A stretch of 34,830 nucleotides of DNA from Anaerolineales bacterium (GTDB lineage Bacteria > Chloroflexota > Anaerolineae > Anaerolineales > UBA6663): assembly GCA_025057205.1 (NCBI GenBank), contig JANWXR010000004.1, forward strand, positions 1 through 34,830. The letters are read 5' to 3'. The notes below the pieces were generated by a model. That model was not told the origin of the DNA, searched no databases, and worked only from the letters and a program-made list of their open reading frames with translations. Below, piece by piece: positions 1-34,830 of this stretch. Position numbers and translations under genes: made by a program. The first letter of the stretch is position 1, and each line of letters begins with the position of its first letter.

Positions 1-1789
1 CGTTGCCCGAGTCCGCCACTTTGATGTCGAGGAACGCGCCCTGCGGCCCGCGGTCGGCGGCCTGCAGGCTAATGGTGAGATGCCCGCCGGTGGGCATGGC
101 CTGGATGGCGTTCTCGATCAGGTTGACGAACACGCGCTCCAGCAGGCCGGCATCGGCCAGCACGAGCGGGCATTCGGTGGGGACATGCAGGGCGCGGATG
201 ATGTTGCGCTGCTGGAGTTTGGCGCTCCAGCGGCTCAGCAGCCGTTCGAGCATCGGGCGCAGGTCGGTGAGCCGGAGCTTCGGCTCGATGGGCTTGGTCC
301 AGGCCAGCATGTTGTTCATCAGCTCGGAGAGGCGCGTCGCCTCGGCCTGTATCTTGGCGAGCGACGGTTGCAGCGGGTCATCCTCGCTCAGTCGAGAGGC
401 GATGAACTGTACCCCCATCGAGATGTTGTTGAGCGGTGCACGTACTTCGTGCGCAAAGGCGGCGGTGGATTGGCCGATGTAGGCCAGATGGTCGAGTTGT
501 TCGCGTTTCAGCTCTTCGGCGCGCAATTGCGAGAGGTCGCTCAGCACCACGACGCAGCCGCCCGCCGGCGGAGGCAACGGCCGGATGCGCAGCATCACCG
601 GTAGGGCCTCGCCGTTGCGTCGGTGCACTTCGCCCTCCTTCTCGTCAGGCATGGCCGGATCGTTGAGGGCGGCCTGTAGCACACGCGCCAGCGTTTCGTC
701 GGGGGAGAGCACGTCCTCCACCTTCAGGCCGATCACGTCTTCCGGGCGATAGCCGAGCATACGGGCGGCTGCCGGATTAAGTTCGTCCACTGCGCCGGAA
801 GCATTGACGAAGAAGATGCCTTCGCTCACCTGGCTGTGAAGAGCCGAGAGCTGGTTGGTGAGGACGTAGGTCAGCCGTTGTGCGTCGAGCAGGCGCGCGT
901 GCCGCGCTACCTGGCGAATGAGCTGCATGAGGTGGCACGCGGCCACTTCAAGATAAGGCGCGGCAGCAAGAGGCGGCGGGCTGCCCACCTGATAGGCGAG
1001 GAACAGCACGCCCATCGGCGTCGGCGCTTTGCCCAGCGGCTGAGCGATGAGGTGCGCCCAGCCGGCGGCGCGAAACGCTTGGGCCAGTGGGTTGTCGGCG
1101 CGTTGCGTGCTGTTCCAGGTCAGCGGGGATTTGAGCGGGCCGGCCTGCTCCGCCGGCAGGCTGAGTGGAACCTGGCGTGGCAGGTTGTGGCGGAGCTCCA
1201 ACCGGAGTTCGCCGCTTTCCGGCAGGGTTTGGTACAGGCCGGCGGCATCGGCGCTGAAGGCGGCGGCCACGCGCTCCAACGCCGGCGGCAGCACCTCGGC
1301 GGTCGGCGCGTCGAACAGTTCCAACACCAGATGCAGGTGTCGGATGAGATGTTCATGGCGTGCCTTCTCCAGCTCCTGCGCCTGGCGCGCCTCCGTGGGC
1401 GTGGCCTGCGCCAGCACCAGGACTTCGCCGCCGTCGTCGAAGGCCGAGATGCGAATGTCCATCGGCAGCGGCCGGTCACCGTGAGTGAGCACGGGCACGG
1501 CCAGCAGCTGGCGGACATTGCCCGGTTGCAAGTTGTGAAACGTCTCCAACGCTTCGGGCGACAGGATGAACTCGGCCAGCGCGCATTTGAGCAGTTCTTC
1601 GCGCGTCCAGCCGGTGAGGGCGATGGCGCGGCTGTTGATGGTGACGAACTGACCGGTGCGCGGCACGACCACCCAGGCCGCGCTCGGCATCTGCTCGATG
1701 ACGTGCTGCAAGCGCGTGGCGTAATTGCGTGGCGGGAAGAGCGCGCGCAGCGGATTGAGCGGCCTGGTCCTTAGGGAGGCAGAACTCAT
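1..1789 (-). CDS. PAS-GAF-PAS sensor histidine kinase (NtrB-like); 3' end runs off the window
   Basis: Not in the ORF track; translated by hand. ATG at 1789 overlaps the rpoN stop (ATGA). MSSASLRTRPLNPLRALFPPRNYATRLQHVIEQMPSAAWVV..INSRAIALTGWTREELL (PAS); second PAS ELNPAAARMLGYRPEDVIG; H-box IGQSTAAFAHEVRAPLNNI; N-box LERVFVNLIENAIQAM; G1 begins at VADSGN at the window edge. Confidence 0.92.
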   Translation of the reverse strand, partial: MSSASLRTRPLNPLRALFPPRNYATRLQHVIEQMPSAAWVVVPRTGQFVTINSRAIALTGWTREELLKCALAEFILSPEALETFHNLQPGNVRQLLAVPVLTHGDRPLPMDIRISAFDDGGEVLVLAQATPTEARQAQELEKARHEHLIRHLHLVLELFDAPTAEVLPPALERVAAAFSADAAGLYQTLPESGELRLELRHNLPRQVPLSLPAEQAGPLKSPLTWNSTQRADNPLAQAFRAAGWAHLIAQPLGKAPTPMGVLFLAYQVGSPPPLAAAPYLEVAACHLMQLIRQVARHARLLDAQRLTYVLTNQLSALHSQVSEGIFFVNASGAVDELNPAAARMLGYRPEDVIGLKVEDVLSPDETLARVLQAALNDPAMPDEKEGEVHRRNGEALPVMLRIRPLPPPAGGCVVVLSDLSQLRAEELKREQLDHLAYIGQSTAAFAHEVRAPLNNISMGVQFIASRLSEDDPLQPSLAKIQAEATRLSELMNNMLAWTKPIEPKLRLTDLRPMLERLLSRWSAKLQQRNIIRALHVPTECPLVLADAGLLERVFVNLIENAIQAMPTGGHLTISLQAADRGPQGAFLDIKVADSGN

Positions 1790-3237
1790 TCGGCGTAGGC
1801 GGTCATTGGCGCCAGGGCTGCGGCTCGCGCACGGGCCAGACCGCGCAGGTGTGCAGGAAGGATGCCGAGCATGTTGCGGTACTTCGCCACGGTGCGCCGC
1901 GCTACGTGGACGCCCTCCTCCGCCAGGCGGGCGGCGATTTCGTCGTCGGTCAGTGGGTGCGTCTCCGCTTCGATGATGCGGCGCACCTGGTCGCGCACGG
2001 AGAGGCTGCGGTCGAAGAACTTGGCCAGCGGCACGATGCGACCGCTGGGCAGGGCGATGGATTTGCCTGCCACCGCCCGCGAGATGGTTGACTCGTGAAC
2101 GCCGAGGGCGCGCGCGACGCGCGAGCGGGTGAGCGGGCGCAGATCGCCGTCTCCACCCAAGATGAAATCGCGCTGTTCGGTGGCAATCACCTCCATCAAC
2201 CGGCGCAGGGTGTGATTGCGCTGTTGTAGGCACTTGGTAATCAGGGCTGCGCGCTCCACAGCCTGCGCCCACTTCTCGCGCTCTTCGTCGCCGGCGAAGG
2301 CGGTGTTCTCCTGGAGTGCCGCCTTGAATTGGGGGTTGACGCGCAGCCAGCCGGAGAGCGGTGTGCTAATCTCCACCATGAGGGCTTTGCTGTGCCGCAT
2401 CTGCGAGATGGTGATGTCGGGTTCGCGGTAGCCGACCACGTCCTCATGCGGGAGTTTGCCTTCGCCCCAGAAGGCGCGGGCCGGGTAGGGCGTCAGGTTG
2501 CGCTGGATGAATTGCGCAGCCTGCGTGGCGAGCGCCGGCGGAATGCGCAGGGCGCGCGCCAGCCGTGCGTAATCCTGCCGCGCCAGCGCGTCCAGGTGAT
2601 GCTCGATGATGTGCCGGGCCGGCGTTGCCAGCGCGGCGGGGCAGGCCCCGGCCTCCACCAGCGAGTCGAGCTGGATGAGCAGCGACTCCTGCCGGGTGCG
2701 CGCGCCCACGCCGGGCGGGTCGGCGCGCTGAATCAGGCCGAGCACACGCTCGACGGCAGACGGCGGCACGCGCAGGTAGGCGGCGGCCTCGGCAAGCGGC
2801 TCATCGAAGAATCCGTCCTCATCCAGCCGGGCCAGCAAGTAAGCGGCGATCGGCCGCTCGTGCGGCTCGAGCATCGGCGCAATCTGGCGCAGCAGATGCT
2901 CTTCCAGCCGCTCCTGTTGGCGGGCTTCCAGGTCGGTATCGCGTTCCTCGCCATCCGAGGCGTTCCGCCCGCCGCTGGGCTGCCGGGGCGAGAGGAAAAC
3001 CACGGGCAGGTCATCCTCGCGCGGCGCGGCGCAGGTGGGGCAGGGCAAGCGGGTGAGTCGCTTGTTGCACTGCGGGCAACGCAGCTCTTCGACCAGCTCG
3101 AGAGCCGGGTTTTTGTTGAGTTCGTTGCGTAGGGCCGCCTCCAGCTCCGTCGTGGACATGTGGAGGAAGGTCATGGTTTGAGCCAGGTGAGCGGTGGTCT
3201 GCGGACGAAGTTCGTGGAAGGCGCGGTGACTGAGCAT
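1786..3237 (-). CDS. rpoN: RNA polymerase sigma-54 factor
   Basis: RpoN box ARRTVAKYR, HTH VARALGVHESTISRAV, NPALE, DPPGVGAR and region-I-like TAHLAQTMTFLHMSTTEL. Start moved from the ORF-track 3339 to ATG 3237 (MLSHRAF..), which lies downstream of the -24/-12 site. Confidence 0.96.
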   Translation of the reverse strand: MLSHRAFHELRPQTTAHLAQTMTFLHMSTTELEAALRNELNKNPALELVEELRCPQCNKRLTRLPCPTCAAPREDDLPVVFLSPRQPSGGRNASDGEERDTDLEARQQERLEEHLLRQIAPMLEPHERPIAAYLLARLDEDGFFDEPLAEAAAYLRVPPSAVERVLGLIQRADPPGVGARTRQESLLIQLDSLVEAGACPAALATPARHIIEHHLDALARQDYARLARALRIPPALATQAAQFIQRNLTPYPARAFWGEGKLPHEDVVGYREPDITISQMRHSKALMVEISTPLSGWLRVNPQFKAALQENTAFAGDEEREKWAQAVERAALITKCLQQRNHTLRRLMEVIATEQRDFILGGDGDLRPLTRSRVARALGVHESTISRAVAGKSIALPSGRIVPLAKFFDRSLSVRDQVRRIIEAETHPLTDDEIAARLAEEGVHVARRTVAKYRNMLGILPAHLRGLARARAAALAPMTAYAE

Positions 3238-3294
3238 AATGCCTGGCAGTTTAGCCGTGAGTATAAACTTGGTTAGGATGCCGGTCAACGCTGA

Positions 3295-3311
3295 TGCAAG
3301 TTGTGTGCCAG
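3295..3311 (-). promoter_or_regulatory. sigma-54 (-24/-12) promoter upstream of rpoN
   Basis: Minus strand reads CTGGCACACAACTTGCA, i.e. TGGCAC-N5-TTGCA with exact GG-N10-GC spacing, 57 nt upstream of the rpoN ATG. Confidence 0.85.
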
Positions 3312-3459
3312 GCGACCGAACCAAGAAAGACGGGAGCATTTCAGATTATTGGCCGCCCCTTCGACTACAACCCGCAAAGGCAGCGGGCCTCCGTTCAGAG
3401 TGCAGCCCGGCCAAAAAATAGAAATGCACCCAGAAAGACCGCACCAGCTTGAGAGGGTT

Positions 3460-3837
3460 GACGGCGAAGTTACCGACGGGTTGACCATCCGAGTCGTGCA
3501 GGTCGGAGCCTGGCCCGCTGTTGGCATCCGGCGTGGTCAGGGTGTAGCGCGGGGTGGTGAGAGCGGCCTGCGTCAGATCAATGCATCGGCGGTTACCAGG
3601 ACGTCAGCAATGCCGGTATCAATTGCCGTTTCGAGCGTGCCGCTGCCATTGGCAATGTTACTGTCGTGTCGCGGCGGCCGTTGCTGTTGTAATCGTGATA
3701 GATGACCTCCGGTGAGCGTGCCAGCGGGTCTGCGCCGAGGGGACCGCAAGCGAAAAGTTGAGTAGTACGAGTGCCTGAAGTAAGGCCAGTCCAAGGCGAC
3801 TCAGTCGTCTGGCCTGACTGTTGGCGGGTGTGTTCAT
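3460..3837 (-). pseudogene. Frameshifted, internally deleted remnant of a secreted SdrD B-like (Cna-B/Ig-like) repeat protein
   Basis: Signal-peptide-like MNTPANSQARRLSRLGLALLQALVLLNFSLAVPSAQ, then across frameshifts GTLTG/VIYHDYNSNGRRDT/NIANGSGTLETAIDTGIADVLVTA and IDLTQAALTTPRYTLTTPDANSGPGSDLHDSDGQPVGNFAV. These resemble the DxNxNG..D..GxxxVxV and DSDG motifs of SdrD_B domains. Confidence 0.7.
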
Positions 3838-3933
3838 AGAGTCCCCAGAGGGCCGATTCGTTTGTGTCACCTGCGGGTGATGCTCATCATATAAAAGCAG
3901 CCTGCAGAGGCAAACGGCCTGGCTAGCCGCAGG

Positions 3934-3970
3934 AACAAAAAGGCCTGGCAGGCAAAAGCCTGCCAGGCTT
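3934..3970 (-). terminator. Intrinsic terminator after the receiver gene
   Basis: Perfect 11-bp stem GCCTGGCAGGC-AAAA-GCCTGCCAGGC (3943-3968), followed on the minus strand by TTTTTGTT. Confidence 0.85.
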
Positions 3971-3984
3971 TGGGATCGTGAGGG

Positions 3985-4401
3985 TTACAGCGCCGGATTC
4001 TCCACCGGCGCAGCGCCTGACTGTGGCCGTGCAACCTGCCGGATCACCGCCGCCAGCTCATCCAAGGCCTGATGTTTTGAAACAAAGGCAGCTGCGCCGG
4101 CCTCCCGGGCGCGGCTTTGCAGAAACTCGTCGTCGTACAGGCTGAGGATAATGACGGCGCTCTGCGGAGCAACGGCATGCAGTGCGCTGGTCGCCGCCAG
4201 GCCGTCCAGGCGCGGCATATCAATATCCATCAGTACAATGTCGGGCTGAAGCTGCCTCACCAGTTGCAGCGCCGACTCACCGTCTTCCGCTTCACCGACA
4301 ATGTGCATGTCCGGTTCGGCGCCCAGCCACGAACCGACGGCTTGGCGAATAACAGGTTGGTCATCCACGAGAAGAACACGGATCGCGTCCGAAGAGTCCA
4401 C
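3985..4401 (-). CDS. Stand-alone response regulator receiver (NarL/FixJ-type receiver without HTH)
   Basis: IRVLLVDDQ..GEAEDG..PDIVLMDIDMPRLDGL..LSLY..AGAAAFVSK, ending shortly after the receiver. Likely start is GTG 4401, preceded by GGTGGA. Confidence 0.9.
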   Translation of the reverse strand: MDSSDAIRVLLVDDQPVIRQAVGSWLGAEPDMHIVGEAEDGESALQLVRQLQPDIVLMDIDMPRLDGLAATSALHAVAPQSAVIILSLYDDEFLQSRAREAGAAAFVSKHQALDELAAVIRQVARPQSGAAPVENPAL

Positions 4402-4521
4402 GGTTCCACCATTCAGGGTTGACTCCCGCCGAGTGTATACTGTTCGCGCTATCCTTGCCATCCCGCTCTAGGCCTACCTGTTTTTTGTAAATCAGTCTCT
4501 CTGAAATAGGAGCGCACTCCT

Positions 4522-5544
4522 ATGCGCGTTTGGTTCTCCGAGCGCCATCGCCGCCATGCCACCGACCCGATCCGCTTTCATGATGAGCCCTATGCTGAAG
4601 TCCCCGCTCGGGCCGAGCGCATTCGTACAGCGTTGCTGGCGGGTGGATTTACTGACTGGGCCGAGCCTGCCGATCATGGTCAGGCGCCGCTTCTGGCCGT
4701 GCACACTCCTGGCCTGCTCGAGTTCCTCCAGACGATTTATCCTGCCAGCCGGGGTCTGCGCCCGGCTACCGCTTTCTTTCAGGCCGATACTTTCGCAACC
4801 CGCAGTGCGCGCCGCCGCTCGCCGCATCCGTGGGCGCAGGTTGGTTACTACGCCTTCGATATCGAAGCGCCGTTCCTCGAAGGGACGTGGGAGGCCGCTT
4901 ACTGGTCTGCCCAGTGCGCGCTCAGCGCCGCCGACGCCGTGCTCGCCGGCGAATGCGCCGCCTACGCGCTCTGCCGCCCGCCCGGCCATCATGCCCTGGC
5001 CGATCAAATCGGTGGCTTTTGCTACCTGAACAACGCCGCCATCGCCGCGCGCTATCTGCAACAGGGCCGGCCGACTCGCGTTGCCATTTTGGACGTGGAC
5101 TATCATCACGGCAACGGCACGCAGGAAATCTTCTACGCCGACCCGACTGTTTTCTTTGTCTCGCTGCACGCTCACCCCGATATCGAGTACCCGTTCTTCT
5201 GGGGAGGGGCGGAGGAGCGTGGCGAAGGGCCGGGCGCGGGCTTCAACCTGAACCTGCCGCTGCCGCAGGGCACGGGCGATGCCGAATATCTTGCGGCGCT
5301 CGATCAGGCGTTAGCCGCCATCCGCGACTACGCGCCGCGCTACCTTGTCGTCTCGCTGGGGCTGGACATTGCGCAGGGCGACCCGGCTTCGCTGGCCGGC
5401 TTTGCTGTAACTACTGCCGGCTTTCGCGCCATCGGCGAGCGGATTGCGGCGTTGGAGCTGCCGACGCTGATCGTGCAGGAGGGCGGCTATCGGCTGGACA
5501 CGCTGGGTGAGAACGCCGTTGCCTTTCTGCGGGCTTTCCGCTGA
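4522..5544 (+). CDS. Histone deacetylase family protein (acetylpolyamine amidohydrolase-like)
   Basis: RPPGHHA, GGFCYLNNAA, DVDYHHGNGTQ, SLH, SLGLD and QEGGY motifs; AGGAG RBS. Confidence 0.95.
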   Translation: MRVWFSERHRRHATDPIRFHDEPYAEVPARAERIRTALLAGGFTDWAEPADHGQAPLLAVHTPGLLEFLQTIYPASRGLRPATAFFQADTFATRSARRRSPHPWAQVGYYAFDIEAPFLEGTWEAAYWSAQCALSAADAVLAGECAAYALCRPPGHHALADQIGGFCYLNNAAIAARYLQQGRPTRVAILDVDYHHGNGTQEIFYADPTVFFVSLHAHPDIEYPFFWGGAEERGEGPGAGFNLNLPLPQGTGDAEYLAALDQALAAIRDYAPRYLVVSLGLDIAQGDPASLAGFAVTTAGFRAIGERIAALELPTLIVQEGGYRLDTLGENAVAFLRAFR

Positions 5545-5577
5545 GTGAGCGCTCGGCGCAAGGCGAGTTGCTTCTTT

Positions 5578-5770
5578 ACCGCAGAGCGCGCCGAGTGCGT
5601 GGAGATATGACAATAAAGAACGCTGCGCTCTCGTAACTGCTCAGCTGTCCTGATTTATCCGCAGATTACGTAGCTTTTCGCAGAGGCAATCTGTGACCAT
5701 CTGTGACATCTGTGGATTCTTTTCAACGGCTGGAAGCCGTTGCCTGAGCAGTTACGCGCTCTCTTCGGTT
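5578..5770. repeat. Nonamer-periodic palindromic REP-like element interrupted by a MITE
   Basis: ACCGCAGAG CGCGCCGAG TGCGTGGAG ... CTGCGCTCTC[insert]GCGCTCTCTTCGGT; the arms are imperfect inverted repeats. Confidence 0.65.
5633..5755. mobile_element. MITE-A copy 1 (123 bp; 12-bp TIR; 8-bp TSD)
   Basis: GTAACTGCTCAG (5633-5644) ... CTGAGCAGTTAC (5744-5755) is a perfect inverted repeat, flanked by direct repeat GCGCTCTC (5625-5632 and 5756-5763). Internal palindromes ATCCGCAGAT..ATCTGTGGAT and CAACGGC-TGGAA-GCCGTTG. Confidence 0.9.
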
Positions 5771-5794
5771 AGCCCCTCGCCGTAGACTCAAGGA

Positions 5795-5800
5795 TATAAT
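5795..5800 (+). promoter_or_regulatory. -10 box, probable leaderless promoter of the mshA-like gene
   Basis: TATAAT followed by 8 nt and then ATG 5809; no SD in between. Confidence 0.55.
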
Positions 5801-5808
5801 TCCCCGCG

Positions 5809-7173
5809 ATGCGCATCGCCATGCTTTCTTATCACACCTGTCCGCTGGCCACGCTCGGCGGCAAAGACACCGGCGGCATGAACGTCTACGTGCGCGACCT
5901 GACGCGCGAACTGGGACGGCGCGGCCTGCGCGTGGACGTGTTCACCCGCTCTCAGGACGAGCATCAGCCGCACGTCAAAGAAGAGCTGGGCTACGGCAAC
6001 CGCGTCATCCACATCCCGGCCGGGCCGGAAGTGCCGCTGCCCAGAGAAATCCTCTACCAGCACGTTCCCGAGTTCGTCGGCGGCGTGCGCGAGTTTGCGC
6101 GTGCCAACGACCTGCACTACGACGTGATCCACGCCCACTATTGGCTCTCCGGCGTGGCGGCCCGCAGCTTGCGTGAGACTTGGCACATCCCGTTCGTGCT
6201 GATGTTCCATACCCTCGGCCACATGAAGAACCGCGTTGCACAAAGCGAGGCCGAACGCGAGGGCGCGCTGCGCGTGCAGGTGGAGACCGAGCTGATGGCC
6301 CAGGCCGACCGCCTGATTGCAGCGACACCGGCAGAGATTGCACAAATGCAATGGCTCTACGGCGCCGACATCAGCCGCGCCGTCGTCATCCCGCCCGGCG
6401 TGGATTTGAACCTCTTTTATCCGCGCCCGGCCAACGTGGCGAAGCAACGCATCGGCGTGGACCCCGACCGCATCCTGCTCCTCTTCGTCGGGCGCATCGA
6501 GCCGCTCAAGGGCCTGGAGACTCTGCTGCGCGCGCTGGCCGTTCTCAAGGAGCGCGGCGTCTGCCAGTGCAACCAGCTGGCGCTCTCCATCATCGGCGGC
6601 GACCCGGAGGAAGATGCCGCCCAGCGCAATGCAGAGATGGAGCGCATCAAGGCCCTGCGCAGCCGGCTCGGCCTGGAGGGGATGGTGACCTTCCTGGGCA
6701 AACAGGATCAGGACACGCTACCCGATTACTATTCCGCCGCCGACGCCGTCGTGATGCCGTCGCACTACGAGTCCTTCGGGATGGTGGCGCTGGAGGCGAT
6801 GGCCTGCGGTACACCCGTCATCGCCTCCGAAGTGGGCGGGTTGGCCTTCCTGGTCAAGGACGGCGAGACAGGTTTCCACGTGCCGGACCGCGACCCGGAG
6901 GCGCTGGCCGACCGCATCTGCGACATCATCACCGACCCGCTGCTGCGCGCGAAACTGGGCGGCCAGGCGGCGGAGTACGCGCGCAGTTACTGCTGGCCGC
7001 TCATCGCCGATAAAATCATCGCAGTTTATCGCGAACTACACACAGGCCGTGCACCGGCCTGGCTGGAGCGAAGAGGCAAGGCGCACGATGGTGCCGCCCT
7101 TACCAGCGAAACAGCCTCCGCATCACCCGATCCCACACCGCGTCCGGCAGGAAACGGCGCAGCAGTATATTGA
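5809..7173 (+). CDS. mshA: MshA-like GT4 glycosyltransferase (D-inositol-3-phosphate glycosyltransferase family)
   Basis: MRIAMLSYHTCPLATLGGKDTGGMNVYV, HAHYWLSG, MFHTLG, FVGRIEPLKG and PSHYESFGMVALEAMACG match the MshA subfamily; substrate not proven. Confidence 0.8.
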   Translation: MRIAMLSYHTCPLATLGGKDTGGMNVYVRDLTRELGRRGLRVDVFTRSQDEHQPHVKEELGYGNRVIHIPAGPEVPLPREILYQHVPEFVGGVREFARANDLHYDVIHAHYWLSGVAARSLRETWHIPFVLMFHTLGHMKNRVAQSEAEREGALRVQVETELMAQADRLIAATPAEIAQMQWLYGADISRAVVIPPGVDLNLFYPRPANVAKQRIGVDPDRILLLFVGRIEPLKGLETLLRALAVLKERGVCQCNQLALSIIGGDPEEDAAQRNAEMERIKALRSRLGLEGMVTFLGKQDQDTLPDYYSAADAVVMPSHYESFGMVALEAMACGTPVIASEVGGLAFLVKDGETGFHVPDRDPEALADRICDIITDPLLRAKLGGQAAEYARSYCWPLIADKIIAVYRELHTGRAPAWLERRGKAHDGAALTSETASASPDPTPRPAGNGAAVY

Positions 7174-7939
7174 GCGTGGTGCGGAAGGGGAACGAATAGC
7201 GGGCGCGCGGATGCGGGGTCATGAGGATTCGCTCAACGAGCGCCGCGAACTGCTCCGGCGGGAATCCCTCGCGAGCGGTGGCCTCTGCCAGCTGCGCGTA
7301 GCGCGCAATCAGCCCGCGATATGCTTCCGCCCTGCCGCCCGTGTACAGCGCCCGCGCGTTCTGCTCGCCGGCCTTCCAGATGGCCGTCGGGCTGCCGCCC
7401 GGCTCGATCACCACCACTTTCACTCCAAACGGCGCCAGCTCCAGCCGTAGCGAATCGCTCAGGGCCTCCAAAGCAAACTTGCTGGCGTGGTAGGCGCCCG
7501 TCACCGGGAACGCCATCCGCCCGCCCATGCTCGAAACATTGAGGATAGTTCCGCGCGCCGCCTTGAGCAGCGGTAGCAGCGCCTGCGTCACCGCCACCTG
7601 CGCGACGACGTTGATCTCCAGCTGCGCGCGCAGGTCGGCCAGCGGCAGGATTTCGAGCGGGCCGGGGTAGGCCGTGCCGGCGTTGTTGAGCAGCGCGTCG
7701 AGGGACGGCGCGAGCGCAGCCGCCGTGCGGCCCAGCTCCGCCACCTGCGCGTCGTCGGTGATGGCGCAGACCAGCGGCTCCAGCGTGATGTTTTTCTGCA
7801 ACGCTTCGGCGCGCAGGCTCTCTGCATCGAAGGCTTTGCGCACTACGGCCAGAACGCGCCAGCCGCGCTGCGCGAGATGAAGCGCCGTCGCTCGCCCAAA
7901 CCCTGAAGAACAACCCGTAATCAGAATCGTTCCGGTCAT
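7100..7939 (-). CDS. Short-chain dehydrogenase/reductase (17beta-HSD-like SDR)
   Basis: TGCSSGFG, NNAG, catalytic S..YHASK, VIEPG. Confidence 0.95.
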   Translation of the reverse strand: MTGTILITGCSSGFGRATALHLAQRGWRVLAVVRKAFDAESLRAEALQKNITLEPLVCAITDDAQVAELGRTAAALAPSLDALLNNAGTAYPGPLEILPLADLRAQLEINVVAQVAVTQALLPLLKAARGTILNVSSMGGRMAFPVTGAYHASKFALEALSDSLRLELAPFGVKVVVIEPGGSPTAIWKAGEQNARALYTGGRAEAYRGLIARYAQLAEATAREGFPPEQFAALVERILMTPHPRARYSFPFRTTLNILLRRFLPDAVWDRVMRRLFRW

Positions 7940-7963
7940 TCGCCCTCATTGCCTCCGTTTCCC

Positions 7964-10375
7964 TCATTTCCCGATTTGAAACTCCACCCACTTCTTTCGC
8001 AGCCAATACGCACTACGCGATACGTAGCATGTTGCAGTCAACGCGCTCACCACAAGTCCCACCGACCACGTCCACGGCTCAAAGCGCATCTCAACGATGT
8101 GTTCGCCCGGCTCGGCTAGCGGCACGGCGCGGAAGGCAAAGTTGGCACGTAGCACTTCCACCTCGACCCCATTCACCCAGGCGCGCCAGCCGGGATACCA
8201 CACTTCGCTCAGCACCAGGTAGGCTGGGGCCGGCGTGCTCACAGCGATGCGGTAGGCCTCCGGCGAATAGTGCAGGTAGTAAAGATTTGAGTTCGGGGGT
8301 TGAAGGTCGGGCAGCGGCAGAAGCGCAGACGTTTCCAGCACGACCTCCCGTGTGGGGTCGAAGTCGGGCGCCACGATTGCGGCGAAGGCGGCCTCGCCAT
8401 CTGGCACTGCCCGCGCCGCGTACTTCAGGCTGATTCGCGGCTGCGCGTTGGTGTTCAGCCAGATGTCCACGCCGGGGTCGTCGTTGAAGACGGGGACGAT
8501 GTCCGGGTCGTCGGCGGGCGGCCGGTCTTTGGCGGCTACAATCCACTGCGCGCCGAGGAAGTCGTAGCGCGGCGCACCACGCGGCCCCATCGAGCCGATG
8601 TAGGTCTGATAAGCCGCCAGCACCAGCGGATTGCTCACCCCGCCGATGTCCTCCAACCCGTGCCGCGCTGCCGCGTCCGGCGCCCAGGCGCCCGTGGTCG
8701 AGTCAATGCGCGTCGGGCCGGGCCGGCTCTTCAGGTAACCAACGGCAACGGGATGTTGGAAGCCGAGCGTCGGGTCGGCGAAGTCCACCTCGACGAACGC
8801 GCCGTGGAAGAACAGGTCGGCGGCGAGGACGATGATGGCGAAGGCGGGGGCGAGGGAGGATAGAGAGTAGCGAGTAGAAAGTAGTAAGTAGGCGGCGAGG
8901 AGCAGGGCGAGGGTTACGGCCAAAGTCCAGAGCAGGTTCGATACCCGCTCTCCGGCTGGCGCTACGACAAGATATGCAATGACCAAGATTGCTACAGCCA
9001 CAACGCCAAATCCGGCAACCCATCGCCCTCTCTCTTTGCACTCCGCGTTCTCTGGGGTGAACACTCTCTGAAAGCCGAAGCCCGCCAGCACGGCCAGCCC
9101 CAGGTCGGTCAGCAGAACAAACCGCGCCGGCGCGCGCATTTGCGCAAAGCCGGGGACGAACTCGTAGAGCAAGCGATGCAGCGGCGTGTTCTCGCCGAGG
9201 GCGATGAGCAGGCTGAGGAAAGCAAGGGTTGCCCAGAACCCTTGGGTGCTGAGTCGGTGACCGGGTGAGTGAGCGATGAGGTGAGTGGAGCCGCTGTGCG
9301 AAGTTGTTGTGCCGGGCCTCTCAATCAAGGCGATGCCGGCGAAGACGAGCGGCAGCATGCCCAGGTAGCCCAGCTCAACGCGCAGCCACGGCCCCCAGTA
9401 ATCCGCGGCGCCGCGCCCGAAGAGCAGCGGTGAGACGAATCCGGCCAGCCCCGCCCAGGGCAGGGAGTACAGCGCGGCTTCGGGGTACCTCAGCCGCGCG
9501 CGCGCCGTGTACTGGGTCAGCTCAAGCGCCGGCAGCAACGCCAGGGCGCTCAGGCCGAGGGCGGCGAGGAAGACGAGGCTGAGGAGAATCGCAGAGCGTA
9601 TTGCGTATTTCGTATTCCGTTCACGCAACACGCAATACGCTATACGCCATACTCCCATACAGCCTATTGCCCCAAAGCTTATCAGCATCATCTGCGCGTG
9701 GCCGGCCAGCGCAGCGATGCTCAGCACCGCGCCTGCGGCCAGCGCCCAGTTCACGCTGCGGCGCGTCAGGCTGAGATGCAAACAGGCCAGCGCCAGCGGC
9801 AGCCAGGCCGACACCGCGACGATGTTCAGGTTGCCGATGTGCGTGACCAGGACATCGGAGAACATGAAGGCGACGGCGGCAAAAATAGAAGGAAGAAGGA
9901 AGAAGGAAGAAGGTGGAAAGAAGGGAGAAGGAAGAGGGTGGAAGGTTGAGGTTGGAGTGGCGTGAGCGCCCGCTTTAGTGTTCTCTTGCGTGCCGAGTAG
10001 GACTCGCATTAATACATACATCGAAGCGCCGGCCAGCCAGAAGTGAAAGACCACCAGCCATTCGATAGCGCGGTAGGGGAAAGAGGGCGCCAGCGCGAAG
10101 GCGAGCAGGTTGGGGGGGTAGAACAGGCCGCTCTGGTTATCGGCGGCGAAGGGCATGCCGGCGTAGAGCGTCTCGTTCCACAGCGGAATGCGCCCGCTCC
10201 ATAGCGCACGCGCTGCGTACGAGTACGTCGGCCAGAGGAAGGAGGCCAGGTCACCGCCGCCGCGCGGGATCCACGCCACGCCCAGCGTCACCGGCCAGAA
10301 GAAGATAAGCGCCAGGCCCGCCAGCGCCGCCAGCGCGATCCAGTCATGACGATGCCGGCGAAGCCAGACACCCAT
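7964..10375 (-). CDS. YfhO-like multi-pass membrane protein (GT-C glycosyltransferase-like)
   Basis: GDLASFLWP..GRIPLWNETLYAGMPFAADNQSGLFYPP, many TM segments, RAPARF, and C-terminal YLVLSEVWYPGWRAWVNG..RANFAFRAV..GEHIVEMRFEP typical of YfhO. Confidence 0.88.
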   Translation of the reverse strand: MGVWLRRHRHDWIALAALAGLALIFFWPVTLGVAWIPRGGGDLASFLWPTYSYAARALWSGRIPLWNETLYAGMPFAADNQSGLFYPPNLLAFALAPSFPYRAIEWLVVFHFWLAGASMYVLMRVLLGTQENTKAGAHATPTSTFHPLPSPFFPPSSFFLLPSIFAAVAFMFSDVLVTHIGNLNIVAVSAWLPLALACLHLSLTRRSVNWALAAGAVLSIAALAGHAQMMLISFGAIGCMGVWRIAYCVLRERNTKYAIRSAILLSLVFLAALGLSALALLPALELTQYTARARLRYPEAALYSLPWAGLAGFVSPLLFGRGAADYWGPWLRVELGYLGMLPLVFAGIALIERPGTTTSHSGSTHLIAHSPGHRLSTQGFWATLAFLSLLIALGENTPLHRLLYEFVPGFAQMRAPARFVLLTDLGLAVLAGFGFQRVFTPENAECKERGRWVAGFGVVAVAILVIAYLVVAPAGERVSNLLWTLAVTLALLLAAYLLLSTRYSLSSLAPAFAIIVLAADLFFHGAFVEVDFADPTLGFQHPVAVGYLKSRPGPTRIDSTTGAWAPDAAARHGLEDIGGVSNPLVLAAYQTYIGSMGPRGAPRYDFLGAQWIVAAKDRPPADDPDIVPVFNDDPGVDIWLNTNAQPRISLKYAARAVPDGEAAFAAIVAPDFDPTREVVLETSALLPLPDLQPPNSNLYYLHYSPEAYRIAVSTPAPAYLVLSEVWYPGWRAWVNGVEVEVLRANFAFRAVPLAEPGEHIVEMRFEPWTWSVGLVVSALTATCYVSRSAYWLRKKWVEFQIGK
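8861..8891. repeat. Heptamer tandem repeat inside the YfhO-like CDS
   Basis: TAGAGAG TAGCGAG TAGAAAG TAGTAAG TAG, encoding YLLLSTRYSLS. Confidence 0.75.
9596..9660. repeat. Palindromic heptamer repeat (GCGTATT/AATACGC) inside the YfhO-like CDS
   Basis: GCGTATT GCGTATT TCGTATT CCGT..ACGC AACACGC AATACGC TATACGC CATACTC; the same family is intergenic at 24551-24607. Confidence 0.85.
9887..9955. repeat. AGAAGGA heptamer tandem repeat inside the YfhO-like CDS
   Basis: AGAAGGA x3, AGAAGGT..AGAAGGG AGAAGGA AGAGGGT GGAAGGT, encoding STFHPLPSPFFPPSSFFLLPS. Confidence 0.85.
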
Positions 10376-10394
10376 CCGTAATTGCCCGGGCCGT

Positions 10395-10826
10395 TTACGG
10401 TTGAAGGATCTTGGTCAGAATGCGCACCGGCATCTCGCTCCAGCCACGCGCTTCGTAGAACGGGATCACCTCGGTGTTCTGCGGCGTGATGAGCAGATAG
10501 ACCTTGCGGCAGCCCTTCGCCTGCAGGCGGGATTCGACCTCGCGCAGTAGGGCCGCGCCCAGACCGTTGCCGCGCAGCTCGGCGGCCACAGCGAGGTGAT
10601 AAATCAGCCCGCGCCTTCCATCCCACCCGCCGATGACCGTGCCGGCCAGGCGCCCCGCCACTTCGGCGACGAGGAAAAGGTCTGGGTCGCGCGTCAGCTT
10701 CTTGGCAATTTCATCGCGCGTGTCGGAGAGGCCGACGCCGATGCCCGGCCCGGCGTTGCGCCAGAGCGCCAGCGCCGCTTCGTAGTCGCGGTCGAGGTCG
10801 AATTCGCGCAGGGTGAAGGTGAGCAC
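10395..10826 (-). CDS. GNAT family N-acetyltransferase (YpeA-like)
   Basis: DPDLFLVAE..GTVIGGWDGRRGLIYHLAV..RGNGLG..GCRKVYL..FYEARGW. Confidence 0.92.
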   Translation of the reverse strand: MLTFTLREFDLDRDYEAALALWRNAGPGIGVGLSDTRDEIAKKLTRDPDLFLVAEVAGRLAGTVIGGWDGRRGLIYHLAVAAELRGNGLGAALLREVESRLQAKGCRKVYLLITPQNTEVIPFYEARGWSEMPVRILTKILQP

Positions 10827-10849
10827 GATTTACGACGGGGCCTGGCGGG

Positions 10850-12637
10850 TCAGTCTTCTTCGCCGCCGACGATGCGCTTCCACGCGCCGTGGATGCCGTC
10901 CTCGGTGACGCCGTAGTAGACGTAGATGTGGCCGTTGATGCGCTGTGCCAGGTCGTAGCGGGTGACGCCGCCGCGGGTCGTCTTCTTGATGAGCGCTCGG
11001 TCGTTCTGCCAGTGGAGGCGGGCCGGGTCCAGCCGGCCGCTTTCATGCTCGGTGATGGCGTAGTGCCAGAGCTTGCGGGCGCTGGCTCGAGTCACGTTCT
11101 TCACCACGTTGCCGTTGCGCAGGTCGCGCATGGTGTGATACTTGCGGCCGTTGCGCTCTTCGGTGGCGACGATTTCGACGCCGGTTCGGGGCGCGTCGCG
11201 CAGCGCTTCGGGGGTGGAGGGCGTTGCCGCCGGCAGACCGGCGGGCGCTTCGGCGGCGGAGTCGGGCGCGGGCGGGGGAACAGGTGACAACGCCGGCCCG
11301 GTCGCCTGACCTGTGCCGTGCACCAATCCCCGACCTGCCCGGCCGCGCAGCACCAGCTGCACGATCTCATCGCGCACGGCCATGGAGGTCTCGGCTTCAT
11401 CCCGCACGTAGATTTTGTAATCCTCGACGGCGTAGGGCGGGTCGTCGCCGCGTGGCGTGAGGATGCGAATGATGGTCTTGCCCCTCGTCTCCAGCGTGTC
11501 CACCGTACACTCGAGGTGGGGCGTAATCATCTGGTCAATGGCCGCGCGCAGCTCGCCGGCGGTCTGCTTCGGGTTCGGCACGCCGTGCGGCGACTGCTTG
11601 GGGTCGGCACTGACGCCGATGTAGACCGTGCCGCCGTTGGTGTTGGCGAACGCGCAGACATCGGCGATGATGGCGTACTGTTTGCCGCCGCGCACCTGCG
11701 CGCTCTCGTGGAAGGACTGCACGATGTTAGGGCCTTCTTCGCGCGCCTGCTGCACGTAGTCGAACTCAACTTCGGCGGTAGGGCTGTGCGGGCGGGTGCG
11801 GGCGAAGTCGTTGCCGGCGAACAGCTCCTTCAGCGACTCAAAGCTGACGTCATCAAGGAGCACATCGGTGGCGCGGTCGCCGACGCCCAAGTTCTTGGGG
11901 TTGGCCGGATCGCGGCGCAGCCGGTGGGCGTCCGAACCCTGGATGCAGTGCATCCGGCGCGGATATTCGGGTTTGGAGCCGTTGAAGAAGCCTTTGGTGG
12001 AGCCGCGCCCTTTGCGGTCAAGGTCGGTCACTTCGAGCGCAGCCAGGTGCGGGTCTTGGGTATAGGCGATGCGCGTTTGCCCACCGAAGCCGAGGCCGCG
12101 CATAGCCACGCCGTTGGACGAGTTGGCGTGTGCAGCAATGGCGATGCCGCCCGCCTCGGTGATAAGGCGATAGGCGGTGAGCACGTCGGCGGTTGCGCCC
12201 ACCTGCGCCGAGCCGAGGTCAATCTGGTCGCGCGGCACGTGAAGGCTGAGCAGCAGGTGCTCCAGCTCGCGGCTCGGCGTGTCCGGGGGGAAGATGCCCA
12301 GGACATGAAAGCCGAAGGTGGCGGTGAACTCGAAGCCGGGCAGGACGAGGATTTTCTGCATCAGCCGGCGATACTCGGCCAGACGGCGCTGCTCGTCCGG
12401 CAAGATGCGGCCGAGGCGTTCGAGGAATTCCAGTTCGCGGATTTCATCTTTGAGTCGCCGGATGCCGGCCACCGTGTTGTGGTCGGTGATGGCGATGATG
12501 TCCAGGCCGCGCGCTTCGGCGCGCTGGAGGATGTCGAGGTAAGTAACGTTGGGTTCCTGGTAATCACTCGAGGCGGGGGTGTGGATGTGTAAGTCCATCA
12601 CGCGCCAGCTTCGGGCGCGTTTTGTCTTGGGGGGCAT
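10850..12637 (-). CDS. PHP phosphoesterase domain + Schlafen/AlbA_2 domain + uncharacterised C-terminal domain
   Basis: PHP motifs [34 protein letters not shown]; AlbA_2 motif [22 protein letters not shown]; Pro/Ala linker; C-terminal domain of about 110 aa. Confidence 0.85.
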
Positions 12638-12652
12638 AAGATTCCGAAAGGT

Positions 12653-13009
12653 TCAGGCCAGCACGCGCTGTAACATGGCCGTAAGCGCGTCCGGCGGGTA
12701 GGGTTTGAGTAGAAAGTGGTCGGCGCCGGCGGCCTTGCATTGCTCTTCCATATCCATGCCGGAGGTCATGATGACCGGGAGGCCGGTCAACTCCGGGGTC
12801 TGGCGTAGGGCACGCAGGACCTCCATGCCGTCGGCACCGGCCAGGTGCACGTCCATCAGTATTGCATCGGGTTTGAAGTTCAGGGCTTCCACAAGCACCC
12901 GGTCGCCATGGGGTACCACGCGCACCACGTAGCCGTCAAGCTCCAGCAGCGCCTGTAAAAGCCCGGTCATTGTCCGGTCATCGTCTACAATCAGGATGTT
13001 CTTTGGCAC
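12653..13009 (-). CDS. Single-domain response regulator (CheY-like)
   Basis: KNILIVDDD..PDAILMDVHLAGADG..PVIMTS..AGADHFLLKPY. Start set at GTG 13009 because the longer ORF-track start overlaps lon. Confidence 0.9.
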   Translation of the reverse strand: MPKNILIVDDDRTMTGLLQALLELDGYVVRVVPHGDRVLVEALNFKPDAILMDVHLAGADGMEVLRALRQTPELTGLPVIMTSGMDMEEQCKAAGADHFLLKPYPPDALTAMLQRVLA

Positions 13010-13115
13010 GTTCCACTTGCCCTTATGAAATTCTGGCTTGTCGGTTCCGTTCTGTTTTCTGGCAAGGTATTCGGTCGCTCTTAGTATACGCGTCTCTCCA
13101 TCCGGCTGCGAAGGG

Positions 13116-15746
<2,631 letters not shown>

Positions 15747-15782
15747 CTCAGCGCCGCCGGGTCTGCCCCACGGGGTCGGGCG

Positions 15783-16211
15783 TTAGCGGATTTCCAGGCG
15801 CCGAGGCTGGAGCTTGGGCAGGGTGATGCGTAGGAAGCCGTCTTCGTACTCCGCCTGAATCTCGGCGGTCGCCACGGCGGTGGGCAATTCGACGTCAACG
15901 CGAAATTCCCCAAAATTGATTTCGATCTGATGATAGGACCGGGGCACGGAACGGTCGTGCGGGCGTATGCCGGCAATCATCAGACGGCGGTCTTGTAACT
16001 CAATTGAGATGTTCTCACGCCGCATCCCGGCCAGCTCCACCTGTACGACGATGGCCGTCTCGGTCTCATAGATGTCGGTCGGGGGCCGCCAGGCATGCGA
16101 GCGACGACTGGCTAGCCAACCCGTGCCGGTGGAGTATGCGCCTGTGAAAAGGACTTCGACCAACGAGGGGTCGTCTGAGGGGCGGGATTGTCGAGGCCGG
16201 TGCGCGGTCAT
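15783..16211 (-). CDS. Hsp20/alpha-crystallin small heat-shock protein
   Basis: WRPPTDIYET..VELAGM..GEFRVDVELP..AEYEDGFLRITLPK; ATG 16211 with GGAGG RBS. Confidence 0.93.
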   Translation of the reverse strand: MTAHRPRQSRPSDDPSLVEVLFTGAYSTGTGWLASRRSHAWRPPTDIYETETAIVVQVELAGMRRENISIELQDRRLMIAGIRPHDRSVPRSYHQIEINFGEFRVDVELPTAVATAEIQAEYEDGFLRITLPKLQPRRLEIR

Positions 16212-16286
16212 CGCTGAAGCCTCCAAGCTTGCGAGCAATTCATCGGTGCCGGAATTCTACCATAGCCTCCACCGAGAACCTCGTTG

Positions 16287-16376
16287 GTGTGCACGCAAAA
16301 CATGTCAGTCGCACCCTGAGCGGAGCGAAGCGCAGTCGAAGGGGCGGCACGTTCCCTGACAACTTGGCGTGCACAC
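16287..16376. mobile_element. MITE-B (90 bp; ~22-bp imperfect TIR; 8-bp TSD) carrying a REP-like motif
   Basis: GTGTGCACGCAAAACATGTCAG ... CTGACAACTTGGCGTGCACAC, with direct repeat CCTCGTTG at 16279-16286 and 16377-16384. Cargo CACCCTGAGCGGAGCGAAGCGCAGTCGAAGGG. Confidence 0.85.
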
Positions 16377-16410
16377 CCTCGTTGGAACCGCGAAGACCCG
16401 GAGGATGCGA

Positions 16411-16533
16411 GTCAATGCTCCGCTATCCTGATTGAGCCACAGATGTCGCAGATTTTTGCGGAAAAGAGTCTGTGACTATCTGCGATGTTTGTGGAATCTC
16501 CAGCCCATCGGCGATTATGGCCTGAGACGTTGT
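16411..16533. mobile_element. MITE-A copy 2 (degenerate, 123 bp) inside a nonamer REP-like element (~16387-16597)
   Basis: GTCAATGCTCCGCTATCCTGATTGAGCC resembles GTAACTGCTCAGCTGTCCTGATTTATCC; right end CTGAGACGTTGT; shared core TCTGTGACYATCTGYGAYRTYTGTGGA; TSD GGATGCGA/GGATGCAA; same length as copy 1. Confidence 0.82.
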
Positions 16534-16635
16534 GGATGCAAAAGAGAACAAAGGCGAATCCTTCGCCCTGTTCGCCGCTCTCTTCGCGCCTCGGCGGCGA
16601 GTGCGCGGTATTTGAGGCCCCGCTGCCGGTCAATC

Positions 16636-18054
16636 TCAGTTACCGAACACCATCAGCACGACACGCGGCGTGAGGAAGGCCTCAAGCAGGGCAGCCATCG
16701 CCAGCAGGGGAATGACCAGCCCAAGCAAAATCTTGGCCCAATCGGCCAGCGCCAGCAACCAGCCTTCGCTTAGAGTCTTGCCGGGCGGCGGCGCGATGAC
16801 GCTGGCGCCCAGGCGCAGAATCGCACCGCCGGCGAGCAGGGCCGCCGGGATTTCGGCCACGCCGTGCGGCAGGATGAAGGCGGCGAAGAACGACAGCGGC
16901 GAGACGCCGGCCAGCGCCAGCTGCCCGGCGAAGAAGCCGGTGAGCGCCAGCGGCACCATCAACAGGACGATGGCCAGCACGCCCCACGAAAATATGCCGA
17001 GAAGCGAGGCGAAGCCGAGCGCGCGCAGGTTGATGAGGAAGACCCAGCTCGCACCGGTGGGCGAGAAGAAACCGAACTGCGCGAAATGCTCAGCGGTGTC
17101 CTCCAGCAGCCGGAAGTTGCCCGCAACAAACAGGTTGGGATACTGCGACGCCTGGCTGTAGCCGAGGAGCACGGCGCCGAACAGCGCCAGTCCGAGCACC
17201 GCAATTGGTGCGCGCAGGCGCGCAACCGTCGGGAACACTTCTTTCCGGTACCAGCCGGCAAGGCCCGCTCTCTGGCCTGCGCCTACAAAGCCCTGCGCAA
17301 AGGTGCGCCAGGCTGCTTTCAGGTTAAGCTCGTCCAGGTCGCGGCCCAGCAGTTCTTCGCGATTGAAAAGTTGCACGCCCATTCGCAGCAGGATGAACAG
17401 GATGAGCAACAGCGCCAACAGAATCCACCAGAGGGCCTCGTACCGTCCCCAAAGCATGATGACGCTCTCTCCCTGAATGAGCAGGGCAAAGGGGATGATG
17501 ATGAACGAAGCCAGCAGGTTAGCAGCGCGCACCGAGGTGGCCTGCGAGGAAACCACAACCGCCCCGGCGACCATCACTAATCCTTGCACGGTGGTCAGCG
17601 CCAATATCTGTATCAGGAGGACAGGCTCAGCAAACCAGCCCACCGTCAGCGCCAGGCCGACCAGATAGACGAAGATGCCGAGATACGATGACAGCAGTGG
17701 CGGGAGAGTGGAGGCCAGAATCTTGCCGACGTACAGTTCCGTGTCTGTGAGCGGCGAAGCCAGCAGCGGCTCCAGGCTGTGCCGTTCCTTCTCGCCGACG
17801 AAGCTCTCCAGCGCGATGACGAGCGAGACGGAGATGGGGAAGAAGCCGACTACCATCAACAGGAAGGGCACCAGCCGCTCACCAAGGATGTTCGCGCCGT
17901 GCTGCGCCATGAAGTCGAGCATGCGGTCGGCGGTGAAGTTCATCAACAGTGGGAAGAAGAGGGTGAGCACCACCACCGGGAAGATGATTCGCCAGTCGCG
18001 CAGCTGGTCGCGTAACTCGCGGCGGGTGACGATGAGGGCGCGGGAGAGAGTCAT
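16636..18054 (-). CDS. ABC-2 type permease fused to a SpoIIM-like domain
   Basis: N-half RRELRDQLRD..ESFVGEKERHSLEPLLASP..GK (ABC-2/NatB-like); C-half INLR..ILPHGVAEIPA..AALLEAFLTP (SpoIIM). Confidence 0.88.
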   Translation of the reverse strand: MTLSRALIVTRRELRDQLRDWRIIFPVVVLTLFFPLLMNFTADRMLDFMAQHGANILGERLVPFLLMVVGFFPISVSLVIALESFVGEKERHSLEPLLASPLTDTELYVGKILASTLPPLLSSYLGIFVYLVGLALTVGWFAEPVLLIQILALTTVQGLVMVAGAVVVSSQATSVRAANLLASFIIIPFALLIQGESVIMLWGRYEALWWILLALLLILFILLRMGVQLFNREELLGRDLDELNLKAAWRTFAQGFVGAGQRAGLAGWYRKEVFPTVARLRAPIAVLGLALFGAVLLGYSQASQYPNLFVAGNFRLLEDTAEHFAQFGFFSPTGASWVFLINLRALGFASLLGIFSWGVLAIVLLMVPLALTGFFAGQLALAGVSPLSFFAAFILPHGVAEIPAALLAGGAILRLGASVIAPPPGKTLSEGWLLALADWAKILLGLVIPLLAMAALLEAFLTPRVVLMVFGN

Positions 18055-18065
18055 GGGGGAAATTG

Positions 18066-18980
18066 TTACTGGTGCGCAATGACTTGCAGGTACACGTCTT
18101 CCAGGCTGCGCGGCACTTCGGCGAGGGTGATGACGGGCACGCGGCGTTCGGTCAGGCGCTGCAGGATGAGCGGGTTGTAGGTCGCCGGATCGGGCGTGCG
18201 GTAGCGCAGCCAGTTGTCGCCGGCCTCCACGATTTCAACGAGGTCGGACAGGGAATGGGCGACGCCGTTGAGCGGAGCCGCTGTGCGCAGTTCGAGCAGG
18301 GCCGGGCCGAGCAGGTCGCGTTTGAGTTGCTCCGGCGAGCCGCGCGCAACGATGGTTCCACGCCGGATGATAGCGATCTGGTCGGCCAACTGCTCGGCCT
18401 CGGTCAGGTTGTGGGTGCAGAGGATGATGGCGCGGTTGGCCGAGCGCAACTGGGAGATGGCGTCGCGCACCAGCCGTGCCGACTCGGGGTCCATGGCCGA
18501 AGTCGGCTCGTCGAGCAACAGGACGGGCGGGTCGTGCAGCAGGGCGCGGATCAGCGCCAGCTTTTGGCGCATGCCTTTGGAATACTCGCCGAGTCGCTTG
18601 GAGACGGCCTCGCTCATCCCGAAGCGTTCTAGCCAATAGGTGGCGCGTTTCCGGCAGACGGCGGGTGAAAGGCCGTACAGCTCACCGAAGAAGCTTAGGT
18701 ATTCCTCGGCCTGCATGCGGAAATACAGGCCATGATGTTCGGTGAGCACACCGACGCTGCGACGCACCGCCTCCGCTTGGCGCACCACGTCGTAACCGGC
18801 GACGCGCGCCCAGCCTGAAGTCGGTTTGAGGATGGCGTGCAGCATGCGCACGGTGGTGGTCTTGCCGGCGCCGTTGGGGCCAAGTAGCGCCAGCACCTCG
18901 CCGGGCTGCACGTGGAGCGAAAGGCCGCGCACTGCGATGAAGTCGTCGAACTGCTTGACCAGTTCGTGAGCTTCGACCAT
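18066..18980 (-). CDS. ABC transporter ATP-binding protein
   Basis: GPNGAGKTT, YSKGMRQK, LLLDEPT, CTH, C-terminal SLEDVYL. Confidence 0.96.
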   Translation of the reverse strand: MVEAHELVKQFDDFIAVRGLSLHVQPGEVLALLGPNGAGKTTTVRMLHAILKPTSGWARVAGYDVVRQAEAVRRSVGVLTEHHGLYFRMQAEEYLSFFGELYGLSPAVCRKRATYWLERFGMSEAVSKRLGEYSKGMRQKLALIRALLHDPPVLLLDEPTSAMDPESARLVRDAISQLRSANRAIILCTHNLTEAEQLADQIAIIRRGTIVARGSPEQLKRDLLGPALLELRTAAPLNGVAHSLSDLVEIVEAGDNWLRYRTPDPATYNPLILQRLTERRVPVITLAEVPRSLEDVYLQVIAHQ

Positions 18981-18986
18981 GTCCCA

Positions 18987-18992
18987 ATTATA
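18987..18992 (-). promoter_or_regulatory. -10 box, probable leaderless promoter of the ABC operon
   Basis: Minus-strand TATAAT, 6 nt, then ATG 18980. Confidence 0.6.
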
Positions 18993-19123
18993 GAGCCTGT
19001 GCGGGCACTGAACTGGGCGGAAAAGTTGGCGCAGGGTCGCGGCGTCAGGGGCGAGCGTCGCTTGCTTCAGCGGGTTCTCACAGGCAGGTTTGTCAACAGC
19101 CGCCGCCGCAAGTCGTTGCCTGC

Positions 19124-20038
19124 CTAATCGCGCGCTTCGGCTTGCGACGTGCCTTCCTCCGCTGGTGGCTCGGCAGCCGGCGCAGAGTCCGAGGCCGGCG
19201 CGAGCGCCCCCGCTTCGCGTTGTGCCTTCAGCTCGTAGCGGCGCAGGCGGTGACGATGGCGCGTAACCAGCACCAGCGCTGCGGTCACGGCTACAATCAG
19301 CATGAAGGCCTGGTTTGTGTTGACGCCGAAGAACTGGGCGTTGTCCAGCCGAATGAAATCTAGGAAGAAGCGCACGGTAGGGTAGGCGATGGCGTAAATC
19401 AGCATCAGGTCGCCGGGCTTGAGCCAGTCCGTGCGCCGGCGTGCCAGGTAGAGCAGGCCACCGCAGATGAGCAGGTTGGCGAGGGACTCGTAAAGAAAGA
19501 GCGGATGAAAGCGCTGGTCGGGCGTGTAGGGTGGGATAGGGTTGTCAATCTTTATGCCCCAGGGCAGGGTGGTCGGCGCGCCATATAGTTCCTGATTGAC
19601 GAAGTTGCCCCAACGCCCGATGGCCTGACCAAGCGGCAAAGCCGGCGCGGCGATGTCCACCCATTCGAGAAAGTTCAGCTTTTTCCAGCGGGTGAATAGG
19701 TACAGGCCGAGCAGGCCGCCGAGCACTGCGCCGGGGATGCCCAAGCCGCCTTGGAGGGTGTTGATGGCCTCGAGTGGGTTCTCGAGGTAATACTGGGTGG
19801 TAATGCCTTGCGCGATCATGCTGGGCGGCGGGGTGAAGATGTGCCACAGCCGCGCGCCGATGATGCCGGCGATAAGCGTCCAGAGCAGGCCGTCCCAAAC
19901 GAATTCGGGGTTCTGGCCGCGTCGTTTGGCTTCAAGCGAAGCAAGATAGGCCGCGACGAACGCGCCGCCGACCAGGATGAAGCCGTAGTAGCGAAAGTAG
20001 AGGGGGCCAAGGTGGATGCCAAATTGGTCGAAGTACAT
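19124..20038 (-). CDS. lgt: Prolipoprotein diacylglyceryl transferase
   Basis: FRYYG, GARLWH, GQAIGRWGNFVNQELYG, HPLFLYE, RFFLDFIR. Confidence 0.95.
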   Translation of the reverse strand: MYFDQFGIHLGPLYFRYYGFILVGGAFVAAYLASLEAKRRGQNPEFVWDGLLWTLIAGIIGARLWHIFTPPPSMIAQGITTQYYLENPLEAINTLQGGLGIPGAVLGGLLGLYLFTRWKKLNFLEWVDIAAPALPLGQAIGRWGNFVNQELYGAPTTLPWGIKIDNPIPPYTPDQRFHPLFLYESLANLLICGGLLYLARRRTDWLKPGDLMLIYAIAYPTVRFFLDFIRLDNAQFFGVNTNQAFMLIVAVTAALVLVTRHRHRLRRYELKAQREAGALAPASDSAPAAEPPAEEGTSQAEARD

Positions 20039-20047
20039 TGCCGTAAC

Positions 20048-20683
20048 CTATTTCTCAGTTGATTTGGTCAGCGCCTGCCGACGCACATGCCAGGCCCGCT
20101 GTAGCGCGGTCACGTTTGCCAGGATGGCCATAATCCACAGCGCCAGCCAGGGCACGTTGAGGAGCAGCGCCGGGGCCATCACAAGGTAGCGCTCCATGCG
20201 CGTCAGCACGCCAACGTTGCAGTCGAATCCGAGCGCCTCGGCGCGCGCCTTGGTGTACGAAACCATCACGCTGCCCATCGTCGCCAGGAAGACCAGCAAC
20301 GCGTATAACCAAGCCAGCGGGTCGGGGCCGGTGACGTAGTAGTACAGCAAGCCCATGAAGATGAGCATCTCGCTCCAGCGGTCGGTGACTGAATCCACGA
20401 ACGCGCCGAACTGCGTGGGCTGGCCGAGGCGGCGAGCCATCGCGCCGTCCAGACCGTCAAAGGGGCCGCCGATGAGGATGAGCACACCGCCCCACGAGAT
20501 GTGTCCCAGCGCGACCAGCAACGCGCCAGCGACGTTGAACGCCAGGCCAAGGGCCGTCATCAAGTTAGGCGTCAGGCCGATTCGCAGGCAGGCCTCGGCC
20601 AGCGGCTCAATGACGCCCTTCAGCCGGCTGCGCATCCAGTCCGTCGGCGTTAGGGGTTTGGGTTTAGACTTTTCGGCGTGCAT
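20048..20683 (-). CDS. pgsA: CDP-alcohol phosphatidyltransferase, probable phosphatidylinositol-phosphate synthase
   Basis: TPNLMT, DGLDGAMARRLGQPTQFGAFVDSVTDR, SYTKARAE, RMER; directly downstream of ino1. Start set at ATG 20683 because the longer ORF is translated repeat. Confidence 0.85.
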   Translation of the reverse strand: MHAEKSKPKPLTPTDWMRSRLKGVIEPLAEACLRIGLTPNLMTALGLAFNVAGALLVALGHISWGGVLILIGGPFDGLDGAMARRLGQPTQFGAFVDSVTDRWSEMLIFMGLLYYYVTGPDPLAWLYALLVFLATMGSVMVSYTKARAEALGFDCNVGVLTRMERYLVMAPALLLNVPWLALWIMAILANVTALQRAWHVRRQALTKSTEK

Positions 20684-20692
20684 GCATTGGAA

Positions 20693-20752
20693 TGACTGAT
20701 AACTGAAGACTGAAGACTGAAGACGGATGATTGAGTCTTCAGTCATCAATCA

Positions 20753-20755
<3 letters not shown>
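20693..20755. repeat. Palindromic heptamer repeat (AGACTGA/TCAGTCT) between ino1 and pgsA
   Basis: TGACTGA TAACTGA AGACTGA AGACTGA AGACGGA TGATTGA..TTCAGTC ATCAATC ATCA; the ino1 stop codon lies in the last unit. Confidence 0.85.
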
Positions 20756-21838
<1,083 letters not shown>

Positions 21839-21895
21839 TCAAAGCCTCCAACTGTAGTGGGGGTGTCGTTCGAGCATTCGAACCAACATCGGCGT

Positions 21896-21927
21896 ATTAT
21901 ACGCGAGACATTTGCCTATGCTATAAT
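21896..21927. promoter_or_regulatory. Back-to-back sigma-70-type -10 boxes for ino1 (-) and tRNA-Pro (+)
   Basis: Minus-strand TATAAT at 21896-21901; plus-strand extended -10 TGCTATAAT at 21919-21927, 10 nt before the tRNA. Confidence 0.65.
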
Positions 21928-21937
21928 CGCCGCAGTT

Positions 21938-22012
21938 CGGGGCGTGGCTCAGCTTGGCTAGAGCACTCGGTTCGGGACTGAGAGGTCGGCGGTTCAAATC
22001 CGCCCGCCCCGA
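21938..22012 (+). tRNA. tRNA-Pro(CGG)
   Basis: Acceptor CGGGGCG/CGCCCCG-A, D arm GCTCAGCTTGGCTAGAGC, anticodon arm CTCGG-TTCGGGA-CTGAG, T loop GTTCAAATC; CCA not encoded. Confidence 0.97.
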
Positions 22013-22017
22013 CTGGC

Positions 22018-22055
22018 AACCACACAGGCTCCCCATTGCGGAGCCTGTGTGGTTT
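22018..22055 (+). terminator. Hairpin/terminator after tRNA-Pro
   Basis: Perfect 15-bp stem AACCACACAGGCTCC-ccattgc-GGAGCCTGTGTGGTT with a short T run. Confidence 0.75.
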
Positions 22056-22100
22056 GCGCTTGGCTCCCCGCACGCCCCAACGGACATGGGCGAGCTTATA

Positions 22101-22547
22101 ACCCTGCCCTCTTCCTGTGCGGCCTTTGGTAAAGCTGGGTATCTCCTCAACCCTGGCCGGAGGCCACCCGGACTCTCAGATTGTAGCCGTGAACTGCTTG
22201 TGTGACGATATGCTGCCGGCCTTGCACTACCGCGATGACCCTCAATGCCGGTGAGCCGCCGCCAAAGTGATGACGACCGCCTTGGTCGCCCGCCGGCACT
22301 TTGACGGAAACCTGGAGGGAGCGCGGGTCTATCTCCAGGAACATGGCTATGTGCCGCAGAGGCTGAGCAAAAGCCGCTTCAATCGGCGTTGGCAGCGGGT
22401 GCGCCGTTCTTCTTGGTGCTCTCTTCCACACGGTTGGGCGAAACGTGGAAGGATTTGAACGCCGGCGCGATTTACGCCGTGAATCGTTTTCCCGTGGCGG
22501 CGTGCGACAACGCGTGCAGCTTTGATCATCTGTATAGCAGCTTGGGT
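22101..22547 (+). mobile_element. IS982-family element remnant (frameshifted, internally deleted transposase)
   Basis: DSQIVAVNCLCDDML..DDPQCRVSAAKVMTTALVA..GNLE..LQEHGYVPQRLSKSRFNRR, then LGETWKDLN..FPVAACDN jumping to a C-terminal-like ACSF. Ends ACCC... and ...GCAGCTTGGGT resemble IS982 TIRs. Confidence 0.8.
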
Positions 22548-22649
22548 TAAATGCGAAACGAAGCTCTGTGCCATACTTGGCCTTCGTGGCACGCAGCTTC
22601 GTTATAGGCGAAGGGTTGATTAGCCACGAAACTGGGCTGATCAACCGGC

Positions 22650-22723
22650 TGGCTGGGGATCGTGGATTCGAACCACGGCATACAGATCCAGAGTCTGCTG
22701 TCCTACCACTAGACGAATCCCCA
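22650..22723 (-). tRNA. tRNA-Gln(CTG)
   Basis: TGGGGATTCGTCTAGTGGTAGGACAGCAGACTCTGGATCTGTATGCCGTGGTTCGAATCCACGATCCCCAGCCA; U1-A72 pair; CCA encoded. Confidence 0.97.
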
Positions 22724-22734
22724 GAGCGGTTGAA

Positions 22735-22763
22735 ATTCTAGCACAGCGCGCCGGGGCTGTAAA
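22735..22763 (-). promoter_or_regulatory. sigma-70-type promoter for tRNA-Gln
   Basis: Minus strand TTTACA-17 nt-TAGAAT with TG extension. Confidence 0.65.
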
Positions 22764-22824
22764 CTTCTGGAAAGCGCCGTGCTCCTGAGATACACTTACT
22801 CCATCCCACTTTGATGAGAGAAGA

Positions 22825-24528
22825 ATGACCGACTTGACGCCTACTTCCCCGCCCGCATCGGTGGACTTTATTCGCGCTGCCGTGCTCGAAGACATTCGCT
22901 CCGGTCGCTTCGGCGGCCGCGTGCACACGCGCTTTCCGCCCGAACCAAACGGCTACCTGCATATCGGCCACGCCAAGGCGATGGCGGTGGATTTTGGCAT
23001 CGCCGCGGAGTTCGGCGGCAAGTGTAACCTGCGCTTCGACGACACCAACCCGGTGAAGGAAGAGCAGGAATACGTGGACGCGATTATGGAAGACATCCGC
23101 TGGCTAGGTTATCAGTGGGATGGCGAGCCACGGTATGCGTCCGATTACTTTGACCAGTTGTATGAATGGGCCGTCAAGCTGATCAAAAAAGGTAAAGCGT
23201 ACGTCTGCGACTTGACGCCGGAGCAGATGCGCGAGTATCGCGGCACCCTCACCCAGCCCGGCAAAGACAGCCCGTACCGTAACCGCTCCGTCGCCGAGAA
23301 CCTCGACTTGTTCGAGCGCATGCGCCGCGGCGAGTTCGCCGAAGGCTCGCGCACCCTGCGCGCCAAGATTGATATGGCCTCCGGCAACATCAATTTGCGT
23401 GACCCGGTGATGTACCGCATCCTACACGTAGAACATCACCGCACCGGCAACAAGTGGTGCATCTATCCGATGTACGACTTTGCCCATGGCCAGTGTGACT
23501 CTATCGAGGGCATCACCCACTCGCTGTGCTCGCTGGAGTATGAGGATCACCGCCCGCTCTACGAGTGGTTCCTAAAGGAGCTGGAGATTTACGCGCCCCG
23601 GCAAATCGAGTTTGCCCGACTCAATCTGTCCTACACCGTCTTGAGCAAGCGCAAGCTGCTCCAGCTGGTGAAGGAGGGCCATGTGCGTGGCTGGGACGAT
23701 CCGCGCCTACCCACGCTGCGCGGCCTGCGCCGACGTGGCTACACGCCGGAAGCCATCCGCGATTTCTGTGCCCGCATCGGCGTGGCTAAGAACAACACCA
23801 CCATCGAGCTAGCACTGCTGGAGCACTGCCTACGTGAAGACCTGAACCGGCGCGCGCCGCGCGTGATGGGCGTCCTGCGCCCACTCAAAGTCGTTATTGA
23901 GAACTATCCCGAAGGACAGGTCGAGGAGATGCAGGCCATCAACAACCCGGAAGACCCGTCTGCCGGGACGCGCCTCGTCCCCTTCAGTCGTGAGCTGTAC
24001 ATCGAGCAGGATGACTTCCGCGAGAACCCCCCGCCCAAGTATTACCGCCTCGCGCCGGGCCGCGAAGTACGCTTGCGCTATGCCTACTTCATCAAATGTG
24101 TAGGTGTGGTGAAAGATGCCGCCGGCAACGTCATCGGACTGCGTTGTACCTACGATCCGGCCACGCGTGGCGGCGACGCGCCCGACGGTCGCAAGGTGAA
24201 ATCCACCATCCACTGGGTCTCTGCCGCGCATGCCCTGCCCGCCGAGGTGCGCCTGTACGACCGACTGTTCACCGTGCCCCACCCGGATGACGTTGATGAC
24301 GGTCAGGATTTCAAGGCTTATCTCAATCCCCACTCGCTCGAAGTGCTCACAGGCAGTGTGGTGGAGCCGGGCCTGAGGAACGCACAGCCCGGCCAGAGCT
24401 TCCAGTTCGAAAGGCTAGGTTATTTCTGCGTGGACCCGGACTCCGCCGGCGGTAAATTGGTCTTCAACCGCTCTGTGCCGCTGAAGGATTCGTGGGCCAA
24501 GATCGAGAAAGCGCAGCGGGGTGAGTAA
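22825..24528 (+). CDS. glnS: Glutamine--tRNA ligase
   Basis: [62 protein letters not shown]. Confidence 0.98.
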
Positions 24529-24550
24529 TGGCTTAAGGGGTGAACAGGAT

Positions 24551-24607
24551 ACATATTGCGTATTCCGTAGCGGACGAACACTGTGCAACACGCAATACGA
24601 GATACAC
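24551..24607. repeat. Palindromic heptamer repeat between convergent glnS and the STAND kinase gene
   Basis: ACATATT GCGTATT CCGTA ... GCAACAC GCAATAC GAGATAC. Confidence 0.75.
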
Positions 24608-24608
24608 T

Positions 24609-27434
24609 CTACGGCGGACATGGCCCACGCAGATAGCGCCGGCACTCCGCCGCCGTCCAGGTGCGCGTGAGGGCGCGGCGTGCTGCTTCGAGGAGCGCAG
24701 GTGTATCTTCAGGCGACGCCTGGTTCGGGTCGGCGGCACGCAATGCTCGGCGCAGGGCGTCCTCGACTTCCGGCATCGGGCGCTCGGTAAGGGAGGCAGC
24801 GTGCAGGGCGAGCAACAGGCTAAGTTGGGGATCGGTGGACGCAACCAGTTGCGCCTGCGCGGCCAGCTCGTACACCTGCGCCAGACGCGCCTGACTCTTG
24901 GCGCGACGGATGTTGACGCTAGCCCAGTAACCGGAGATGAGCACGGCGCTGACGGCGACCGTCGCCAGCGCGAGGATGAGGCCGAGGTAAAGTGAGCGCT
25001 GCCGTTGCTGCCGGTGTGACGTGGCCTGTTCGCCGGCGCGGCGCATCTCGATCTCGGCCAGACGCCGCGTCGCCTCGATTTCGCGCTGACGCAGGCCCTC
25101 GCGTTCGGCGGCCTCGCGTTCGCGCAGGGCAATGCTGGCGCGAATGAAGTCGCGCTCTGCCTGACCGATCTCGGACTCGCGCTCCGCCAGCCAGCCTTCC
25201 GCGCCGACAAGGAGTGCGCCGCGCAACAGCGCGCCCTCATCGTGGCCGGCGGCCTCCCACTGCTGCATCATGCCGCGTAGCCGCTCCTGCCAGGCGCGGA
25301 AGTTGCGGTTCGCCTGCATCCACTCGCGCAAGCGGCTCCAGCTGCGGATCAAGGCCTCGTGCACGATTTCGGCAGTCTCCTGTCCGCTTGGATCGCGATT
25401 GGTGACGAGCAAGCGTGCGTTCGCCAATTGTTGTACCAGTGGCCAGGCATCCTCCAGTTCGGCGCGCGTGGCTTGGCGCCGCGTGTCTTCCGTCCCCTCG
25501 CCGGGGCGCACCAGCTGGACAAGGGCGCGGCGCGCCAAGGCCTGCTGTTCGGCAGACAGCTCACTGTACACTTCCTCGGCGTAACGCGCCAACGCACCCT
25601 CCACACGACCGATCTCTTCGTAGGCCTGATGTGTCAAAAGCCTGCTGCTTTGTTTGGCCCACAGGGTTGTCAGCGCGAATTCGAGCAGCGGCAGGTTCCC
25701 CGGCTCTTCGCCCACGTCGTCCAGAATGCGCTCGACCAGGCCGGATTGGAACTTGACGCGCTGCTTGCGGGCCGGCTCTTTGATGGCGCGGGTCAGCTCT
25801 GCCCGCGTCATTGGGCCGAGAAAGAGCGTAGCGTTTTGCAATGCGTCGGCCAGCAGGCGGTGCGAGAAGGCTTGTCCAAGAAAGTCTGCACGCATGGTAA
25901 GCACGATATGCAACTGTGGACACTCGTCCAGCCCGGTGAGCAGCACATCAATAAACGCACGGCGCGTTTCCGGATCGGGGCAGACGGTGAACAGCTCCTC
26001 GAACTGGTCAATGACCAGCAGCAGGCGATGTTTGTCGGGCCGGCTGCGCAGAAAGAGCTTGACAGCGTTGGCAAGCCGCACCGAGCCGTCGCAGAGCGAG
26101 TCGGCCAGCGATTGTAACTGTTTGACGCGCTCAGGGGTCTCCGGTGGAAGCACAGCATTCGCCAGCGCCTCGAATGGGCGTGCGCTAGGGCGCATGTCGG
26201 TGAGCAGCCAGGCCTTTTGCTGGGATTGGCGCAGCGCAGGAGCCTGCCGCAGGCGCGAGACCAGCCCGGCGAACACCACCGACGACTTGCCACTGCCGGA
26301 TGGCCCGACCACCGCCGTCAGCTGTTGGCTCTCCACTCTGTCGCTGAGCGTGTCGGTGAAGTCTTCGCGCCCGAAGAAGAAGGGTGCATCATCTTCCTGA
26401 AAGGCAAACAGCCCGCGATATGGGCAGGGCGGGGGCGATGCTGCAAGGGTGACCATCGTGAGCGGCGGCGTTTCGGCGAAGTCCTGCTGTTCGCGCAGCC
26501 GGTGCAGGCTGCGCGGCACAATCGGTGGGGCGCTCGTCAACTGTTCAGCCGTCACGCCCAGCGCCTCGCGCAAAGCCAGCGCCAATGCACCGGCGGAGGG
26601 GTAACGGTCCTCGGGCCGCTTCGCCAGCGTCTTCAGGATGACCTGCTCCACCGCTGCCGGCAGCTCCGGATTGAAGCGCGTCGGTGGCGGTGGGGGTTGT
26701 TCCACCTGCATCCGCAACAGGTCGTCGGGGTTCTCGGCGTCAAAGGGCACGTTGCCCGTCATCAGCCCGTAGAGGATGATGCCGAGGGCGTAGATGTCAC
26801 TGGCGCGGTCGCCGGGTTGGCCCTGGCACAGCTCCGGGGCCATGTAGATGGGCGTGCCGGCAGGTCGTCCGCTGGTGACGACGGGCAGCGCGTCGCCGAC
26901 CATGCGCGCGATGCCGAAGTCGGTGAGGATGATCTGGCCGTCATTGGTGAGCATGATATTGCCCGGCTTCAGGTCGCGGTGGATCATATTGCGCGCGTGG
27001 GCATAATCCACCGCGGAAGCCAGCGCGTTGAACAGAAGGACGGTCTCGATAGGTGAGAAGGTGGGACGGTTGGGGATGGCCGTTAGGCTGCGCTCGTGAA
27101 TCTCGGTGGCCAGCGTCGGCCCCTCAATCAGCTCCATCACCATGTAGTACAGGTCTCTTTCCATGTCCACGTCGAAGTCGAAGACTTGGACGATGTTGGG
27201 ATGGCGCAGCCGGGCCGCCAGCACCGCCTCGCGCTCAAAGCGCTTGATGAAGCCGGGTTGCTCGGCAAAGTGCGGATGCATCACCTTAACGGCGACGAAG
27301 CGGTCAAGGCCGGGCTGAAAGGCCTTGTACACTTCGGCCATCCCCCCAGAGCCGAGTTGTGAGACGAGGCGGTATTTGCCGAGGGTGGTTCCAATCACAC
27401 GAAGCAGTTTAGTTGGGCCGGGCAGTTTTGCCAA
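24609..27434 (-). CDS. Ser/Thr protein kinase + nSTAND1-type NTPase + TM helix, lacking WD40 repeats
   Basis: Kinase GSGGMAEVY, VAVK, HRDLKPGN, DFG, APE; CPYRGLFAF..FFGRE, Walker A GPSGSGKSS, Walker B LLVIDQFEELF, LPLLEFAL, EIVHEALIRSW; TM LYLGLILALATVAVSAVLIS. Start may be GTG 27398. Confidence 0.92.
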   Translation of the reverse strand: MAKLPGPTKLLRVIGTTLGKYRLVSQLGSGGMAEVYKAFQPGLDRFVAVKVMHPHFAEQPGFIKRFEREAVLAARLRHPNIVQVFDFDVDMERDLYYMVMELIEGPTLATEIHERSLTAIPNRPTFSPIETVLLFNALASAVDYAHARNMIHRDLKPGNIMLTNDGQIILTDFGIARMVGDALPVVTSGRPAGTPIYMAPELCQGQPGDRASDIYALGIILYGLMTGNVPFDAENPDDLLRMQVEQPPPPPTRFNPELPAAVEQVILKTLAKRPEDRYPSAGALALALREALGVTAEQLTSAPPIVPRSLHRLREQQDFAETPPLTMVTLAASPPPCPYRGLFAFQEDDAPFFFGREDFTDTLSDRVESQQLTAVVGPSGSGKSSVVFAGLVSRLRQAPALRQSQQKAWLLTDMRPSARPFEALANAVLPPETPERVKQLQSLADSLCDGSVRLANAVKLFLRSRPDKHRLLLVIDQFEELFTVCPDPETRRAFIDVLLTGLDECPQLHIVLTMRADFLGQAFSHRLLADALQNATLFLGPMTRAELTRAIKEPARKQRVKFQSGLVERILDDVGEEPGNLPLLEFALTTLWAKQSSRLLTHQAYEEIGRVEGALARYAEEVYSELSAEQQALARRALVQLVRPGEGTEDTRRQATRAELEDAWPLVQQLANARLLVTNRDPSGQETAEIVHEALIRSWSRLREWMQANRNFRAWQERLRGMMQQWEAAGHDEGALLRGALLVGAEGWLAERESEIGQAERDFIRASIALREREAAEREGLRQREIEATRRLAEIEMRRAGEQATSHRQQRQRSLYLGLILALATVAVSAVLISGYWASVNIRRAKSQARLAQVYELAAQAQLVASTDPQLSLLLALHAASLTERPMPEVEDALRRALRAADPNQASPEDTPALLEAARRALTRTWTAAECRRYLRGPCPP

Positions 27435-27473
27435 CGAGGAAACGGTGAGCGTCGGTTGGCAAGCGTCGGTGGC

Positions 27474-27501
27474 TCAGTCATCAGTCTTCAGTCATCAGTT
27501 A
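27474..27501. repeat. TCAGTCW heptamer tandem repeat
   Basis: TCAGTCA TCAGTCT TCAGTCA TCAGTTA; same family as 20693-20755. Confidence 0.8.
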
Positions 27502-27536
27502 TAGACCTCCAGAGCCGCGAATCCCTACTGGTTCAA

Positions 27537-27615
27537 GAGCCTCCTGCGGAAATAAGGCTCGGGCGACGGTATTGCCGTTGCCCTAACCGGGAAAAACTCA
27601 CTTTCGAAGGAGCCC
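27537..27615. mobile_element. Degenerate MITE-like element with an internal REP-like hairpin
   Basis: GAGCCTCCTGCGGAAATAAG versus reverse-complemented right end GGGCTCCTTCGAAAGTGAG; internal GGGCGACGGTATTGCCGTTGCCCTA resembles GTAG-type REP hairpins. No clear TSD. Confidence 0.45.
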
Positions 27616-27625
27616 AGCTTGACCC

Positions 27626-28372
27626 TTACCTTGCCTTGCCCTGCGCGGCGACGGCAGCAGCGGCTTTCGCCACGGTCTCCGGGTCGCCCAGGTAGTAGCT
27701 CTTGAGCGGCTTCAATTCGGCATCCAACTCGTATACCAGTGGGATGCCGGTGGGGATGTTGAGTTCGACGATGTCCTGGCTGGAGATGTTGTCCAGGTAT
27801 TTGACCAGCGCGCGCAGGCTGTTGCCGTGTGCGGCGATGACCACGCGCTTGCCGCTCTTGACCACCGGCGCGATGACGTTGAGCCAGTAGGGGATCATGC
27901 GGGCGACCGTGTCCTTGAGCGACTCGGTGCACGGCAGTTCCTCGGGCGCGAGGCCGGCGTAGCGGCGGTCGAAGCGTGGGTGGCGCTCGTCGTCCGGCTC
28001 CAGCGGGGGCGGGGGCACATCGTAGCTGCGTCGCCAGACTTTCACCTGCGCCTCGCCGAACTTCGCCGCCATCTCCGCCTTGTTCAGCCCCTGAAGCGCG
28101 CCGTAGTGGCGTTCGTTCAACTGCCAGGCCTTGGTCACCGGCAGCCAGTCGAGGTCCATCTCCTCCAGCACCAGGTTGAGGGTATGGATGGCGCGCTTGA
28201 GGACGGAGGTGAAGGCAACATCGAAGGTGTAGCCCTCCTCCTTGAGGAGCCTGCCGCTGTTTATCGCCTCCTGGCGGCCCAGCTCGGTCAGGCCGACGTC
28301 CGTCCAGCCGGTGAAGCGATTCTCCAGATTCCAGGTGCTTTGCCCATGACGAATCAAGACGAGTTTGTACAT
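27626..28372 (-). CDS. gpmA: 2,3-bisphosphoglycerate-dependent phosphoglycerate mutase
   Basis: [58 protein letters not shown]; AAGGAG RBS before ATG 28372. Confidence 0.98.
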
Positions 28373-28408
28373 GCATTCTCCTTGAATGTGCAACTGAATA
28401 CACAACAT

Positions 28409-28528
28409 GACTCCAGTGCAAAAACTATGATCTCACCGCGAAGCCGCGAAGGGCGCAAAGGCTTTGCTCCTGTTTTCCTTAGCGTTCTTGGCGTCTTCGC
28501 GGTTCACATGGACTTTTTTCAGTAGAAC
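28409..28528. mobile_element. Degenerate MITE-C carrying a nonamer palindromic REP-like element
   Basis: Left GACTCCAGTGCAAAAACT versus reverse-complemented right GTTCTACTGAAAAAAGT; flanks CACAACAT/CGCAACAT (7 of 8). Cargo ACCGCGAAG CCGCGAAG GGCGCAAAG ... CTTAGCGTT CTTGGCGT CTTCGCGGT (28435-28503). Confidence 0.55.
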
Positions 28529-28565
28529 CGCAACATGCAATACGGAATGCGCAGCGCTTAGCCCC

Positions 28566-30353
28566 TCAGGGTTCGTGCGCATTAAGGCGCCGGCTGGCGC
28601 GATAAGGCGGGATTTCCAACACCTCGCCGGCTCTGTGCCGGGCCTGCATATCGCGCCAGAAGCGTGGCGTGAGCAGATCGCCGTGCGCTTCCAGAAAGGC
28701 GCGCCGCAGCTCGCCGGTCAGCCCCAGAAAGTTGCCGAACTCCTCGGGAAAGATGTCCTTCTCGCCGACGTAGTACCATGGCTCGGCGCTCATTTCATCG
28801 TCGTAGCTGCTCGGCGGTGGCAGGTCACGGAAGTTGCAATCGGTGAGCATGGTCAGCTCGTCGTAGTCGTAGAAGATAACGCGCTTGTGACGTGTGACGC
28901 CGAAGTTCTTGAGCAGCAGGTCGCCGGGGAAGATGTTGGTGGCGGCCAGGTCTTTGATTGCCTGGCCGTAGTCCAGCACGGCGTCGCGCGCTTCTTCCGG
29001 CGATGCTTCGCGCAGGTACAGGTTGAGCGGCTTCACGCGCCGCTCGACATAGACGTGCTTGAGCACTACGTCCCTATCGGTAAAGTCTACGCTCTCGGTG
29101 GCCGTGGCCAGCTCCGCCAGCAAGTCGGGCGCAAAGCGCTCGCGTTCGAACGTCAGGTGGCGAAATTCCTGCGCGTCCACCAGCCGCCCGGCCCGGTCGT
29201 GCTGGAACACCAAATCGTATTTGGCCAGCACATCACGGCGCGTCGTCATCTTTGGCGGGGCGAAGTGGTCGCGGATGACTTTGAAGACGATGTCGTAGGA
29301 GGGCAGGGTGAAGACGACCATCACCATGCCTCGATCGCCCGGCGCGATGACAAAGCGGTCGTCGGAGCGCTCCAGATGCTGCAACAAGTCCCAGTACAGC
29401 TCGGCCTTGCCGTGGCGGTTGTAGCCGAGGGAGATGTACAGCTCGGCGAGGCGCTTCCAGGGCATGAGCGATTTGAGGAACTCGACGACTTGGCGCGGCC
29501 GCTCCAGGTCCACATGGAAGTAGGAGCGGGTATAGCTGAAGACGATGCTGACTTCGTCCTCGGTGAGCAACACGGCGTCTGCAGCGACGCGCCCACCCCG
29601 GTTGCGCAGGACGATGATCAGCGGCATGGCGCACTCGCCGCTGCGCAGACGGCCCACCAGGTAGGCGGCCTGGTTGCGATAAAAGATGGGCCGGAGCAGA
29701 TCGGCGGCTTCGAAAGGGCGCCCGCCCCAGTCCTCGCGCCGGCGCTCACGTTCGAGCACACGCGCGATGAGGGCGGCGTCGCGCTCCAGGTCTTCATAGG
29801 GAATGCGGAAACGCGCATGTTGCAGGCAGGTGCGGGCCAGCGCCGTCAGCGACTCGCCGGCGACGTAGGTGATGTACGGCGGCTGATCATTTGCGGTGAA
29901 GGTGGGCGGCGTCTCCAGGTCGGCGCCTTGAAACTCGATAGGCACATCAATGCCGACGGTATCGAAGACGCGGCGTGTGACGGAAGTGAAGTACGTCTTG
30001 GCGATCTCGGCAGCCGGGTGGCTTTGGCACAACTCGGCGTAGGCGTGCTTGACGTAGCGCCATAGGTTGCGGTTGCGGAAGCGTTCGCCGATGAGCGGGC
30101 GCAGGTGTTGCAGCGCGCCCTGGATGTAAATCTCGCGCACGTTGAGGCGCTCGACGGCATCAGCATGTAAGCCGCGCCAGTCCTGTTGTTCGAAGCGCTG
30201 CTGTGCCCGGCGCATCAGCCCGCGCAGCGCAGCACGGTAGCCGCCGAACGATTGCCAGATTGCACACGCGCACTCATGCGCCAGCTCGGAGACGGTGGTG
30301 GGGAGAGGCAGCGCATCCAGGTGAGCGGCGCCGTTCATTTCGCTCCGTTCCAA
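28566..30353 (-). CDS. aceK: Isocitrate dehydrogenase kinase/phosphatase
   Basis: [88 protein letters not shown]. Start may be ATG 30338. Confidence 0.96.
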
Positions 30354-30379
30354 TCCGTTCCTTCGCTATCCGCTGGCAC

Positions 30380-30407
30380 AAAAAAGGCCGGACGGGAAGT
30401 CCGGCCT
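30380..30407 (-). terminator. Intrinsic terminator between icd and aceK
   Basis: Stem AGGCCGGAC-(5 nt)-GTCCGGCCT followed on the minus strand by a T run. Confidence 0.85.
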
Positions 30408-30413
30408 GTACGG

Positions 30414-31724
<1,311 letters not shown>

Positions 31725-31806
31725 TCAAGCTCCTCGAGAGATGATCTCAGAAAGATTATAGTCGGGCGGCTTGCAGAATGCCATAGCGCGAACGATACCA
31801 ACGAGC

Positions 31807-33138
31807 TTATCGCTTCTCCAAGGTCATCAACAGGCCAGGCCGAGGGCGCAGCGTGGCCAGCGGTGTGGGCCGCACCCTGTAGCCGGGCACAGCCTTTAGC
31901 CGGTAGCGCTGGGCGATGGTCGCCAAAAGCAGCGTGGCCTCCACCAGCGCGAACTGGTCGCCGATGCATTTGCGCGGGCCGGCGGCGAAGGGGAAGTACG
32001 CCAGCTTGTGCCGGGCTTCCACGGCTTCTGGACGAAAACGCTCTGGGTCGAACGTCTCCGGCTCCGGCCAGAATTCCGGCAGGCGATGGGTGACGTACGG
32101 GCTGAGGAAGATGGACGCGCCTGCCGGCACGTGGTAGCCGCCGAGCTCGTCGTCGGCGACGGCGGTGCGCACGAACATCCACGCCGGGGGATAAAGCCGC
32201 AGAGTCTCATCGAGGACCAGGCGCGTATAGGTGAGGCGTGGCAGGTCGTCGAAGGTCGGCGTGCGCCCGCTCAGCACCCTGGCCAGCTCGTCTTCCAGGC
32301 GGCTGAGGATCTGCGGCTGCCGGCTCAACACATACCACGTCCAGCTCAGCAGCGTGGCCGTGGTTTCGTGTCCAGCAAGAAAGATGGTGATAATCTCGTC
32401 GCGGATTTCCTCATCGCTCAGGCCTCTGCCATCGCCTTCCTCGCGGGCGGCCAGCAGCATGGAGAGCAAATCCGCTTCCTGCCGCCCGCTGCGGCGACGG
32501 TCCGCTAAAATGGCGTACACTGTTTGCGTGATGAAATCGCGCTCCCGTTTGAAGCGCCGGTTGGCGGGCGTGGGCCAGTCCAGCGGAATATGGATTGGTG
32601 AAAAGAGGAAACGATTGAAGTAGGCCAGTAGATAATCAAAGGCGGCACCGATGCGCTCGGCGTTGGCACTGACATCTGTGCTGAACATGGTGCGCACAAT
32701 GATGGTTTGCGTCAGCAGCATCATCTCGGAGCTGATCTCTAGCGGCTTGCCGGTCGGCTGAGCGGCCCAGCGCGCTAGCATTGTTTCGGTCGCCGCCGTC
32801 ATCACTCCTGCCATCTGCGCGATCTGCGTGCGGTGAAAGGCCGGCTGCATCAGGCGGCGGTGGCGCAGCCACTTTTCACCGTTGCTGGTTAACAAGCCGT
32901 CGCCGAACAGAGGCTTGATGGGGTCGTAGGCTTTAACGAAGTTCTTTTGATTGTCTTGAAGAACGTACTTCACGTCGTCCGGGTGGTGAATGAGGTAGAA
33001 CCGGCTCGGGCCGAGGTCTAACTGTACGACGCGCCCATGTGTCGCGGCTTCGACGAAGAAGCGGAGCGGGTCTTTCCAGACTCCGGGCAGTTGTCCAACG
33101 AACGGATAACTCTGAAGTTTTGGGGGAGTTTTCAGCAT
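31807..33138 (-). CDS. Cytochrome P450
   Basis: I-helix AGHETT, ETLRLYPP, PERF, heme motif FAAGPRKCIG; start set at ATG 33138. Confidence 0.96.
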   Translation of the reverse strand: MLKTPPKLQSYPFVGQLPGVWKDPLRFFVEAATHGRVVQLDLGPSRFYLIHHPDDVKYVLQDNQKNFVKAYDPIKPLFGDGLLTSNGEKWLRHRRLMQPAFHRTQIAQMAGVMTAATETMLARWAAQPTGKPLEISSEMMLLTQTIIVRTMFSTDVSANAERIGAAFDYLLAYFNRFLFSPIHIPLDWPTPANRRFKRERDFITQTVYAILADRRRSGRQEADLLSMLLAAREEGDGRGLSDEEIRDEIITIFLAGHETTATLLSWTWYVLSRQPQILSRLEDELARVLSGRTPTFDDLPRLTYTRLVLDETLRLYPPAWMFVRTAVADDELGGYHVPAGASIFLSPYVTHRLPEFWPEPETFDPERFRPEAVEARHKLAYFPFAAGPRKCIGDQFALVEATLLLATIAQRYRLKAVPGYRVRPTPLATLRPRPGLLMTLEKR

Positions 33139-33253
33139 GGAGTCGAACAAAGCCTTTCTGTCAGGATGACACAAGTATCGCATCGGCAGATTAGCATAAC
33201 GTGAGCGCCGGTGCCAGGGAGCCGGCGTTAGCAAACCCATTCGGAGGTGTTTG

Positions 33254-33551
33254 ATGAACCGTTACCGAATCTAACCTAGGCAGAAAATTGATTCGAGTCA
33301 GTGGGACCCGGACGATCGGAGCGCGTTCGACGGCGGTAAGAAAGATGCCGAGGCCCAGCTGGCGGAGCTGAGCCAGGAGCTGGACTCTTTGCAAGACATG
33401 CTCTTGGCACAACGCCGGCACAGGCTGCTGGTCGTTCCGCAGGCGATGGATACCGGCAGCCAGGACAGCATGACCCGCAAGGTCTTCGAGCATGTGAACT
33501 CTGAGCTACCCGAAGCCGAATCGGGAGCGGGCGATAATCAAGATTGAACAG
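33254..33551 (+). pseudogene. ppk2: Polyphosphate kinase 2 (class III-like) pseudogene
   Basis: GGAGG RBS; MNRYRI*PRQKIDSSQWDPDDRSAFDGGKKDAE..LQDMLLAQRRHRLLVVPQAMDTGSQDSMTRKVFEHVNS has an in-frame stop and a decayed Walker A (normally AMDTGGKDG). It then jumps to a C-terminal-like YPKPNRERAIIKIE. Confidence 0.82.
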
Positions 33552-33559
33552 CAGCCCAC

Positions 33560-34207
33560 TTAGTTGAGCGAGAAATTTGAGTTCTGCTGGAAGCGGCCAG
33601 AATCTAGCATCGCGCGGATCAGGCTGAGTTCCCGCCGGTAAAGCGTGCACTCACGCTCCAGCATCTCATCCATAGTGGGACAGCTCAGCAGCGTTTGTTT
33701 TTCCCCAAGCGGCGCTTGGATGATGATGGCAGCAAGATAAGCCAGCGCCAGCGGGCTGGTGGGCAGGCTCTGGCGGTCGAATGGGATGTTAGCCACCTCG
33801 CTCAACAACTTTAGGTAGCGGCCCAGCCAGTGAACGAGTCGTCTGGCGCAGCGGGCGACCGTGGGGCCGTGCGCCTCCACCAACGGAAACTTCTCGACCG
33901 TGCCGGTCAAATAGGCCTCGTCGTGGTGCAGGGCCAGCACGCGAAACCGCTCTTGCCCGATGACCTCGATGTTCATGCGCCCGTCGTGCAGCTGCTCGAC
34001 TCGCGAAATCAAGCCATATGTGCCGATAGGGTACGGCTCGGCATAGCCGCCGACCTCCATCCCGCGGCGAATCAACACCACGCCGAACGGCTCACTCCTG
34101 GCAAGGCAGCGGTTAATCATCTGCCGGTAGCGCGGCTCGAAGATGTGCAGCGGCAACGTCATGCCGGGAAAGAACACCGTGTTTAGGGGAAACAGTGCAA
34201 GTTTAAT
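33560..34207 (-). CDS. LON peptidase substrate-binding domain protein
   Basis: (I)KLALFPLNTVFFPGMTLPLHIFEPRYRQMI..FGVVLI..DGRMNI..GQERFRV. The conserved N-terminus extends 10 codons above the ORF-track GTG, to an ATT codon. Confidence 0.88.
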   Translation of the reverse strand: MKLALFPLNTVFFPGMTLPLHIFEPRYRQMINRCLARSEPFGVVLIRRGMEVGGYAEPYPIGTYGLISRVEQLHDGRMNIEVIGQERFRVLALHHDEAYLTGTVEKFPLVEAHGPTVARCARRLVHWLGRYLKLLSEVANIPFDRQSLPTSPLALAYLAAIIIQAPLGEKQTLLSCPTMDEMLERECTLYRRELSLIRAMLDSGRFQQNSNFSLN

Positions 34208-34232
34208 GGCGGCACCTGCCTTGCGAGCAGAA

Positions 34233-34260
34233 TTGACAGTTGGGTGTCAGCGGCTATAAT
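34233..34260 (+). promoter_or_regulatory. Consensus sigma-70 promoter for tRNA-Leu
   Basis: TTGACA-16 nt-TATAAT. Confidence 0.85.
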
Positions 34261-34286
34261 TCTACCGCTGTCATGCCCAATCGTAT

Positions 34287-34370
<84 letters not shown>

Positions 34371-34382
34371 CCTCGACCGCAA

Positions 34383-34425
34383 GACCGCAGTCGTCCGGCT
34401 CGCGCCGCGCGGCTGCGGTCCTTTT
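34383..34425 (+). terminator. Terminator after tRNA-Leu
   Basis: GACCGCAGTCG...CGGCTGCGGTC stem followed by CTTTT. Confidence 0.65.
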
Positions 34426-34490
34426 GTCGGTGCACGGCTTGTCCGGCTCAAAAGCCTATCATCTTCCGTTTATCACACTGAAGGCTCTCT

Positions 34491-34830
34491 ATGAACACTG
34501 TCAGGCTCGTGATTATCGGCGCAGGCATCGTCGGCGCAAGCGCGGCCTATCACCTGACCCGCCTGGGCTGGCGTGATGTGCTCGTGCTGGACAAGGGCAA
34601 CCTCGAGGAAAACGACGGCTCCACCTCGCACGCGCCCGGCGGCGTGGTCGGCCTAAGCCACAACAAGCTGCTCACGCAGATGGCCCAGTACGGCTCCGAC
34701 CTGTACCGCAGCCTGAAGCCCTACCATCCGGCGCGCAACACCTACAACGCCGTCGGTGGGCTGGAGCTGGCAACCACGCCTGAGCGCCTGCGCGACCTGA
34801 AGCGCCTGCATGCCGAGGGTAAGAGCTTCG
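34491..34830 (+). CDS. GcvT-family FAD-dependent oxidoreductase (dimethylglycine/sarcosine dehydrogenase-like); partial
   Basis: Not in the ORF track; MNTVRLVIIGAGIVGASAAYHLTRLGWRDVLVLDKG..GSTSHAPG.., open to the window end. Confidence 0.88.
   Translation, partial: MNTVRLVIIGAGIVGASAAYHLTRLGWRDVLVLDKGNLEENDGSTSHAPGGVVGLSHNKLLTQMAQYGSDLYRSLKPYHPARNTYNAVGGLELATTPERLRDLKRLHAEGKSF

Follow-up and report, generated by a model that had tools for sequence, protein, structure and literature searches.

Background

The spacer between two co-directional genes of an Anaerolineales bacterium raises the questions of how many mobile layers it holds, how long they have been there and which transposase may have moved them. 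The window, by which we mean the whole stretch of 34,830 nt that was analysed, belongs to a 2.48-Mb Anaerolineales MAG of 715 contigs and 64% completeness (G000). In the initial annotation the spacer was read as a nest of three layers, with a palindrome inside a recently inserted TIR/TSD MITE, itself inside a REP-like palindrome.

Results

Anatomy and boundaries of the element

The features of the locus are listed below, with positions counted from the first letter of the window.

4522-5544, + strand: histone-deacetylase-family protein gene, 340 aa, with stop codon TGA at 5542-5544 (Pfam PF00850, E 2.2e-73)
5542-5632, no strand: outer GC-rich palindrome, left part and beginning of right arm, from the computed pre-insertion fold
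5625-5632, no strand: left TSD GCGCTCTC (8 bp), within the right arm of the outer palindrome
5633-5755, + strand: MITE of subfamily A, 123 bp, with termini of probable ISBst12-group / IS66-family type (from family census, TSDs, shared termini and contig loose ends)
5633-5644, + strand: left TIR GTAACTGCTCAG, equal to the TIRs of full-length single-ORF IS66-family elements and to one ISDge4 TIR
5657-5717, + strand: central three-module palindrome, ATCCGCAGAT / TACGTAGCT / TTCGCAGA, loop, TCTGTGACC / ATCTGTGAC / ATCTGTGGAT (from the fold)
5724-5742, + strand: small hairpin CAACGGCT-GGA-AGCCGTTG, found in subfamily A only and the least conserved part of the element
5744-5755, - strand: right TIR, CTGAGCAGTTAC on the + strand, complement of GTAACTGCTCAG
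5756-5763, no strand: right TSD GCGCTCTC (8 bp), the second copy of the octamer
5764-5790, no strand: rest of the right arm of the outer palindrome (TTCGGT 5764-5769, CTCGCC 5776-5781, ACTCA 5786-5790)
5795-5800, + strand: TATAAT hexamer, 8 nt before the ATG at 5809 and outside the MITE
5809-7173, + strand: GT4-family glycosyltransferase gene, 454 aa (Pfam PF00534, E 4.9e-45, and PF13439)

The 123-bp element, its perfect 12-bp TIR GTAACTGCTCAG and the perfect 8-bp TSD GCGCTCTC were all found where the initial annotation had placed them, as were the periodic palindrome (5657-5717) and the small hairpin (5724-5742) described within it. The TIRs agree at 12 of 12 positions, or over 13 nt when the adjoining C/G is counted, and the units of the central palindrome, CGCAGA and TCTGTG, recur at a spacing of 9-10 nt. 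With up to one mismatch the TIR 12-mer is found at two places in the window, where 0.08 would be expected, and two or more were not reached in any of 100 shuffles; by our own arithmetic an 8/8 match of the octamers has a chance probability of about 1.5e-5. Further, contigs from three public hot-spring metagenome runs (two studies) show loose ends with unrelated flanks that cluster exactly at 5633 and 5755, hence the boundaries of the element are fixed independently.

The ORF list held no frame of 50 aa or more inside the 123 bp, so the element is short and non-coding. Its + strand is predicted to fold at -52.9 kcal/mol, and an Rfam search over window positions 5300-6000 gave no match at E up to 5.

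A multi-copy family with differing target duplications

The initial annotation had proposed looking for further copies in the genome, and there are many. Against its own genome the element gave 43 BLAST matches, or 83 HSPs with a more sensitive BLAST, and a profile built from 21 copies (nhmmer) returned 113 hits, corresponding to 87 distinct loci of which 27 are full-length. Together these loci, which are spread over 70 of the 715 contigs, account for 0.31% of the assembly.

A scan of G000 for paired termini detected 31 pairs, 28 of them short (93-337 bp). Perfect 8-bp TSDs, every one of a different sequence, flank 13 of the 28 short pairs, and 16 of the 28 have TSDs with at most one mismatch; the classification as a TIR/TSD MITE is thereby upheld. 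The kilobase-scale pairs, on contigs C11, C67 and C477, were rejected as chance pairs because of their 5-7 TSD mismatches and 2-mismatch ends.

Across the 27 full-length copies the conservation of the TIRs is 0.90. Seven copies linked at 90% identity or more form a subfamily-B cluster, and six of these are 97.6-99.2% identical to their nearest relative. The window carries one further member of the family, which has decayed termini and is about 79% identical to its nearest paralogue:

16413-16531, + strand: second family copy, degenerate, of subfamily B type (blastn; nhmmer E 3.6e-22)

Relative to co-directional flanking genes, nine copies have the same and seven the opposite orientation, hence no bias on what are crude gene calls. 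Full copies within 25 bp of a TRF array numbered 6 of 25, as against 7.6% of random crude-intergenic positions, a mild excess that depends on rough gene calls.

The distribution of the family is patchy. It was detected in 5 of 41 close relatives and, at E <=1e-10, in 6 of 301 genomes of the order, three of the six being from another family. One of the latter (G025, 97% complete) holds two identical 123-bp copies, at C37:21770-21892 and C15:96394-96516 (L031 and L035), both with perfect termini and each with its own 8-bp TSD (GTTTCATG and CAACAAGC).

Termini shared with single-ORF IS66-family elements

According to the initial annotation the window holds no transposase with matching ends, which agrees with our domain search, where the sole IS66 DDE match in G000 lay elsewhere, at C310:13534-14325. 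About 110 bp upstream of this match, at C310:13425, stands GTAACTACTCAG, a variant of the terminus that also occurs in MITE copies; with 71 such sites genome-wide, we calculate a chance of about 0.006 for one to fall within 200 bp of the DDE match. The stretch C310:13425-14795 is a decayed ISBst12-type element in which the left terminus abuts the DDE domain, with no DUF6444 or zinc-finger part at the N-terminus. The frame is lost past the NNQAERDLRMLKV motif, and the 3' end is truncated. An E2b-like element (see below) follows this remnant at about C310:14494-14630.

No intact IS66-type transposase was found in G000, at a completeness (64%) that does not establish absence. The sister genome G001 (82% complete) gave an IS66 transposase fragment only, and in G025, at 97% completeness, no IS66 transposase was detected despite the two identical MITE copies.

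With the C310 transposase as query, 80 loci were retrieved from public genomes. In 57 of these, from many phyla, the MITE termini (<=2 mismatches) bracket the transposase 1.35-1.8 kb apart. Both flanks could be tested for 52 full-length elements, and perfect 8-bp TSDs were present in 30 of them, or 33 when one mismatch is allowed. Two of the 57 (L049 and L044) have one ORF, of 489 or 500 aa, that fills the element of about 1.57 kb and comprises DUF6444, zf-IS66 and DDE_Tnp_IS66 domains; Pfam PF03050 scored above its cut-off, and NCBIfam NF033517, whose cut-off is 180 bits, identifies the product with 305-318 bits as an IS66 family transposase. Neither element has the accessory ORFs known from classical IS66.

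The excerpted text of a 2026 publication describes ISDge4 of Deinococcus geothermalis, a member of the ISBst12 group of the IS66 family, with TIRs GTGACTACTCAGCA / GTAACTGCTCAGCA, an 8-bp DR CCTCGATG and a single transposase of 449 aa (PMC12898284). The window TIR is identical to one of these two published TIRs (PMC12898284). As the same ends thus occur in 57 of 80 IS66 loci and in ISDge4, it seems that the window element uses ISBst12-type ends; the assignment to the ISBst12 group would follow from the architecture of the elements and the TIRs given in this one paper.

The likeness stops at the ends. When the 27 full copies were compared by BLAST with the 57 full-length elements, the terminal 12-17 nt were found in common and nothing more, since the 45 internal HSPs were all of 12-16 nt with E of 0.008 or worse. 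We also considered that the MITE might be a deletion derivative, and rejected this: the match is restricted to the terminal 12-17 nt, and the window copy shares nothing beyond 8-nt words with the C310 remnant. Hence the MITE is not a simple deletion derivative.

The central palindrome belongs to the family

The central palindrome was put forward as a separate nested layer, a view that the family does not bear out. It is present in 27 of 27 full-length copies, at the same position in both subfamilies and with no surrounding duplication, and the outermost units of this core are conserved like the TIRs (0.91 and 0.94 compared with 0.90). As all full-length copies of both subfamilies carry it, we regard the palindrome as a component of the master sequence, not as something inserted later. 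The small hairpin differs between the subfamilies and has a conservation of 0.67. Among the 57 full-length IS elements compared, none was seen to have the periodic palindrome interior.

Summed over the 27 copies, the pairs of the central palindrome are 453 Watson-Crick, 77 G:T and 16 A:C, and those of the TIR stem include 14 G:T and 20 A:C. The G:T excess comes mainly from four positions that switch between Watson-Crick and G:T pairing, and it may have been inherited from master copies.

The outer palindrome and the neighbouring genes

To obtain the pre-insertion spacer, the element and one TSD were deleted by script and the remainder was folded. The result is a long GC-rich palindrome over about 5542-5790, or about 118 bp without the insertion. 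As this fold puts the TSD in the right arm, the description of the element as inserted into the right arm of a nonamer-periodic palindrome is correct. The inner pairing joins ACCG.CAGAGCGC (5578-5589) with GCGCTCTC..CGGT, and the distal pairs are GGCGAG (5562-5567) with CTCGCC and TGAGT (5542-5546) with ACTCA. The left arm consists of three nonamers, CCGCAGAGC / GCGCCGAGT / GCGTGGAGA (5579-5605), and is followed by an A/T-rich loop. The right arm is kept in G001 and missing from G003, a further relative.

Within G000, 32 sites match the 17-nt core of the outer palindrome with at most two mismatches, and its loose relatives on C654 and C672 have core and loop in common with it, yet it aligns poorly to any tight repeat family. 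Membership of the E2b family described below was rejected because the alignment is poor and the resemblance limited to core units. The label REP-like, too, has to be largely given up: there is no GTAG or CGTC head, and a search for PF01797 (RAYT / Y1 transposase) gave no matches in the 64%-complete G000. The outer palindrome is REP-like in the loosest sense only.

Further, the element had been placed about 40 bp upstream of the -10 box of an mshA-like gene. A TATAAT hexamer on the + strand does lie 39 nt from the end of the element, and the gene behind it could be assigned to the GT4 family and no further. A consensus scan found no -35 match for the hexamer and no full sigma-70-type site. G003, which is free of the MITE, shares GGATATAATT before the ATG, the rest of the spacer being unalignable. 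As the hexamer is kept in this relative and stands 39 nt beyond the element, we regard the core promoter as native and undisturbed. Located in the window segment 5795-5811 and only 8 nt from the glycosyltransferase ATG, the hexamer would fit a leaderless or near-leaderless transcript. A scan revealed no terminator-like site within the element and two weak terminator-like hairpins outside it. The element lies between its two neighbours, and the effect of the insertion on them was probably close to neutral.

Age of the insertion and empty sites

The perfect ends had been interpreted as a sign of recent insertion. G001 aligns to window positions 4900-6500 across all 1601 nt at 95% identity, MITE included, and the orthologous copy is 97% identical; it retains the two octamers unaltered and shows a single change in its left terminus. 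The nearest paralogue of the window copy, on the other hand, is just 87% identical. A copy at the orthologous site of G001 makes the insertion older than the split between G000 and G001, and the perfect ends are no proof of recency; the comparison indicates an old, fixed insertion.

A direct view of the unoccupied target was obtained at a paralogous site. The copy at C333:25656-25778 reads GGCCGTAG-MITE-GGCCGTAG in G000, against a single GGCTGCGG between alignable flanks in G003. As to the window copy itself, G001 has the element at the site, and G002 and G004 lack synteny there; in G003 the same two genes are adjacent, separated by an unalignable spacer of about 85 bp without the element and without the outer palindrome. 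An empty site with a single GCGCTCTC was not found among the relatives, no contig of the three metagenome runs skips the element, and scans of metagenome contigs for such a site gave no matches.

Short-period repeats and E2 elements in the genome

In the 2.48 Mb of G000, TRF reported 633 arrays whose period is 8-10 and whose copy number is 2.5 or more. The main units are CACGAATG(NN), ACGGATG(N), CACAGATG and CACAGATGG, and many of the arrays are arranged as palindromes within intergenic spacers.

A second family of small elements, E2, of about 120 bp, has termini of the type GAGTSCACTGAAAAAA...TTTTTKCAGTGGAGTC. In G000 there are 28 HSPs for E2a, spread over 24 contigs, and 110 for E2b, spread over 88, and no long coding copy was found. 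E2 elements insert into the repeat units named above with duplications of 7-8 bp; those around E2b resemble (C)ACGGATG or ACGAATG, and E2b itself contains a periodic palindrome of CCGCGAAGA/GCGCTCTTCGCGG. MITE variants of about 220-250 bp consist of the 123-bp element with E2a or E2b nested in ATCTGTGAC units of the central palindrome, and these are true nested insertions, in contrast to the window copy. The copies concerned are:

28409-28529 of the window, - strand: E2b copy (E2 family match)
C666:26378-26627, C219:433-683, C432:610-851, C555:~31200-31420, C120:1781-2030 and C684:8740-8958 of G000: MITE variants with a nested E2 element

Nonamer palindromes in other phyla

The exact 21-mer of the right arm of the MITE's palindrome occurs at 20 loci in a collection of species-representative genomes. 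Eleven of these, outside one Anaerolineales MAG, have no ISBst12 termini near the core; they belong to Isosphaeraceae, Gemmataceae, Verrucomicrobiales, Holophagae, Chthonomonadales, a gammaproteobacterium and two other Chloroflexota. The 21-mer had no matches in viral contigs, and the core sequence was not found in the literature searched.

Three repeats of CACAGATGN, corresponding to CACAGATG units at 9-nt spacing, were found at 120 or more loci from many phyla. Among 80 such loci examined, of which a few are probably coding repeats, 16 are palindromic with an inverted partner within 150 nt, and in some of the palindromes from Chromatiaceae nearly every unit has its match in the MITE core. 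Nonamer arrays and palindromes of the CACAGATG type without transposon ends are thus seen in many phyla (L142-L161, L162-L241), the palindromes in Planctomycetota, Acidobacteriota, Verrucomicrobiota, Chromatiaceae and other groups. One locus from Isosphaeraceae (L149) has a CGCAGAG-type palindrome around a CACAGATG-type one, the unit types of the outer and the inner palindrome of the window.

The outermost unit of several cross-phylum palindromes is the canonical DnaA box or close to it, and the outer units of the MITE match it at 7-9 of 9 positions. Perfect TGTGGATAA boxes number 23 in G000, compared with 6.4 expected genome-wide from base composition, and are densest around dnaA, where three of the 23 flank the gene on both sides (C455:6043-6072 and 8311-8341; L282). 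An E2b copy at C455:6686-6806 stands just upstream of the dnaA reading frame. We regard the resemblance of the palindrome units to DnaA boxes as a lead and not as a finding.

Discussion

Preferred reading and alternatives

We consider it very probable that window positions 5633-5755 are a non-autonomous MITE with the TIRs of single-ORF IS66-family elements of the ISBst12 type, which was supplied with transposase in trans and is an old copy. The termini and duplications, the multi-copy family, the sharing of termini with coding elements and the empty site of a paralogue are direct observations, and to these we add, by inference, mobilisation in trans and the geometry of cleavage. An ISBst12-group DDE transposase provided in trans would recognise the 12-14-bp termini (GTAACTGCTCAGSC) and join them to target DNA that has been cleaved with a stagger of 8 bp, repair of which would yield the 8-bp duplication, here GCGCTCTC. 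The copy would have landed in the right arm of an older GC-rich nonamer palindrome that filled the deacetylase-GT4 spacer, before the split from the sister genome. Its interior, a conserved three-module CRCAGAT palindrome with a variable small hairpin, does not appear to stem from a transposase-bearing element, and the palindrome would mainly serve to fold the element and bring both ends together. The family may now be immobile in G000, where a decayed transposase remnant only was found; alternatively, an intact transposase copy may reside in the unassembled 36% of the genome.

It is unlikely, in our judgement, that the spacer holds a true nest of three layers. The inner palindrome would then be a mobile or functional module in its own right, which moved into an ISBst12-type MITE or was captured by it, and this MITE would later have entered a third palindromic element. 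That nonamer modules occur without ISBst12 termini in other phyla (11 of 20 loci of the 21-mer), that 16 of 80 examined loci out of at least 120 with three CACAGATGN repeats are palindromic, that the interior of the MITE has no counterpart in the 57 full-length elements and that E2 does nest within some MITE copies all speak for such a history. Yet the position of the palindrome is identical in all full-length copies of G000, whichever the subfamily, and no duplication flanks it, hence a capture, if there was one, was a single event when the family arose and did not take place in the window copy; moreover, the mobility of the stand-alone palindromes is without support, and the outer palindrome aligns loosely to other repeats. 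A more specific version, which we find doubtful, makes the MITE core a member of the cross-phylum CACAGATG-type palindromes, an independent functional module captured and spread through Anaerolineales by the ISBst12-type MITE. If this were true, the palindromes could be a protein-binding or DnaA-titrating array or, alternatively, the preferred landing pad of E2 elements, and the one-sided G:T excess would point to a hairpin with a function in single-stranded form.

Transposase families such as IS1595, ISL3 and IS256 also give 8-bp duplications, and one of them might move the element, the match to IS66 ends being coincidental. No intact IS66-type transposase was seen in G000, G001 or G025, as such a scenario would have it, but coincidence is hard to reconcile with a 12-mer terminus that stands (<=2 mismatches) on either side of the gene in 57 of the 80 IS66-family loci, which come from many phyla, with a decayed IS66 transposase in G000 itself that starts with the same terminus and with the identity to one ISDge4 TIR in the excerpted PMC12898284, and we give this scenario very little credence. 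Nor do we believe, except at the very margin, that the element is a gene for a structured RNA, dispersed through the genome, or else a host element of REP type, with inverted ends that form the base of a stem and are not those of a transposon. The differing target duplications of the copies and the empty site of a paralogue argue against it, as do the absence of any Rfam match at E up to 5, the lack of orientation bias (9 against 7, on crude gene calls) and the failure to find a Y1/RAYT transposase in a genome that is 64% complete. The stable predicted fold of the + strand (-52.9 kcal/mol) would suit such a gene, and the 77 G:T against 16 A:C pairs of the central hairpin, compared with 14 against 20 in the TIR stem, would fit a structure read on one strand; this excess, however, is due for the most part to four positions and may go back to master copies.

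Consequences for annotation

The interpretation as an old ISBst12-type MITE has some practical bearing. A repeat family that breaks assemblies of hot-spring Anaerolineales MAGs is now tied to a named IS group. Perfect ends do not prove a young insertion. The MITE persists in genomes without an assembled intact transposase, and in G025 it apparently still multiplied. Of wider interest are the hundreds of arrays and palindromes of 8-10-nt period, one type of which is found across phyla and also forms the core of a MITE.

Comparison with known systems

REP and BIME elements are described, in the parts of PMC3733652 consulted, as imperfect palindromes of 20-40 nt with a GTAG or CGTC head and high copy number. 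The outer palindrome resembles them in being extragenic, GC-rich and imperfect, in starting right after a stop codon and in having relatives elsewhere in the genome; it differs in its length of about 118 bp, its 9-nt units, its lack of a head, the looseness of its relatives and the absence of a detected Y1/RAYT transposase.

With the ISBst12 group and ISDge4 the window element shares GTAACT[G/A]CTCAG termini and an 8-bp target duplication, following the excerpt of PMC12898284. The ISBst12-type relatives that we fetched are about 1.5-1.6 kb long with a single IS66-type DDE ORF, whereas the window element has 123 bp and is non-coding; it shares with these coding elements the terminal 12-17 nt only, and its interior is a periodic palindrome.

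Bacterial MITEs such as Correia, RUP, ERIC, Nezha and Chunjie are reviewed in PMC3184786. On the points covered by the available portion of that review, the window element is like them small and non-coding, with IS-matching TIRs, TSD flanks and many copies, and like them it has a stable predicted fold and an intergenic position (PMC3184786). Identity with Nezha was rejected because the Nezha copy cited in the extract of PMC6042816 has a 10-bp DR, against 8 bp here. Our literature searches returned no link between ISBst12 or Anaerolineae and MITEs, and two papers in which IS66 and MITEs are both mentioned contain no description of an IS66-derived MITE. The window element is tied to a different IS group than the other bacterial MITEs: MITEs with IS ends are known and none of the ISBst12 type was found described in the literature searched, hence what is new here is an ISBst12-type MITE.

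Follow-up and report, generated by a model that had tools for sequence, protein, structure and literature searches.

Genes should be free of repeats with a unit length indivisible by three, and the question raised by this locus is why one gene for a membrane protein holds several tracts of 7-nt units in an open frame. The gene lies in the window, a stretch of 34,830 nt from a hot-spring Anaerolineales bacterium. In an earlier, sequence-only reading of the window, about seven in-frame tracts were counted in the gene and considered selfish repeats that supply loop and membrane peptides to an envelope glycosyltransferase, with a possible phase variation of surface glycosylation by 7-mer slippage.

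The YfhO-like gene and its repeat tracts

The gene codes for 803 aa in an intact frame, the only long ORF at the locus (Table 1). About 14 membrane helices and one extracytoplasmic, beta-rich domain of 244 aa are predicted in the protein. According to the AF2 model (pLDDT 90.9, pTM 0.92), it has the GT-C fold, with an N-terminal membrane module and the extracytoplasmic domain. ArnT (5f15, E 7.5e-8) was the first match in Foldseek, followed by AftD, AftA, AglB, PglB, and STT3, and the 28 PDB matches at E <= 1e-3 are GT-C enzymes throughout (those named and Emb). Against the Pfam YfhO model PF09586 the protein scored 22.2 bits, with its C-terminal residues 719–777 only, which is under the gathering cutoff of 28.5 bits. 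PF09586 is present in most listed orthologs at 42–79% identity (precomputed column), some orthologs are named "YfhO family protein" at NCBI, and paralog L086 scored 52.8 bits with the Pfam YfhO model. The protein is a member of the YfhO orthologous group, though itself under the Pfam threshold; family-model scores may be depressed by the arrays. All of 26 compared sequences have residue D42 of the motif GGGDL, and in a set of 115 its conservation is at least 90%; it is a putative catalytic acidic residue, probably in the first extracytoplasmic loop.

Table 1. The YfhO-like gene and the repeat tracts described for it, with positions in the window
Feature	Position	Strand	Evidence
GT-C-fold, YfhO-like polytopic membrane protein gene	7964..10375	-	ORF, ortholog Pfam, AF2, Foldseek, omega
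Site A, AAGAAGG family (coding strand CCTTCTT)	9885..9956	-	TRF, family scan, lag-7
Site B, inverted pair of AATACGC-family arrays	9593..9652	-	TRF, family scan
Site C, loop at about aa 362–377 inside coil 352–371	9245..9290	-	ortholog gaps, AF2
Claimed "nonamer REP half", about aa 438–448	9032..9062	-	lag-9, family scan
Site D, AAAGTAG family (coding strand CTACTTT)	8856..8893	-	TRF, family scan, orientation table, model
Claimed AGATTTG tract, about aa 689–698	8283..8310	-	lag-7, family scan
Short AATACGC-family array, C-terminal helix and tail, about aa 784–791	8003..8024	-	family scan, lag-7
Weak period-9 tract over the YfhO stop codon (7964–7966)	7943..7972	-	TRF, lag-9

Four of the seven tracts are heptamer arrays of families spread over the genome (sites A, B, and D, and the short array at the C-terminus), while the other three are no more periodic than coding DNA. 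Tandem 7-nt units in at least three copies were found by TRF at 8861–8891, 9596–9620, 9623–9652, and 9887–9935; these arrays are short and imperfect, with 3.6–7.4 units and 73–88% matches. Site A (9887–9935/9956 in TRF, period 7, 7.4 copies, 73% matches) has a lag-7 score of 20/21, found in 0.05% of coding windows. Its approximately seven imperfect units are translated as ..HPLPSPFFPPSSFFLLPS.. (about aa 140–164), which forms in the AF2 model a disordered loop (coil 135–154, pLDDT 50–61) and the beginning of helix 155–171. Site B consists of (GCGTATT)3.6 followed by (ACGCAAT)4.3 at the second and third of these TRF positions, and its lag-7 score is 18/21. It is translated as ..WRIAYCVLRERNTKYAIRS.. 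(about aa 242–261), modelled as the last part of helix 227–251, a turn, and the first part of helix 255–275. This peptide is well ordered (pLDDT 94–97) and not a floppy loop. Site D has 4.4 copies of TAGAAAG and a lag-7 score of 17/21, and CTACTTT on the coding strand is the sole orientation of its unit without stop codons. Its product ..YLLLSTRYSLSSL.. (about aa 495–507) is the end of helix 478–500 and loop 501–508 in the model. The short C-terminal array scored 13/21 in lag-7, as do 0.4% of coding windows. The expectation that the repeats appear as loop or membrane peptides agrees with the AF2 model, where they are placed in loops and at the ends of membrane helices.

Matches to unit families number 40.6 per kb in the gene; a sample of 150 genes has 0.99 per kb, and shuffled copies of the gene have about 0.35 matches per copy. 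Chance or an assembly artefact was ruled out, as the arrays were seen again in L001, an ortholog from an independent MAG (94% aa identity, gene in frame), and in Logan contigs.

Site C is not periodic today (lag-7 9/21, equalled in 8.6% of coding windows, no unit-family match). It corresponds to a 20-column gap in orthologs at <= 63% identity, has pLDDT of 56–63, and lies where ortholog heptamer arrays occur (query positions 352–382). It is a length gain common to close relatives, perhaps left by an array that has decayed. The claimed nonamer was not confirmed as a repeat (lag-9 11/21, equalled in 3.9% of coding windows, no unit-family match), and is a short loop between helices 416–439 and 448–471, gap-free against orthologs down to 57–59% identity. 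No repeat was found in the claimed AGATTTG tract either (lag-7 11/21, equalled in 1.7% of coding windows, no unit-family match); it includes NLYY, a family-wide motif aligned across 26 sequences, and despite this motif region six orthologs have arrays at query positions 687–690. The nonamer tract described over the stop codon exists but is weak, with period 9, 3.3 copies, 66% matches, and a TRF score of 32 (lag-9 14/21, in 0.2% of coding windows). It is upstream of the start (7939) of a neighbouring short-chain dehydrogenase gene, identified by Pfam.

Judged by helix parity and the GT-C pattern, the four confirmed arrays are probably all on the cytoplasmic side, which does not suit the surface role proposed earlier. 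The positive-inside counts per loop are too small to fix the topology by themselves.

Heptamer families in the genome

Period 7 is the commonest TRF class, with 632 of 3075 rows, i.e., 632 arrays per 2.48 Mb. The arrays have 159 canonical units, but a few families dominate, such as AATACGC with 64 arrays, AAAGTAG with 53, and AAGAAGG with 12. The family scan bore out that genome-wide heptamer families stand in frame in the YfhO-like gene. The reported intergenic relatives were located at 24550–24605 and 28529–28553, both AATACGC-type, and nothing was found at 5578. Altogether 226 arrays are within ORFs, 132 over an ORF end, and 274 intergenic; genes were called with a crude home-made ORF scorer, and the MAG has 715 contigs and a completeness of 63.6%, which makes every genome-wide count approximate. 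As 36% of the arrays are fully in ORFs, which represent 76% of the DNA, arrays are depleted in genes, yet frequent there. Array lengths modulo 3 are 78/76/72 inside genes and 96/94/84 outside, with TRF boundaries too fuzzy for a test.

Arrays are carried in frame by PurS-PurL, HypF, an aminotransferase, a HemN-like enzyme, a RidA-like protein, a Wzy_C protein, and a second YfhO; the first four show that the heptamer habit is not peculiar to the YfhO-like gene. The statement that lon, glnS, and icd are free of tracts is correct within the window, save an isolated match at 29796–29810 in aceK, but its extension to core genes in general fails with these carriers. Nor is there specificity for an envelope enzyme, as 80 of the 108 arrays found in frame for the top 12 families are in proteins with 0–2 predicted membrane helices. 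The density is nevertheless about 2.5-fold higher in proteins with at least eight predicted helices (0.128 vs. 0.051 per kb), and the YfhO-like gene has four TRF arrays in 2.4 kb compared with a coding average of about 0.06 per kb (top 12 families). Such crowding in few genes fits permissiveness and would fit targeting as well.

Inside genes, where one orientation of a unit contains stop codons, arrays nearly always have the other, open orientation (AAGACTG 0:7, AAGATTG 0:8, AAAGTAG 3:15, ACTGATG 1:6). No orientation bias was found between co-directional genes (78 vs. 84). The bias in genes extends to units without stops in either orientation, with 24:1 for AATCTCC and 17:1 for AATACGC; this could mean a directional process or a wanted peptide besides a filter.

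The families could be thought of as selfish mobile elements that insert into genes as units, similar to Rickettsia palindromic elements (RPE) or MITEs. RPE are defined elements of about 100–150 bp with conserved sequence that insert in frame in proteins. As with RPE, repeated DNA stands here in frame in conserved proteins and off the catalytic cores. Unit families recur at dozens of loci, and one site is palindromic. The distribution is also patchy and bloom-like among species of one genus. Three AATACGC units with up to one mismatch have 83 matches in this genome (none for the reversed control) and 109 in one same-genus genome, but none in three other same-genus genomes. Among 200 further genomes sampled from the phylum, 2 have them. 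However, nothing is conserved in the 40-nt flanks of 287 arrays of five families, neither termini nor other sequence; the information is at most 0.5 bit per position, and no carrier element is therefore recognized. The arrays, unlike RPE, are built of 7-nt units in free copy number (2 to 18 per array), and the loop sequences of the hairpins differ. Insertion of mobile elements is thus very unlikely.

Alternatively, the arrays could act as nucleic acid, with the hairpin of site B in mRNA pausing ribosomes or RNA polymerase, or with recombination sites, and the peptides would be a by-product. The mRNA-sense stretch of 81 nt at site B has a folding energy of -34.3 kcal/mol (z -5.0). The C-terminal array is the left arm of what is in L001 a complete hairpin across the stop codon (-38.3 kcal/mol, z -3.9). 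Synteny with L001 and with L002, a same-genus ortholog locus, stops in blastn near 7987 at this 3' array, and contigs of sequencing run X1 have both junction forms there, but a single breakpoint is an anecdote. Three of the four arrays in the gene are single-armed, TRF detected an inverted partner within 60 nt for no more than 30 of the 293 arrays in the top five families, and the intergenic hairpin at 24545–24610 is no more stable than shuffles (z -1.1). Action at the level of nucleic acid is thus very improbable. A contig "joint" from 8026 to 9600 has sides of 21 nt only and was read as another AATACGC locus and not as a deletion.

Orthologs, frame, and selection

Aligned with the window, L002, which is array-free at sites B and D, has a 12-aa gap at site A and an 8-aa gap at site C, and these two sites are lineage-specific length gains, as had been predicted for the tracts. 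Insertion is not supported for the other two, where L002 aligns without a gap at site B (same length, also in L001) and with a 1-aa gap at site D (residue 500); residue-for-residue alignment with repeat-free orthologs had been named beforehand as refuting insertion. Of 74 ortholog loci whose frame is free of stops over 1500 nt or more, 26 carry 52 in-frame period-7 arrays with differing units, which cluster at query positions of about 60, 153–158, 204–206, 240–264, 352–382, 452–455, 500–508, and 687–690. The other 48 of the 74 are array-free.

Could slippage of one unit act as an on/off switch for the glycosyltransferase? Contingency loci of this kind are exemplified by the tetramer tracts of Haemophilus and Neisseria. 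Passages in PMC4679880 and PMC4692102 describe simple-sequence contingency loci in host-adapted pathogens. The YfhO-like gene resembles them in having a repeat unit that is not a multiple of three in an envelope-related gene (envelope-type according to Foldseek), where a single gain or loss of 7 nt would shift the frame, and heptamer arrays of Cyanothece differ mainly by 7-nt indels, though the arrays described in this part of PMC4679880 are intergenic. Between the window and L001, however, three arrays are equal in length and the fourth (site A) differs by one codon (3 nt), so that no 7-nt difference was found in the four arrays of this one strain pair, compared on contigs only. None of the 82 ortholog loci has a frame change at an array. 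Two loci (2/82) have changed frames elsewhere and are uninformative, as the change in L011 spans a run of N and the junction in L041 is without an array. Unlike contingency loci, no long perfect tracts, unit-number polymorphism, or frameshifted alleles were seen here, the arrays being as short and imperfect as given above, and the same repeats are also in housekeeping genes, where switching makes no sense. Phase variation is extremely unlikely, and no new regulatory switch is revealed.

The YfhO-like gene is under purifying selection. Calculated with L001, omega rises from 0.137 outside the tract loops to 0.588 within them, and with L002 from 0.194 to 0.355. The 803-aa protein is probably produced.

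The array-coded peptides could also be useful as adjustable linkers or helix extensions that tune the loop length of the GT-C protein, i.e., a device for evolvability. Identical loop positions are occupied repeatedly across orthologs, the orientation bias also affects units without stops in either direction, the helix ends encoded by site B are well ordered, and arrays are denser in proteins with many predicted helices. An analogy is offered by Borg tandem repeats, which, according to the part of PMC9879509 that deals with them, create new disordered regions in proteins. Against a useful peptide are the higher omega in tract loops, the array-free majority of intact ortholog loci, unit families that vary between lineages with no conserved peptide, and the majority of in-frame arrays in unrelated soluble proteins. 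This explanation is considered unlikely.

Origin of the arrays and related repeat systems

The tracts are probably tolerated heptamer microsatellites of the STRR/LSSR type that have passed selection on reading frame, on the absence of stop codons in the coding orientation, and on the permissiveness of the loop. Dispersed heptamer arrays would arise and turn over throughout the genome of the lineage, presumably by replication slippage, which is commonly assumed for such arrays, and maybe also by exchange among them. Three filters would act in genes: the net length must preserve the frame (three units are 21 nt, or 7 aa), the coding-strand orientation must be without a stop codon and give an innocuous peptide, and the location must be structurally permissive. 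Several arrays would accumulate in the GT-C protein because it has many short non-catalytic loops, probably mostly cytoplasmic, and a free C-terminal tail. Arrays would be translated into loop and helix-end peptides that evolve under relaxed constraint and are more or less neutral, while the remaining enzyme is kept by purifying selection. Since L002, though array-free, matches sites B and D in length exactly or nearly so, in-place replacement or homogenisation is needed at these sites.

An unlikely explanation is an active, sequence-specific process in Anaerolineae that repeatedly writes or homogenises the currently dominant heptamer units at existing array sites, for instance by templated repeat synthesis at breaks or by directed gene conversion from one array to another. 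The same loops would then be re-seeded with new unit families over time, arrays would stay near the genome consensus despite divergence of the surrounding gene, and the GT-C loops would be maintained "landing pads" in a lineage with a built-in generator of 7-residue-periodic peptide inserts.

For tolerated microsatellites, which remain the preferred explanation, there are relatives with 7-nt units. Among these long simple sequence repeats (LSSR) are the STRR heptamers of cyanobacteria. TAACTGA arrays are described in parts of MacGregor 2015 (PMC4679880) for Beggiatoaceae, cyanobacteria, and Bacteroidetes, and GGGNATC arrays of Xanthomonas and Nostoc in parts of Rehm 2015 (PMC4692102). A passage of PMC4679880 reports 10 sets within ORFs of the Beggiatoa genome, oriented so that no stop codon is read; one falls in an RNA-polymerase beta-prime-like protein, in a surface loop that is variable. 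As far as these passages describe them, STRR/LSSR share with the arrays found here the tandem 7-nt units in 2 to about 20 copies, the few families spread over a genome, the chiefly intergenic location with under-representation in genes, and the patchy phylogeny, and the mechanism is not known in either. Differences in unit number between close strains, a further trait of STRR/LSSR, were not seen between the window and L001 on contigs. The arrays here differ by their host in Chloroflexota (Anaerolineales), by the coexistence of several unit families, by the much larger share inside ORFs (226/632 arrays vs. 10/169 sets given for BOGUAY in that passage), and by one ortholog family whose loops hold different units in many lineages. 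The literature search, within the collection and terms used, gave no publication that treats heptamer arrays of Chloroflexota or Anaerolineae. Borg repeats, in the part of the paper cited above, are similarly fast-evolving tandem repeats in ORFs that add low-complexity or disordered segments; with a unit of 7 nt, an array here survives only if its net length is divisible by three, and its peptide has a period of 7 residues.

Contrary to expectation for such units, they are in frame in many conserved proteins, and one enzyme family has its loops filled differently by lineage. This gives a natural map of the tolerance of a GT-C membrane enzyme to added peptides, and a clean system for the birth, spread, and filtering of bacterial microsatellites. 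Arrays also fragment metagenome assemblies by contig breaks, which is relevant to annotators of Chloroflexota genomes. Eight sequencing runs match the window, all hot-spring metagenomes (Logan contigs) and no RNA run among those listed, and each holds less than half of the sampled words. Their contigs end at 9885–9916, in the AGAAGGA array of site A, and short contigs of high depth match the AATACGC tract only.

The YfhO-like gene and its heptamer arrays

The YfhO-like gene is one intact open frame coding for 803 aa. The Pfam model YfhO (PF09586) matches it weakly, at 22.2 bits vs. a cutoff of 28.5, and only in the C-terminal part. A homology search with 8000 candidates scored returned 790 proteins at E ≤ 1e-3; PF09586 is precomputed for most of the 120 homologs among the matches listed, and several of these are named YfhO family protein, from Anaerolineae or Chloroflexi. 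The AlphaFold2 model, computed with an alignment of 115 sequences, is confident (mean pLDDT 90.9, pTM 0.92). All 28 Foldseek hits in PDB at E ≤ 1e-3 are GT-C glycosyltransferases, with ArnT (5f15, E 7.5e-8) as the best, followed by AftD, AftA, AglB, Emb proteins, STT3, and PglB. Adjoining genes encode a GT4 glycosyltransferase, short-chain dehydrogenase, GNAT acetyltransferase, and Schlafen AlbA_2-domain protein, with Lon, class Ic aminoacyl-tRNA synthetase, AceK, and isocitrate dehydrogenase farther along the window. Schlafen AlbA_2 proteins and kinase–nSTAND1 NTPase fusions, both present here, are kinds often discussed as defence-related.

Features of the window and Tandem Repeats Finder (TRF) arrays of period 7
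Feature	Position	Unit	Copies	Family-scan match
YfhO-like gene (minus strand)	7964-10375
C-terminal array				8003-8024
Site D array	8861-8891	TAGAAAG	4.4	8856-8893
Site B array, first arm	9596-9620	GCGTATT	3.6	9593-9652
Site B array, second arm	9623-9652	ACGCAAT	4.3	9593-9652
Site A array	9887-9935/9956	AGAAGGA	7.4	9885-9939
Schlafen AlbA_2-domain protein, 595 aa	10850-12637
GACTGAA-type inverted array pair	20691-20757
Protein kinase joined to nSTAND1 NTPase, 941 aa	24609-27434

Seven in-frame repeat tracts had been claimed in this gene by the sequence-only reading, and four sites were recovered with both period-7 structure and family matches. When words of two units from the twelve families most common genome-wide were searched with up to 2 mismatches in 14, only these sites matched within the gene, at a density of 40.6 per kb. 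In 150 sampled genes the density was 0.99 per kb, and shuffled copies of the gene gave about 0.35 hits each. Four of the ten clusters found in the whole window are in this gene. Lag-7 self-identity, scored over 21 positions, was 20, 18, 17, and 13 at the four sites, values reached by 0.05%, 0.1%, 0.13%, and 0.4% of coding windows of the genome, respectively. ACGCAAT belongs to the complement family of GCGTATT, so the two arms of site B form an inverted pair. The remaining three tracts are not repeats at present, with equal or higher periodicity in 8.6% of coding windows for 9245-9290 (lag 7), 3.9% for 9032-9062 (lag 9), and 1.7% for 8283-8310 (lag 7). A period-9 tract spanning the stop codon (7943-7972) is weak. 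Intergenic relatives were found by the family scan at 24550-24605 and 28529-28553, while one proposed at 5578 was not confirmed. The GACTGAA-type pair (fold −25.1 kcal/mol, z −3.6) overlaps the 5' end predicted for a gene of CDP-alcohol phosphatidyltransferase, the start of which may therefore be miscalled.

Array positions in orthologs and in the protein

Ortholog loci were sampled from species-representative genomes (70) and metagenomes (12), 380 kb with 111 period-7 TRF rows; L008, L072, L074, and L075 are near-identical to each other. With loci taken as intact if 1500 nt or more of a frame are free of stops, and arrays counted at 2.9 or more copies in frame, 26 of 74 intact loci have at least one in-frame period-7 array, 52 arrays altogether. 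Their units vary by lineage, and they cluster at query residues ~60-64, 153-158, 204-206, 240-264, 352-382, 452-455, 500-508, and 687-690. All seven claimed sites, the three non-repeats included, are within about 5 residues of such a recurrent position, and because of this the nonperiodic tracts may, judged from sequence, be decayed arrays. At site A, close relatives have other 7-residue-periodic peptides, e.g., ..HHSSFIIH.. in protein P0003 (79% identity).

The same-genus ortholog L002 has no TRF array and is 71-74% identical to the query in aa. Relative to it, the query is longer by residues 143-154 at site A and by 365-372 at site C (the loop at 9245-9290), while site B aligns without gap and site D differs by a single residue. 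In-frame insertion, as proposed for the tracts, is thus supported at sites A and C but not at B and D, and residue-for-residue alignment with a repeat-free ortholog, which the sequence-only reading had named as a refutation, was found for a part of the sites. At B and D, near-genome-consensus units fill a segment of conserved length, so that either the arrays are old and have been homogenised through slippage or exchange, or the segment was replaced in place. Decay of the gene is contradicted by omega (Nei–Gojobori counts), which outside the tract loops is 0.137 vs. the close ortholog L001 and 0.194 vs. L002; inside the loops it is 0.588 and 0.355, respectively.

In the AlphaFold2 model, site A (~aa 140-164) comprises coil 135-154 with pLDDT 50-61 and the opening turns of helix 155-171. 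Site B (~aa 242-261, pLDDT 94-97) runs from the last part of helix 227-251 through a turn of three residues into the beginning of helix 255-275; site D (~aa 495-507) takes in the final residues of helix 478-500 together with loop 501-508, and the C-terminal array (~aa 784-791) is in the last helix and tail. When helices are counted from the positively charged N-terminus and the conserved GGGDL loop is set outside, where GT-C enzymes have it, the cytoplasmic side would take the 438-448 loop, the tail, and all of sites A to D, with the 689-698 site the only one placed in the outer domain. This predicted placement speaks against a role in surface display. The site B mRNA has a computed fold of −34.3 kcal/mol (z −5.0), and an RNA-level effect is possible.

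Slippage of 7-mers had also been proposed to phase-vary surface glycosylation. In L001 (94% aa identity), three arrays are equal in length and the AGAAGGA array is one codon shorter; no 7-nt length change was seen at the four arrays. HSPs in two frames occur at only 2 of 82 ortholog loci; one of these changes spans a run of N and the other is in array-free DNA. Since neither L001 nor the ortholog frames revealed a 7-nt or array-linked change, phase variation is unsupported at the level of assembled loci and contigs. Contigs of public sequencing runs break at 9885-9916. The arrays of this gene are probably not a glycosylation switch; they are best read as real heptamer microsatellites, ordinary for the lineage and probably translated, in loops where a GT-C enzyme tolerates them, with moderate bearing on protein and repeat evolution.

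Heptamer arrays across the genome

The genome, binned as 715 contigs totalling 2.48 Mb, has a G+C content of 62.7% and is 63.6% complete. Period 7 is its largest tandem-repeat class (632 of 3075 TRF rows), followed by periods 9 (500), 10 (334), and 8 (296). The 632 arrays represent 159 canonical units with few dominant, the commonest being AATCTCC (73 arrays), AATACGC (64), AAGACTG (62), AAAGTAG (53), and ACTGATG (41). According to a crude codon-usage ORF scorer of our own (2010 ORFs, 76% of the DNA), 226 arrays are within ORFs and 132 cross an ORF end, leaving 274 intergenic. The richest genes, assigned by Pfam, encode a PurS–PurL fusion (7 arrays), a Wzy_C O-antigen-ligase-like protein (5), and a second YfhO protein (4); an unassigned membrane protein has 5 and the YfhO-like gene 4. 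HypF, a class I/II aminotransferase, a HemN-like radical SAM enzyme, and a RidA-like protein (Pfam) are also array-rich, so the sparing of core genes suggested earlier is true of the window but not of the genome. The top twelve families have 108 in-frame arrays, and 80 of these are in proteins with 0-2 predicted membrane helices; density is about 2.5-fold higher with at least 8 helices (0.128 vs. 0.051 per kb), on only 11 arrays.

Other short-period families are abundant and mostly intergenic, in the window (5689-5714, 16430-16500, 28436-28510) and genome-wide: period 8 AAGCCGCG (34 arrays), period 10 AACACGAATG (33) and AATGGACACG (28), and period 9 AACGCTAAG (13). Among the 279 top-family arrays that are not entirely intragenic, 83 lack a called gene on one side, which places these near contig ends. 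Heptamer arrays probably contribute to the fragmentation of the bin into 715 contigs.

Units with a stop codon in one orientation are, in genes, almost always in the open one (AAGACTG 0:7, AAGATTG 0:8, AAAGTAG 3:15, ACTGATG 1:6), while between co-directional genes orientations are equal (78 vs. 84). We read this as a selection filter against stop codons. Against the filter count two units open both ways yet one-sided in genes: AATCTCC reads NLQSPIS 24 times and GDWRLEI once, and AATACGC reads NTQYAIR 17 times and AYCVLRI once, the latter in one arm of the inverted pair in the YfhO-like gene. This one-sidedness might also reflect a directional process or a preferred peptide.

Spread of the arrays and breaks in synteny

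AATACGC x3, searched with up to 1 mismatch, gave 83 matches in this genome vs. 0 for the reversed pattern. One same-genus genome has 109 matches and three others (95-97% complete) have none; in wider samples, a few family or order relatives have 2, 11, 1, and 22, and 2 of 200 other sampled genomes of the phylum were positive. Conserved sequence was absent from the flanks of 287 arrays of five families (at most 0.5 bit), and a TRF-detected inverted partner within 60 nt was found for only 30 of 293 arrays; hence no defined element carries the arrays. Contig depth summed over the AATACGC hairpin (9600-9684) is 715 in run X2 and 217 in run X3 vs. 0-30 in neighbouring bins, and the contigs cover only the repeat, which shows the family to be present elsewhere in those hot-spring samples, at loci or in organisms of greater abundance.

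In the parts of MacGregor (2015, PMC4679880) consulted, TAACTGA arrays are described as mostly intergenic in Beggiatoaceae, cyanobacteria, and Bacteroidetes, with ten sets interior to ORFs in stop-free orientation, one in a variable surface loop of a beta-prime-like protein; 7-nt indels distinguish Cyanothece strains, and Mrazek (2007) is summarised there on abundant 7-nt simple repeats. Within the literature covered, searches for heptamer arrays in Chloroflexi or Anaerolineae found nothing.

Synteny with L001 and L002 stops near 7987, inside the 3' AATACGC array (window 7940-8030; L001 2465-2575; L002 3720-4000). Past it, both orthologs have a hairpin or tail and then another membrane-protein gene, vs. 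the short-chain dehydrogenase gene in the window; contigs of run X1 carry both junction forms. The GNAT acetyltransferase gene (10395-10826; window 10380-10767) is apparently absent from L001, bases 1-143 of which match window 10902-10768 and bases 127-2516 match 10379-7987. Over 1003 nt, contig C247 of the bin and L001 2948-3950 share 100% identity, unlike the YfhO region with 94% identity; by sequence, the bin may mix two strains.

What the first reader, a model, noticed from the sequence alone, without database searches (positions are those of the whole stretch)
16387..16597. Second 123-bp MITE-A copy, again inside a nonamer REP-like palindrome: target-specific element
Seen: 16411-16533 is colinear with 5633-5755, has identical length and has its own 8-bp TSD (GGATGCGA/GGATGCAA). 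It interrupts ACCGCGAAG-ACCCGGAG..CTTCGCGCCTCGGCGG. The TSD sequences differ but the host repeat type is the same. Known: some ISs target REP sequences. Inference: a non-autonomous element family that homes into these periodic palindromes.
Basis: partly seen in the sequence, partly recalled or inferred. Interest (0 to 1): 0.72.

Follow-up and report, generated by a model that had tools for sequence, protein, structure and literature searches.

The report
Decayed MITE nested inside another MITE
This is a worn-out copy of a small non-coding jumping element that happens to lie inside the remains of a different small jumping element; across the genome it shows no preference for such sites, so the find is real but ordinary.

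Summary
16411-16533 is a 123-bp member of the same repeat family as 5633-5755, with a 7/8 target-site duplication (TSD), and it interrupts a palindrome built of nonamer units.

The family ("MITE-A") has 89 loci in this 2.48-Mb Anaerolineales MAG. Its terminal inverted repeat (TIR) is GTAACTGCTCAG and its TSD is 8 bp. The same TIR ends ~1.5-kb single-ORF IS66-family insertion sequences in related genomes, so MITE-A is an IS66-type MITE. Copy 2 is an old, decayed copy shared with the sister genome.

- The "nonamer palindrome" is itself a MITE ("family C": 245 loci, own TIR, 8-bp TSD).
- Only 2 of 27 complete MITE-A copies lie in family C, and both are in this window. Family C covers 4.7% of intergenic background points (P=0.36).
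- Counting loci with an intact end, the figure is 3 of 70 against 5.1% expected (P=0.70).

Nesting mostly runs the other way. Twenty of 245 family C loci sit inside MITE-A (P=2e-9). Family C prefers CAYNNNTG targets, a motif repeated inside MITE-A.

This is a new member of a known kind, of low to moderate interest.

The parts
16411..16533 (+). MITE-A copy 2. It is 123 bp and decayed: left end GTCAATGCTCCG matches the consensus GTAACTGCTCAG at 9/12, right end CTGAGACGTTGT at 8/12. It is 79.7% identical to the young-subfamily consensus.
   Evidence: DNA fold z = -2.6 against -8.7 for a young copy
16403..16410 (.). Left copy of the 8-bp target-site duplication of copy 2 (GGATGCGA).
16534..16541 (.). 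Right copy of the target-site duplication of copy 2 (GGATGCAA; 7/8 match).
   Evidence: the sister genome G001 has GGATGCAA on the left side too
16271..16286 (+). Left terminal piece of the host element, a decayed family C1 MITE whose core is the nonamer palindrome. Its last 8 bases (16279-16286, CCTCGTTG) are the left TSD of the family B element.
   Evidence: reconstruction and nhmmer; comparison with G001
16385..16410 (+). Second piece of the host C1 relic (GAACCGCGAAGACCCGGAGGATGCGA). This is the left arm of the nonamer palindrome.
   Evidence: model positions 7-111 of 121 once the two insertions are removed; consensus
16542..16614 (+). Third piece of the host C1 relic: the centre and right arm of the nonamer palindrome.
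   Evidence: nhmmer C1 hit at 16525-16614, E=6e-6 genome-wide
16287..16376 (+). A third, unrelated MITE (family B, ends GTGTGCACGC), 90 bp, inserted into the left end of the C1 relic. Its TSD CCTCGTTG lies at 16279-16286 and 16377-16384. It is absent at this site in G001.
5633..5755 (+). MITE-A copy 1, 123 bp, with a perfect 12-bp TIR and a perfect TSD GCGCTCTC (5625-5632 and 5756-5763). It is shared with G001 (97% identity).
5574..5632 (-). Relic of a family C3 MITE (nonamer units ending in GAG) that hosts copy 1.
   Evidence: nhmmer C3 hit at 5574-5634, E=2e-6; 29.9 bits after reconstruction
28409..28528 (-). Intact family C1 MITE in the same window. It shows what the 'nonamer REP-like palindrome' looks like when complete: ends of the CACTGAAAAA type and a core running ACCGCGAAG...CTTCGCGGT.
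   Evidence: 126 bits, model positions 2-121
16636..18054 (-). Upstream gene: membrane protein with ABC-2 and SpoIIM domains. Its stop codon lies just right of the repeat cluster.
15783..16238 (-). Downstream gene: Hsp20 family small heat-shock protein.

Best explanation
16411-16533 is an old, inactive copy of an IS66-family-derived MITE (MITE-A: about 123 bp, TIR GTAACTGCTCAG, 8-bp TSD, no target consensus). By ordinary cut-and-paste or copy-in transposition it landed, in trans to a transposase encoded elsewhere, in an intergenic spacer that already held a MITE of a different family (family C1, whose core is the nonamer palindrome). Both window copies sit in such relics by coincidence, because both families accumulate in permissive intergenic DNA; this is not homing. 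Shown: family membership, TIR, TSD, copy number, a filled/empty polymorphism between sister genomes, identity of the TIR with IS66-type ISs, the identity of the host palindrome, and the absence of flank bias. Inferred: the IS66-type transposase is what moves MITE-A, and the order of events at the locus was C1 first, then MITE-A before the G000/G001 split, then family B in the G000 line only.
For: Family and ends: 89 loci, 27 of them complete, with shared TIRs and an 8-bp TSD (13/27 perfect, 5 at 7/8, 3 at 6/8). Mobility: G001:C75 carries a copy where G000:C133 has the empty site. A young subfamily has mean pairwise identity 97.8%. The distribution is patchy: matches in 5 of 41 related genomes, two of them (G016, G030) single weak hits, and none found in 3 of the 4 other genomes of the genus. 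Partner: nine ISs of 1.3-1.7 kb in eight genomes of the order carry the same 12-14-nt ends on both sides. The one in the same genus encodes a single 487-aa protein with DUF6444, zf-IS66 and DDE_Tnp_IS66 domains. Two of these ISs have perfect 8-bp TSDs. The window's own genome keeps a relic in which GTAACTACTCAG is fused to a truncated IS66 DDE ORF. Host: C1 and C3 profile hits abut both window copies, and the reconstructed site 2 gives a near full-length C1 match. No homing: 2/27 against 4.7% (P=0.36); 3/70 against 5.1% (P=0.70). A perfect inverted repeat of 8 bp or more spans the empty site in 2/21 against 15.7% of background points. Empty sites fold less well than background (-33.6 against -36.9 kcal/mol). 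Nonamer unit motifs are not enriched and no 6-mer passes Bonferroni correction. Age: G001 has both copies at the same sites, while G003 has neither the MITEs nor the palindromes there.
Against: Both copies in this one window lie in family C relics. Taken alone that is unlikely (about 0.05 squared), and it is what prompted the finding. MITE-A copies are moderately enriched within 60 bp of short-period (6-10 nt) tandem arrays: 10/27 against 16.4% (P=0.008). This weakens to 6/20 (P=0.10) on contigs of 3 kb or more. Some regional bias therefore cannot be excluded. The genome is a 63.6%-complete MAG in 715 contigs, and 19 of 89 loci have no readable terminus with flank. The intergenic background rests on a crude home-made gene caller. 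No intact IS66-type transposase was found in G000, G001 or G025. Only 2 of the 8 IS copies with readable flanks show a TSD. Beyond about 14 nt the MITE and IS ends are unrelated.
Confidence: 0.85

Rival explanations
1. One reading: MITE-A is target-specific and homes into nonamer REP-like palindromes, in the way some ISs target REP sequences.
For: Both window copies lie in such palindromes. A third case, on contig C346, was found genome-wide.
Against: 2/27 complete copies against 4.7% background (P=0.36). 3/70 loci with an intact end against 5.1% (P=0.70). There is no enrichment of palindromes, folding energy or unit motifs in the flanks. None of 5 further non-orthologous copies in G001 and G025 lies in a palindrome. 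The three G025 loci examined have MITE-A but no family C hit. The TSDs have no consensus.
Confidence: 0.04
2. MITE-A has a weak regional preference rather than sequence-specific homing. It tends to land in, or survive in, the repeat-rich and slightly AT-richer intergenic stretches that also collect short tandem arrays and other MITEs.
For: Arrays of period 6-10 lie within 60 bp of 10/27 copies against 16.4% of background points (P=0.008). The top flank 6-mers are A/T-rich, for example CCAAAA and AAGAGA. Flank GC is 0.54 against 0.57. The polymorphic G001 insertion lies inside a CACGAATN array.
Against: 0/27 copies lie inside an array, against 7.2% of background points. Within 10 bp the figure is 2/27 against 9.6%. 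The signal falls to 6/20 (P=0.10) on contigs of 3 kb or more, so part of it comes from repeat-rich short contigs. No 6-mer survives multiple-test correction.
Confidence: 0.25
3. The cluster has been co-opted. The MITE hairpins act as a terminator or regulatory spacer between the ABC-2/SpoIIM membrane-protein gene and hsp20.
For: The cluster lies between two co-directional genes. MITE-A folds into a long hairpin. The insertions are conserved in G001.
Against: In G003 the two genes nearly abut with none of the three elements. Copy 2 has lost most of its fold (z = -2.6) and has decayed to 79.7% identity. No Rfam family matches. G000 and G001 have each acquired further, different insertions at the site.
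Confidence: 0.07

Closest known systems
IS66-family insertion sequences of the single-ORF type (the 'ISBst12 group'; the name is recalled, not taken from any call) and MITEs derived from ISs in general
   Same: Ends begin with GTAA and the TSD is 8 bp. Both are recalled as hallmarks of IS66. Both are met here for the MITE and for ~1.5-kb ISs in relatives that carry the identical 12-14-nt termini and a DDE_Tnp_IS66 transposase.
   Different: The element has no coding capacity. Only the terminal ~14 nt are shared with the ISs. The internal part is a hairpin made of CCRCAGAT / ATCTGTGR repeats. No intact partner was found in the genomes that carry the MITE. My three literature searches (listings only, plus passages of two papers) turned up no described IS66-derived MITE and no MITE study in Anaerolineae. 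That is not proof that none exists.
REP/BIME-targeting insertion sequences (IS1397- and ISKpn1-type behaviour; recalled)
   Different: Those ISs insert into REP palindromes in nearly all copies. Here the figures are 2/27 and 3/70, at background level. The host palindrome is not a REP: it has its own TIRs and an 8-bp TSD.
Nested MITEs, as described in plants and cyanobacteria (recalled)
   Same: Small non-autonomous elements are inserted into one another and so give a relative order of events. Site 2 has three layers, and contig C432 has a MITE-A carrying at least two family C insertions.
   Different: The nesting here is directional and explained by sequence. Family C has a CAYNNNTG target preference (23/49 against 0.36%), and MITE-A carries that motif in its internal repeats.

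Membership tests
MITE (miniature inverted-repeat transposable element) | Short, dispersed, multi-copy element | tested here: met
   89 distinct loci; the 27 complete copies are 105-125 bp long
MITE (miniature inverted-repeat transposable element) | Terminal inverted repeats | tested here: met
   Family consensus GTAACTGCTCAG / CTGAGCAGTTAC. In copy 2 itself only 9/12 and 8/12 positions survive.
MITE (miniature inverted-repeat transposable element) | Target-site duplication of fixed length | tested here: met
   8 bp. Of 27 complete copies, 13 are perfect, 5 match 7/8, 3 match 6/8 and 6 match less than 6/8. Copy 2 matches 7/8.
MITE (miniature inverted-repeat transposable element) | Presence/absence polymorphism at orthologous sites | tested here: met
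   The site is filled in G001:C75 and empty in G000:C133. For copy 2 itself no empty site that still holds the palindrome was found.
IS66-family derivative | Same termini as an autonomous IS that encodes a DDE_Tnp_IS66 transposase | tested here: met
   Nine ISs in eight genomes of the order have both ends GTAACT(G/A)CTCA.... L033 encodes 487 aa with DUF6444, zf-IS66 and DDE_Tnp_IS66 domains.
IS66-family derivative | 8-bp TSD shared by the IS and the MITE | tested here: inconclusive
   The MITE shows it clearly. Among the ISs, 2 of 8 with readable flanks are perfect (AAAGAAAG, AAATCACT) and 6 of 8 show none; most of these ISs sit on short contigs.
IS66-family derivative | Functional partner transposase in the same genome | tested here: not met
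   G000 and G001 hold only a truncated or stop-ridden relic, and G025 has no match. G000 is 63.6% complete, so absence is not shown.
IS66-family derivative | Mobilisation by that transposase | not testable with these tools
   This needs a transposition assay.
REP-targeting mobile element | Most copies inserted in the host palindrome | tested here: not met
   2/27 against 4.7%; 3/70 against 5.1%; 0/5 extra copies in other genomes
REP-targeting mobile element | Fixed insertion position within the palindrome | tested here: inconclusive
   There are only three cases: model coordinates 33 (C3), 34 (C1) and 80 (C1), with unrelated TSDs.
REP-targeting mobile element | Host repeat is a REP (no TIR or TSD of its own) | tested here: not met
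   The host family has CACTGAAAAA-type TIRs and its own 8-bp TSD.

The most novel reading that the evidence does not exclude
The real target specificity in this genome belongs to the palindrome-bearing family C MITEs, not to MITE-A. Family C integrates at CAYNNNTG octamers. Because MITE-A carries that octamer two or more times in its internal hairpin repeats, MITE-A acts as a landing pad, so one MITE family preferentially parasitises another (20 of 245 family C loci, and 25 of 29 junctions). The transposase responsible is unknown and was not found in the 23 genomes of the family searched for the terminus.
Probability: 0.7. Interest if true: 0.45.

Novelty: new member of a known kind. Interest (0 to 1): 0.28.

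Why it matters
The main value is for annotation and for method. Three MITE families (A, B and C) fill the intergenic DNA of this Anaerolineales lineage. They probably explain much of the assembly fragmentation, since many contigs under 1 kb end in them (inferred). They also create spurious ORFs and misleading 'REP-like' palindromes. Tying MITE-A to single-ORF IS66-type ISs gives it a testable transposase. The case shows that two copies in one window can suggest a target preference that disappears genome-wide. The layered insertions (C1, then MITE-A, then family B) and the filled/empty sites in sister genomes give a relative clock for this uncultured lineage. The one mildly surprising by-product is a MITE family with a strong CAYNNNTG target preference that often inserts into another MITE.

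Tried and rejected
1. IS256 as the partner of family C. A 554-bp contig (G000:C574) joins a family C2 end to a Transposase_mut C-terminus. Alignment with the 96-99% identical IS copies in G003 showed that the IS ends before the C2 sequence, so the IS simply sits inside a C2 MITE. I rejected this idea.
2. ISL3 as the partner of family C. PF01610 has no hit in G000, G001, G002 or G003.
3. An autonomous MITE-A-type element in the window's own genome. TIR pairs 130-6000 bp apart gave only nested MITEs and chance pairs. The 28-nt perfect match on C28 is a solo MITE end beside ordinary genes.
4. A known RNA family. Rfam at gathering thresholds finds only three tRNAs in the window.
5. Empty sites for the young copies. 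G001 contigs break at or near the C554 site, and the flanks of C333:25656 were not found. At C333:34259, a copy without a TSD, synteny with G001 ends exactly at the MITE edge.
6. A census of the family outside the order. A strict 34-nt left-end pattern in the species-representative genome collection hit only 3 loci of one 'MAG: Anaerolineales bacterium'.
7. Literature. Three searches and passages of PMC3189936 and PMC9769881 gave nothing on IS66-derived MITEs or on MITEs in Anaerolineae.
8. The scan's own index. Look-ups by sequence, by words and by place returned nothing on this element.

Full report
OBSERVATION

Blastn gives 73.8% identity over the central 84 nt. Copy 2 (16411-16533) is flanked by GGATGCGA and GGATGCAA, a 7/8 match. 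Copy 1 (5633-5755) is flanked by a perfect GCGCTCTC. The match is not chance. A profile built from full-length copies finds 112 hits that collapse to 89 distinct loci in the 2.48-Mb, 715-contig genome, and 27 of them are complete. The window is contig C444 of that genome.

THE FAMILY (MITE-A)

Aligned copies share the terminal inverted repeat GTAACTGCTCAG ... CTGAGCAGTTAC and an internal hairpin made of CCRCAGAT / ATCTGTGR repeats. The 8 bp on either side match as follows in the 27 complete copies: 8/8 in 13, 7/8 in 5, 6/8 in 3, and less than 6/8 in 6. For random 8-mers, P(>=6/8) is 0.0045. The duplicated octamers have no consensus and a GC content of 0.54.

There are two subfamilies. Six copies of the copy-2 type (on C77, C333 twice, C554, C532 and C410) are 95.9-99.2% identical to each other (mean 97.8%). 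Copy 2 is only 79.7% identical to their consensus. Its ends match the consensus at 9/12 and 8/12 positions. As single-stranded DNA it folds with z = -2.6, against -5.5 for copy 1 and -8.7 for a young copy. Copy 2 is therefore an old, decayed member. Rfam has no family for it; the only matches in the window are three tRNAs.

MOBILITY AND AGE

Among 41 related genomes the element matches in five:
- G000 itself.
- The same-genus genome G001, with 23 matches.
- G025, from another family of the order, with 11 matches.
- G016 and G030, with one weak hit each.

It was not found in three other genomes of the genus. A strict left-end pattern in the species-representative collection hit only three loci of one "MAG: Anaerolineales bacterium". 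Earlier notes of this scan use the same taxon label for this genome.

G001 carries copy 1 at the orthologous site (97% identity). It also carries copy 2 with the same flanking octamer, further interrupted by another element. G003 has the flanking genes but none of the repeats. At site 2 the two gene alignments in G003 are 6 bp apart, against 378 bp in the window. At site 1 G003 has 72 unrelated bp. Both window copies therefore predate the G000/G001 split and postdate the split from G003.

One clear filled/empty pair was found. G001:C75 has a MITE-A flanked by CGAATACA / CGAATGCA where G000:C133 has the uninterrupted site.

THE AUTONOMOUS PARTNER

The window's genome has one DDE_Tnp_IS66 match, at C310:13429-14418. 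Directly in front of it, at 13425, stands GTAACTACTCAG, a MITE-A end variant. It is fused to a transposase ORF that lacks its N-terminal domains and its C-terminus, so this is a relic.

I searched 201 genomes of the order with that protein, and 17 had a match at E<=1e-20. In nine loci from eight genomes the transposase gene lies in a 1.3-1.7 kb element. Both ends of each element read GTAACT(G/A)CTCA..., identical to MITE-A over 12-14 nt. The same-genus example (L033, 1516 bp) encodes a single 487-aa protein with DUF6444, zf-IS66 and DDE_Tnp_IS66 domains.

Two of the eight ISs with readable flanks have perfect 8-bp duplications, and six show none. Most of these ISs sit on short contigs. Ends starting with GTAA and an 8-bp duplication are, from recall, the hallmarks of the IS66 family, and single-ORF members are what I recall being called the ISBst12 group. 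MITE-A is therefore best read as an IS66-type MITE. No intact partner was found in G000, G001 or G025, although G000 is only 63.6% complete.

WHAT THE "NONAMER PALINDROME" IS

A clean example lies at 28409-28528. Genome-wide, 56 paired copies were found by their ends. They fall into three subfamilies:
- C1: 111 or 123 bp, with a core of ACCGCGAAG-type nonamers and their complement.
- C3: about 100 bp, with nonamers ending in GAG.
- C2: 111 bp, with an unrelated core.

All three share ends of the type G(A/G)(G/C)TC(C/T)ACTGAAAAA. Profiles find 245 loci covering 22.8 kb. With the element taken to extend 4 nt beyond the (C/T)ACTG, the flanking octamers match at 70% of positions on average, and 7 of 49 are perfect. 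All other registers give 19-29%. The "REP-like palindrome" is therefore itself a MITE family with an 8-bp TSD.

Profile hits abut both window copies of MITE-A: C3 at 5574-5634 (E=2e-6) and C1 at 16525-16614 (E=6e-6). I removed MITE-A plus one TSD, and the 90-bp family B element at 16287-16376 plus one of its CCTCGTTG duplications. This restores a near full-length C1 match (43.1 bits, positions 7-111 of 121, against 26.5 bits as the sequence stands). G001 lacks the family B element at this site. The exact family C terminus occurs 36 times in G000 and 61 times in G001. It occurs in none of 21 other genomes of the family, and the reversed control pattern gives 0.

TEST OF HOMING

The background was 931 intergenic gaps (60-800 bp) between genes called by a simple codon-usage caller. 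That caller found 2308 genes covering 80% of the genome. Points within 70 bp of any MITE-A were excluded.

| Test | MITE-A | Background | Result |
|---|---|---|---|
| Complete copies inside or abutting a family C locus | 2/27 (both from this window) | 4.67% of 40,000 points | P=0.36 |
| Same, within 20 bp | 3/27 | 6.3% | not enriched |
| Same, within 60 bp | 3/27 | 8.6% | not enriched |
| Loci with an intact terminus and at least 30 bp of flank, whose terminus abuts an internal family C position | 3/70 | 5.1% | P=0.70 |
| Perfect inverted repeat of 8 bp or more spanning the reconstructed empty site | 2/21 | 15.7% | not enriched |
| Folding energy of the 120-nt empty site | -33.6 kcal/mol | -36.9 kcal/mol | less structured than background |
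| At least 2 hits to nonamer unit motifs within 40 bp | 2/27 | 6.4% | not enriched |
| Forward unit on the left and reverse unit on the right within 70 bp | 1/27 | 3.3% | not enriched |

In addition:
- No 6-mer among the 1101 tested passes Bonferroni correction.
- Five further non-orthologous complete copies in G001 and G025 are not in family C. The nearest family C fragment is about 190 bp away.

One result points the other way. Short-period tandem arrays (period 6-10, at least 2.5 copies; 1287 in the genome) lie within 60 bp of 10/27 copies against 16.4% of background points (P=0.008). Within 30 bp the figure is 7/27 against 12.9% (P=0.05). Inside arrays it is 0/27 against 7.2%. On contigs of 3 kb or more the signal drops to 6/20 (P=0.10). 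A weak regional bias cannot be excluded.

THE NESTING THAT IS SIGNIFICANT

The roughly 250-bp and roughly 500-bp "variants" of MITE-A are MITE-A copies that carry family C insertions. I classified the 29 junctions where the two families abut:
- 25 join a family C terminus to an internal MITE-A position (model positions 35-90, mostly 57-86). These are family C inserted into MITE-A.
- 3 join a MITE-A terminus to an internal family C position. These are the two window copies and C346.
- 1 is internal on both sides.

The 25 junctions involve 20 of the 245 family C loci. MITE-A occupies 1.5% of the crude non-coding DNA, giving P=2e-9, or P=0.011 if that share is tripled.

The reason is visible in the family C duplications. 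Their consensus is CAYNNNTG: C at position 1 in 38-42 of 49, A at position 2 in 37-38, C or T at position 3 in 39, T at position 7 in 36-37, and G at position 8 in 46 (left) and 27 (right). The full motif is matched by 23 of 49 left-hand octamers, against 0.36% of intergenic octamers (P about 1e-43). MITE-A carries CATCTGTG twice in copy 1 and CACAGATG in copy 2.

HISTORY OF THE LOCUS (INFERRED)

An ancestral, almost spacer-less junction lay between a membrane-protein gene (ABC-2 and SpoIIM domains, 16636-18054, minus strand) and hsp20 (15783-16238, minus strand). It received a C1 MITE. MITE-A then landed in the left arm of C1; the octamer GGATGCGA corresponds to the consensus GAACGCTA. Both insertions happened before the G000/G001 split. 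Family B then entered the C1 left end in the G000 line, and a different element entered MITE-A in the G001 line. The spacer is now 397 bp.

COMPARISON, NOVELTY AND LIMITS

The element works like, and qualifies as, an IS-derived MITE of the IS66 type. Three literature searches returned nothing on IS66-derived MITEs or on MITEs in Anaerolineae. For these I saw listings only, plus passages of PMC3189936 and PMC9769881. Subscription papers and ISfinder/TnPedia were not searchable, so I claim only "not found". The scan's own index had nothing on this element.

The limits are an incomplete and fragmented MAG, a crude gene caller for the background, only three MITE-A-into-family-C events, and no experimental link between transposase and MITE.

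Two partner hypotheses for family C were tested and dropped:
- IS256: the apparent fusion on contig C574 is an IS sitting inside a C2 MITE.
- ISL3: no hits.

VERDICT

This is a new member of a known kind, of low to moderate interest. The by-product worth keeping is family C's target preference and its habit of inserting into MITE-A.

Noticed in passing
window 16287-16376 (TSD at 16279-16286 and 16377-16384): A third MITE family (family B), with ends GTGTGCACGC and a usual length of 101-104 bp. It has about 280 termini on each strand and 90 paired copies in the genome. Its TSD is 8 bp (33/90 perfect, 48/90 at 7/8 or better) with no target consensus. The copy here is absent from the orthologous site in G001. 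No partner transposase was identified.
   Followed up: partly
genome-wide; example at window 28409-28528: Family C MITEs (245 loci, three subfamilies, two of them with nonamer-palindrome cores) have an 8-bp TSD with the consensus CAYNNNTG (23/49 against 0.36% background). Twenty of the 245 sit inside MITE-A copies. The exact terminus is found only in G000 and G001 among 23 genomes of the family. The transposase is unknown.
   Followed up: yes
G000:C310:13425-14418 (L030/L032): Relic of an IS66-type IS. A MITE-A-type end (GTAACTACTCAG) is fused directly to a 330-aa ORF that holds only the DDE_Tnp_IS66 domain and is truncated at both ends. A family C1 MITE follows at about 14500. G001:C64 holds the same relic with stop codons.
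   Followed up: partly
G000:C574 (L029), 554-bp contig: An IS256-type (Transposase_mut) IS is inserted into a family C2 MITE. The same IS (96-99% identical at protein level) lies at four contig ends in G003, so it is probably an active multi-copy IS in the genus.
   Followed up: partly
G000:C333:34259-34381 (L054 10260-10382) compared with G001:C328 around 7600: This young MITE-A copy has no TSD (CATGATTT / CAATAGTC), and synteny with G001 ends exactly at its left edge. This is either a MITE-mediated rearrangement or a mis-join of the MAG assembly at the repeat.
   Followed up: partly
window 9596-9652, 20694-20728, 27474-27499, 8861-8891; genome-wide: The genome has very many short tandem arrays of 7-9-nt units (1287 arrays of period 6-10). 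Units include GACTGAA, AGATTGG, ACGCAAT and CACGAATG. The CACGAATG unit fits the family C target consensus, and the G001 MITE-A polymorphism lies in such an array, which is two units shorter at the empty site in G000. The origin of the arrays is unexplained.
   Followed up: no
L015 (G025:C87), around 1501-1621: A MITE-A copy is inserted into the terminal repeat of another MITE-A copy (TSD TGAGCAGT). This self-nesting occurs in a genome of a different family, one in which no IS66-type transposase was found.
   Followed up: no
window 16239-16635 compared with G003:C9:43641-43648: The junction between the ABC-2/SpoIIM membrane-protein gene and hsp20 is almost spacer-less in G003. In this genome three layers of MITE insertion have expanded it to 397 bp. 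The effect on co-transcription is unknown.
   Followed up: no
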